Positions 1 through 64,000 of a DNA stretch of 64,000 nucleotides are shown piece by piece. The stretch lies in contig OX597817.1 in assembly GCA_951406725.2 (NCBI GenBank), positions 133,548,001 to 133,612,000 of the forward strand. Direction: 5' to 3'. How positions within the stretch are numbered: position 1 is the first letter of the stretch; every line of letters starts with the position of its first letter. Position numbers and translations under genes: made by a program. The notes beneath the pieces are model-generated. The model did no database searches. It was not told the origin of the DNA and was given only the letters and a program-made list of their open reading frames with translations. The stretch is from Octopus vulgaris. Its lineage: Eukaryota.

Positions 1-560
1 TAATTGATTCAAATGCTGGGCTTCACCAAAACTGAGGATCTCCTCTGGTGAGAGCACATACTCAACGTGGCAATGATTAGCCTTTTCTCGTCACAAAATA
101 CTTTCACTCTATCAACTACTAACTTTCTTCTATATTCAAATGAGACCCACGATGAAGTTCTTACATATGGGAAAGAGTTGTTGTTACACATACATAAACA
201 TCCTAAACTGTATTCAGTGAATAGTCACTCAGCTACTTAGCGTATAGTCCTTCACCAACATATTGCAATGGTTCTTAGATATATTGTTTATTCTCTGCTT
301 CTACTACAACTACTGCAATGACCTCTGTTCTTTAGAACTGGCTGGTCTCATACCACCTCCACTTGGCTACACCTGAATTACTTGTCTCTCCTCTATTCAC
401 TTATAATGTGTTCCTCTTTCCAGGCCCCACACTTACCACTACACCCAGTTATTCCTACTCAGAATGTTTGCCATTAGGAAATTCATCTTTACTTTTGATG
501 TTCCTGCAATTTTGACTTGCAACTGTTAACACTATGAACACAACCTCTTCCTCCTGACTA
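1..560 (+). mobile_element. Decayed LINE (CR1/Jockey-group) ORF2 C-terminal relic
   Basis: Frameshifted translation gives MLGFTKTEDLLW*EHILNVA ... YQLLTFFYIQMRPTMKFLH ... FYYNYCNDLCSLELAGLIPPPLGYT*ITCLSS..RPHTYHYTQLF. This resembles the post-RT QIRPxMEYCSHIW / FYRYYNGxCSxEL..PP segment of non-LTR elements. Confidence 0.65.
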
Positions 561-620
561 AACTAATAAAAGAAATACATACATGCGTGTGTGTATGTGT
601 GTAAGTATGTGTGGCTGATC

Positions 621-1058
621 TCTCTAATTGTAGTGGGAACATGTGGAAGGGGTAGACTCAGGAAGGCATGGGACGAAGTGGTGAGAAAGGATCTACAAAT
701 GCTGAGACTCACAGAAGGGACGACTGGGGACTGAGACTCCTGGTGGTTTGCTGTGCTTGAAAATACATGTGAAACTAAGTAAAAGCATGGTTGTCCTTGC
801 ATACAGGCTTGTTCCCTGCAAACCTCTCCAGTTGAGCATCACTAATCTCATGGGTTCATAGGTGCTGCTACCCATGCTCGTGCTGTATAAATGCACTCAG
901 TACACTCTGTAAAGTTGTTGGCATTAGGAAGGGTATCCAACCGTAAAAACCATGCCAGAACAAACAGAGACCTGAATAGCCCCCTTCAGCTGGTCAGCTT
1001 TGGTCAAACTGTCATCCTATGCCAGCATGGAAAACAGACGTTAAATGATGATGATGAT
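621..1058 (+). mobile_element. RTE-clade LINE 3' end (ORF C-terminus, 3' UTR and (GAT)n tail)
   Basis: From 621 it translates SLIVVGTCGRGRLRKAWDEVVRKDLQMLRLTEGTTGD*DSWWFAVLE, the RTE-type RGRPxKTW C-terminus. This is followed by ggcattaggaagggtatccaaccgtaaaa...catgccagcatggaaaacagacgttaaatgatgatgatgat. Confidence 0.8.
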
Positions 1059-2383
1059 ATTTCATCATCATCATTTTAACATGTATTATTCCATACTTGT
1101 ATGGTCCATGCAAGAATTTTGTGAGGCAAAATGGCCTTCCTGTTGCCAATCTTTGTCTATTTCTGAGCTAGTTAATAATTCCCTCATTCTATTCAACACA
1201 GAACAGCCTAGGCACACATTCACAGAGAACTGTAAACAAATGGCACTGTCTGTATGAATGGTAACTCTTTGTTTACAGTCAACACACACATATCAAGACC
1301 TATCAAGAAAGCTGGGTATATTTTCATTGAGGACTGCAAATAAACAACATCATTTTTATAAATCAAAACTTCTCAGACATTTTACTTGATACACTCCTAT
1401 AACAAAATTTGATTTGCATCCATTCTCATACAATCAAGTCTTCAATTACAAAACTTAACTGATTCACTAGAAAAGAATCAGTCAACACAGTCAGCTATAA
1501 ATGCAAACACATCTTTAATGTTTGAATGATTTCTGTAATGAGAAGGATAGGTTTGATTATCAGGAGAAAATCATGAATATTAAGTTGTAGGTTTGTGAAT
1601 TTGAGCAACAACTTATATGATCTATGTTCAAAGTGCTTCTCTTATGGCAAAAACATAATAAAATGGGTTCAACAGTTGCATAGTAGCTGGGATATTTTGC
1701 TACAATCTTTTCAAAAAATCAAAACCATTTTGGTCAGAGTAGGATCATTTGTTCCTTTAAATAATCCGTTTGTTTTCAATGAGTTATAACTGAACAATGT
1801 ATCACTGGCAGCCATCACATCCAGTTTGGCATTCTCTTGGAAATTTTTGTTCTAGTATAAATGGATTTCTAAATGTAGAGTAATTAATTCATCTCTGGTA
1901 GATCCATATGCATTTATTTGCCCTTTTAGTGCTCTAAATACAGCCCTTTGAGAAGGCCTGGTATAAAGAGTGACACTTTGTTTACAATCAGCACAACCAA
2001 AGGGGGTACACAGTCCCCCCCCCTACATGATGAGTTTCTTTCAGTTACCATCTACCAAAGTTCACTTATATTAGCTATAGTAGAGGACACCAACCAACAG
2101 CCTACCTACAGAGTGAGCAAACCCCACTAAGCAATCTTTGTAACCTCATAGCCATAGTTGTTCCTAGAGATAAGTAGGTAGACAGGCAGTCACTGTGCTA
2201 TCTCCTTTGAGATTGATTCAAGTGAAATGGACTGCTTTCATATGTAGTACTCAATACATAGTATAGGTACAGAATTTGTTTTTATAAAACAGTCGTTGTG
2301 CCATTTTTTAAATATATATGCTTGTATATGTACTTACATGTATACTTATACATGTATGCATATGAATGTATATATGTGGCTCC

Positions 2384-2421
<38 letters not shown>

Positions 2422-2448
2422 TTATATATATATATATATATATATATA

Positions 2449-2589
2449 GGCATTAGGAAGGTCATCCAGCTGTGGAAACACTGCCAAATAAGACTAGAGC
2501 CTATTGCAGCCTCCATGGTTTACCAGACCCCGGTTGAACTGTCCAACCCATGCTAGCATGGAAAACGGATGTTAAATGATGATGATGAT
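2449..2589 (+). mobile_element. Family A retroposon tail (RTE-related, (GAT)n tail)
   Basis: ggcattaggaaggtcatccagctgtggaaac...ccatgctagcatggaaaacggatgttaaatgatgatgatgat matches 920-1058 and more than 10 other copies in the window. Confidence 0.85.
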
Positions 2590-3197
2590 ATACACACATA
2601 CATATATGTATATATATGATCATTGGTTTAACATTCATTTTCCCATGCTAGTGTGGCATGAATGGGAATTGATTTTGAGACAGGATCTTACAGCTAGATA
2701 CTCTTCCTGTCACCAACCTTCAGTTGTTTTTTCACATGAGGGATAATTATATTCCATCAAATGGCCAATCAGAATGTCACCATAAAATGTAAACATTTAC
2801 TACTTTTATATAGGGGACCAAATAGCATATGTGGTTTCTTGTATTAATTAATACACATATTTCATTTACTTTACTTTCCTCTCTATTACTTGATATCTAA
2901 ATGATGAATGCTTTAGAGTTAGACAAAGTCATATGTGTGTGTGGTTAACTTAATTACACTGAATTTATGGTAGTGAATGATGACTGAGTATAGATTTAGG
3001 GCTCAGGAACTTACCTGAATTGTATAACCAAAGTGGAGTGTTCTGTAGTTTTGTTTAGCTTTGATCAAAATGCAAACAAAATGAATTTAAAGTGGTGTAC
3101 TGATAGTATTCTACTGGATAACTGATACAGCAATGTAGTTTCAAGAGTAGCTGTAATTTAGATCAAACTTTGACTAGGAGTCATATCTTCTTGCTCT

Positions 3198-3355
3198 TGT
3201 TATTTAGGCTTAGGGCAGCCTTGATCCAGCAGATGTATGTTCTAGCAGTGACCACCCTATCTTTTATTTTCAGACATAAGATGACATAATCCTAGATACA
3301 CTATGTATCTCCTATTTAAAACAGAAAAGTATCCCTTTTGGAAAATTTGGCTAGA
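3198..3355 (-). mobile_element. Family D old dispersed repeat (SINE-like, (AAC)n tail)
   Basis: Reverse complement resembles the copies at 6650-6870 and 37640-37805 (gatgg..tggtcac.gctggaatg..tttgatcataggt..gct..atca..gctgacctggggctaaac). Confidence 0.55.
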
Positions 3356-3659
3356 GGCCCTTTCATTGGTTTTTATGCTCCTTTTGTTAGATGGCCTTTT
3401 TATTTGAATACATTGGCTATGTAATATAGATGATCAATGAATATGAAGCGTATGTAGCTTGTTAGGATATGGAGAGTCTTGCTTTGATTTTGTGTAACCT
3501 ATTGTGGTTTATGTTACTAGTACTATAATTAACAGAATCCATGATGAATTATTTGTACCATATGTTAAGTAACATAAGTTTCCTTATCTTTTTTTCCCTT
3601 ATTTACAGTATGTCAGTTAGGGCTCATAGTATTCTTTAATCTTTGTATATATATTTTTG

Positions 3660-3880
3660 CAGCCGCCATGATTGACTGCTAAGTCCAAAAGTTTTTTATT
3701 CTCTCATTTTATTCTCTTTTTATTCTTTCTGTTTATTTCCTCGTGTTCCTTTCTGTTGAAGAGTGTAGGCTCGAAACATAAAAGACTTTCTCATCTTCCT
3801 GAATATTAAACTAATACATCTGTTTGTTGTTTATACACCTGTCTTCGTCTTTTGTTTTTCTGTAAATTTCAACTATATAT
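3660..3880 (+). mobile_element. Penelope-like pseudo-LTR fragment with decayed hammerhead
   Basis: Hammerhead relic at 3749-3784, then a pyrimidine-rich tail ending aac+(TA)n. Same architecture as 24800-25010. Confidence 0.55.
3749..3784 (+). ncRNA. Minimal type I hammerhead ribozyme relic
   Basis: cttt-CTGTTGA-a-gag(tgtagg)ctc-GAAAC-ATA-aaag. Stems I and II pair; the core has A6>T and the triplet reads ATA rather than GTA. Confidence 0.55.
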
Positions 3881-3996
3881 ACAATATATAATTCCACACA
3901 CACACATACACATACATACATGTGTGTATATATACATATATACATATATATGATATACATTACTTCATAAATATACATATATATATATATATATAT

Positions 3997-4169
3997 CATC
4001 ATCACCATCATCCAGTTTCAACACTGGCATAGGTTGGACAGTTTGACCTGAGTTGGCAAGCTGGAGAGCTGTACTAAGTTCCAGTCTTATTTAACTTGGT
4101 TTCTATGGCTGGATACCCTTCCTAACACCAACAACATTACAGTGTCTGCTGGGTACTTCAAACGTGGCA

Positions 4170-4231
<62 letters not shown>

Positions 4232-4277
4232 TCATCATCATCATCACCATCATCGTTTAACGTCCGTTTTCCATGCT
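3997..4277 (-). mobile_element. Two family A tails flanking a (TA)n tract
   Basis: (ATC)n followed by the reverse complement of family A at 3997-4171 and 4229-4277; (TA)n at 4172-4229. Confidence 0.8.
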
Positions 4278-6649
4278 ATAGACTCTGATGTCTATATAAA
4301 TCTTTGTAAGTGAAAAAAATTCAAATATATCTCTTTTGTAATTTCGAAAGAATGATACAACAGGATGGTTGTAGCCATTTGTAGCAGTTTTTCAAAAATA
4401 GTGCTCAAATGAGACCATTAAACTGCAAATAAAATGTTGAAATGGAATGCCTATTGTAATTTTTGCAGTGTGGAACTTCTGAAATAAAATTGAGTTTATA
4501 TTTTGTTTTTACTAGTACAAATGTAGATAGTTACTCACTAAATACTGGTAAAATGTCTCAATTCTTTATAATTCTAGGGCAACAGTTTAGTTGGGTTTTT
4601 TATGAGTACACAAAATAAGAAATTGATTTTCATCTTAATTATTTGATCAATATAATAATGGATATAATGTTTTACTGAGTATGACATCCTTTTTATCATA
4701 ACTTGGTAAAAAATATTGCTATGTTAGTGTTTACAGGCTTCTTGAAAGTGTCATTCTCATTTATTGTGATGTCATTTTATATATTAAATTAAATTTAAAG
4801 AATAAAAGAAACTGATCTGAGGAAGTTAAAATTTTTTGGCACTGAGTTAGCTGGTATTCTGAGAACCCTTGATACCATAGATCATATCTATGCAAAACAT
4901 TACTAAAGTATTAGTTTTGGCCTTTATTAGTTCTTTCAAATAGACCTAAATTGGATCAGCATTACACCAACCATGCTTAAGTTACTAAGTCACATGTTAA
5001 GTTACTAAGTCACATTGAGGTTAATGAGAACAAATGGATTTGGTCAGGTTGATGAATCTGGTTTGTAGGCCTGTAACAAATTTCTCAAAAAATTCAGGAC
5101 ACGTTTAGGGAAAAAGATAGGTCAGATTTGAAAAACACATCCACCAGGTCTTGGTTGATTTGTGATGAAGAAGTTAATCAGCAGCAAAAACAGACTATAT
5201 CATGGAAGAAAAATTGCAGAATAGGAGACATTTCACAAGATATTGCTCCATTAGAGAAGAAGGATCTTTGAGAGAAATAGATGCCTTAGTGAATTATATT
5301 AAATTAAAATCTGATACTGAATATAAGTTATCAACTTCTGAATTACTTTTCTGCATCATAGTTCTTGTCAAGTAAATTTTTTTCAGTTATGTTTGTAAAG
5401 CATACTTAGTCTATGATACAAATTATGTCTTGTAAACTCTTATTGACTTTACTTTCTTATTTCATAAGTTATGTTACTCCTGTCCCAACTCTCCCATATT
5501 CCCATGTTTCTTTAGAAAATAAAAAAAAACACTTGGATATTTTTGTTATAAGCAGAAAATGTAACAAAGATTTAAAGAAAATTATCAGATAGGTAAAAAT
5601 TGGAAAAATGTATATCAAATATCAATAAATTTTGGCAAAGGATAACATTTTGAAATCTAATTGTTAATTGTGCATATATCTTGAATTTTCAAGAGCAAGT
5701 AGCCTTTGAATTTTACCTTGAGCCCTTTTTCCACAAAATCACAACAGTTGTGTAAAACATTGTAAAATCTGAGTAAATTTTGCTGGACAAAGTAACAAAT
5801 TAATCACCTGGATATAAATAAATTTTATACTTTAGTTTCTATTTTTATCCATTGGATGACAAAAAGCCATTTATTTTGTCTCAAAATGAAATTTTCAAGC
5901 CATTCTTTTATTTTTAACATATTTAATTTTCCACATATTCAATTTTCTACATATTGAAAATGTCATAAAATTTCTTCAATTTGAGCTTTTTTTATGTTAG
6001 CTTAGACATTGATTGTACTTTTAAAAAATTACATCCAAACATACATTTGGACACCTTCAATTTTTTGAAAAGTTCAGCACTGGGCCTACTAGCAGGTCAA
6101 CTGACTGCATAAAGGCTTCATAGCTTATTCATTATTTAAACAATCTACCTAGGATGGGTAAAATTCCCGAGATCCAATTTAAACAATATTAAGAAATTTA
6201 CCACATATTTAACAATATTTTTTAAAAATTCAATCAATTTTTTTTATTGCAAGCATATGGTAAGTATTATCATTGTGATTAATGGTTTTTGTATATCTTA
6301 GTCAAAGAAAGATAATGTCTTTTCTAGACCTGTCTTCATACAATACTTAGAGACTTTGTAATCATCAATGCTATTAGTGCAACTATATTAATATCAAGGA
6401 TTTTGTTCTCTCTATTTATACAAGAAGTTCTAGTAGTGGTGGTGTATTACATTATGCTCTGCTATAAAATGTAATTACTTGTTGCTAATTACAAAAATGC
6501 TATGTGTGACGAATTAGAACCATTTCATATATTGATAATGTAACTTATTTGTCAAATGAATAATTTTGTAGAAGTTACTATTTCAATTGTTATAATTGAA
6601 ATTATTAGCAACAGCTGCAGTACACTAAGTACCATTTATTATGACAACC

Positions 6650-6870
6650 CATCGAGAAAGCTTCTACATGGTCGTTCAACCTGTTGGAAATAGCAGTCAA
6701 ATAATCTTCCAATTAGACTCTCACAGAACCACTTTTCTTTAAAATGGTCACATTATATAATATAATCCTAGATACAAGGTGTCCCCACTGAAAAAGATGG
6801 TATGGTCAAGGCTGGAGTGCCTTTGACATTGGACTGTTCAATCATAACTGACTTGGGGCTAAATAACATC
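6650..6870 (+). mobile_element. Family D old dispersed repeat
   Basis: gaaatagcagtcaaat...aaaagatggtatggtcaaggctggagtgcctttga...ctgacttggggctaaataac. Further degenerate copies lie near 9352-9535(-), 12390-12610, 15320-15500, 20010-20180(-), 37160-37550, 54200-54365 and 56300-56470(-). Confidence 0.65.
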
Positions 6871-7970
6871 AGCAGACAAGGATGTGGGTGATGTTGATGA
6901 CGATGATTACAATAGCTGATGTGTTTGTTATATCTCAGATAAACAGAGCAGTGGCTGCCTTTTGTTTTAAATTATGACATCAGATGTTATCTGCATTGCT
7001 GTTGTTAATCTTGCTGCTGCTATTGTTGCCAATCTTGCTGTTGCTGCTGTTACTCTAGTCATTGTCATCTCTTCATTTGTCAAGCTATCATTAATGTTGC
7101 TATTCCTACTGTCGCTACTACTGTTCTTATTATTTTACTCATTCATTGTCATCACTGCATTTGCTAAGCTATTATTAAATGTTGCTGTTGTTTTTGTAGT
7201 TGCTGCTGTTGATGTTGTTGTCCCTATTGTTGCTACAATGCTTTAGCTACAGTGGTATCTCTCTCAACTATCAGAACTTTTTTTTTCCCCCCATCAATGT
7301 ATTGTGATATTTCGAAGGCATTTTCCTCCTCCTTTACTATCACCAGTGTATACATATCTAACTTACACAAAACATATAATCAGGATTCTCAGTATGTATG
7401 AGAATCAGCATTAGAATATGTACAGATGTACACAAATTCATATATGCATTTTTGAGTGTATGTGTCCATGTGCATTTGTATACAGTTTATTTGCATATAA
7501 AGGTACAGACATCTGTGATTATGTATGCACACTTTTATGGATACATATGTGCCTGAGTACATCTATAAGACTGTTTTTATGTATATATATATATATATAT
7601 ATACACATATATATATCTCTGTGTGTGCATTCACATTTATAAATGCATTATGCACAAAAATGTGCATATGTTTGAGTGTGTGTGTGTGAACATAACTTGG
7701 AACAATTCTTTCATCAGAGAGCTTTGACTTGAAAAGAAATGTGTTGCAAATGTATAAAAAAGCTAAATAAGAAAGGAAGAGGGAGAAAATATACAAGGGA
7801 AAAAACAAAATATACAAAGTATATCAAATGAAAACACAGATACAAAAAAAAAGTACAGAATGAAGAGATGAAATGTTGAAGAAAAAAACTTCTCTTTGAA
7901 TCCATCAAAATACCTTCAACATTTACAAAGGTAGAACATTTATCAGGAGGTGGATGTATGGTGTGTGTGC

Positions 7971-7972
<2 letters not shown>

Positions 7973-8019
<47 letters not shown>

Positions 8020-8368
8020 TGTGTGTAAAATGTATGTAATTCATCAATGTATTTATTTTGTTTATATATTTTGTCTTGAACGATCTACTTCTAACTTGTT
8101 CTTTTCTAATTTTTTTTATTCCTCCACCCTCTTTCCATAATTCTCTTCAACTCTTTATCTTCTCTCTCTCTCTCTCTCCCTCTTTCTCCTTCTCTCCTCC
8201 CTCTTCATTCTTATTGCATATTTCTTTCCTCTCATCTCCACTTTCTACCACCCTCCACTCCCTACATTTTATAATTGGCTTTTATCATCTTTAACACAAT
8301 TTGTATCTTGTTCCTTCTACTGATTACAAACTTTTCTCTGCCCCAAATCACCCCACATAAACCTATTC

Positions 8369-8401
<33 letters not shown>

Positions 8402-8509
8402 CTCTCTTTCTCTCTCTCTCTCTAAATGGTTTCTATTCAGACTGAGAGAACTTACAATTTTGCATCAATAAGGAAAAAAAGAACAAAGTTGGAAAACAAC
8501 TACCAGAGG

Positions 8510-8548
<39 letters not shown>

Positions 8549-8648
8549 TATGTAGCAAGAAAAAAGAAATTAAGATAAGAAAGAAACCAATATAAATAGT
8601 ATATTCAGAGAAAAATATAACTGGAAAGTTCATACATTCATGTGTGTA

Positions 8649-8679
<31 letters not shown>

Positions 8680-8845
8680 ATGCGTGCATGTGTGTACATA
8701 CATCACTTGTACCATAAGTAAGGCAGCATTTAACATATTAATCATTAAGTCTGGCATTACCTGTGGGACACCTGTGTATTGCGTATTTGAGAGAGTATGT
8801 GTGTATGCAAGAGTGTATGTGTGTATATGAGAGAATATATGGTGA

Positions 8846-8876
<31 letters not shown>
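7973..8876. repeat. Microsatellite cluster (TG)n, (TC)n, (GA)n
   Basis: Directly visible tracts at about 7973-8026, 8370-8422, 8512-8547, 8641-8675 and 8848-8876. Confidence 0.95.
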
Positions 8877-8880
<4 letters not shown>

Positions 8881-9899
8881 GATAGAAAACAGAAAATGCT
8901 TTTTTTTTCAATACAAAACTAAGGATTTGTGAACATGAAGTCTATAGTGTCCCAGAAAACCCATTACCTAATGATGTCAGTATTTTTGATTCAGAGAATA
9001 GGGTCCATTAACAAGTGCCATTTTATTTCAAATTGATTTCTTTTTTTACTTTCTTCAATATTTATTGTCATTGTATTTTACTTTTACTTCATTCTTTCCT
9101 ACTTTGGCAGAAATGTTCTCTGAGGGAATTTTATAGAAACTGTTATTGTTGCTGTTATTTTTTTCCTTAAAGGGCAGTGAGTTGATAGAAAAATGTAGAA
9201 TGCTTGAATTTTGTTTTATCCATGTATTTTCAGTGTTCAAATCTCAGCAGTTAATTTTTTCTTTCATTTCAGAAAAATAAGTACTACAATTGTCACCTTA
9301 TACAATTAGTAGCCTTGTCACACAATTAATATAGGTAGTATTATAAATGTTTTGTTGTTCAACCTAGGTCAGTCCTAATCTTGCTGACCTTTATAATCAA
9401 GGACGTTTCAGCCTTGACCATTTCACTTATTGAGACATAGTCATTCTAGAACTATATTATCCAACGAGATCTTCCTTTCTCTAACATAGTATAAAGTGGG
9501 ATTTGAGGGCGGTTTAGTTGTTATTTTTAATAGATCATTGTCATTGGTTCAAAATTTGTAGAGGTTATCATAGGTGCTGGTGGTGTCAGTATTGTTAATG
9601 TTATCATAAGCAGTGATGATGGTCATGGCTGGTTGTGATTATGGCACCAGCAGTGGCAAGAACAGTACTATTTTTAATGTTATTGTTAATATTGTCATAG
9701 TGTGATTGTAGCTGTGTTGTTGTTAAAGTTATTTTATAAGATTATTTAATGAACAAAACAAGAGAAATGCCCATGATCTTTTCAGGTACTCTAACACTGG
9801 TGAGTTAATGAATTTAATGTCTGACTTGAACTTTTGGTTAATTGCTTAAAATCAAAATGTAGCAGTCAGGGCTTCTAAAGAACAGCAGTTCTGAATAGA

Positions 9900-10200
9900 A
9901 AAGATTAGGCAGTGTTTAATGTAAGGTTTATAGGGTATGATACATTAGAGATGATGAGTTAAGATAATGTGAGAGGGACTTAGGTCAACATGGTGCATAA
10001 CTTGCCAGTTCAAAGAAACCGAAGCTATTGTAATAAAGATATAAAGAGAAGTGAAATATGTTGTGGGCTAGTGGTTGTAGCATGCTGGCAAGGGAAGTTT
10101 TGGCAAACAGCTGTATGATGTTATTTTGAACATTTGCGCAGCAGCTACATTGTGTATGAAATGTAAGCAGCATTTCAACGTGAATTGTTGTTGGGCTTCC
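9900..10200 (-). mobile_element. Decayed LINE ORF2 C-terminal relic, same type as 1-560
   Basis: Minus-strand ORF 9985-10173 reads VQNNIIQLFAKTSLASMLQPLAHNIFHFSLYLYYNSFGFFELASYAP, resembling LQPLxHRR..SLFYRYYNG.CS.ELA. Confidence 0.5.
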
Positions 10201-11656
10201 TAGTTGGCCTGCAACTGAAGAAGTTCTAGTTTGGGTGCCATCCTAGATTTATATAATAATTATCACTTATTTTTTATAATTGACTGAACCTGCCTCTTAA
10301 AAGAAACTTGTTGAGCTTGGCAAAAGGAAATGCTTTTAATTCTAGATAGCATAAAATATGCCAAAATACAACTGTTAGTAAAGTGCTCATGTATGTATGC
10401 ATAGAAATACATATTGACATCATAAATTGTATATAAATGCATGTCTTGGTTATAAATGATAAAACTTTGGTCTGGTTGAACCAGGTTTTCAACATAGGTT
10501 CAGTTTCTTGTTGGAACCACTTCATTTGTATTATTGATGTGAAAACAAATGCATGGATGCTGTAACGCACAATAATGTGTATCTGCACAGTGAATGTGGG
10601 AATAAGTAAGAAAGAAAGAGAGAGTATATGTTTGCTTGCAGGTGTCTTCATGGATGAAAAGGAATTTTCGTTCTTGTATGATTTCCAAAAAAAAAAAATA
10701 TTGCAATTCTGTTGTTCATGATGATGATGATGGTATTGGTAATGATTTTTATCTTAAACACTTGGTTAGGAGGGGGTGGTCAATGAAAACACTACATTAC
10801 TTAACTAGTACATATTTTATGAGGTTGAGTAGTAATAAGAAGTGATCCATGGTGTTGAAGTAAAGTAGAATATTCGCTGTGAATGAAAGCAATAAGACTT
10901 ATACAAATAAGGGCTTTCTCTGTAATGAGGCACAAAGTTTAAAGCTGTAACATTAAAAAAAAATTTTTTTATTTTTTTTTGCTGTGATAAGTGGTACAGA
11001 TTGTTGAATCAGTCCCAGTTTATTACTGCTATAGATCTTATTGATCCTTTAGAGTTAAATGGTAAAACCAACTGCAACCAAATGGTAAAACCAACCTGAC
11101 TTAATAATCAAGGCATCAAAGTAGATGGTGCAAAATGTGCATTTAGACAGCTTAAGTTAGTAATATAACAGTGAAGAAGGTGAAGATGGAGAGGGTGACA
11201 CAATCATTGAAATGATGGTGTGTTACTGCTTATGGGGATAAATACATTTTGGATGATAATGAGAATATAAACAATGACAATAGTTGCTCAGTGGTAGTTG
11301 TTTGTACCACCACATCAATCCTGACCTAGTTCACCTTTGTTGAAAAGCATTTCAACTGTGATTATCCACTTTTCCAGTTACAGTATTTTGAAGTTATAAA
11401 AGCTCCAAGAAATCACACCCTCACCTCTTAAAAATGGAAATGACACATTGGATAATATAGTTTAATGGATAATCATCATTATCATCATCATCATCATTTA
11501 ACACATTTTTTGTAACTAGTTCTAACAGATGGAGTCTCCTTACAGAGACTACCTTGCTGTGCAATTGTAGCAATGTAAAGATGACATCTACATAGTCACT
11601 TGATTTGTTAAACATAAAAGATAACACTCTACTATTTTTACAAAAGGAAAAGGTTA

Positions 11657-11932
11657 TCATCATCATCATCATTTAACATCCATATATGATACCAACATGG
11701 GCTGGACAGTGTGACAGGAGTTAGCCAGCTGAAGAACTGCCCAGGCTCCAGTTGTCTGCTTTGTCATGGTTTATACAGCTGGGTGCCCTTCCCAACATGA
11801 ACCACTTTACAGAGTGTACTGGATGCTTTTTTTCATAGCACTGACAAGGCACTGACATGTGTGCTTTTATGTGGCACTGACACTTGTGCTTTTATGTGAC
11901 TGCAGTACAAGTACTTTTTATGTGGCACCAGC
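11657..11932 (-). mobile_element. Family A copy with internal short tandem repeats
   Basis: (ATC)n tail, family A body, then gtgcttttatgtggcactgac repeated with a period of about 26-27 bp. Confidence 0.8.
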
Positions 11933-14164
11933 ATATTAAATAATATTATCCCAGATACATCTAAAATAATAGAAGAGTCATGCCTTAGATCATAGGTCTG
12001 CCCAGTTATAGTTAAGCTGGGATTAATGATTATTATTGTGACCAGGGTTACTAGTGTTAATAAAATCTTGAAGATATGTCTTTGATTTTCCTAAAATATG
12101 AATAGTAAATACTTTAGTTTTGAAGAGTAACCTGTAATATCAAAATGAAATGTATGTAAACACTATGTTCCCTAACTTTATATATAATGAATCATTTAAA
12201 TATCATAAATGCTGTGCTTTATCAATACTATTAACAAATATTTTAAAGTGAGAGACAAGAGTGGTAATGAAGATAAATTCTGTAATGTAGCAGAATGTAG
12301 AGGTACCATTGAGGACATAATATGTAGAGTTTATTCTGCTCCAAATTACATAAACCAAATTGAATTTAGCACTGTAAGTTAATGTAACACATCTCCATTG
12401 TGTAGTGTTTCTGCTGTTTGCTAGTGAGGGAACTTCTGTGTGGTTGACCAGATAGAAATTGCTGCCAAGTCCCACTTTACAGCCTTAAAAATGACCAAAA
12501 TACTTTGAATAGTAGAGTTCTAGATATGCAATACCAATAGAAGGATGAGATACTTATAGATAGAGCATATGTTTGCTCAGCTAGGACTGGCTGGAACTAA
12601 GCAACAACATATGGTTTATATTTACAGTTAATTATCTGGACTATATTAATAGGAGTTTCATAACCTCTGAAGAATGCTTACAACATCATTATAAATGCTG
12701 ACACTTCATCTAGTGGTCCAGAACCTTAGTGAATTGCAAAACCTACACACTACCTAGCCCTAAAGAATCTATTTCTGAGTCCTAATGTCTCAACAGCTAA
12801 TATATACTCAAATTCATACTTCAGAACTTCCAAGGAAACTCCCAAAATTATCCTTTATCATTTCTTTTTTAAACAAAAGGAAGCAAAAAATTAACATGGC
12901 AAATGAACAAAGAGATAAAGTAAAATAATACTCCTTGTCATAAATCAATAACACCCTGTTAGAATTCTCATATACACAATAAACACTTGACCTTAAACAG
13001 TGTAAATATGTCTTTATGAACATCTATACCTTGTTTCCATTTTACATAAGCTTATACAAAATGTTGCTACTCAAAGCTGTTTAACCAATGTTTATTTGAG
13101 TGGCACAGATTTTGGCAGAAGAATTAAAAAAAAAAATCAAAACAGAAAGGAATATAATAAAATGATGGAAGATATATACTTAAGCCTTCCTTCCACCCTA
13201 TCTCTTTCATCCTCTTCTTCTCTTGTTTCTTTCTCTCTCTCTCTCCCTTTCCCTTCTTCTCTTGCTCCTCATTGATAAAATGATGTTTTATTGACTTGAA
13301 ACTCGGCCAATATTTGTTAATAAAATTGACACTAATGCTCATTTTTTTAATGAAATTATTTTCAGGAAACATCTGAAACAAAGATGTGATGTTATTATTG
13401 AGGTTGGGGTTATGATGGTAGTGGTAGTGGTGGTGGCGGTGGTGGTGGGAGTTTAGTGCCTGGTTAGGTGTTTGATTTAGTAGTTGTAAATTTGGAAAGA
13501 GAGTAAACAAGGAACATTCTTTGTAGAATCAGTTTCTATAGAGAGAATTCCCTTCCTATTATTTCAAAGCTATTATTTATAAAGATGTGTCAAGATAAAT
13601 ATTGTTTGAGACTTTGCAGAAAGAAGACATTTTGGTGATGGGGTGTTAGAAGGATGTAATCTAGATGTAAATGAATGAATGAAACTAGGTGCTTGTAAGA
13701 ATATGTATATGTATGTTTGCATAGAGTGTGTGTGTGTTTATGTGTTTGTATACAAAACAATAGAGCATCTTTCATCCATTTCTAGTTAAGGATATAAATG
13801 ATATATAACCATATAGAGGGCCTCTGTATGGTTGCACTAGCTACTAGACATAGCAACCAACTTTAATTATTGTTCTGTTTTGAGCAAAACAGGATACATC
13901 ATAACCATCACCATCGTCACCATTTTATATCTTCTTTCCATACTGGCACATGTTTGCCATTGTCTAGCAAAATGAGAACAGTTTAGTGTGGCATGCACTT
14001 TGGGGAATATGCCACACTAGTTTATTTTCATTTTAGCATGATCTTTATGGGTTGACACCCTTCCTAACATCAACCACTCCACTGAGTTAATGTAATGTAT
14101 TTTATCACGATACTAGCACTAAGGAGGTTGTCATCTCAACAACTCTTAAGTTCCTCTAGACTTT

Positions 14165-14500
14165 ATGATGTCTGCAAAGGTTAGAAAGAAATGAAACGAG
14201 CATGCTCCACTGACTGTGCAATATTAGTGTTCATAACAAGTCAAGAGAAGAGCTGAATTTAAAGGGGTCAAATGTAGCATGCAAGAGGGAAGGCTGTGAT
14301 GATATATGGCACATATAGAGGGTGATAGCTGTACAAAGAAATGCAGGACACTGAAAGTGAATGGAGCCTATGGATGAGGAAGGCCTAAGAAAACATGGGA
14401 AGAAGTGGTGAAGACTGATCTTAGGATATTGAGCCTCATAAAGATGACAAAGGACGGCAGTGATTGGTTATATGAGGTGCAGGAAAGGACCTGCCGAACT
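14165..14500 (+). mobile_element. RTE-clade LINE ORF C-terminal relic
   Basis: QRLERNETSMLH*LCNISVH ... GDSCTKKCRTLKVNGAYG*GRPKKTWEEVVKTDLRILSL, with stops and frameshifts. Confidence 0.8.
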
Positions 14501-14805
14501 GTGCCAGAATGGTAGTAAGAGATGATGGATGTCAATAATGAGGGATAGAGAAAGGAGGAATAGAAGAGTGTGATAGCTAGCAATAAAAATGGGTGTAAGA
14601 TGGGGATTAAATATCAGCAGGTCCAGTGCAAAGGTATGTCTTATTATACAGGTGGCATGTTGTGAGAGAAATAGTGCTTGTAGGAATATGTATTGATAAG
14701 GGAGGGAGTGAATAAACGATGTTAGGGTGAGCAATATGGAAACTTAATTGAACTTTATAGTTGAGAGAGATCCAAATGCAGACATTACAAACTCTACACT
14801 CCAAA

Positions 14806-14990
14806 TCATCATCGTTTAATGTGTATGTTCCATGCTGGCATAGATAGGACAGCCTGACCAGTCCAAGGAATGTATCATGCTTCATGTCTGCTTTGGCATG
14901 GTCTCTACTGCCGGATGCCCTTTCTAATGCCTACCACTTTATATTGTGTACTGGGTGCCTTTTTCATGCCACCAGCACTAATGAGATTGC
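14806..14990 (-). mobile_element. Family A copy
   Basis: atcatcatcgtttaatgtgtatgttccatgctggcat...ggatgccctttctaatgcctaccac is the reverse complement of family A. Confidence 0.8.
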
Positions 14991-16466
14991 CATACAGACT
15001 AAGATCCCAAGTATGTGTGTGTTTTTATTTGTGGTATGTTCATCAACTTCTATATCTACAGCACTGCAGCAATGAACTTTTAAATAATACACAAGTTTTG
15101 ATTGGCAGATACGAAATCAGAACTGTTGAAGTATTAGATGTATTAATGAAGCTTGCAATAACAGCAGGCACCAAGGAGAGATTATTGCATTATAGATATC
15201 CTTGTGGAAATACTAAATATTTTCTAACTACCTTAATTTTAGTTGTGATTAGGATAAGTATGAGGTAGAGAAACTTAAGATATTTTCTACTTTCATAGTA
15301 ACTTGACAAACCAATAATGAAATGTCCCTTGACCTGCTAGACAAAGTAGGTAAATCTCCTTCAAATAATTCTCTACTGTCTTGAAAGGTGAAGGCCACAC
15401 TTAAAAGCCCTGTTTTCAGAAAACTGAAATGGTCACAGCTGGAATATTTTTGATTATAAGTTTTCTCTGTCAGGACTGTCTTACTACTATCAGCAACAAC
15501 AGATGTTCTTGATCTTTATTGATAATAAATTTGTAATTTGTATATGAACTGTGAATTTTTATGTTAATGAAACATGGAAGTGATCTAGATAACACCAATG
15601 ACAAGACAGGAATGTTTTAAGTATGCATTAATATGTAAATAGGTAGTAAACTCAATCTGTCACTCAGTTTGTCAGCACCACTTAGCAAAATCCATTTGGA
15701 CTAAAGCATTTGGTCCATGTGTCCAATTTGAGGGGTCCTCAATACCATTATGTACTTGCTACCTACTACAGCAACACTTGAAGATTGAAGGATGCGGATT
15801 TTTTTCCCTTTGCCTCCACCAGTTTGAGAGACTCAGGGAGAAAGTCATAGGTACTGCCCTTCCTCCTAACTTAGCTATATAAAAAAGAGATTTATTTGCA
15901 TGACAAACTGGCTTGGTAAGAAGTTTAAGTGATAAGTATGATTGTTTCAAAATGTAGGAGATAAATAAATTATGAATGCTGCTAAGTGGGAAGATGTTGT
16001 GAGAGAAAGAGGAAGGATAATTGTTTCAAGTGTGGATTATAAAAAACTTGGAAAGAATACACACACACACACATATTTGTATGTAAGTGCATATATATAT
16101 TTACATATATATATATTTACATATATATATATTTACATATATATATATATATATATATATATAGTAAAAGTGGAAGGTACTGCATGAGGGAACAAATATA
16201 GGGAAAAGGATTTGAAAATGTAGAGGTCTTTTAAAGATCTTTATTGACTTGACTGGTTTCACTTTTTTAAAAAGAGATTTTCAAAAGCAAAGTGCAAAGC
16301 TTTGTGCAGCCATTGCGGTGTTAGAGATTATTAGCATAGATGTATTTAAACAAATAGTGATAGAGTCTTTGACAATGATGAGAAAATGTTAAGGGAAGCT
16401 TTGCGTTTAAACAATTTACATAAAAGTGTTCAAAATAGGCGGTAAAATAAGTTCATAATTGTTTAT

Positions 16467-16615
16467 AAGTTCATCAGAAATCATAATTGTTTATAAGGAT
16501 TTTAGAGGAATGACCAACCTTTTTCTTTTTCTTCATCTTCAGTCTTGGAGATGAAGAAAAAAGGTTGGTCATACCTCTAAAATCCTTATAAACAGTTATT
16601 GTTTCTGATGAACTT
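16467..16615. repeat. Fold-back inverted repeat, ~72-bp arms, 4-nt loop
   Basis: aagttcatcagaaa..tttataaggattttagaggaatgaccaaccttttt..cttcatcttca-gtct-tggagatgaagaaaaaaggttggtcatacctctaaaatccttataaac..tttctgatgaactt. Confidence 0.9.
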
Positions 16616-16637
16616 TTGATAAAACAATACATGCTTT

Positions 16638-16935
16638 GGTGCTTAAAAGAACACACACAGATCATAGCAGACAAGTCATAGTAGTCTGTCATGGGCACTG
16701 GAATTCTCTAGACATCCTTGTTAAGTTGGATATGAAGATTAACTTTTGGTAGCAATATTGCTTTCATTGCTAATAATTAATGTTCCATAGACCTGCTGGT
16801 TATTTTTGACATCAGTGTTTGAAATGATGCTGATATTCTATATATTGTAGTAACAAGATTTAACTCACTGGAAATTCTGGTGCCCATGACAGACAATTTT
16901 TGTCTGCTATGATCTATTTGTGTGCCTTAAGTGCC
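16638..16935. repeat. Spaced inverted repeat (~70-bp arms), MITE-like
   Basis: agatcatagcagacaa..gtctgtcatgggcac (left) versus gtgcccatgacagac..ttgtctgctatgatct (right). The right arm carries a 27-bp tandem duplication. Confidence 0.8.
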
Positions 16936-19900
16936 TATGATCTATTTGTGTGCCTTAAGTGTCTGTATGAGAGGATACTTCAAGGTTAATAATGCAGTAT
17001 TCAGTGTTCCAACAAGGCATTCATGTTAAGTTGGATATAAAAATTACCTTTTGATATGTATATATATTGTAGCAGTATTCATATTTGTCTCATCTTTTCA
17101 GCAATCAATCAACCATTCTATCCGTCTAGTTATCTACTACTTACCTACCTATCTATATACATCTATTGTCATGTATGTATATGCGTAAATAAATATAGTT
17201 TTGTGTGTAATGTAGAAACTAGTTCAGTGAAATTATGATTATTATCATCATCATGTTCCCATGGCAACAGCTGGTACTGTGTTTCTACCTAATATTGTAG
17301 ACAACAATTGCTCTGAAGCAAACACATTTTCTTTTCTCTTTTGATCATTGTAACAGCTGCAGAAAATTGCTTTCAAGTAATTGAGGTAATTTTCTAATGC
17401 AATAAGACTTAAGGGACAGCGATAAAGTTTGTGATACAATTCCATCTTAGAATGACCATGTGAGAGTACGATTACCAAGGCTTTATCTATATCTGTCTTG
17501 AACTGTCAAGCACACCTTAATTACTGTTTAATTTGATGTTTTCTTCTAGAATATATTTCTTCATTATTACTTCACTCTTTACCTACCAGCTAATGATACC
17601 CCTCCCCACACACACATTCACACATGTGCACACGCATCCAAGAGACAAACATCTACCTAAGAGGGAAACATACTTTCCAATGCTGGTCTTTTTTGTATCT
17701 ATAACATCTCAGCTCTTCTAAACTTGCTGATTTTATACTATTCCTTCCCAAACTTGTTCTTTATACATTCACTTATCAATTACCAGTAAATTACCAGGCC
17801 AGACAGGTCAAAAGGTGGGAGACAGACAAAACTTTAGCAACAATAAATAGAAGCATCAGCAGCAGGACGTGGATTTAGTTATTGGCAGGACTTAACAGAT
17901 CAGATTCCTGGCTTTGAGCTAGCTGGATGTCATGCAATACAAGACAATGGACGAGACCCTGATATTCTTAGTTAGATGGAGACTGCATAACCACATGGAT
18001 CAGTGCCCTGTGACTCCTATAGTATGCACAACTGGAATGCGTATGAAAGGGGCATCCTGTGGGATGACCTAGATGAGATGAGATATTCTTCAGGAAATTT
18101 CCCTCTATGTTGCATACACTAACTGCAATACTTCCAAGAAAACACTGCACAAACATCAGTTATCCCTATGTCTAGTATACAACGAATTCAGTATGTCATG
18201 GGTACTGCTCCTCTCTGTTAGATTAAGGAATAAAACAAAACTATAAACATTAAGGCCTTTGGTTATCCCAAATCCTTGAAACTTACCTATTTCCATCACT
18301 ACCTATAATTACAGCTATCCCTATCTTCGCATCATTTAGTTTCCCTAAATACACCCAGCTACGTATATATTTTCACCAAATACCTCTATTCACCTGATTA
18401 CTCTGTCCATTAAGCTACTTCTCAATTGTTAAGAATAGGTAAAGAAATCATTAGGCAACATTATAAAGTGAAAACATCCAAGACAAAAATATATTTTCAT
18501 ATCTGCTTAACACGTGAAACAGGAACTGAACTGCAATCTCCAAAAGCTCCTTGAAGCTAAGGAAGATTTTACTTTATTTATTAACATTTTACATTTACCT
18601 CTACCATCCATTGTTCACTTCTCACATATATGTTGTATCAATCTATTGAATCTCTGACAATCACCACTAGCTGTTTCTACTCACCTAAGGGCTTTTCATA
18701 TTAACTTCAAGTATCTCAGTTCAACCCTATTTATCTCTCTTCTTAGAGAATGAGATATATATATTGAAAGAAATAGTTTGATTTATTGATGACATATTTA
18801 ACTAATGGAATATAAAAATAGATTAGAAGTTGTTACTCAAATAATGATATACATTCTAAAGACATGAGTATTACTTGAATCCACTTCTTGTCACTCAAAG
18901 TCAATATGGAGCACTGAATACGAACTGAAAATATGGGTAAGAAAACTCAAGCTGTATTGTTATACAATAAATTAGAATACCTTTGGGTTATAATGTTTTA
19001 AAAACACACCGCACCTTGTTAACTAGTGTCAGTTTACCGTTGCAAAAGGATACTAACAAAACAAAAAATGTTAATTAATAATTAGGTAAAAAGCCTTAAA
19101 ATCACACATTTTACTCAAGTTATTGTAGAGAAGAACACTTTACCTGTTCACACTTCTTTTTTTAATTGATGACAACCAGAATTTTACTTTCTTAAAACTT
19201 ATTGTTGCTGACCCTATTTTTTAATGATCATTACATGTCTATTAGTCAAATGTGTTTAGCTATAACTCCAATTGCCATTTTAGTTAACCCTTTCATGACA
19301 CTACCACTGGTAGTATCACTAATGGCTACTTGTAAGCAATCTATCATTGAGTGAACATGTTCAAAACAGTAACTGCTGCTACTGCTGCTTGTAGTATTGG
19401 TAATGGCTAACACATGTAGTAGCTATTGTATCTGTAAATACTGTTGAGAATGAGCTAATTGCTTGAAGTACTTAAACACTTGTAATAGCTGTTACACCTT
19501 GCAGACAAAAACATGATGTATATAAATGGTAAAGGGACTTGAAAGTTGAGTATTTTTCCAAGTATCTTTGTACAAAATGAAATTTGTGGATGGTGCTGGT
19601 TAATAAAGCTTAAGACAGAGTGGAACAAACAGTCAGATGTAAAGGAGAAAGACTGAATAAGGCAGCTTTTTATCTTGCATCTGTAAATCACCTTACTGGC
19701 TAACTTCCAGCCAGCTCAATATTTATCTCTTCTCTCCTCTATATCTTAGTTTGTGATTAAGTTGACTGCAACACAGACTCAGTTCAACACTTTATTCTCT
19801 TCAGTGCTTTGGTAACTTTAGAATTTGCCAAGGTCATCAGGTTATAAATACCGTTCTGTCATTTTCTCTATCCCCATAGTGTCTTTCTAGAAAAATAGAA

Positions 19901-20900
19901 ACCAACCTAATTGCTCTTTACGTTTGAAAATTTAGAAATTGGTGTTAATACTACAACATAAAATACATTCATTTCTACGTACAACAGAACTGGAAATGAA
20001 AGTGGGCATCTTATTGTTGTTTATCCCCACTCATCCCACATTCAACAGATCTCTGCTGAACGGTGTCCCAACCAACAATCTTGTTCTTTTTTTTCTCTAT
20101 CAGAAACTATAATTCCCAATATGATTTGTGGGAGATGTGACTGTTAACAGGTGAAGCAAATATGTAGAAGCTCTCTTGCTGGTTCAAAAGAGTGTACGTA
20201 ATGTTTAAAGAGCTGTTTATGTGTTTAGTATAACATGATAGTGTCTGTGTACCCGTGATGTTATTACATTCTTTTCAATAAAATCTCTAGTGCTTTTAAG
20301 ATGTGAATTTACAAAAGTGAGTTTCACTCTAAACCCATTTGGTCATTATGCTTCACCAAGTGGAATATATAGGGAATACAGAAAATAAAGAAAAAAATAT
20401 TATAAAAGAAAACAATAAAGCTATATCATTTGAAATGAAATGGTTTCTTTCAGAAATTAAGCTAATATTGCATTTTTTTAATTATCTCAGTTTTATATAT
20501 TATCAGAGTTGCAATTTACTTGAAATCCTATATTGTATTCCTTGATGCCAACATCAGCAATAACAATGTTATAGATATTTGATGTCAGTCCCAATAGCTA
20601 TTCTGTGTAACCAAACTAGGTTTCAAAACATTTTCTACATCCGCGTTTGTCATATCTGTCAGCTTTCCATGACTACTGATATTTAAATAAGTTCTCTTAC
20701 TTGCTGTGGTGTTATTACCTTTTCTTGTTTTTGTTAGTTTTTTTTTATTAATGAGAGAGGGAGGAGGAAGAGGAGGAAGGAGTGATAGGACATAAGGAAC
20801 TAAACAAAAATGGTTATGTATCAGGACTGATACCTACATATTAAAATGAAACACTTTATTAAATCAAAATGTACAATGGAATTACTTAAAAAACTTTCCA

Positions 20901-21260
20901 CTAGCAAACGTGCTTTGTCATTGCCAAAGTGTATGAACATATTGCTACATGACTGCAGTCAACTAGACAAATGTGGAGTATCATTGCCAAAGTGATGAAA
21001 ATATCGCTACATAACAGCTGTCAACTAGACAGCTGTGCTGTGTCATTGCTAAAGTGTATGAAAATGTTGCTACATGACTGCTGTCAGCTGGACAAATGTG
21101 CAGTGTCATTGCATGAAAATATTGCTACATGACTGCAGTCAGCTAAACAAATGTGCAGTGCTATTGCCGTACTGATGAAAATATTGTTATATGACTACCT
21201 TTAATGAGACAAATGTGCAGTGTCATTGCTGAAGTGTATGAAAATATTGCTTCATTACAG
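20901..21260. repeat. 63-bp minisatellite, ~5.7 copies
   Basis: Unit gacaaatgtgcagtgtcattgccaaagtgtatgaaaatattgctacatgactgcagtcaacta is repeated head-to-tail with substitutions and one short deletion. Confidence 0.9.
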
Positions 21261-21641
21261 CCTGCCATTTCTATTGAATGTAGCTTACACAGCATTTCTG
21301 TATATTTAGTTGTTTGGTAATTTCCCCCAATCTGCCTGGTTCTTATCTATTTACATCTTCTCCAACCCAGTACCCATGCTCATCTTTTGACATGTCTGTG
21401 ACTCTCTCCTACTTATCAGAATATGACTGCTTATTGCACTGCAACCATTGTGTATATCAAGGTGGACTTAACAAATACAATAGCCGTCACATGCTACTTT
21501 TTGCTAGTTAAATCTATGGAAACATTTTGACTTGTAATAGAACATCATATATTATGGATATTGCTGGTGAGATCACTTCTGCTTGCATGATTTATCACAG
21601 CCTAGCTCAGTTTCTCAAAGTATGTCAATATATAGCACCTA

Positions 21642-21789
21642 CTACACTCTTGGAGTGGTTGGCATTAGGAAGGACATCCAGCTGTAGAAACATTGCCCGA
21701 TGAGATTGGAGCCTGGTGCAACCTCAGTCAAACTGCCCAACCCCTGCCAGCATGGAAAACAGATGTTAAACGATGATGATGATAATGAT
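21642..21789 (+). mobile_element. Family A copy
   Basis: ctacactcttggagtggttggcattaggaaggacatccagctgtagaaac...catggaaaacagatgttaaacgatgatgat. Confidence 0.85.
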
Positions 21790-21886
21790 ATAATGTACAG
21801 ATCCATGATAGAAATATATAGAAGAAAAAGAAAATAGAGATTGGAAAGTTAATAATTGTTCATCACTAACAGTAAATTAACCCTCA

Positions 21887-21978
21887 TCCCTTACAGCTGT
21901 TTCAATTAATACTAAGTAAATATTAAGTAAATATTAAATCTATATTTATATGACCTCAGCATAATATCTTCAGAAGGA
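21887..21978 (-). ncRNA. Type I hammerhead ribozyme motif (core intact)
   Basis: Minus strand: tcctt-CTGAAGA-tattatgctgag...cttagtattaatt-GAAAC-AGCT-GTA-aggga. It has a 5-bp stem I, palindromic stem III ACAGCTGT and a GUA triplet. Confidence 0.75.
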
Positions 21979-22069
21979 AAAATTATACCCTTGGGTATTT
22001 ATGTGTTTATGGATTCATTATAGCAGACAAATCCAGAAATACATATAAAACATCGAAGTGTATATTTTT

Positions 22070-22161
22070 TCCCTCTGAAGATATTATGCACAGGTCATAT
22101 AAATATAGATTTAATATTTACTTACTATTTACTGAGTATTAATTGAAGCAGCTGTAAGGGA
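22070..22161 (+). ncRNA. Type I hammerhead motif with one core substitution
   Basis: tccct-CTGAAGA-...-GAAGC-AGCT-GTA-aggga; mirror copy of 21887-21978. Confidence 0.65.
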
Positions 22162-22399
22162 TGATGATTAATTTGCTGTTAATAATAAACAATTTATTAA
22201 CTTCCTAATCTCCATTTTCTTCTTCTTTTATATGAATATAAATTATATGTTTTTATACATATACCTATTATTTTAAGAAAATTAATTCCCCCAAAATACT
22301 ACGTATTGAACCAGTATTTCCTTGGATGAGGAAGTACATCCCTTCGTGAGGTTAACACAGCCTCTAATCATATATATTGTATAACCTGCCGAAATTGCA

Positions 22400-22539
22400 A
22401 AGATAATCTGGAACTCAACTGAAGAAAGAAAACTCCAAATGACCTTTCCTTGTTTTCTTTGCATCGTCTATCTGGATGTTTTGTTGTCCCTTTTTTGTAT
22501 CACCTGACTGTCTGGATGTTTTGCGTTCTTGTCCCACTT

Positions 22540-22545
<6 letters not shown>
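22400..22545 (+). mobile_element. Family C element 3' end
   Basis: aatctggaactcaactgaagaaagaaaactccaaatgacctttccttgttt..ctgtctggatgttttg matches 47392-47520 and 46617-46735, and ends at (TG)/(TA)n. Confidence 0.7.
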
Positions 22546-22577
<32 letters not shown>

Positions 22578-22877
22578 CATCTCTAAAATTATCTAGCCAT
22601 ACGTACTACTTTATGTATCTGAGTCACTTGCTCATGTACCCAACTGTTTTGGAAGCTATAGTACTCCTGTTTGCCTGGCTTTGTCATGAATAGCAATTGC
22701 TCTTCTGCCTAAATGCAGCTATCCTTGCTGATCACCACAATTTAGCTCTCCTTTGTTTCACAACACAATACTCTTTACCACTCCTTTTCTACTCTGTACT
22801 CACATACTGCATACACATATACACATGTTCTTTACTCATTCAGCAACACACTATATTTACCACACCTGTTCCTATGC

Positions 22878-22912
<35 letters not shown>

Positions 22913-23130
22913 CCATGCATAATTCATATTGTCCCCCTACCTACTTTATATACACTCAAACCTGTCTTGCATATTCTTCATCTTTGTCTTCTTAACATCT
23001 GCACACCTTATATCCCTACCCATGTTCGGTTTTTCTTTGCTAAACAAACAACTTATTTACTGCACAACTTTCTGACAGCCAACCAAACCTATTACATCTT
23101 TGAATAAACATCTTGTGTATTTTCTCATCT

Positions 23131-23164
23131 GTCATGACAATGGACCACTGTCTGAAACGTTGAC
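23131..23164 (+). ncRNA. Minimal hammerhead relic
   Basis: gtc-ATGACAA-t-ggac(cact)gtct-GAAAC-GTT-gac. Stems pair; there are two core changes relative to CTGACGA. Confidence 0.5.
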
Positions 23165-24136
23165 TTAACTTTCATTCCTTTTTCTTTGACATTAAATATA
23201 TTAACTTTGTCACTGCTTTTGATTTTGCTATTTTGTTGTTTTTTTTGTATGTCATGTGAATATAAATTAATTTGCCTCCATATGTACATTATACTGTTTC
23301 ACAGATAAAGTGTGCAAACAGCTGAGTTTATTGGAGTACCAGATTAACTGCTCAGAATGCTTGGTGTTTAGTATCGTGTCATTACTCTATGATGTGAAGA
23401 CAGTTCAGGAATCTTCCAATTTACCTGGTTACATATAAATAACACAATGTAAGAACAACTAGCTGCTCACTTAAGCACTGTATAGGACTCTTTAAATTAG
23501 CAAGTGTTGTGTTTGTTCATAGCGGGTTGTATATAGCATGGAGACTTGTTCTCTCAAACTGATTTGTTTGTGTTATAGTATGTAATAACATGGTCTTCTG
23601 TGATGCTTGTAGGCCTGTTAGCTCAGCCTCTTCAACTAAAGCAAACTAGATCTGTACAGCAGTTAATGAAACATACTCTGAATAGTCAACTACTGATAGA
23701 AATAACAGACAAATATTCCTTAAATTACATCCTATTATCTTCACTTTTAAAGTCCTATATTACATATATCTGTAGTTGTTGCCAAATCATGAAACTGCAG
23801 GTTAGAAAGTGATTTAGGGATTCAAAGCTGGGAACAGGCACACTTCTGTGCAAGATAAAAGATTTAGTCTTATTTTAGAAAGAACTATCAAAAGGCTTTT
23901 TGTTTGTACTGTTTACACCTACTGTTTTGCATCTTACCAAGTAAAATTTCTTTGGATTTTTTCTTCAATTTTTTAGTTTAATGACAATTAATACCTCAAA
24001 AAGTGAGTTAGAATTTGACGATACTAATTTCATCACCATCATCGTTTTAACATTCTTTTCCATGGTTGCAAGGGACTGACAGAGTTTTGGAAATGAATGA
24101 TGTTTACTTACAACACTTACGCAATTTCAGGACAAG

Positions 24137-24138
<2 letters not shown>

Positions 24139-24229
<91 letters not shown>
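24139..24229. repeat. (TC)n(CA)n compound microsatellite
   Basis: Directly visible. Confidence 0.95.
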
Positions 24230-24385
24230 TTTAAGTCACAACATATGGAATCAATTCAGTAGCATTCATTAAAAAAATTTCCTTAATGTATCATTCTACA
24301 GAACATATAGAATGCCTAATACTATTTCTCTGTAATTTGTGATTTAATATATATATATATATGTGTGTGTATGTGTGTGTGTATA

Positions 24386-24545
24386 CAGTGGGCTTATTTC
24401 AGTTTTTGCTTAGTCACAAAGCTTTGGTTGGCCTGGGGCTGGGCTATAGAAGAAGACACTTGCCTAAGGTACAACGCAGTGGTATTGAACCTGAAAATAT
24501 GTGCCTGGGAAGCAAATTTCTTACCACACAGCCATGCCTGCTCCT
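24386..24545 (-). mobile_element. Family B tRNA-headed SINE, 5' part
   Basis: Reverse complement of the head of 59852-60256 (A-box tggctgtgtgg, B-box ggttcaatacc, cttaggcaagtgtctt). Confidence 0.8.
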
Positions 24546-24799
24546 ATCATTTATGAATTATATACTTTTTTGCTCTTTTACTCTTTTCAGTCATTTGACT
24601 GTGGCCATGCTGGAGCACTGCCTTTTAGTCAAAAAAATCAACTCCTGGACTTATTCTTTGTAAGCCCGGTGCTTATTCTATCGATTCTTCTGCCAAACTG
24701 CTATGTTTTGGGGACGTAGACACACCAACATTGGTTGTCAAGTGATGATAGTGGGGGAGAAACACAGACACAAACACACACACATTAATACATGCATAT

Positions 24800-25005
24800 G
24801 TGACCTCGTGAGTACCACTGGCGATTTTTTTCCTCTGTCTTCCCTTCTCGGGATCTTTCCTTCTCCCATGTTTCTGACGAAGAGCTCCGCTCGAAATGTT
24901 AAACCCTCCTTCTTCCCTTCTTTCCTGAGCGTCCAATAATACTTTATTTGTTCCACGTCCTCGCGTTGTTGTGTTTTTTTTGTTTTTGTGTTTTCTTGTT
25001 TGGAT

Positions 25006-25010
<5 letters not shown>
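24800..25010 (+). mobile_element. Penelope-like pseudo-LTR fragment with hammerhead
   Basis: Hammerhead at 24870-24904, retained CpGs, and an end reading aac+(TA)n as in 3660-3880. Confidence 0.65.
24870..24904 (+). ncRNA. Minimal type I hammerhead ribozyme motif
   Basis: gttt-CTGACGA-a-gagc(tcc)gctc-GAAA-T-GTT-aaac. Perfect 4-bp stems I and II; GAAAC reads GAAAT, consistent with CpG decay. Confidence 0.7.
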
Positions 25011-25042
<32 letters not shown>

Positions 25043-25046
<4 letters not shown>

Positions 25047-25629
25047 AAATAGAAAGATGAATTTTCTTGTTACAGATTATTCAAAAGTTTAACCGATACC
25101 TGGGTAGCAAAAATCACAGCAGAAAATACACGGTTGGGGATAAGACCATTTGGTGTTGCAACCGTGCGTTGGTGCGGATAATTGAAGTTTAATATTATTA
25201 TTGAATGGAAGAAATGGAGTTGAACGAAGATTGTACAGAATTCCTTTTATTACATTCTACACATGTTTCAAAGGCCACAAATTTCCAAATTCTGATTAAA
25301 TAAGGGTACCATATTGTGGCTTTCTCATCAGGAAAAAACAGGAATTCCGTTGACAGAACAAAACAGAACAGAGGCGCAGCAATTGAACGAGGAGGCTCTT
25401 TAAGAGCCCATGGCTGAACTCTTGGCTGAGTTCAGCCATGGGCTCTTAAAGAGCCTCCTCATTCGAATTGCTGCGCCTCTGTTCTGTTTTGTTCTGTCAA
25501 ATTCTGTTTTTTCCTGATGAGCCACAATATGGTACCCTTATTTAATCAGAATTTGTTTGTAAACATGTGTAGAATGTAATAAAAGGAATTCTGTACAATC
25601 TTCGTTCAACTCCATTTCTTCCATTCAAT

Positions 25630-25637
<8 letters not shown>
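25043..25637 (-). mobile_element. Penelope-like pseudo-LTR with fold-back duplication, flanked by (TA)n on both sides
   Basis: Arms 25192-25421 and 25428-25637 surround loop ttggct. Each arm has a hammerhead followed by AATAAA. (TA)n lies at 25010-25042 and 25634-25690. Confidence 0.8.
25255..25334 (-). ncRNA. Type I hammerhead ribozyme motif (core intact)
   Basis: Minus strand: ttc-CTGATGA-gaaagccacaa...ttgtggccttt-GAAAC-ATGT-GTA-gaa-tgtAATAAA. Stem II pairs 10/11 and stem III contains palindromic ACATGT. Confidence 0.75.
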
Positions 25638-25694
<57 letters not shown>

Positions 25695-27057
25695 CATAAA
25701 TATATATACGATGGGCTTCTTTCAGTTTCCATCTATCAAATCCACTCAAAAGGCTTTCATTGGTCCGAGGCTATAGTAGAAGACACTTGCCCAAGGTGCC
25801 ATGCAGTGGGACTGAACCCAAAATGTTCATTATTATCTATTTATTTATTTATGATTTAATTAGGAAATAATGCCCTGGAATTGATATCTTGTGAATATAT
25901 GTAAAAACTCATATCTAATTAAAGGCATGACAATAGAGAAAGAACAGGTAAAAAGAAAAGAGATTCATAATCTACACAAACAGTAATTTTGTCATGTATG
26001 CAAATTTAATGCAATAGTTATATCATTTATGTTTTTTTTTTAAATGGGCTAATTGTATTTTGTCAAAATATTTAGTTTCTAACAATTGCCTTGTTCATGT
26101 TTGTCCTGATTTTCTGTTTGAGGTATTGATAATAATAGCTAATGTGGAACAGGTACCCTTTTAAATCAACATGCACACAAAGTATCAAGTACTTTGATCA
26201 TCATCATCATCATCCTTTAACATCTGTTTTCCATGCTAATGGTGTTCCATTATAGCAATGATAGCTGTACCATGGCTGTGTTGGATTCTGCATTACTGAC
26301 TGCAAACAAAACAACACACACACATGCGCTACTGGCCACAGATTCTGGCCATCCAATTTTATTGACAAATTTCTATCTGAAGGTATACTAGACTACATTT
26401 CACAAAAGTACTGCATAGGCACAGAATTGCAAAGCAAGCAGCTTAATTATATATTTGTGTAATTTTATCCCTTCCATCATTAGAAGACAATATTATCCAT
26501 TCCGTCTTTAGATGTGATTTAAGAAAGATTTAGCTATTATTTCTAGCAAGTTGAACAGCCATGTAAGAAGATTCTTTGCTTTGAAAGATTTCTAATTTGC
26601 TTTTGCTCCAAGTGAATTCATTTTCAGTAATTTTCTATTTTTCTTTTTTATATAATTCTACCTCTGTTGATGATGAATTCATGCGACATAATGATGTGTG
26701 TATACATTAATATTACTAGTATTAATGTATACAATAATATTATCTCACTAAACATCACAAGCTGAATATTCATTCAGGGTTTCTTGAAACTTTGGCAACA
26801 GCAAGTTATTTTGTTAAATATCCAAGAATTCACCAACATAACATTCATCATATTGTTGCATCTTTGTTTAAACTAATTAGATTCCATCAGTCTTTTCAAA
26901 TAACACCATGAAGTAATGATCATTTGTTAAAACAACTATTATTTGAAATAACATCATGTATAACAATTATAATGTATGTACAACTGTAGAACAGTGCTAG
27001 CTGTACTATTTTCTCTAAGGAAAACTCCTGAAAGAGACTTGTGTGTTTAAAAAACTA

Positions 27058-27100
27058 TTAATACCTCCGCCTTAGCAAAGGTGGAGGTATTGTTTTCAGG
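27058..27100 (+). mobile_element. Helentron/HINE-like terminal hairpin fragment
   Basis: tta-atacctccgcctt-agca-aaggtggaggtat-tgttttcag: a 13-bp GC-rich hairpin of the type found at Helentron-associated element ends. The classification is inferred. Confidence 0.4.
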
Positions 27101-27203
27101 CAAACATTGGTTTTACTCAACATGCATTACGATTCTGAATAGAATTGAGAACCAGCCTCCACACCAATTGAAATTTTTTCTGAAAAATAAAACAACACTC
27201 ACC

Positions 27204-27779
27204 CAGCTCTGTTGTATGACTTTTAGAGGCCCCCTGCAACTTTGTTTCAAGGCCCCATCCCTTCAGTCAAAATTCATTATCTATGCACCTTTTATTCATA
27301 GCTATATTTTACTTTATTCTATCTGAAGTTCACTATTTCACATTATCCTAAACAACATCTTTAAAATTACAAGTTAAATTTATTTAGGTCTATTACAAAT
27401 TTCAATAATTATAACTTCCAGATATGAATAAAAAAGCAATTTTATAATCCAGGCAACTTTCAAAGACTAACACAGCGCACTTTTCACTTTGCAAAATCAT
27501 TGATCAGTTCAGAATAATCAAGCTGAGCGCTAAGTTCATGTTCAATAGATATCATAGACAATCCACAAAGTCTGCTACACATTTGTGGTACAATGTAATA
27601 TTTTTCCAGGACCTTTTGCAGATACAATGTATTACCATTCCATTGCTTAAAAATTTCAGTTAACATAGCTCATTTAATTCTTGTTCAACATCTTAACCAA
27701 AGTAAATAGATGTTGTTTCCAAATTTACCATGATCTTATCATGGGGCCCTTAAACTGCAGGGGCTTAGCAATAGCCCTG
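27204..27779 (-). mobile_element. Non-autonomous hAT transposon with transposase C-terminal relic
   Basis: ORF 27484-27666 ends RLCGLSMISIEHELSAQLDYSELINDFAK*KVR (hAT dimerisation domain, ZMYM1-like). Imperfect TIRs cagctctgttg / caatagccctg; 8-bp TSD cactcacc (27196-27203) / cactctcc (27780-27787). Confidence 0.8.
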
Positions 27780-28290
27780 CACTCTCCTCCTCTTACTCTC
27801 TACCTATAGAGCCATCAGTAGCCTTGTCTTATCATGCATTGTATCTCCTCCTCCAACCACTCAAAAACACTTCCACTTCTTGGTCCTTTGCATATATCTC
27901 CATAAAAACACTCCATAGGTAATTCCCATTAGAAAAATGCAGGAAATGTGAGTCCTTTTAGAAATCAATTTTCCCTGATTAAGGAAGTGGTGTCCAGAAA
28001 TGTATGTAAATATCTTTCTTTATGACTGGACAATCAGACCCCAGAAACAGCTGTAGGATTATTAAATGGATAAGTAACACCTAAACTTTTTATTTTCAAG
28101 ACTCTTAACTCTTTTTATGACTTTGTTTTATAATCTGTAAATTGACCTCTATATGTATTTATTTTTCAATATATTTTTAGTGTATATTTTTATATATTTT
28201 AAAAATGTTTGATGTATTGTATATACTTATGCAGTAATTCATGCATGTTGGATCTACAGCTGAATATATATGTAAATTTGATTTGCCTAA

Positions 28291-28450
28291 ATTTGATTCT
28301 TACTTCTACATATATATATATAGAAGTAAAAATCAAATATATATGTATATATATATATATATATATTTGATTCTTACTTCTACACATATATACATATATA
28401 TATGTAGAAGTAAGAATCAAATATATATATGTATAGGTAAGAAACAAATA
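28291..28450. repeat. Alternating-orientation ~20-bp motif array separated by (TA)n
   Basis: atttgattcttacttcta(ca) and its reverse complement (tg)tagaagtaagaatcaaat occur five times, in order +,-,+,-,-. Confidence 0.9.
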
Positions 28451-28466
28451 TATATATATATATATA

Positions 28467-28627
28467 TGATGGGCTTCTTTCAGTTTCCGTCTACCAGATC
28501 AACTCACGAGGTTTGATCAGCCCAAGGCCATAGTAGAAGACACATGACTAAGGTGTCACACAGTGGAACTAAACCTGGGACCATGTGGTTGAGTAAACTT
28601 CTTACCACACAGCCACTCCTGTGCCTG
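28467..28627 (-). mobile_element. Family B SINE 5' part
   Basis: gatgggcttctttcagtttccgtctacc...cttaccacacagccactcctgtgcct is the reverse complement of the family B head. Confidence 0.85.
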
Positions 28628-29861
28628 TGTATAAATTATATATATATCAGAGCTATATACTCACAAAATAAGCTGAAACATGCAGTATACTGAGAGTTGT
28701 AGAACTATTTTATTTCATCAACCAGCCAATGTATTACATTAACCTCAATGGACACCATGGTGGCTTGGAAATCATGAAGTTCCCTATAGTGTTAATTAGG
28801 ATTTTGTTTTAGTTATTGCAACTTTGAAATTAACTGCTGCCAGGAGGTATATTGAAAGCTAATTGTTTCATCTTCAATTACATATACAACAGATTGAAAT
28901 AAAATGGACACGCAACACATGCAGGCATATGCTCATTCATGCCTTCCTGCTACATATACACACACACTCATATAATGAAATAAAAATCTGCCTGTAAGTG
29001 TATCTTGTTCAAATATGTTTAGCATTATTTACATGACTCTGTTTCTCACTAATATAATACCCATGCATCTGGGACACACATATCATATATACACATGTTT
29101 TGGCTTGTTACCAAAATAAATAAAATTGTCCCTCTCTAAAGATTCTTCAACTTTATTCTGACTGTGTCTCTTCTCTGCTCATTTGAACTTCTCACCCACT
29201 TGAGCCCACTAGCTTTGCTTAACACCTTCATTACTCACTCTTTGTCTCTTCACTGACTTCACACTAACCACTTTCTTCAGTACTCCTTTCACTAGAACTT
29301 CAGTTTCCTAGAATAATCTCTCACATTTACCCTTTAACTATTCATTGGCCTTCTCTTCAAGTGAATATTAACTAATCTAATCTCATTCTGTTATCACAAT
29401 CTCATAGTGCTAGAGGCCCCAAGTATGATATTGATAATGACTCTCTTATTCACACATGATAGCAGCATTCATTAATGAGTATCTTTAATATTTTACTGGT
29501 TTCAGCGAGAGGCTGAGGCCATGCTGGAATACTGCCTTTCATTGTTGTTATGATGTGGTGTTTTTCATAGTTATAATGTGTGGCCACTGTTGTGACTGTA
29601 GCTGTTGTATCTACTTGAGTAGCCATGGTATTTTCTTTGTATCGGACACTGTGTATACACTATGTAATATGAAATCATATTACGACTACAAGATGTGTTA
29701 TGTACAAGAAACAGATATATTAGAAGTTTCAAATATGCCCTAGAAAATGTGCCTATAGAAGATAAATACTGACAAGAGACCATTAGGAGAGCATTCACTC
29801 TGCTATTGTGTACCTGAATGTAATGAAGTTGCTATTGTAATATCTGGAGAAAAGCAGGCAA

Positions 29862-30125
29862 CAGTCTGATATGGCATGGGTTTTCTATGGTTGGATGTCC
29901 TTCCTAATGCCAAACACTCTGGGAGTGTAACGGATGCTTTTACATGCTACCACCATGGGTGCCATTTGTGTGACACCAGTATCTACCATGACTGCAATTT
30001 TGCTCGGTTTGGTGGGTCTTCTTCTCAAGTGCAACATAATGCCAAAGGTCTTGGTCATTGCCTCCATAAGGCCCAACACTCGAAAGGAACTCAGCCACTT
30101 GCCTCCATGAGGCCAGTGCCTCCAT
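29862..30125 (-). mobile_element. Family A copy with 5' extension
   Basis: gtctgatatggcatgggttttctatggttggatgtccttcctaatgcc... is the reverse complement of family A. Confidence 0.7.
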
Positions 30126-30134
30126 ATATATGTA

Positions 30135-30169
<35 letters not shown>

Positions 30170-30190
30170 ATATATGTATATGTATGTATG

Positions 30191-30272
<82 letters not shown>

Positions 30273-30995
30273 TTTGTGGACTTCATAGAATTTGTGTTTA
30301 CCAAACACATTCACAATGCATTGTTTGGTCCTAGCCTATTGTAGAATATGCTGCCTAACATACTCTGAAGAGGACTGACAGACACATACACACATACACA
30401 AACACACTCACATTTATTAAAATTTCAACTAAAATATACATTACATAATATCTATTGAAAATCTTCTTCAGAAATATACACAAACTTTTGTTTACGCATT
30501 TATATTACAACATTTTCACATACAAATAAGATCATGGTCACACCTAACATATTGTTCCAACAACTTCTCCTCAAAACCACCAGCCACACCATGCCATATG
30601 ATGTGCAGCCAAGATTTTCATCTTGCATTGCTTCTAAATAAAAGCTGTTGATGAACATCCTTGTTATTGTGATAAGAACAAGGTTCCAATGTAAGGTTTC
30701 TTATTGATTCTGCAAACGCATCAAGATGCACTAATGCCAAAATTCATGAGATTAAGAAATAGAGTATGCGTGTGTGCAGTAAGGCATAGGGGTGGTACTG
30801 CAGACTTCGGTATATGCAATTGATTTCCACCAAGTGCACTTATATCATTGAGTAATTGTAACAAGAACGAACAACTGCTTCATGCATATCTTCACCCTCC
30901 TACATACACACACACACACACACTCATGTTTATATGCATATATCTAATTTAGACACATTAGACATATACATTATCTATATATATCTATATATCTA

Positions 30996-31034
<39 letters not shown>

Positions 31035-31050
31035 GATGATGATGATGATA

Positions 31051-31086
<36 letters not shown>

Positions 31087-31087
31087 T

Positions 31088-31152
<65 letters not shown>

Positions 31153-31358
31153 ATATGTACCTGTGTATGTATGTCTTTGTATGTATATGTGTGTGTGTAT
31201 ATGTATATATGGGCGCATGTGTATGTATTTATTTATCCATGTATGTATGTAGTATATAAAGATCTATTCCATTGTACAGTGGCATAAATGTCTTCTGCAG
31301 CAGCCTGAGGCCAAGGGTGGAGAATTTAGTAGGCAGAAATTCTTCAAAGCCAATTTTG

Positions 31359-31391
<33 letters not shown>

Positions 31392-32290
31392 TGAGCGTGC
31401 GTGCATACGTGTGTGTTCTGTGCTACTTTGAGACAAAAATCACTGAAGAATGAAGTGAAAAGTCTCTTACTTGAAAAATAGTTAAGAATAATGCCTCACA
31501 CAAACAAAAATGAGTAACACTGCGATGGACTGGTGTCTTGTCCAGCTGGGTAACACATATGCCATTGAAACCGGGAAACCGGGCCCAAGAGCCTGGCTAG
31601 GCTTTAAAAGGGTGCATTTATATTCTTATTATGTATGTATAAGCACCCAAAGGACACAACACTCAGGCAAATACTGGAGCATGTTGTCATAAATGAAACA
31701 TCCCCAATACTAAACAGGAAATATACACAGTAGGTAGTCATACTCCAACACTCACAGTTTATATATACAGGTAGAGTTGTTAGTAGGCTGTTATGTAGAC
31801 TTGTATGTGTGTGTGTGTGTATACATATGTATATGTATGTGTGTGTGTATATGCATATATATGTAGGTAAATGGATATGTAAATAAACAGATAGATGTAA
31901 AGATATATAGGAACATAGGTAATGTGGACAGGCAAGTGCACACACATGCATACGCAAATGAAGAGTGAAACACGTGACAATATAGACACATACACACTTC
32001 ACACAAGGACACATATGGTGATACACATCCATACATAACAGACACATGTACATAGTCATAAAAACCCATACACAGACACACTCAACATGCACACACAAGG
32101 AGACACAGGTAGACACACAAGCACACACACACACACACACATATGCAAACACAAACAAACACATGAATATGCAGAATACATACATACAAATGTACACACA
32201 TGTGTGCATATATGTGCATACACACACATATATGCATACATACATACATACGTGTATGCGCACACACTGACCCATACACATTTGCACAAA
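30125..32290. repeat. Long (TA)n/(TG)n/(TATG)n tracts and cryptic CA-rich low-complexity DNA
   Basis: Tracts at about 30125-30268, 30960-31250, 31360-31415 and 31800-32290. These are the source of the YIYI/CVCV/HTHT pseudo-ORFs. Confidence 0.9.
31512..31620 (+). mobile_element. SINE 3' fragment
   Basis: ctgcgatggactggtgtcttgtccag...gaaaccgggaaaccgggcccaagagcctggc resembles the conserved ctgcgatggactggc..cc.gtccaggg segment of widespread metazoan SINEs (recognised from memory). Confidence 0.5.
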
Positions 32291-33324
32291 CAAACAAACC
32301 GAAAGAACGCAGCTTGGATAACAGAGTCAATGACTATTGAAAATGTTGCAAGATGCAACGAAAATTTCAGAAAAATGAATAAGTAAATGAGTGGAAATCA
32401 AAATGGTGCGTGTGTTAAATAATAAGGCACTAAAATGGAATGATTCTCCTCAGACACAATATAATATATGTATGCATACACACACACACATGCATATATA
32501 GTCACATAATGATACTCGGAAGTTTCAAAATTTGATCATCATCACCCACATATTATCTAGATGCTGCTATTTCCTTTCAACAATTTTATAAACTTTCCAA
32601 GGAGGTGCCTACTTATTATTTGTTCTGAGTTGTATGCACACCAGTTTGAGTATACAGATAGATTGGCCCTGTTGCTATAGTTTAAGTGACAACCAGTGTA
32701 TTTCTATGACATTCACCAATATAATCTGTTCTTAATTGTTATTATACGAGTCTGACCTATTTCTGTGTAAACAACCATCTCTTACACTGCATCATCATGT
32801 GGACACTGTACAATTGCAATAACATTGATTTCATCTTAAAACTAGATTTAGTGATAATCTCAAAATGTTACACATTACAGCTGGTTGTTGTGAATTATTT
32901 TAATCCCAGCAGAAAATGTACAAATAACTCTACTTTTACTATTTTAAAGACCCTCTGTGTGTATGTGTGCTTATGTATGTATATTGTTTATTTCTTGTAC
33001 TCTCATTCATCAAAGATCATAACGGGCATCAACTTCAATGGATTGTATTACATCATATTGACCCCTGTACTTACTTTATTTATTTTTTATCAAATCACTC
33101 AATTATGCTTTTTCATGCTATTGGTAAGAATAAATATAACATGAGTGCATGCATACTCACACACACACCTATAAAGGATAAAAGTCAAAGATGGTCTTGA
33201 TAGGATTTGAACTCAGAACATAAAGACATAGAACAAATATCACTCAGCTCTTTCCCAATTCTGCCAATCTGAAATAATGCAAACAATGGTGTGTGTGAAA
33301 GTATAAAAAAGGCTATGGCACTTA

Positions 33325-33700
33325 TCATCATCATCGTTTAATGTCCGTTTTCCATGCTGGCATGAGTTTGGACTGCTCGACTAGGGTCTAGGAAGCCTGG
33401 AGGCTGCACCAAGCCCCAATCTGATCTGGCAGTGTTTCTACAGATGGATGCCCTTCCCAACATCAACCATTCCAAGAGTGTATTGGTTGCTTTTTATGTG
33501 CCACCAGCACAGGGGCCAGAGGAGCTGGCATTGACCATGATCGGATGGTGCTTTTTTATGTGCTACCGGCACAGATGCCAAATCAAAGCTGCACTGGCAT
33601 TGGCCATGTTCAGGTGGTGTTTTTTACGTGCTACCAGTACGGGGTCACAACTACAATTTCCATTTGATTTGATATTGATGTTGCTGTATTTGACTCAACG
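33325..33700 (-). mobile_element. Family A copy with three internal repeats
   Basis: (ATC)n tail and family A body; tgctttttatgtgccacc-like motif at about 33488, 33549 and 33618. Confidence 0.85.
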
Positions 33701-34139
33701 CATGTTGCCACTGGTTTATAGAAATGTAGTTAGAGCTAAGCTGATGGTTGCAGTGTAATTGAAAAAAGAGAGAGAGGCTGAGAGTACTAAATGTGTGTGA
33801 GTCAGTTACCTAATAATTCCCTCCCTTGCTATTTTTCTCTTGCTCTTTTGCATACACTCACGCTACTAATCGATATAACTATCTTAATGTATACTGGAGT
33901 ATTCTTAATAATTACAATATGGCAATGGGCCTTGATTATCTTTGTTCAAGGTTTGGCTTCTAAAATACACTACTGATATGAAGATTGTCAATCTCACATA
34001 ATCACCATATTCATTTAGAAACAAATCTTGTGTCTATGTATTTATGTATATATATATATATATATGTATGTATGGGTGTGTGTATGTGTGTGACATTCTA
34101 CTGCATAACACATTCAACAGAAACAAATTACATAGGGTT

Positions 34140-34502
34140 GAGTGGCTGTGAGATAAGTAGCTAGGTGCAGGAGTGGCTTGCTTACCAACCACATGGTCCT
34201 GGGTTCAGTCCTTCTGCATGGCACCTTGGGCAAGTGTCTTCTACTATAGCCTTGGGCCAAAGCCTTGTGAGTGGATTTGGTAGATGGAAACTGGAAGAAG
34301 CCCGTTGTGTGTGTGTTTGTGTGTGTGTGCGCATATGTTTGTCCCCCCAACATTGCTTGACAACTGGTGCAGGCAAAAGAGACCGATAGAAATAAGCACT
34401 AGGCTTACAAAGAATAAGCTCTGCGATTGATTTGCTTGACTAAATGTGGTGCTCCAGCATGGCCACAGTCAAATGACTGAAACCAGTAAAAGCATTAAAG
34501 AA
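34140..34502 (+). mobile_element. Family B SINE, near full length
   Basis: Collinear with 59852-60256, with a short duplication in the head. Confidence 0.9.
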
Positions 34503-35104
34503 TATATAATTTGATATTATGTTCACATATGTCCTTAGCTAAATTTGAAAGTTCTGGCTTTGTGATCAAAATTTATGACATCTGAATTCTTACATTTGCA
34601 AGTGTACCTCACTTTACCACATTAATGTTGCCTTTATATGCAGTTCTATTTTATGTATATTACTCCTACCTTTTCACTTGATACATCTCGAAAAATCTAG
34701 CTCTGGTATTTCTCAGATATGCAGAGAGGGTTGTAAAATCCAATGGAAACCATTATATGATTCAGTAGAAACTGCTTGAATTACTTACCTGCAAAGAAAA
34801 AAAACAAACATTCTTTAAATGCTGAATAGAAATATATTTTGTAAAAAATAAAAAAATAAAAATAGAACAAAAAAATTATAATTATAATCTTACATTGAAA
34901 CATTATCTGGTGGCCAACTTGTTTTATAGGCCATTAGTAACCAATTAGTGCATTCATTCAGCCATTGTACTGCTTAAGTAATATAACAGGAAAATTAATT
35001 TTACTGAAAATATCTTTCTGAACCAAATTCTGAAGGTTGGGTGTCTGATAATGCTTTTTACCCATTCTCTAATATAAGATTATAAATTGCTGTATAAAAT
35101 GGAT

Positions 35105-35280
35105 GCATCAGGAAGGGCATCCAGCTGCAGAAACCATACTAAAACAGGCATTGGAGCATAATGTAGTCTTCCAGCTGGTCAGATGTTGTTAATCCATCGA
35201 ACTCATGCCACCACAGAAGATGAACATTGGATGATGAAGATGATGATGATGAGGAGGAGGAGATTGATGACGATGATGAT
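35105..35280 (+). mobile_element. Family A copy (older)
   Basis: gcatcaggaagggcatccagctgcagaaacc... ending in a degenerate (GAT)n. Confidence 0.75.
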
Positions 35281-35314
35281 ACCAATGTCGGTAAGTTTTA
35301 TAAATATTGTCGAT

Positions 35315-35795
35315 GACAGTACCGCCTGATTGGCACTCGTACTAGTGGAATGTTAAAAGCACATCTGAGCATGATCGTTGCCAGGGCCACAGATTGACTC
35401 CGCTGCCGGTGGCACGTAAAAAGCACCGTTTGAGTGTGATCATTGCCAGTGTTGCCTTACCTGCACATGTGCTGGTAGCACGTGAAAAACAACATTCAAT
35501 CGTGGTTGTTGCCAGTGCCGCCGGACTGGCTCCCATGCAGGTAGCATGTAAAAAACACCTTTTGAGCATGGTCGTTGCCAGAACTGCCTGACTGGCCCTC
35601 ATGCCGGTGGCACGTAAAAAGCACCCACTACACTCAGAGTGGTTGGCGTTAGGAAGGGCATCCAGCTGTAGAAACTTTGCTAGATCAGATTGGAGCCTGG
35701 TGCAGCCTTCTGGCTCACCAGTCCTCAGTCAAACCGTCCAACCCATGCCAGCATGGAAAGCAGATGTTAAACAACGATGATGATGATGATGATGA
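35315..35795 (+). mobile_element. Family A copy with 66-bp tandem array (~5 units)
   Basis: ggtggcacgtaaaaagcacc-like motif at 35344, 35408, 35474, 35540 and 35606, followed by the canonical family A tail and (GAT)n. Confidence 0.9.
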
Positions 35796-36337
35796 CTTCA
35801 TAAACTGTTGTCAGTTTTTTTTTTCTTTTACAATTTGTACAATACATTTTTTTGTATTTGCTTTCCCTGATACCTTCATTTACTTGAGGTATCTTTGGAA
35901 GTATCTCTTGCTTATCTTATAACCAACCTCTTTACTGTAAAGGGGAAAAATGGGGGTTAGTAATTTTACATGCAAATAAATTGTAAATGTCTAGGGAAAA
36001 TGTATTTTCTCTAAAGAATTGATCTGTTAACATTTGGATCTATAATCTAGCAGAACCACCCCTATGTTAAGTTGTTGCCGTAATGAAGTATTGACAAACC
36101 TACCTTTCAGCATTGTGTAATTGATTGAACAACTAGGTTCATTTTAAAGTGAAAGGTTGACTTGATTAAATCAACCTTAGTACTTGACTCATTTTATATT
36201 GGGACAAACCATAAATTTGTTGGTAAGCATATAGTCAACTGAATTAAGCTGCGTTGCCTCAGAAGTAGGAAGGTATAGAGAGGCACTGAAATGCTGAGTT
36301 AACATTTGAAAAATTTAATTGCAGAACATAAAAATAT

Positions 36338-36770
36338 GGTGTGACTGTTTGGTAAGAAGTTTGCTCCCCAATCACACAGTCTGGGTTCAGTCCCACTGAG
36401 TGGTACTTTGGGTAAGTGTCTTTTATCATAGCCTTGGGAGTGGATTTGGTAGACGGAAACTGAAAAGAAGCCTGTCATTTGTGTGTGTGTGTGTGTGTGT
36501 GCTTGTGTGGTGTGTATGTGTGCTTGTGTGTGTCTCTTTGTGTCTGTGTGTGTCCCCCGTCACTACTTGACAACCAGTATTGGTGTGCTTACATTCCCAT
36601 AACTTAGCGGTTCAGTAAAACAACTGAAAGAATAAGTACCAGATTTGAAAGGAAAAACAATTGAAGTACTAGGATCAATTCATCTCACCAAAGTCCTTCA
36701 GGGTTGTGCCCTAGCATGGCCACCATCTAATGACTGAAACAAGTAAAATACGTAAGATAAAATAAAGATA
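36338..36770 (+). mobile_element. Family B SINE, older full-length copy
   Basis: A-box relic tgactgtttgg, B-box gggttcagtccc, internal (TG)n, tail aatgactgaaacaagtaaaa. Confidence 0.85.
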
Positions 36771-37639
36771 TGTGATTACTGTGACAGTGCTCCACTATTT
36801 CTGCTATCTCCCCCCTCCTTGTCATTGTTTAATGTCCATGTTCCATTCTGGCATTTTTTTAATGGTTCAACAAGATCTAACCAGATCAAAGATAGCATTA
36901 TGCTCCAACGTCTGCTTTGGCATGATTCCTATGGCTTAATTGTCTTCCTAACACCAGTCATTTTACAGAATGTACTGGGTAACTTTTTCCTAACACTAAG
37001 CACTTGTGAGGTCACCATGCAGCCTGAAAGACGAAGATCCTATTTTACTGAGTGGGGTTTTTGCAGAGAATGAGGCAATTTTATGCTATGCACCATAATA
37101 CAATTAATACCTTATTTATGTTATGAACATATTTAACGACAACATAACCATCACTCTTGAGAGTTTCTTCACAATAGCTTAATCTGTTATAAATAGTAAT
37201 CAAATGTCCCCCAAGTTAATTTTGCCATATTAAAAAAAGGGAAATGAACATTTTTAAACATCTACCCATAAAAAGATGAGATAGCCATGACTGGAATGCG
37301 TTTCATTGGATGTGTGCAGAATTGCCCTGGAGTTAAACAATAATGATGCCATAGCAACTTAACCATACCAGACAAATATACAAAACTAGGGGAGCCTTTA
37401 CTTTGTCTCTCAAGTTGCAGCTGAATTTCCAATAAATCACAAAAAGGAAAAATGGTATAATGTCATCTTAGATATATATTTGAAAGAAAAGACAAGATGG
37501 TCACCACGGGAATGTTTTTAATCAAAGGCCTGCTTGATCAGGGCTGATGAGGAAGGATCACTTTTGTCATTTAAATTTCAAATAAATCAAAAGAAATTAA
37601 AATATCAAGAACCATTAATTAAGCCTTTGCATGATTAAT

Positions 37640-37805
37640 GAACTTGCTAGAAGTAGCTGTCAAGTCACCATTGAATCACATCCTACTGTCTATTAAACAC
37701 AAAGAACACATTGGATAATGTAGTCATGAGAAAAGTTGGTATGATCACAGCTGGAATATTTTTGATCATAGGTTTGCTCAATCGAGTTTGACCTGGGGCT
37801 AAACA
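37640..37805 (+). mobile_element. Family D copy
   Basis: cttgctagaagtagctgtcaa..aatcacatcctactgtct..acacattggataatgtagtc..gctggaatatttttgatcataggtttgctcaatc..tgacctggggctaaac. Confidence 0.7.
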
Positions 37806-39408
37806 GTATATTTCAGCAATGACACCAAAAGTGGTGGCTAGACATAAAGTCATTATGCTTTCTAACAACAAGATAAAGAATATTCAGCTTAATCTGAATT
37901 GTTAATTTTTTTCCTGTCCCAGTCATTGTATCAATGTATCTACATACAAACAATTAATTAAAGAATAACTTTTTGTAAATGTGGCTCAAGACTACATGTT
38001 TGGTGTGAGAGATGTAGTCATTTGAATTGACTCCACTCTGTGACTGTAATCAACCCTCAAAAATGATAATTGAACTTGCAGAAAAAGGTGGGGGTGAGCT
38101 TGGAATGTAAAGGGAAATAACTAAATGCAGCATGTCATTTCGTTTGCCTCTCTATCAACTTTAATTTATTGTATGCTAATGGGGATAACATTTATGATAG
38201 TGAAGAGAATGATAATGATCATGACTATGATGGCAATTGTGATGATGATAATGATAACAAATAATGGCAATGTGATGATGATTATCATGATGATGGCAAT
38301 GTAGCAATTATTGGTTAAAAGATTGTCTAAAATGTCAAATTCTATCATTTTGCTTAAATTGCCTTAAAATTATGGATTTTAGATATCACAGAGGTGAATT
38401 TTAATTATTTTTTTTTCCTCTTGAATGTATTTTTTTAAAAATAATGTTTTTCAATTTGTTATTGAAATGATTATTATTATTTCAAAATCAAACACCCACC
38501 CATCTACTCCCCCTCCCCCCTCCCCACACACATGCATACATTCAAAATCATCTTTCCTATAATTATCAGTTGTCTTTAAAAATCAACTTGTTTAAATGGC
38601 TTTTCACATTAAACATTGCTATTTGTTAAACGTTGTTGTTATTGTTTTTCTTTCCTATTTTTCATCTGTTTTTACATTTTTGTCCAATTGCAATATTTTA
38701 AGTGAAACACATCTTTATTTGAGACTGTTATAATGGGTGAAAAAAATTAGCTTTGTTTTCAGAATAATTGCTAGTGACGAAGTTGTTATTGTTTTGTAGA
38801 CCCAGGTTAGAACAAACCTATGATTGAGCAAACCTATGGCATAGAGGTAGTCATCTGAAAGACTATGCTCAACCCACAAATCTATGTTTATAATTATTCC
38901 TTATTACTTCACACTTCATCACTGTGAAGACATACTGCACTTGCTTCACTGTCTAGTCTCTCTTCCTACCCTAACAAATTCTTGTGGTGGTGGCCAATGA
39001 AGGAATCACTTCACAGATACTTAACTTGGCAAAACTTTCCACGGATCTTCCCCAAGTAATATCATATTGTCTTAAAGTGGTTGTAGTGTGGGTGTTTTTA
39101 TTGCTTCTCATGATATCATTGGTGATTGTATTGTTGGTGCCTTGTTGTAATTACTAGCTATTATATTATGTATCCATATAGTACATTAGTATTCATAATT
39201 ATGTTATCAAAGTAAAGCTATTTAGCAACAGTGACTGCTGTGAAGTTACAATCACTGTTATCTACAGCAGTTGTGTCATAATTTTAATAAGTTTAGAAGA
39301 AAGCTAAGTTCCCTGTTATCAGAATCTGTAACAAGTTGAAGCTATTGCACTTCATTTATCCAACTAAACCTCTTTAGATAGTCATGAATGACACATCTTC
39401 CTGAATAT

Positions 39409-40112
39409 AATAATAATAATAATAATAATGAAATTATTGTATATAGTGCTCAGGTGCACCACAACTTGTCAAAAGTGTGTATAAAGTATATGCAGTAATG
39501 TACAAATGTCTGGAAAGTGAACAGTGTATGAGTCAGATATATGCTTGCATGTGTATGGAGGGGAGAAAATCAGGTGTAGTGTTGGAGAATCTCAGGAAGC
39601 ATGGAAGTTTTGAAGGATGCAGTGCTCCGGCAACTAAAAACTGATGCCGGCAGTTTGTTCCATACTTCAGCAACTCTTAGCGTGAAAAAATGTTTCCGAA
39701 AGTCATGGGAGCTGTGCTGTTTTCTGACTTTGTAAACATGTCCATGGGTATTAGACAGATGGAGTTTGAAAAGGTGCTCAGAGTTATTGTTAGTAAAATG
39801 GTTAATAATTTTATGGGTGTCTGCCAAGTCAGCTGCCAGACGGAGTTTCAGTGTTTCCATGTCCAGGGAAGTAAGGCATTCAGAATATGGCAAATGCCTG
39901 ATGGAGGGTATTCTCTTGGTTGCACGTCGCTGAACGGTTTCCAGACGATTAATATGCTGGGCAAGATAGGGGTTCTAGACCAGTGATGCAAATTCCAGGT
40001 GAGGTCGCACCATAGCTGTATAAAGCCTCAGATAGATAGCCGGAGTGCGACTCACAAAGGACTTTGTAAGTGATGCCGAGACACCCTCAGCCTTCTTGGC
40101 AATTTTAGCAAT
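39409..40112 (-). mobile_element. 5'-truncated CR1-clade LINE
   Basis: Minus strand reads IAKKAEGVSASLTKSFVSRTPAIYLRLYTAMVRPHLEFASLV*NPYLAQHINRLETVQRRATKRIPSIRHLPYSECL...THGHVYKV..DFRKHFFTLRVAEVWNKLP. It has an (ATT)n tail and a possible TSD aatat at 39404-39408 / 40110-40114. Confidence 0.92.
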
Positions 40113-42796
40113 ATTCTGGATCATGGCAAGACATCAATTGATGAAGTTCTCTCTGCTCTCTAAACTGCAATGAGCACACTAATGATTATGAAGAAAAACA
40201 TCCTTATCTAAATATGAGAGTGCATAATTCACTCACTTTTCTAATTAGTTTATAAATGAAATTGAAGGATTGTTAATTAGAAATCTTTGGTCATGTTTCG
40301 TAGTGTCTTCATTAGTTTTTCATTTGTATTTAAAAATTTTGTTTCCACAGATGGAGTCCCAACCACTTTGCTTTTCTCTATTATTAAGTTGCTACACAGT
40401 GGGACTAAACTCTAAATTATGTGGCTGGGAAACAAACTTCTTCACCAAACAGCTACATCTACTTATATACATGCACATAATCCTATGTGTGTGAAGCATA
40501 ATTAAGTTATGTGATTTTCTGTCATAAAGCTGGAGGAGACTATCATGGTGAGATTTTAGTATTTATTCTAGACTGACATGACAAAACATTTAACCAGTTC
40601 TTGCATGAGGACCTCAGATAAATTTCAGGTTTTGACAAATATCAAGAAATTTAATAGTAAAATACAAAATACTACACTTTAATTTATTTAATTCAATAAC
40701 AGTGTCAAGTTTGAAAATTTTCATTATTTGTATACAAGTCATTAGTGTCACTATTACGTGCAGAGAGAAACTTGTTTCTACTGCAATTTGTGAAATTCTG
40801 GTTATTAACAAAAAGAAAAAAAAAAGAAATATTTAAAAAATTCAAACGATATTTTCAATTTTGCTAGTTATAGTAGGATAGCAATTAAGTATCACAAAAT
40901 AGAGTAAAACAGGTGGTTTTAGGCACATTGAGCATAGATAGAATGTTTAGACAAACTCCATTAGCCCTGAGGTGATTAACATGGTCTTTCCATAGCAAGT
41001 AATTATGAATCTATTATACCACATAGTTAATGAGCAGTTTCTAGTTGTTCAATTTCTTATTGATAGTTATTTTTTTAAATGATGATGATGATGATTAACT
41101 ACTTTAATTTTGTAACTGTGGTATCATTGGTCTAAATTTGTTTGGATTTAATGATGATTATAAAAATATGGCTGCTAAATAGAGCTGAATCTATTCTAAA
41201 TTTGGAATAAAATTGCATTGTCTTTTGTAATAAGATTGCTGTAACGCAGCAAAATTTTAAGAAACTAAAATTCTCAGAATATACTGTTGGTCTAACCCAG
41301 ATACTGGTAAATACCAATAACACTATAAAACTGATAACTGTTTTATTGGTTTTAGTAATACTCAATTCAATTCTTTCTATGTACATAATCTTCACATCAG
41401 AGGGCTCTGTTTTTTTTCTTTTGGTGGCACAATCTGCATTACACAACAAGCAGTTAGATATTATCGATAGGCATAACTGAGTCAGTTCAAATCAGACATG
41501 CTCATCACATGAGAATAACCTCATGGTGAGAGAAGTTCTAACAATATCTCTCTCTCTCTCTCTTTCTTATTTGCTACTTGTAAATTGAGTAGCCCACCAT
41601 TGTTAGCCTTTTTCTATCACTTTTACATTATTTCTCCGTCACCTTGTCTTCCTTCTATCACTCTGTACTTCTCACCACAACTATGCTGTTCTTGTTTCTA
41701 GGCAATCTCTTTCCCACCATGTAGCTAGTTATCATGTTGTCTTCTATTACTCTGTCTCCTCTGTTATCACTTACCTGTCTATTATTCTGAGGGATACATT
41801 TCTTCTACTGAATATCCTTACAAACAACCACCATGTAACTGTCTCTCATTCTCTCACTCCAGTCCCTCTGTTTTTTTTTTTTTATATTACTCTCTCTTCT
41901 CACATCCTTTTGCTCTGGCTCTCTTCCCACCATTTGTGTGGAAAACTAAGAAGTGAATGGAGAGAATACTGGGAAGACAAAATGTTCTTCAGTCTTACTC
42001 TAGATAAGACAACTTTATGGCATTGGTGAATGAAGGAAGACAATATAGCATAAACAAGACCTTGTAGCCTTTTTAGAAAATAAGGCAATTTTTTCATGCT
42101 GCTTCCACAAACTGCACCCAGTGAATGCTAAGCCATGCTAAAAATGGAAGTGCAAGCAAGACATCTAGAAGGGCAGTAGCACCAAATTACAACCTACTTT
42201 GGCTGTGAAGACCCATCCATATTGTGTCAGTCTGGAGAGCAAATGCAAAGTAATGATTATGCTTGATGATAAGAAGCTATCTATCTGTATGGGTGTACTC
42301 GATCATTATTGCCCTCAACAGTCTTTCTAATACCTCCCTGCTCTTGTCTTCACCCACTCCCCACTGCCTGAATTCAACTCATTCTGATCTTCATTGCTCA
42401 CAACATACTTTCCAATGCACACTTGCTCTCTCCTCTGCACCTACATTGTTTGTATGTGCACCAATTCAACCAACTTTGTTTATCTTGCTTTCAACATTGT
42501 TGCTAACACTACCCATTCCCTTCACAGCTATCTATTTTGTTTGCATGTATCAGTTCAGCTGACATCAGTTTTTCAATCATACAGTTCTTCCTCTCACATT
42601 GTGTGGCTCTTATTCTTCAAAAGTATTCCATCACCCTTTCATTTTCAATTTCTCTTCTGTCTGAAGTAATAATACCATTAGTTTTTACTAATTTTCTTGG
42701 ATTCTTGTGTTTTATTCTTTGGTGTGGAAATCTTGTCTTCTGCCACAACAGTGAGATTTAGTTACCAATACATACAATATATTACTCTTGTTCAAG

Positions 42797-44000
42797 ATGA
42801 CTGGAAAGAGTTCTCAAGTGGAGCTGAATGCAGTAATTTCAAAAGAAACCGTAAAGAGACTATATTGGATGTTAAACTTGATGTTTTACTAAGATTTGCA
42901 TTGTAATTGTACAATAATGTTTACAGAAAAATATATCACATTATGTCACATAACGAAATTAGGTCAAGCGCTCTATCAGTTACTCACTTATCTGAAGAAA
43001 CAGGCAGGTGTAATTTCTAATTGAAAACTATCTTACTAGTAAAGGCTAGTTTGAAAGGATTAAGAGGCATCTTAATTTGCACAATATTCATATGACTAGT
43101 GAAGCTGCTAGTAGTGATAGAGAGGCTGCTACTAATTGGCATGAAGAGTTAAAGAAAATGATGACTGAATGAGGTTACACATCAATGTGTACAATGTTGG
43201 TGAAACGAAACTTCTCTGGAAACATTTGGCTGCTAAGAAATTTTTTTCGGATGAAAAAATTCATCACTGGATTTTAAAGCTTCCAGAATTCTTCTAATGC
43301 TTCTTGTGAGAAGAAATGCAGCCAGTGATATAAAATTAAAGCTTTTATCACTCTGAAAACCCAAGGCTATTAAGGACAAAATTTAATCTACTGTGATTTT
43401 GCTTTTGCATTAAGTAACAAGACTTGGATGGCTGCAAAACATTTCCAAGACTGGTTTACAAAATTCTTTACCCTGCTATAGAAAGGCACAGTGCCAGGTG
43501 TAATATTTCTAATGAAACTTTGCACCTTATAGTCACTTCACCAAACCACTCAATTAACTTAAATGTTCATTCTGCTAATATGTGAGTGGAATATATTCCC
43601 AGGAATACAACTTCTTTGCTCCAGCCAGTGCAACATAGTATGATAGCCAACATTAACATTATTTGTGATGGATTTTCAAACAGCTCATCAAAGCAATTGA
43701 TATGGGAGATAAAATTTACAGTTAGAAACTTCTAGAAATTCAACATTATGGATGCCAAGGGCAATATAGCCTGGTGATATGATGAAGAAAAATACTTGAC
43801 TGCTAATGAGGTTTGGCAAAACATATGACCAAACTTTATTACAGACTTTATAGTTGTGGCTTTTTTTTTTAACCAGAAGAAAGTTAACATTAAGAGCAGC
43901 AAGGTATATTTAAGAATTCATAGAAGAGGAAATGGTTGAGATGTGTGAGTGTCAAAGAAAGTTTTGTCTAATGAGGAACTGATGATGTTTAAACATGAGT
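42797..44000 (+). mobile_element. Tigger/pogo-family transposase relic (internally deleted)
   Basis: Segments in order: KRNRKETILDVKLDVLLRF (HTH); TSKG*FERIKRHLNLHNIHMTSEAASSDREAA; VYNVGETKLLWK; YHSENPR; NKTWMAAKHFQDWF; YIPRNTTSLLQP; FNIMDAKGNI. All are collinear with Tigger1-type transposase; many stops and frameshifts. Confidence 0.9.
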
Positions 44001-44420
44001 GAGATGCTTACAAGAAGTAGATACAAGAACTTCACACACACACACACACCAGTTCTTTGAGTATATGTGATAGTAACATAAAATCTAAAAGTCCAGTCGT
44101 GTTACATGATCATGTTAATTCTGCCTGAGAGTTATATCCAACCCATGCCAGCATGGAAAATAAATGTTATAAGATAATGATGATGTATTGGTGTCTATTG
44201 AATGTTCAGCCATCTGCATGCTAACTCAATGAGCTGGTAATCCAGTTGCTCAAACTCATCAATGAGACAGACAGACAGCCTTATTACAATACCCTCAGCT
44301 CCTCAAAGCTCTCTCATCTTGTGCTGCCTCCACCAGATTCTAGGCACAACTAATGCTTATCATCTATGTTTTGTCTCACCTGACCTCTGCCTTGTCTCTA
44401 TGCTCCACTTAACGACCATA

Positions 44421-44798
44421 CCTGGGGGTTAGTAGCCTGCGCTCTTAATCACTACATCATATGCCCATGGTCAATTATAGAGTGAATTTTAGGGCTTATA
44501 AATCTAATATTTTTCTATCCTTCTTTAATACCGGTTCCCATATGCTACTCATATCTGCACTAGGTCTGCTTAGTGGTTTGAGTTTGATTCCAAGTAGTAA
44601 CCTGAATAATAATAATAACAACATTGGAAAAATACCTTAGGAATGAGAATCCAGGTTTGAAATTTCCCCAGGACACCTGATGAAGGCTGGAGAGTACATC
44701 AGCCAAAAGTTGTGTTAACAACAAACAAGATGAGGACAAATATCCGTCAAATGTAAATAATCTTCATAATTCCTCATCTCTCAAATATAGGACTGTAT
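44421..44798 (+). mobile_element. Element combining a tRNA-like module, (AAT)n and a hammerhead; 5' part inverted
   Basis: tRNA-like 5' half on the minus strand (44421-44466), B-box gagtttgattcc on plus (44580-44591), hammerhead relic at 44672-44716. The 3' end is shared with 49642-49727. Confidence 0.65.
44672..44716 (+). ncRNA. Type I hammerhead relic
   Basis: gacac-CTGATGA-a-ggctg(gagagtacat)cagcc-AAAA-GTT-gtgtt. Stems I and II are each 5 bp; GAAAC has decayed to AAAA. Confidence 0.65.
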
Positions 44799-45122
44799 TG
44801 TTTCATTAGAAATAGTATTTCAGTTTTTGAAAATGAAGATTATTTTGAGAAAGACCGGGCTGATATATCAGTGTAGATCTTTCTTGCTATCTTGTAAGTT
44901 ATCATTTTAAGATACATAGCAACTGTTTTTACTGTCGTTGGCTTCAGATATGAGCATTCAACTTAAAACATGACATCAAACAAGGGAAATAATGCTGTGA
45001 CATATTGTAATCTGGAAAACTCAACAAAGTCTACGGGCACTTTCATGGCTCAGCTAAGTCTTGTGTTATTTGACTCTTGTGCTGCTAGCACTGAAATCTT
45101 TAATCATGTCACAAGTCAGGTA

Positions 45123-45343
45123 TTAACCAGTTAGCATGCAGATTTCTTGGTGAAATGTAATGCTTATTTATTCACATTATTTTGAATTAATTATCTTGTA
45201 GTTTCAAAATTTTAACAATGTAGCTGTTTAGTTTTAGAATGTCATTGTAGGGTAGGTGAGTGAAGCCAGATCTGGCTAGTTTTAGAATAAAACAAATAGA
45301 ATATTTGGGCCAGATACAACCAGTTTAAATTCTAAAGGGTTAA
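45123..45343. mobile_element. TTAA-flanked MITE (piggyBac-like)
   Basis: TTAA-ccagttagcat ... attctaaaggg-TTAA; imperfect TIRs. Confidence 0.55.
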
Positions 45344-46409
45344 ACTACATAGAACTAAATGTGGCTGCTAAACAACAGAGACCTGCATCATTTCAATGTC
45401 TGTTCTTCAGTCAAGACCTGGTTAGATATGTTTGCTTTGTCACTTCTCCATATGTTTCAGCACTCTGTCGTTCAGGCTTTTTATGCATGTGCACACACAC
45501 ACACGCACACACATGACATTTTTACATTGCACTTAATTACTGCTCCACCGTTCACCTTCTGCTCATTACATTTCTTTACATTCATTCATATTATATGACA
45601 AAAGCAACAACAACCTCAATACCAGCCAAAGCAGCTGGAACATTTGAATGAATTAAAGCAGGAAGATCAGTTGCAATATTTGTCTGAAATTGAATCTATT
45701 CAGCCCTAAAGTTTGCTTTAACCAATCAATATATTTACTATGGTTTTGATCAGTTGTGTGTTACTCAATGATTTGATATTGAAATGACCCACTCACAGTT
45801 TCTGGCTTCATAGCTAAATAGTTTTATAGTACATTTTGTTTGTTGTGTTTTCAGCTTTATCATATATCTCTGTTATCTTGATCACAAGTGTTAGATTATC
45901 GTCTTTGTTTCTTTTAATTCTTATTGGTGTGGAGGGTTGGACTGTCTAACAGCTGTCAAATAACTTACGAGAAGCTAATATACTAGAGTGTCTTACATTA
46001 AAAATTACTTATAACAGTTCAAATTATAGAAATGATATATATTCTAAGCATTTATATGCATTTGATGTTGCATAAACATGCATTTGAATAATTTCTCTTA
46101 CTGTGTACAGGATCAAGTTCTATTGTTATGATCCTCAGCTGTGGTTATGCAGAGTCAATGTTTAGTACTCATTGATAAAATAGGCTGCACAATACAGCTG
46201 TGAATTTACAAAATGAGGGAAAGATATTTGAAACATGAACTAAATACTGTGTAGGTTTATGAATGGTGAAAATAAGTGAAATAAAGAAACCACAAACCAG
46301 AAAAACCTGGTTGTAAGTTTGAAACATTGCTCAAAGAAGTGCCTCTTCCACATGCAAACACACACGCACACTTAGATATATATGTACATGTATGTGTGTA
46401 TGTATGTAT

Positions 46410-47690
46410 CTTTTACTTTTATTTGTTTCAGTCATTTGAATGTGGCCATGCTGGAGCATCACATTTAGTCAAAGAAACTGACACCAGGACTTATTCTTTG
46501 TAAGCCTAGTACTTATCTTATCAGTCTCTTCTGCCAAAACTCTAAGTTATGGGGACATAAACACACCAACATCAGTTGTCAAGTGATGGCAGAAGGACAA
46601 ACACAGACACATAAACAAAACTCCGAATGACCCATCCTTGTTTTTTCTTGTCCTTTTTTGTATTGTCTAACTGTCCAGATGTTTTGTTGTCACCTGTTAT
46701 GCTCTTCTTTCATTTTTTATATTCTTTTTTATATATACATATACCGGCATACATACATGTTTGGTCTCATATATAAGTACATATATACATCATCGTCATC
46801 ATCATCATCGTTTAACGTCCGCTTAAATATATATATTTAAATTCTGCATGACTCTCTTATTCTTTCTTTCAGCCTCTTCACACTTACTTCGTTCTTTCCA
46901 CTTTTCTTTTTCTCGCTCCCTCTCTTTCGCATTTCTTGGCCTTCACTTCATTCTCACCTTCCCTCCTCTTTAACCCCACTCTGTCCCGTTTCTTTTTTTT
47001 CTTCTTTCTCGTCCCTTTCTAATTCTTCTATCCATCTGCCCCTACCTCTCTCCTCTCCCTCCACGTGACTGGTGTTCTGCCAAGCCTGACTATTCTTTCT
47101 TGGTTCAACTACCATCCATGCAACATCTATATTCCTTCCCATGACTTTCATCTTCTATGTCCCTGCCATAAGGCTTCACTTCCTCACACACCAGCTTAAT
47201 TTAATTTGTCCTTAGTTGAAAGACACCTGTCGTTAATGTCCTGTTGTTTGTATTTGCATTTATGTACTATTTCTCCGTTTTCTTTTTGTTCTTGTTTTTG
47301 TGTACATTCACTTGCTTCCCAGGAATCAAGTGTTCTTAGCTTAGATTTTCTTGGGGCCGGCCAGATTGGAGCAGTCTCAAAACTGCTGAGAAAATCTGGA
47401 ACTTGACTGAAGATAGAAAACTCCGACTGACCTATCCTTGTTTTTCCTGTCCTTTTTTGTATTGTCTAACTGTCCGGATGTTTTGTTGTTGCTTGTTACA
47501 TTCTTGTTCCATTTTTTGTTTTCTTTTTTATGCATATATATATATATATTTATATGATGAGCTTCTTTCAGTTTCCCTCCACCAAATCCACTCACAAAGC
47601 TTTGGTTGGCCCAGTGCTATGGTAGACGACACTTACCCAAGGTGCTATGCAGTTTGGGAAGCAAGCTTCTTACCACACAGCCATGCCTGT
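46410..47690 (-). mobile_element. Family B SINE split at its internal microsatellite (46410-46615 and 47553-47690)
   Basis: The halves are collinear with intact family B and bracket family C copies plus a family A tail stub. Confidence 0.75.
46850..47530 (+). mobile_element. Family C element (long copy), preceded by a short 3'-end copy at 46617-46735
   Basis: Pyrimidine-rich body. The 3' ~120 bp aaaactccga.tgacc.atccttgttttt..tgtccttttttgtattgtctaactgtcc.gatgttttgttgt is shared by both copies, and each ends in (TA)n. Confidence 0.65.
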
Positions 47691-47787
47691 GTTTATATAT
47701 GTATAAAAAGAGGAAAGGGATTAAAAAATCCAGGCTGATATTAATAAAGCACTCAGTTTTAAACAAATTTCATTAGCTATAAATAAT

Positions 47788-47968
47788 ATCATCATCATCA
47801 TCGTTTAACATCTGCTTTCCATGCTGGCATGGGTTAGACAGTTTGACTGAGGACTGGCAAGCCAGAAGGCTATACCAGGCTCCAATCTGATCTAGCAAGG
47901 TTTCTACAGCTGGATGCCTTTCCTAATGCCAACCACTCCGAGAGTGTAGTGGGTGCTTTTTATGTGCC
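47788..47968 (-). mobile_element. Family A copy
   Basis: (ATC)n gtttaacatctgctttccatgctggcatggg...ccaaccactccgagagtgtagtgggtgctttttatgtgcc. Confidence 0.9.
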
Positions 47969-48230
47969 ATAATATATAAACAAGACATTATAAAGAAGAA
48001 TTAAAAATTACGGTATTATTTTTCTTAAATTCCAATCTGACACATGTTCCTGCTGGGTGAGATTCCTAGTCTCCTTTGATGTAGCATTGTATTTGGTTGA
48101 TTCGGTTGCAGTACATATTCACCCTCGGTAGTTCATGGTTTTTTGTTCATGGTTTTTACCCATACTGTTGGGTGAAGCAAATGGATTCTAAATCGCTATT
48201 CCTCTGTGTGTGTGTGTGCATTGGTACATA

Positions 48231-48622
48231 GGTGCAGGTATGGCTGTGTGGTTAAGAAGCTTACTTCCCAGTCACATGGTTTCAGGTTTGACAGCACTGC
48301 ATGGAACTCGAAGCAAATGATTTCTATTATAGCCTCAGGCTGACCAAAGCCCTGTAAGTGAATGTGGTAATGAAAACTGAAAGAAGCTCATTGTATGTGT
48401 GTCTTTCTTTACATTTGCACTCATTCAGAGTTGTAAGCTATGAGCAGTGTTGTTGCCTGTGTCAATAAATCATCTGCCCACTTCATATCTTTGAGGATGT
48501 GAGAAATGTCTTATTTGAATAACATGTTAGGAGTTAGTGACAAAAGGCTATCTAGCTGTAAAACAACGCTTCAATAATGTATTCAGCTAACCCATGCTAG
48601 TGTAGAAAAACAGAAGTTAAAC
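48231..48622 (+). mobile_element. Composite SINE: family B tRNA head plus family A-like tail
   Basis: ggtgcaggtatggctgtgtggttaagaagc... head, then a different body, then ctatctagctgtaaaac..aacccatgctagtgtagaaaaacagaagttaaac. Confidence 0.55.
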
Positions 48623-49586
48623 AGTATGTGTGTGTTTGTGTTTGTATATATATATATATATATATATACATACATATATATATATAGCTAGCTAGCTAGC
48701 TAGATAGATACACATGCACACACACACAAACACTCACACACATGCACATATTAACATTATATCCGGATTCTGAAATCTGAGAAAGAGTCTTCAGACAAAA
48801 ATATAGGAAAATTTGTTTAAAGACAAAATATTTTCATAAATTATATCCCAATATGACCATTTATTTTATAACTCACACTGTCTAATAAAACTGCCTTCAG
48901 ATTCAAACTTTTACAACTTTTTATACACATTCAACACACACACACACACACACACACTGAAAACAGTGTGTATTTTATTTCAATGTAAAAAAGAAAAAAA
49001 TGCAATATTGTAGAAATAAGGGTTTCTTGTTATAATTCAATTACTATGATTATGTGATATATGTTTTTTCATTTTATTTGGAAATTTGTTTTGCCTATTT
49101 TTATTTCCAATTTTGTTACTTCAGTTTGATTTCAAGATTTGTGTGCAATCTTTTTATAATTTTGAAGGTTTTTTTTTTACTACTTTACATTTTTTAAAAA
49201 TGTAATTATATAGAAGTTATATCTATTTTAGTCTTCATGGCTTCTTCTATATGCCAACAAAATGAAGAAGGTGAGCAGTTAAAAAAAAATTGTATCTAGC
49301 AGTAAAATTCTTGAAGAAATTTTTTTTCCTCACTTTCACAAAACTGTCTTCTAGTGTCAGGAAGTAGACCATCAGTTCCTAATTGAATAATTTCACAAGT
49401 AGTAACAGAACAGAATATATCTAAACAGAACATTAGAAATTCTAGAAAATAATCCAGAATTTGTAAGGTTTCTTACCTAAAAGTCAGTTATCAAAATTTG
49501 ATGTCAGAAAGTATTTTGTTCAGATCGGCAAAGAAACAGGCCACATTTTTTTTTTCTGAATATCTTTCTATGATTCCAGTGTTACT

Positions 49587-49727
49587 TACATTATTTACAT
49601 TTGACCAATATTTGTCCTCATCTTGTTTGTTGTTAACACTTGTGTTAACAACAAACAAGATGAGGACAAATATCCATCAGATGTAAATAATGTACATAAT
49701 TCCTCATCTCTTAAATATAGAACTGTA
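49587..49727. mobile_element. Fold-back of the 3' end of the 44421-44798 family (53-bp arms, 2-nt loop)
   Basis: tacattatttacatttgaccaatatttgtcctcatcttgtttgttgttaacac-tt-gtgttaacaacaaacaagatgaggacaaatatccatcagatgtaaataatgta, continuing cataattcctcatctcttaaatatagaactgta as at 44765-44797. Confidence 0.9.
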
Positions 49728-52388
49728 TTATCCAATGTCACTGTTCTCCTAGATGATCACGATAGATATCTGAGCAAACTAAACAGATCCTTTAGAATAT
49801 ATTGCCTGAAACTGACAAGAATATTTCAAGGTGATAAACTTGATGGTGTAGGTGTGTGTTTACCAGTCATGTCATCAGGCTACCTAGTTTCTGCAATAAA
49901 AACACTGATGCACAAGATTACAAGAGAGATATGAGTGTCTTCTTTTTCTAATGTAAGAAACAATCCATACTTTTTCCACAGTTTATGCATGGATTACTGT
50001 ATGGATACTTGGGAAAGTATATCCTTAGAGGAACCATTTCAAAATCAAGGAATATTCATTTGCAGCAGACCAAGATGAATAGTACAAACAAGAACCAGTG
50101 TGATCAAAATGATAAATAAATATAACAAGCTTCATATATTGATTTTTGTTAAAGAAGTAACCAAATACTCTATAATGCAATAACAAAGCTATAAATTATT
50201 TGATTTCAAAAATATATGTATTTTACAAAACAAATTAAGGATGTTTAGACGTGAGTGAGCTACACACACCCACAGAGGCATGCGCGTGCGTGAACGCACA
50301 CACACTCACATACATGTATGCACAGAGTGAGCTAAGAGAAATAACCGGAGTGGGTTAATTTCATGAATTCAGATAATTTGGGCTTGCCTTTTAGTTAGAG
50401 GAAGAAATCAAAAGCCTAGCAATTGATAAAGTTTACACATTTAACTAGGAATGGTATAAGGTATTAAACTGAACCCCAATATATGACTGGTACTGGTACT
50501 TATTTTGTCATGAGGAGGAAAAGTTAGACATCTGCTACAGCTACAACAATAACAGCAACAACAGCTACCACTACTATTACTAATACTACTAATACTAATA
50601 ATAATAATAGTTATTTCTAACATTGACACAAAGCCTTAAATTTGGAATGGGAGGTGTAAATATCTGTATTGATTTCCATACATGGCTGGTATTTATTAAT
50701 TGACAGTGAATCGAAGAAAGGCAAAGTCTATCTTGATGAGATTTGGTTTTTAGACATAAATAAATTTCACATAGCTATTAAGTCCATCGCTGTACTTTTT
50801 CTGCCACTCACTGCCTTTAATGATGATGATGAGGAGGAGGTATACAATAACAAAAACAACAATAACCATTTCTAATTTAGACACAAACATGGCAATTTTA
50901 GGGGAAGGTGCTCATCGATTACATCAACTGATACTTTCTCTATCAACCTCAAAGGGATGAGATTTGAACTGAGAGTTCAGCAAAGGGACATGTTCATCTA
51001 GCTGTTTCTTGCTAGAATGCCACAGTTTACATCCCACCAGCTTTAAGACCATAAAATAAAAATAATTCTCCTAAGTTAATATTTTATACATCAGACAGTT
51101 TTTACATTAAAGCAGATACTGACAGTTAACATCAAAGGATAGCATATATACAGCAAAGGATAGCATATGCATTAAAGGATGGTTGTTTTCTCAGGATACA
51201 CCAACTTAAAGGAAAACATAGTGACGAGGCTGAAAACTAAAGTGGACAGAAGTAATGAAGCTAAACATTGAACAATGTCACAGCAAAACCCTAATAAATG
51301 CTTCTACATCATCAAGGCAGTTACTGCATCAATACTGGTAACAAATGTATCCAGATTTTGCCTGTCGAGAACAGAGCGTAACTCATCTGCAACAAAGCAA
51401 ATATTCAACCAGATGGAAGATGGAACTAAAGCACACAGCAACAGAGGACGCTGGTTGGTGGAGTAAGAGATCAAAGCCATAAAGAATGGGTGTTACACTT
51501 TATTTAGAACTGCTGAGAACTGGTGAAATAACAGTAGTGAAGCTAATAAGAATAATAATAGTAATGTTAATGTTACCAATGAGAATAACGATCACAACAT
51601 TAACCATGTTAATAGTGTAAATATAACTTATAACAAATATGTGGAGGTGAGATATCTTATTCCAGCTGTGACAAAGAACACAACCTGTGTAGTTATCACA
51701 GTTGTAATGAGCCACATCAAATAGGGCCTGACCAGGAAAGTGATGAAACATGCAAAGAACTGACACAGTGTATTATCAACAGATTAAAAACTCATGCAGA
51801 ACAGGCTACAGTAATCTCAAGAGCAGTAGTCTTTATTTAAAGAAAACCCTACAGTAATATATTAACATGCATCATGGTATTGCTGTAAACAAGGTAAAGA
51901 TCAAAATCAGATACGTCAATACATAATTAAATAATGAGCTTTATAACTCTCTCTATGTTTCTATTATTTTAGCTGTTGGAAAGCGCAGGACTTCATAAAC
52001 AGTCTTTTGTTACAAAAGCTTAAATTAAAACACATAGATAACCAAATAACAGTAGCCCATTATTGCAAGCAACATAAGCAATGAACCAACATAATAGCAT
52101 GTATTACAATCCTTAAAGCTTAGAATTATACACAGTAAGTAATAGATTAAAAAAGTATAGTGTTAGGAAATAACTTTTTGTTTCTTCAATTATATGCAGT
52201 AACAGCATAAAAATAAGAGAGTATTGTAGTTCGTTCGAAGCCTTGTGCCATTGGCAGCGGTGACGTCGTCATTTAACGTCCATTTTCCATGCTGGCATGG
52301 GTGTATTGTTTGTAAAATATAACATGTCTTGAATGGCACAACAATGCAGAGTAGACTATAATAACTTATAATTTAATTATCCATAGTC

Positions 52389-52435
52389 TGATATAATAAT
52401 ATTTCGGAATATAAAAATTCCTTCTTCAGATATCA
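52389..52435 (-). ncRNA. Type I hammerhead ribozyme motif (core intact)
   Basis: Minus strand: tgatat-CTGAAGA-a-ggaat(ttttat)attcc-GAAAT-ATT-ATT-atatca. Perfect 6-bp stem I and 5-bp stem II, AUU triplet, ATTAAA about 11 nt downstream. Confidence 0.75.
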
Positions 52436-53057
52436 CTAAGAATTGATCAAGTCACTGCTATAATCGATTTTCCAATGGTTACTGAAATTCTTTTTCCGGA
52501 AGCGTCTCTGCAGTGATCTCATGAAGCTCCTTCCGGAATTCCTCATAAGAAGTGCGTGAGGGTGGCCATGTCTCAAGCGTGTGTGTTTTGGCACATCTAC
52601 AGCGCTGTTTTTAAGTTGTGTATTATACGTGCAGTTTTTTTAGTTTTTTTTTTCTTTATAATACATGAACATGAAAATAGATAAGATCCCTCTATAGGAA
52701 AACAGGAAAACTTTTGGGAAATATTCTTTTCAAAACATATTATAGCTGGTTAGCACTGTATGTTGAAACGATATATGTCTCTGCAAGGTATTACAATAAG
52801 TGATTTCAGACTTTGTCTGCAAAGTTATAGCCATAGGAAAAACGCTGGAATTGTCATAATCTAACATTCACATTTCATACACTTTTGATTCACCTAAAAA
52901 TGGTGTTAGTAATACCTCAAAATAAACTGACAGATGAGCCCTTTAATTACTTGCGTTTCACTTTATCACTTGTAATTATAAATTGTTTTACAAGATATTG
53001 TGTAAAAGGATAATGAAACATTTACAAAAATGCTGATTTCCTTTAAGTAGGCATATA

Positions 53058-53850
53058 CAGGGTGTTTTGGCTTAATTTGAGGGATTTTTATGTCTCCTAT
53101 TTTCAAAAACAGCTTGACGTATTGAACAGTCGACAGCATTGGTGAGTATAAAGATTAAAGATGTAATTGACAAAAGTTTGCTGCCATGGAGGACTTGAAG
53201 CCATTTGAGTTATCTGTGTTGTGATGACTTGCACCTGGTATCGAAATGCCAACTGCTGTTCAGTGTTCTGTGAACATTGTAAAGGCTGTATAACATGACA
53301 AGGACAGCTGTGAGAGACTAGGAAGTAGTGGCCAACAGGAAGTGAAACAGCAAGTGTTCAGATGGTTAAGTGAACCTACTGGAGATTATGATCTTATGAG
53401 TGTGAGCTGGAGAGGATTGCTTGAGGAAGGTCATATGTGTCACAGCAGGATTCAACTCTTTGCCATACCTCTGGAAAAAGTTAGAAGTGGTTGTTGGAGA
53501 ATTTCTATGACTTCACCAGACCCAGTTTCTAGCCTCCCAATTCCCTTGAATGAAATCCCATGGAATATCATGTATGGGGCACTTTTGAGAAAGACACCAA
53601 TAGCTTTGCCTTCAACATCATGGCTGAGCTGATGAGTTGGGATGCAGTGAGGAATGCATGCTTCAGGTTTTGGAACCATCTTGATGTTATGGAAGAAGAT
53701 GAAGGCAGCTACTTTGAAGTAAATTGTTATCTCCCAGCCATAATCTAGTTGATATTTTAACATTTAAAAAAAAATACTTTTATTCATGGATGGGACATAA
53801 TGTTTTCTTATCCTTTTATACAAAATGTTAAATTTAGCCCAAACATCTTT
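53058..53850 (+). mobile_element. Internally deleted Tc1/mariner (maT/DD37D-like) transposon
   Basis: TA-cagggtgttttggcttaattt ... aaatttagcccaaacatcttt-TA (16/21 TIR match). Relic translation: GRSYVSQQDSTLCHTSG..KWLLENFYDFTRPSF*PPNSLE*NPMEYHVWG..VRNACFRFWNHLDVMEEDEGSYFE. Confidence 0.88.
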
Positions 53851-54929
53851 TAATTAAAGACAATCCAGCTACAACAATTTCATCTTTTTGCATACCTGTC
53901 TTTCTCATTTTTAAAGACATTACAGTGTGATTTGAGAGTTTGGCTGCTCTTTCCAGCCGGTTGACTAACTACATAGAGACTCTTTCTATACATACCTGGT
54001 AATTTATTTCATTACCCCACCCCTTACCCTATTCCTACTGGAAGTATTTGAACTCAAAACAGAGGAAGTATTTGAAGTATTTGAACTCAAAACAGAGGGA
54101 TGTAAGATGTAAATGAATACAACAATTTACAGTCCTATTCCTCTACCATTCTATAACATCTGCTACTCTGTGAACCAGTGAGAAAGTTCAAAGTGGTTAT
54201 TTGATCTACCAGAAATAGTAACCAAAACCCACTCCGATCACTCCCTGCCATTTTAGAAGTGGAAAGATACATTGGATAATGTATGTAAGAATGAGACAAG
54301 AAAGTCATATCTAGATGATATTTTATCATACATTGATCATAACTGATCTGTGGTTAAACATCAACAATTTTCTACTCTGCTAACATTCCATAAACCAAGA
54401 TAATCTATTATTAAGATTTATTAGGTAAAATAAATATCAGAAATATTCTGCCCTATACAGAAACTGAAAGAGCTACTCAGAGGTACTACAAGAGCTAATG
54501 AGAGTTATTGCAAGCTCTTCTGGTAGTGACTGATGCCATCCAAAGTTGGAAACTTGTCTGTATTATCAAAAAGTATTTTATGGTCACAAGCATTTTGCCC
54601 CTTAACCTGTACACTTTGGTAGAGTTGGGTAACAAGGACTGAATTAACCTTTTCCTGTGGAAAGGTTCCATCAGAAGTCTTTTGTCAACAACATCGACCT
54701 TGAGCTTATATTACAGTTCTAACAGTTACTATGTTTCTGTTCTAATAGGTACTCCATCCATAGTTTTACTAGCAAGCATGCTACCAAGTCACACTTTCAA
54801 GCAACTTATGACTTGGTAGCAAGTACCATCCTTATTGTTTTAGGTGCTTATGAAGTCATGAATAGATGCAGATACCTTCTTGGCCCTCACACCTTGACTT
54901 ATCACAACATCAAGGATGCAACAGCAGAG

Positions 54930-55107
54930 CAAATGACTGGGCTACACCAGTACTAGGTAGGTATTCATATTCAGATGAACAGACTGGAGTAACACAAAAT
55001 TAAGCGCCTGTACAAGGACACAACATGCCGTCTATTCCAGGAATTGAATCAATGATCTTCTGATCATGAGCCCAAAGCCCTAACCAACAAGCCACCTGCC
55101 TCTCACA
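54930..55107 (-). mobile_element. Decayed tRNA-headed SINE with CORE/Deu-like middle
   Basis: Minus strand gaggcaggtggcttgttggttagggc...gattcaattcc...tgttgtgtccttgtacaggcgcttaatt contains A-box, B-box and the tgtgtccttg motif. Confidence 0.6.
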
Positions 55108-55854
55108 AGAGATAGGTACTATGAAATAACATATTTAGTATTTCATCTATATTTAGTACAATTTGGCCTATATTTATGATCATTCAATGCTTTGTCTGTT
55201 TGTTAAAATGTGGCGTATATGCTCAGACAAAGCTTTGTTAGCTAAATTTATAAATTTTGGAAACAATATAGCATTCGGAAATTCCTAATAAAAACAAAAA
55301 TATAATAATAGCTTCAAAAATTAACTACAAATATTTTTGTTTAGTTAAGACTTTATTTGATGCATTGTATATCAGACAGTAAAATAGTGATGGCGATGAT
55401 AGCTCTGGTTGTAGTTGTGATAGTGGTGATGGTGATGATGGTGGTGATAGTGGTGGTGATGGTGATCATCATTAGCATTGTCACCATCATCATATGGATG
55501 AGATGTGTTGTTATTTTTTCTTGTTCTGTGTTTTGTTTCACCTGTTTCTCGCTAACCCTTCCCTCTTCTACCTTTTCTTCTCCCATACCTTCTCCTTACC
55601 CTATTCGCCCTTTTTATTTCCATTCAAATGAATATATCAATTCATGAATAAAACCTGTTGGAGAAAAATGAAGAGTAAGGAGAAGGAACAGGGAACTAAT
55701 ATGGGTTGGTGAGAAGAGCATGGATTGGGTTGGTAGTAGGGGTTAGCTCAGAGAAAAAGGATGTGTTAAATGAAGGGTGAGCAAGAGGTGTGAGAGAGAA
55801 GGAAATAAAATATTACATTGTTGATGTGACTTGTTACTTTTGATGTTGTTTGGT

Positions 55855-55885
<31 letters not shown>

Positions 55886-57233
55886 CCTCCCTCCCCACCC
55901 TATGCACCAGTTTGCCTGAATCAAAGACTGTATTTGAACTGTGCATTAAGTTATTCTGTCTGATTATAGAATGGTCGGCCAAATTCCATTGATACTCTCT
56001 TCAAGTAAACACATTGCAAAATGTTAACAATCATCTTAAAAAGCTTCTCTCTTTACAGTTCCCACACCCTCCTAGACACATACAAACACACAAAGCACTA
56101 ACATAGTGGTGGTGGTGGTGGTGGAAACTATAAAAATTAGAAAAATAAAGGTAAGAAGATAAAAGAGAAAAATCAGAAATTAAAAACTGTAAGAGGGATG
56201 GTAGTTTCCAGAGATTCTCTTCCATTAACAGGGAAATATAGGTTTTTAGACCAGAACATAGATGAGTATCAAGACTCTTTGGTGAATAGTTTGTTGTCAA
56301 TCAAACAGAACCAAGATTAAAGATAATCTAACCGTGACCATCCTGTCTTTTTTAATGTAATCTCTAGGATTACATTACCTATTGTTTCCCTTGTTTTCTT
56401 AAGATAGTAGAGTGTGATGTGAGAAGATTTAACTGTTATTTCTTACAAGTCAAGTGAGCACATAAAGGTTTCCATTGCTAGCAGAGGGAGATGACATTGC
56501 AATGAAACTATGATTATTGCCTGTACTTGTCAATAGTTGCTTTTGCTCTGTGTTGTTATCTAGACATTTGTTACACCTCTTCTCACATTTAATTTTCCAA
56601 GGCTTAGAGTCAGAGATAGAAGGCCAACAACTATGGCTTTCTGTGTATGGTGCAGAGGTCTTGGAGGGATACAAAAAACCCATTACTCATAGATTAAACC
56701 TGCTCTGAATATTTTCCACATACTGTTGGTGGCACCCTGTACATGACAAAAGTGGTCAGCATTAGAAAGGGTATCCAGATGTAAAGAAAACCATGCTAAA
56801 CAGACACTGGTGCATGATGCAGTCCTTCAGCCCATCAGATCCTTTCAAAGCATCAACCTATTCCAGTGTGGAACATTGACGTTGAATAGTGACTGGGCGA
56901 TGAATTATACCTACTACCCGCAAACTAGGAACAAGCCATCCAGTTACCTACCCATTTTACCTTGGTCCAACAGAAGGTTATGATTGATGGTAGTTGCACA
57001 AAATTCTGTGTCATAAAATCACACTCAAAGGTTTGAGTGAAAGAAATTATGCTGTAATGAATGAATGGAGATTGTGATTGTATTCTGCTAGCTGAAGTCA
57101 CTGAATAGTAACTATGGAAACTGATTCTGCCCTGCCCACTAGACAAAGCACTAAACATCTGTCTCTACTTCATAACTCTTAAATGGCTATGTGGTGGTGT
57201 TAGGTGGTATGGCTGTAGTGATGTCATATCTTT

Positions 57234-57330
57234 TGTTCTGAGCTCAAATCTCACTCTGGTCAACTTTGTCTTTCATCCTTTTGTGGTCAATAAAATAAAG
57301 TATCGGTAAAGTACTAGGGTCAATGTAATC
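57234..57330 (+). mobile_element. Decayed SINE fragment (Nin-domain-like)
   Basis: gttctgagctcaaatc..ggtcaactttgtctttcatccttttgtggtcaataaaataaagta. Related minus-strand pieces lie near 33170-33230, 50470-50530, 50685-50740 and 50925-50975. Confidence 0.5.
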
Positions 57331-59198
57331 TTTTCAATATTGCTGGGCATGTACCTAAATTAGAAACAGTTATTATATTGTATCTTAGGAAATGTAGCAG
57401 TTATTTCTAACACATTTATTGTGACTGATGTCTGTCTGTACAAATGGTTTATAAAAAGAACCAAGTATTGGTGAATAGAATTTTGGTGATTGCTGTACAA
57501 TGGAATCATTAAAGTAGTCTCAGATATAAAGACCAATCACAGGAAAAAAAAATATGGAGTTTATCAACTGTTAAGTAAGCATTAAAGTTAACTTGTTCCA
57601 GACATTATACTTTATCAACATAGCAGCACATATCAGCCTTTGAGGTAGTATTTGAAGAACTGATTTGTATGGTTTTGTTTGTTGGTTGGTATTGTTTATT
57701 AAATGATGTGGTTGTAGGCTGTGTGGAGCTGTGTTGTTGTTGTTGCTGCTTCTGCTGATGATATTAGTCATCGTCATCATCATTATCGACATAACCCCCA
57801 CTGATGTGCTACCTGTTGTTGATATGTATTGTGATTGATGTATTAAGTGGTTGATGTACTAGTGTGTGCTTGGTTGGTTAACTTGATGGCTGGTCGACTG
57901 GCTGACTGGCTAGCTGGCTGGTTGGACTGTTCAGGAATGTTTTATTAGAAGGATGATGGCTAGTTGATTATTTTTCTGGATGATGTAAATGGTTCGATTG
58001 TTAGGTGGTTGGTGCTTTAGGTTGGTTGGCTGCTTTGATGGTCGATGGTTGGTTCAATAGACTGATGGCAGGTTGCTTAGTCAGGTAGGTGGAACAAGGG
58101 GAAGGGTTGTTGGTGAGTTTATGTCAGTGGTTGAGAACACAGCTAATGTTCTTTGAGTGTTGTAGAGAAGAATGTTATAAATATTTTCTATAGGCACGAT
58201 ATGAATTCTCCATCCGATAAAGTCTTCAGGGAAATTTAGTTGAAAGAAAACACTCTGATTAAGAATTTTCCAATTGAATGGTTGGAGAGAAAGTTTACTG
58301 TTCATCTTTTGTATATCATTATATATTCTTTATGTAAATGTCAGATATCGATAAAAATGGTGAAATATGAAAGACAGGAAGATAGGTGGTTGGCAATGCG
58401 ATAGATATAGAATATAGTGTCATATATGGGAAGAAAGAAACTACGGAAAAAGACAAAGAGCTGAAGAAATATCAAAGAAATGGAAGAGAAAGATCTGGAA
58501 AATAAAAGAGAACAAAACAAGATTTGCAGAAGTAGCGAGATGGTGAAGGAATCTATAAAAGACACAATAGAATGATTGTGAATACACGCGTGCGCACACA
58601 GACACACACACACACATGCACAAACACATTCATGCGCGTATATTATGTATATGCGTGTTGACACATATTGATTCATTGATCCTGTATAAATGTATACATG
58701 CTTGAGTGTGGGTATGTTTGTGTGTGTGTGTATGCTTATATGTATTATTATATTTTTATTATTATATGCTATCACACATCCTAATAATTACAAATTTCAT
58801 AAATATAAATGTAGACTTATAAATGTGTATATGTGTATTTATCTCTCTCTCTCACTCACTATCTCTCTATCTCTCTCTCTCTATCTATCTATCTCACTGT
58901 CTGTCTATCTATCTATCTATCTATCATAATTAGGATTCAGTTGAATTAGGTACTTAAATTGAGGCACCTTGTTAGGTCGATCTAATTTTCTGACTTGCAC
59001 ACCCAAACAATATCAGATGGACATCAAACTCTGTGCAGAAATGTTTGCACTTGATATTCTTACCATGTATGCAGATAACATGACCCAACTTAGTGCAGAG
59101 ATCCATTCTTCGTTGTACAGACATGTACTTTATATAAAAATACAAAAATACTTTCTATAATATTTGAAAAGTGTAAATTTCTGGGTAGGTAAATAAAA

Positions 59199-59402
59199 TA
59201 TAAGTGAGTAACAAAGATGTACAGGTATCAATTCATTATGGCCGTTTCAAACGACTCCTTTAATTGATTAATGAAAACATTACATCATAGCAAAGGAACC
59301 GTTTTCATTTGCTATGAGGCAATGTTTTCATTAATCAATTAAAGGGGTCGCTTGAAATGGCCATAATAAATTGACACCTGTACATCTTTATTACACATTT
59401 AT
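59199..59402. repeat. Fold-back inverted repeat (~100-bp arms) with hammerhead-like relic
   Basis: Arms 59199-59298 and 59303-59402. The arm consensus reads ttcat-..gaggc...gctt-GAAAC-GGCC-ATA-atgaa. Confidence 0.85.
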
Positions 59403-59442
59403 GTGTGTGTGTGTGTATGTATAGATAGATAACTTAGGTAAC

Positions 59443-59590
59443 TTAGCAGTGCAGCAAAAGAACTAATAGAATAAGAAGCAGGCTTAAAGAAAAGTACTGG
59501 GTTTGATTCATTTGACTAAAATTCTTCAAGGCAGCACCACAGCATGGCCGCAGTATAATGACTGAAACAAGTAAAAGATAAAAGATAAAT
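59443..59590 (+). mobile_element. Family B SINE 3' half
   Basis: taacttagcagtgcagcaaaagaactaatagaataag...cagcatggccgcagtataatgactgaaacaagtaaaagataaaaga. Confidence 0.8.
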
Positions 59591-59627
59591 GATATACACA
59601 CACATACACGTTTACACACACACACAC

Positions 59628-59841
59628 ATATATATTTTCTTTATTTGTGAATTAAGGCTACCGTTGGTTTTATGTTAAGAAGAGTAGAAAAATATCCTAG
59701 TGTCAGTGTTAAGACACTAGTATATTCTTAACATGAAACCAAAGGTAGCCTTAATTCACAAATAAAGTAATTATATATCCACCTGTACACCAAATTCTTC
59801 ACTAGTCATGGTTAACTCTCACATTACTGACAGCGTCTTAA
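59628..59841 (+). mobile_element. Fold-back pseudo-LTR-like fragment truncated inside a hammerhead
   Basis: Arms 59628-59704 and 59713-59778. Plus strand reads gtgttaaga(..)tcttaacat-GAAAC-CAAAG-GTA-gcc..AATAAA with the CTGANGA half absent; it ends at (TA)n. Confidence 0.7.
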
Positions 59842-59851
59842 ATATATATAT

Positions 59852-60256
59852 GGAGTGGCTGAGTGGTAAGTAGCTTGCTTACAAACCACATGGTTCCGAG
59901 TTCAGTCCCACTGCGTGGCACCTTGGGTAAGCAGCTGCTACTATAGCCTCAGACCAACCAAAGCCTTGTGAGTGGATTTGGTAGATGGAAACTGAAAGAA
60001 ACCCGTCGTATATATGTATATATATGTGTATGTGTGTGTATATGTTTGTGTGTTGTGTTTGTCCCCCCCCCCAACACCGCTTGATAACCAATGCTGGTGT
60101 GTTTACATCCCTGTAACTTAGCGGTTTGGCAAAAGAGACCGATAGAATAAGTACTAGGCTTACAAAGAATAAGTCCTGGGGTCGATTTGCCTGACTAAAG
60201 GCAGTGCTCCAGCATGGCCAGTCAAATGACTGAAACAAGTAAGAAAAAAAAGAAAA
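59852..60256 (+). mobile_element. Family B tRNA-headed SINE, best-preserved full-length copy
   Basis: A-box tggctgagtgg (59856-59866), B-box gagttcagtccc (59898-59909), ccttgggtaag motif, internal (TA/TG)n and an A-rich tail; more than 10 relatives in the window. Confidence 0.92.
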
Positions 60257-61224
60257 TATATATATATATATATATAGATATATAGATAGATAGATATGAT
60301 GGTGGCATATAGTTTGTGAGATTTTATAGGAGTGTAGGATGTATTATTAAGTCTTCAGAGATTGTTTAGATGTAAATTTTTCAAGGTAACAGTACCTTGC
60401 TACTAGAAGATATTAAATATGTTCTTCTAAATAAAGATTTAGTGACCTATACCTTATGGGTATCTTGTCACTTGCTCTAAGAGATTAAGCATAAGATTCT
60501 ATTATAGTTTTTATTGTGCTGGTACAGTCTTAGAGATAAAATAGCTGTGGGTGTAGAGGCATAATGAGAAGTGATCAAGTGAGAAGTCCCATCATCCCCA
60601 ACAGCCAGCACAAATATGAAAGAATACTAAATTTCCTGTGTCTAATCATTCCTCCTAAATAAGGTGAGCTCTAGCATCAAAAATATCTTTGCTACAGCAA
60701 TGTGAGTTTCTAGCAAGAAACACTTATTTTCTTAAGTTCAAAAGGCTTGAGGTTAAGAAGTGTTCTATCACATATATCTAGTTTCAATCTCATTGTCTGA
60801 CACATTGGACAAGTGTCATCTATTCCACCCTGGAGTTTGACTAATATGTTGGGTTTCTGGATAAAGTTCTTTATTCTAGAGACGTGTTTCAGTTAATGTA
60901 TATGTTAAGAGTCAAATCATCTCAGAATATAATATAAAAAAAAGCTGGTGACCCATCCTGAAGGAGATTACTGCCTAGTTTGTAGGGGCTTGTCATAGTT
61001 TAAAATATATTTACATTCATTTGCAAGGGTAGATAAATAAGTTATTGTGATGTTCTGACTGTGTGCTAAGAAGTTTACTTATCAGCAATGTGGTTTCAGG
61101 TTCAATCACACTACCTAGGATCTTAGGCCTGTGTCTATAGTGGAAGACACTAGCCTAAGATTCTACAGGGACCTTTTGAGCTGGTTGGGCTACTTGACCA
61201 GAATAAAGTTCTAACAGGAGCCCC

Positions 61225-61424
61225 CTGCAAGGTTATGCACTGTTTATCTTGATATGAGATCACCATGTTGTACACATATGGTTGTGAATCATGTGTCTGG
61301 TTTATCCTTATCACACGGGTTGTCATGATGGGTATATTGGGTTTTGTATATTTGTACACCAGTGTCATTTTTATGGCATGCACTGCTCTCTCACTCAATA
61401 ATAATAATAATAATAATAATAATA
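61225..61424 (+). mobile_element. Retroposon 3' end with (AAT)n tail
   Basis: A more GC-balanced ~170-bp segment ends gcatgcactgctctctcactc(aat)n. It is single-copy in this window, so the call rests on the tail. Confidence 0.45.
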
Positions 61425-63434
61425 TTCTTTTCTGGATTTTCCTGTTTTCTGGAGACAGTCTAAATATATACTTAAAATATAAAATAAAGTAAGAAAAGTA
61501 AAACACCAACTTTAACAGATTTAAATTAATACACTACTAAAGCAGGGTCTGTTTGATATTTTTTAATCCACTTAAAATTCATAAAATATATCATAGTGCA
61601 CCATGTATACAGTATAATGATTACAGGATGAAAATTAACGGAAGGAAAGTAACAAACATGATTTTTGTTAACTGATATAGGCACAGATTAATACAATTCT
61701 GAAGTAGAGTATGTTTAATTTTTTATCAGTCTATATAAAAAAAAATAGTAAAAAAACAAAACTACTTTTAACATACTGTATGCAAATTAACCAGCTTCAT
61801 AAGCAGGGTCTGTTAACTTAATGTAGGGTACAGTATATTGCATAATATTGTTCAGTATTCCAAGATTTCTGGAAATTCTGGATAAAAGGTCAGGTACTGT
61901 AATAATAATGATGATGGGTATGATGACAAAAGATCTTGACCATAGCTATGAATCTGATCTGTTCTTTGGCTAAAGTAATAGTAACACATTAATTTTAATA
62001 GTTGTGATCTACACTCCATGTTGTGCTAGCTAGAATTACATATCTATCTAAGAAAGAAAGACAGACACAAACAAATTTAAAAAAAAAAACAATACCCATC
62101 TGTGTGTGTGTGCTTGCATGTCTGTGTATGTATGTGTGTGTGTTAGCAAACATTTTTGCAACTTAAGAACAAATGCTTCACACCATAACCGCACCACATC
62201 CTGATTTGACTCACCTGCTTTACCACCACCACCACCACCACAACACACACGCACAAACAAACAAAAATTAACAATTTATTGATGAGTGAAAAAGATTCAT
62301 CTCAGAGTCCTAGTTCGCTGCTTAAATAATGGATATTAATTACAGATAAATCTTATAAGGCTTCCCTCACAGCATAATTATACTGGGTAGATGGGGGGGG
62401 GGGGGGCATAGGCTAGAGGAAAATAACAGGAAAGAATGAATCTGAGAACATTTTGTAATAAAATCTTTGCAGTTGATTATTATTATTGTTGTCATTGTTG
62501 TTAGTTTTTATTATAATTATTTTTTTTTGTGATTATTCACATCATTATTGTTATTATTATTATTATTATTATCATCATCATCATCATCTTTATTATTGAT
62601 GTTGATTTCTTATCAACCATGGAGCGCAACTAATTCAATAAGCTATAAATAGAACTCTTGTAAGGAAATTTCTACTCTTTCTATTACAGTTCTTTTACTT
62701 CATCTTCCTTTACCATATCCATACTATTTTTATTCTTAATTATTTTTTTTTCCTATTTTATATTTAGATCTTTCTCAGTTATTGAATATTGCTTTTGCTA
62801 TTTGATTCTTGATTAGGAAAAAAGCAAAGAGAGAATTAAAGAGAGAGAGAGAGAGAGAGAGAGTAAAAAGAAGGGGAAATGCAGCAAAAGAAGAAAAAGA
62901 AAATAAAAAGTAAAAATAAAGAAAATCATAGAACTCGGAAAGACTCAGAAAAATGTCAAAATAATCAATAAAAATGCATTTTCACATTTTCATATATGAT
63001 ACATATTAAAGAATTTAGGTTACAAATACTGTTCATCAATAAAATATATTATTAGCTATTTTTATAAAATGCCTCAGATACAGTATGAACAAGGATTTCA
63101 AGGGTATCTTGTTTGTATTGTGGTTTTAATCTCTGGGGGAGTTGAGTCATGAGATAGATAAAGGGTCAGTTGGGTTTATTTGTAGTACCCAATTGCAGTA
63201 TTACATTTATATCTTCACATATGTTTAATGTGTAACCTGCAAATCCATGAATATAAACCTTGTAAACATCAGGCAAAGTAGTCATGCTAATCTTGTTTCC
63301 TACAACAGCAACTGCATAATTTATAAAAGATAAAAAAACAAAAAGAACACATTCACTCTACAATCACAAATGCTACTGCACTCTTCATCCCCATCAAATA
63401 TGAGCAGCATACTACTAGAATCTTTACAATCATT

Positions 63435-63662
63435 TTAACCCTTTTGTTACTGTATTTATTTTTAGATGCTCTGTGTTTCTTTCAATTACTTTAAATATAA
63501 CAAAGAATTTAGTAAAATAACTTAGTTATCATTCAGCTAGTGTTAGGAACATAAATTGTGACTAAGATTTGGTGGAAGATTTTAATTCAAAACTTATGAA
63601 AACAGGACATTTGTACTCAGAGCCAGAGCTAGTTTCAGTCAGGTTCGTAATGAAAGGTTTAA
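63435..63662. mobile_element. TTAA-flanked MITE (piggyBac-like)
   Basis: TTAA-cccttttgttac ... gtaatgaaaggt-TTAA (9/12 TIR match). Confidence 0.65.
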
Positions 63663-64000
63663 ATGCTAAGCCTTATCCTCTCCTGACAAATGTGCATCTT
63701 TAACATTACAAACACCATATCTCAAAGTCTGGTGTTTCCTCTTCTGAATTATTTCAGCCCTCAACAGCTGCTAACTCTCTTCAAAGTTTAGATGAGATTT
63801 GCAATGGTATGTTGCTCCCAAAGATGAGATAGACTATGCTGTACACACACAGACATCATAGACTTCATTCTCATGGCACCAGCATACAAAATGGAAAAGC
63901 TCCAGAGGATAGTGAAGGAGATGCATTGGAACAGCCATCCTGATTCACCAGGCTTGCACTTGCAGACGTCAGTCTCTGCCCTGTTAGCTGTGAGCTGGGG

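Follow-up and report, generated by a model that had tools for sequence, protein, structure and literature searches.

Endonuclease-bearing Penelope-like elements (PLEs) of the Penelope/Poseidon type have been described as having a terminal repeat, the pLTR, with an optional tail of 30-40 nt at one end, an adjoining inverted copy that is truncated at its 5' end, short target duplications, and head-to-head junctions that often fall at palindromes (Adineta Pen2a, PMC3846280; Craig et al., PMC8557442). These features recur in the octopus family considered here, which departs from the type, as those accounts present it, in that both arms of the fold-back described below are shorter than 90 nt and the pLTR starts with a tRNA-like head. 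A further model is the in vitro reaction of the green anole Poseidon element, the sole reconstituted system, in which reverse transcription proceeds from two start sites that define the tail, with a minimal hammerhead upstream of them, and both target strands are nicked and extended; the octopus family appears to resemble it in each respect. The parts of the anole study available to us report no reads ending at the cut and a hammerhead that is dispensable for insertion, cleavage being unnecessary in vitro, and they do not mention a deletion across the cut (PMC11167929).

The minimal type I hammerheads of metazoan PLEs have a short stem I, a bulged base before stem II and a palindromic remnant of stem III, are predicted to be cleaved as dimers, and occur as opposite-strand motif pairs 100-700 bp apart (PMC4209133). 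The octopus motif is of the same kind. The animal ribozymes cut poorly in vitro, and the available portion of that study notes their high variability but not a fixed deletion at the cut; in the octopus family, which is known by its motif only, base H17 is U. A precedent for reading a ribozyme cut from genomic junctions comes from the HDV-like ribozyme of R2, where the cut sets the element's 5' end (PMC3774820).

The fold-back and its family

The window analysed here is a stretch of 64,000 nucleotides of Octopus vulgaris DNA (contig OX597817.1, positions 133,548,001 to 133,612,000), and the whole-genome counts given below come from a genome of 2.8 Gb. It holds a short fold-back, at 49587-49729, whose family is the terminal repeat of a Penelope-like element. 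A match to the reverse transcriptase (RT) domain RVT_1 lies upstream of the pLTR (E of 4e-6, just short of Pfam's curated cut-off), and the order RT, endonuclease-like piece, pLTR is found on one strand in loci L324/L030, L058 and L117. Past the RT, at the C-terminal end, is a pattern of CxC, Y-x-G and R..EH, which may be a GIY-YIG-like endonuclease motif. The endonuclease-like piece has YKG in three copies (L398:1887-2255, L058:1907-2272 and L323:9152-9577), unlike the usual YIG; Pfam matched none of the three pieces, and the protein atlas gave no name for them either.

The preliminary description of the locus had linked it to insertions with an inverted-LTR structure, and the arrangement of the copies bears out an inverted insertion of the Penelope type. 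Exactly one arm is tailed in 154 of the 174 head-to-head pairs in the loci, and a target duplication of 7-16 nt accompanies 95 of these 154 one-tailed pairs, against about 5 expected from shuffled pairs. Of the two arms in a pair, one starts at the end of the tail and its partner close to the tail boundary, the ends of the tail-less arms lying mostly at +50..+60 (in our numbering, +1 is the G on the 3' side of the predicted cut and -1 the T on its 5' side). The insertion type of the fold-back is one that is already known. The terminal repeat opens with the tRNA-like head (L027:1451-1525; 44422-44470 of the window, minus strand), and many direct arms start at the first bases of this head (-177); ARAGORN called a tRNA in none of 13 loci, and the likeness was recognized by eye only. 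Non-LTR retrozymes, which are tandem head-to-tail monomers, each with a hammerhead and with no coding link (as described in bioRxiv 10.64898/2026.07.22.740005), were considered and rejected, since the fold-back is a head-to-head stub and its family is contiguous with RT coding DNA.

A longer copy of the family occupies 44422-44799. The stretch 44421-44798 had been taken as one collinear unit, but about 44422-44573 is inverted. This minus-strand piece consists of the end of the endonuclease-like region and the tRNA-like head of the pLTR, and the corresponding part of the query (2-153) lies in other copies on the opposite strand, immediately upstream of the pLTR. The remainder, 44579-44799 on the plus strand, is a direct, 5'-truncated and tailed pLTR that is about 90% identical to many genomic copies, and in L324/L030 and L058 this pLTR is found downstream of RT and endonuclease-like coding pieces. 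The longer copy is thus itself an inversion, with its direct part resuming a few bases on, like a twin-primed insertion.

The fold-back family carries a putative minimal type I hammerhead, which in the longer copy spans 44672-44716 on the plus strand, with stem I formed by 44672-44676 and 44712-44716 and stem II by 44685-44689 and 44700-44704. The cut had been predicted between 44711 and 44712, and this agrees with standard hammerhead numbering and with the minimal layout of PMC4209133, as far as that layout is available to us. Compared with other copies the core is damaged here, G12 being changed to A and one base lost, whereas the common form has the core boxes, stems I and II and the palindromic stem III remnant. 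An Rfam search gave no hammerhead match and the lowest-energy fold is not a hammerhead, so that the ribozyme here is a motif match only. RNA reads from organism B have no pile-up of ends at the cut, a result that is little informative because the libraries were fragmented and apparently unstranded.

The fold-back itself consists of an inverted, tail-less arm at 49587-49639 (minus strand; element bases +1..+53; 96% identity over 50 nt to 44712-44761), a TT at 49640-49641 (plus strand), and a direct arm at 49642-49729 (plus strand; +1..+88; 93.3% over 90 nt to 44710-44799, the TT included). The direct arm ends in the optional tail of roughly 35 nt, at about 49695-49729; tailed arms reach +84..+87 of the reference. 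An 8-nt palindrome, TGTTAACA, lies at 49643-49650 (+2..+9) and in the full element is predicted to sit within a 5-bp hairpin that extends from -3 to +11. Such fold-backs do not arise by chance, as a backwards control pattern found 0 loci against 82 with the real pattern. The two arm identities uphold the earlier claim of a fold-back with an arm ending at +1, and the limits first given for the left arm's end (49639) and the right arm's start (49642) stand, while the right arm is now seen to run to about 49729.

The further claim, that the turning point coincides with the cut, holds in part. The left arm stops exactly at +1, but the TT matches bases -2/-1 of an uncut template, so that one arm may extend past the cut. 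The junction maps formally as +1/-2, and a reading as +1/+1 requires that the TT be two untemplated bases. No target duplication longer than 5 nt was found flanking 49587-49729, and the flanking DNA is not duplicated.

Arm ends near the predicted cut and the origin of the fold-back

If cleavage set the ends of the arms, a sharp peak of breakpoints at the cut had been predicted, with a uniform spread along the element as the contrary outcome. Over the whole genome, read-through of the predicted cut was counted in at least 8,503 arms, and 670 leave the consensus within about +10..-18. The latter set omits perfect palindromes centred on TGTTAACA, which were counted instead from the 82 short fold-backs (0-60 nt between anchors). 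Those of the 670 that lie on contigs C1-C5 were examined, giving 224 rows, or 219 without duplicates, and 131 ends remained after internal deletions and arms running further upstream had been removed; the junction calls misplace some arm ends by a few bases. The ends are not uniformly spread, their density being 7.1 per base over +11..-3 and 2.1 per base over -4..-18. The dense zone is, however, a broad plateau and not a peak, and its limits match the palindrome and the hairpin from -3 to +11. A step model placed at the cut fitted 11 log units worse, although the step could be displaced by A's appended without template after run-off, which would look like ends at -1/-2.

At position +1 itself we counted 10.5 of the 131 ends. 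Unambiguous ends come to 8 at +1 (Poisson p 0.04, the neighbouring positions having a mean of 3.8), while -2 has 8 and +3 has 7. Because the 8 at +1 include the 49587-49729 event and two or three ends that by eye have microhomology to a non-reference variant, the excess at +1, at most two-fold, is not significant. A sharp R2-like peak of 5' ends at the cut was not found either among the flank-joined ends (2.1 of 55 at +1) or in sample B, which used a more distant anchor and had 0 of 77 arms at +1 among the matches listed of 729, its ends, taken upstream, falling from 23.5 over 16 bases to 13.5 over 14 and then 11 over 15. By rough scaling, arms that end at the cut make up well under about 1% of all arms and most arms read through, unlike the situation described for R2.

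Several joins within the element form patterns of their own. In L304, L406 and L245, arms stop at or beside +1 and restart more 3' in the element, some of them twice, which suggests repeated template jumps. L082, L088, L169 and L289 have a recurrent join of +2..+4 to -41..-44, that is, between the two strands of hammerhead stem I.

The hairpin is best accounted for as a minimal head-to-head Penelope-like insertion, and this is probably the correct explanation. Both strands of one cut target would prime separate passes of reverse transcription, each pass beginning at one of the two fixed sites that apparently define the tail; both would stop early, and the cDNA ends would then be joined end to end. 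The join falls in the dense zone +11..-3, where the self-complementary TGTTAACA and the hairpin probably supply microhomology. The earlier caveat that the near-palindromic sequence might favour fold-back on its own account is in keeping with this, since the dense zone coincides with palindrome and hairpin. Of the 82 short fold-backs, the first 50 were examined, and 10 of these have TGTTAACA at their centre.

Evidence for a single source of both arms comes from lineage variants that paired arms share. The +38 variant is present in both arms of 18 pairs, discordant in 18 and absent from both in 130 (p 2e-11), and the variants at -32 (p 0.004) and -42 (p 0.003) are likewise common to paired arms, while sharing of the -20 marker in pairs is not significant (p 0.2). 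The fixed end of the tail-less arms in turn points to a second initiation. In L1 twin priming, two primers from the two target strands give rise to an inverted and a direct part, which are joined at microhomology. The octopus pairs differ from this in that both arms start near the 3' end of the element and overlap, rather than covering consecutive parts.

The preliminary description had favoured another route, in which the ribozyme-cut RNA is copied to run-off at +1, the cDNA then folds back or switches strand, and inverted structures of this kind would arise in this manner. In favour of such a route, the left arm stops exactly at +1; of the 50 short fold-backs examined, 5 require a +1 end (49587-49729 included) and 15 permit it; and L032 and L298 keep the exact mismatched C expected from run-off to +1 followed by fold-back. 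The R2 junctions, with 5' ends reported to be set by ribozyme cuts (PMC3774820), again provide a parallel. Against it stand the lack of a sharp peak, the agreement of the TT with uncut template, and the fixed end of the tail-less arms, with the second initiation that it implies. Snap-back in particular would call for a stem that is absent from the 49587-49729 junction, which has a 2-nt loop and no microhomology, and two passes of reverse transcription account for the arm pairs better than snap-back does. The first 22.7 Mb of C1, moreover, contain 10 head-to-head pairs in which, judged by eye, each arm continues through the cut, against 2 short fold-backs, and over the whole genome the fold-backs turning one bin further upstream (133, with 61-120 nt between anchors) exceed the 82 that turn near the cut. 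With at least 8,503 arms reading through as well, the inverted structure cannot in general be put down to cleavage. Ribozyme mutants of the anole element also insert normally in vitro, according to the portion of that report available to us (PMC11167929). As a general origin, run-off from cut RNA is accordingly unlikely; that the 49587-49729 event used a self-cut RNA as template is possible, if rather doubtful.

A further origin, in which a truncated copy was afterwards duplicated in inverted orientation at the DNA level, by fold-back during repair, is very improbable: it would agree with the failure to find a target duplication at this event and with the palindromes at L265/L266, which take in non-element DNA, but here the flanking DNA is not duplicated, and the left arm reaches only the zone of the tail boundary while the right arm goes on to the end of the tail, the pattern of 154 of the 174 pairs.

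A three-base deletion spanning the predicted cut

The commonest indel of the family is a deletion of three bases across the predicted cut (L027:1625-1627, equivalent to window positions 44709-44711), and we regard it as a better candidate than the fold-back for a trace of cleavage. We found no published description of it in a search of listings and abstracts and of passages from the papers cited here. The deletion is present in 23 of 163 arms chosen independently of the site, compared with 3 of 837 at six matched control sites, each likewise of 3 nt with 2-nt homology, and with 7 of 166 at the AAC repeat, which is longer (p 0.002 against the cut). Genome-wide, 1,618 of the 8,503 arms have a deletion within +14..-4. 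Among 100 of these that were listed and scored by eye, 66 lose three bases across the cut, 10 lose five, 19 have slipped at the AAC repeat and 5 at the TG repeat, some rows carrying two events; scaled from this list, the three-base deletion would be present in about 12.6-13% of arms and the five-base deletion in about 2%. RNA reads from organism B carry the three-base deletion at a similar frequency (507 of about 3,420, 393 of about 2,640 and 300 of about 2,430, or 12-15%, in three runs of one study), and it is the sole multi-base deletion in the rows shown of the read table.

The deletion looks as old as the insertions. The G-to-A decay of the junction CpG is found in 9 of 55 deletion arms and 37 of 191 intact arms (17 of 66 and 18 of 88 when scored by eye, in samples that partly overlap with the computed ones), while steady later deletion predicts about half the intact level of decay, if the deletion needs the GT repeat. 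A deletion-bearing subfamily was rejected as the main cause, given that in 19 of the 22 pairs with the deletion the two arms disagree (for sharing, p 0.40) and that it is found on both alleles of every lineage marker; a weak link to lineage remains, as the -32 A lineage has a modest excess of it (12 of 48 against 23 of 206). It also co-occurs with the AAC deletion (7 of 19), a connection that is unexplained.

Two explanations of the deletion have to be weighed. The first, with close to an even chance of being right, is a slippage hot spot that involves no cut, in which the enzyme slips where it pauses, on intact RNA, at stem I or the base of the hairpin, or DNA slips in later replication or repair. 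The site does combine a CpG and a hairpin with a direct repeat of 2 nt, microhomology deletions are numerous in the fold-back family (71 of 220 filtered arms), and slippage would suit the association with the AAC slip. On the other side, slippage is much rarer at the TG dinucleotide repeat in the same place (5 of the 100 listed, against 66), no deletion occurs at other CpG sites that have 2-nt repeats (0 of 287 and 0 of 278), and dating by CpG decay favours an origin at insertion, which weakens later DNA slippage and leaves pausing of the enzyme.

The second explanation is a serious possibility that nevertheless falls short of even: the RNA is cut in vivo by the ribozyme, its two pieces remain together, and the enzyme passes over the nick, losing three bases. 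The cDNA would run off at +1, and its last two bases would re-anneal on G-3/U-2 of the 5' piece, giving the three-base loss. Such a hop would explain the concentration of deletions at the cut, compared with both the matched sites and the AAC repeat, and their presence in all three runs of RNA reads. It is also consistent with pairs in which the deletion is discordant while lineage markers are shared, and with a junction CpG decayed about as in intact arms. Discordance within pairs is, however, equally expected from later DNA mutation, and a test of deletion age is without power, the copies differing little in age. An enzyme that pauses at stem I on uncut RNA would leave the same scar, and both the excess on the -32 A lineage and the co-occurrence with the AAC deletion count against the hop.

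A second hammerhead-bearing repeat, at 24796-25005 of the window with its core at 24874, is set in TA runs and belongs to a family with 8,885 matches (about 8,900 copies). Among the 100 matches listed, none has an indel at the cut, an absence that favours slippage over the hop; the core reads CCGACGA in most copies, however, with U4 changed to C. Base 17 is T, C or A, and never G, in the same 100 matches. The RNA reads of organism B cover only a relative of this second family and not the family itself, and no third hammerhead family was found in the loci. The window has two more long inverted repeats, at 59200-59402 and 21816-22233, which are unrelated to the Penelope-like family of the fold-back.

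Possible cleavage by PLE hammerheads in vivo

One hairpin is not enough to decide whether the minimal hammerheads of animal PLEs cut in vivo. We tentatively suggest, as a reading that may well prove wrong, that the hammerhead cuts often in the germ line and that the RT routinely hops the nick, with about 1 pass in 7 leaving a three- or five-base deletion, clean hops leaving no trace, and rare failures giving arms that end at +1, like that of the hairpin. If this were true, over a thousand scars of cleavage would be present in the genome.

With about 13% of copies carrying it, the deletion at the predicted cut provides a signature that can be counted. If it depends on catalysis, it would demonstrate that cleavage happens in vivo and that an enzyme related to telomerase crosses a nick; the in vitro assay that already exists, and any genome containing elements of this sort, allow it to be scored.
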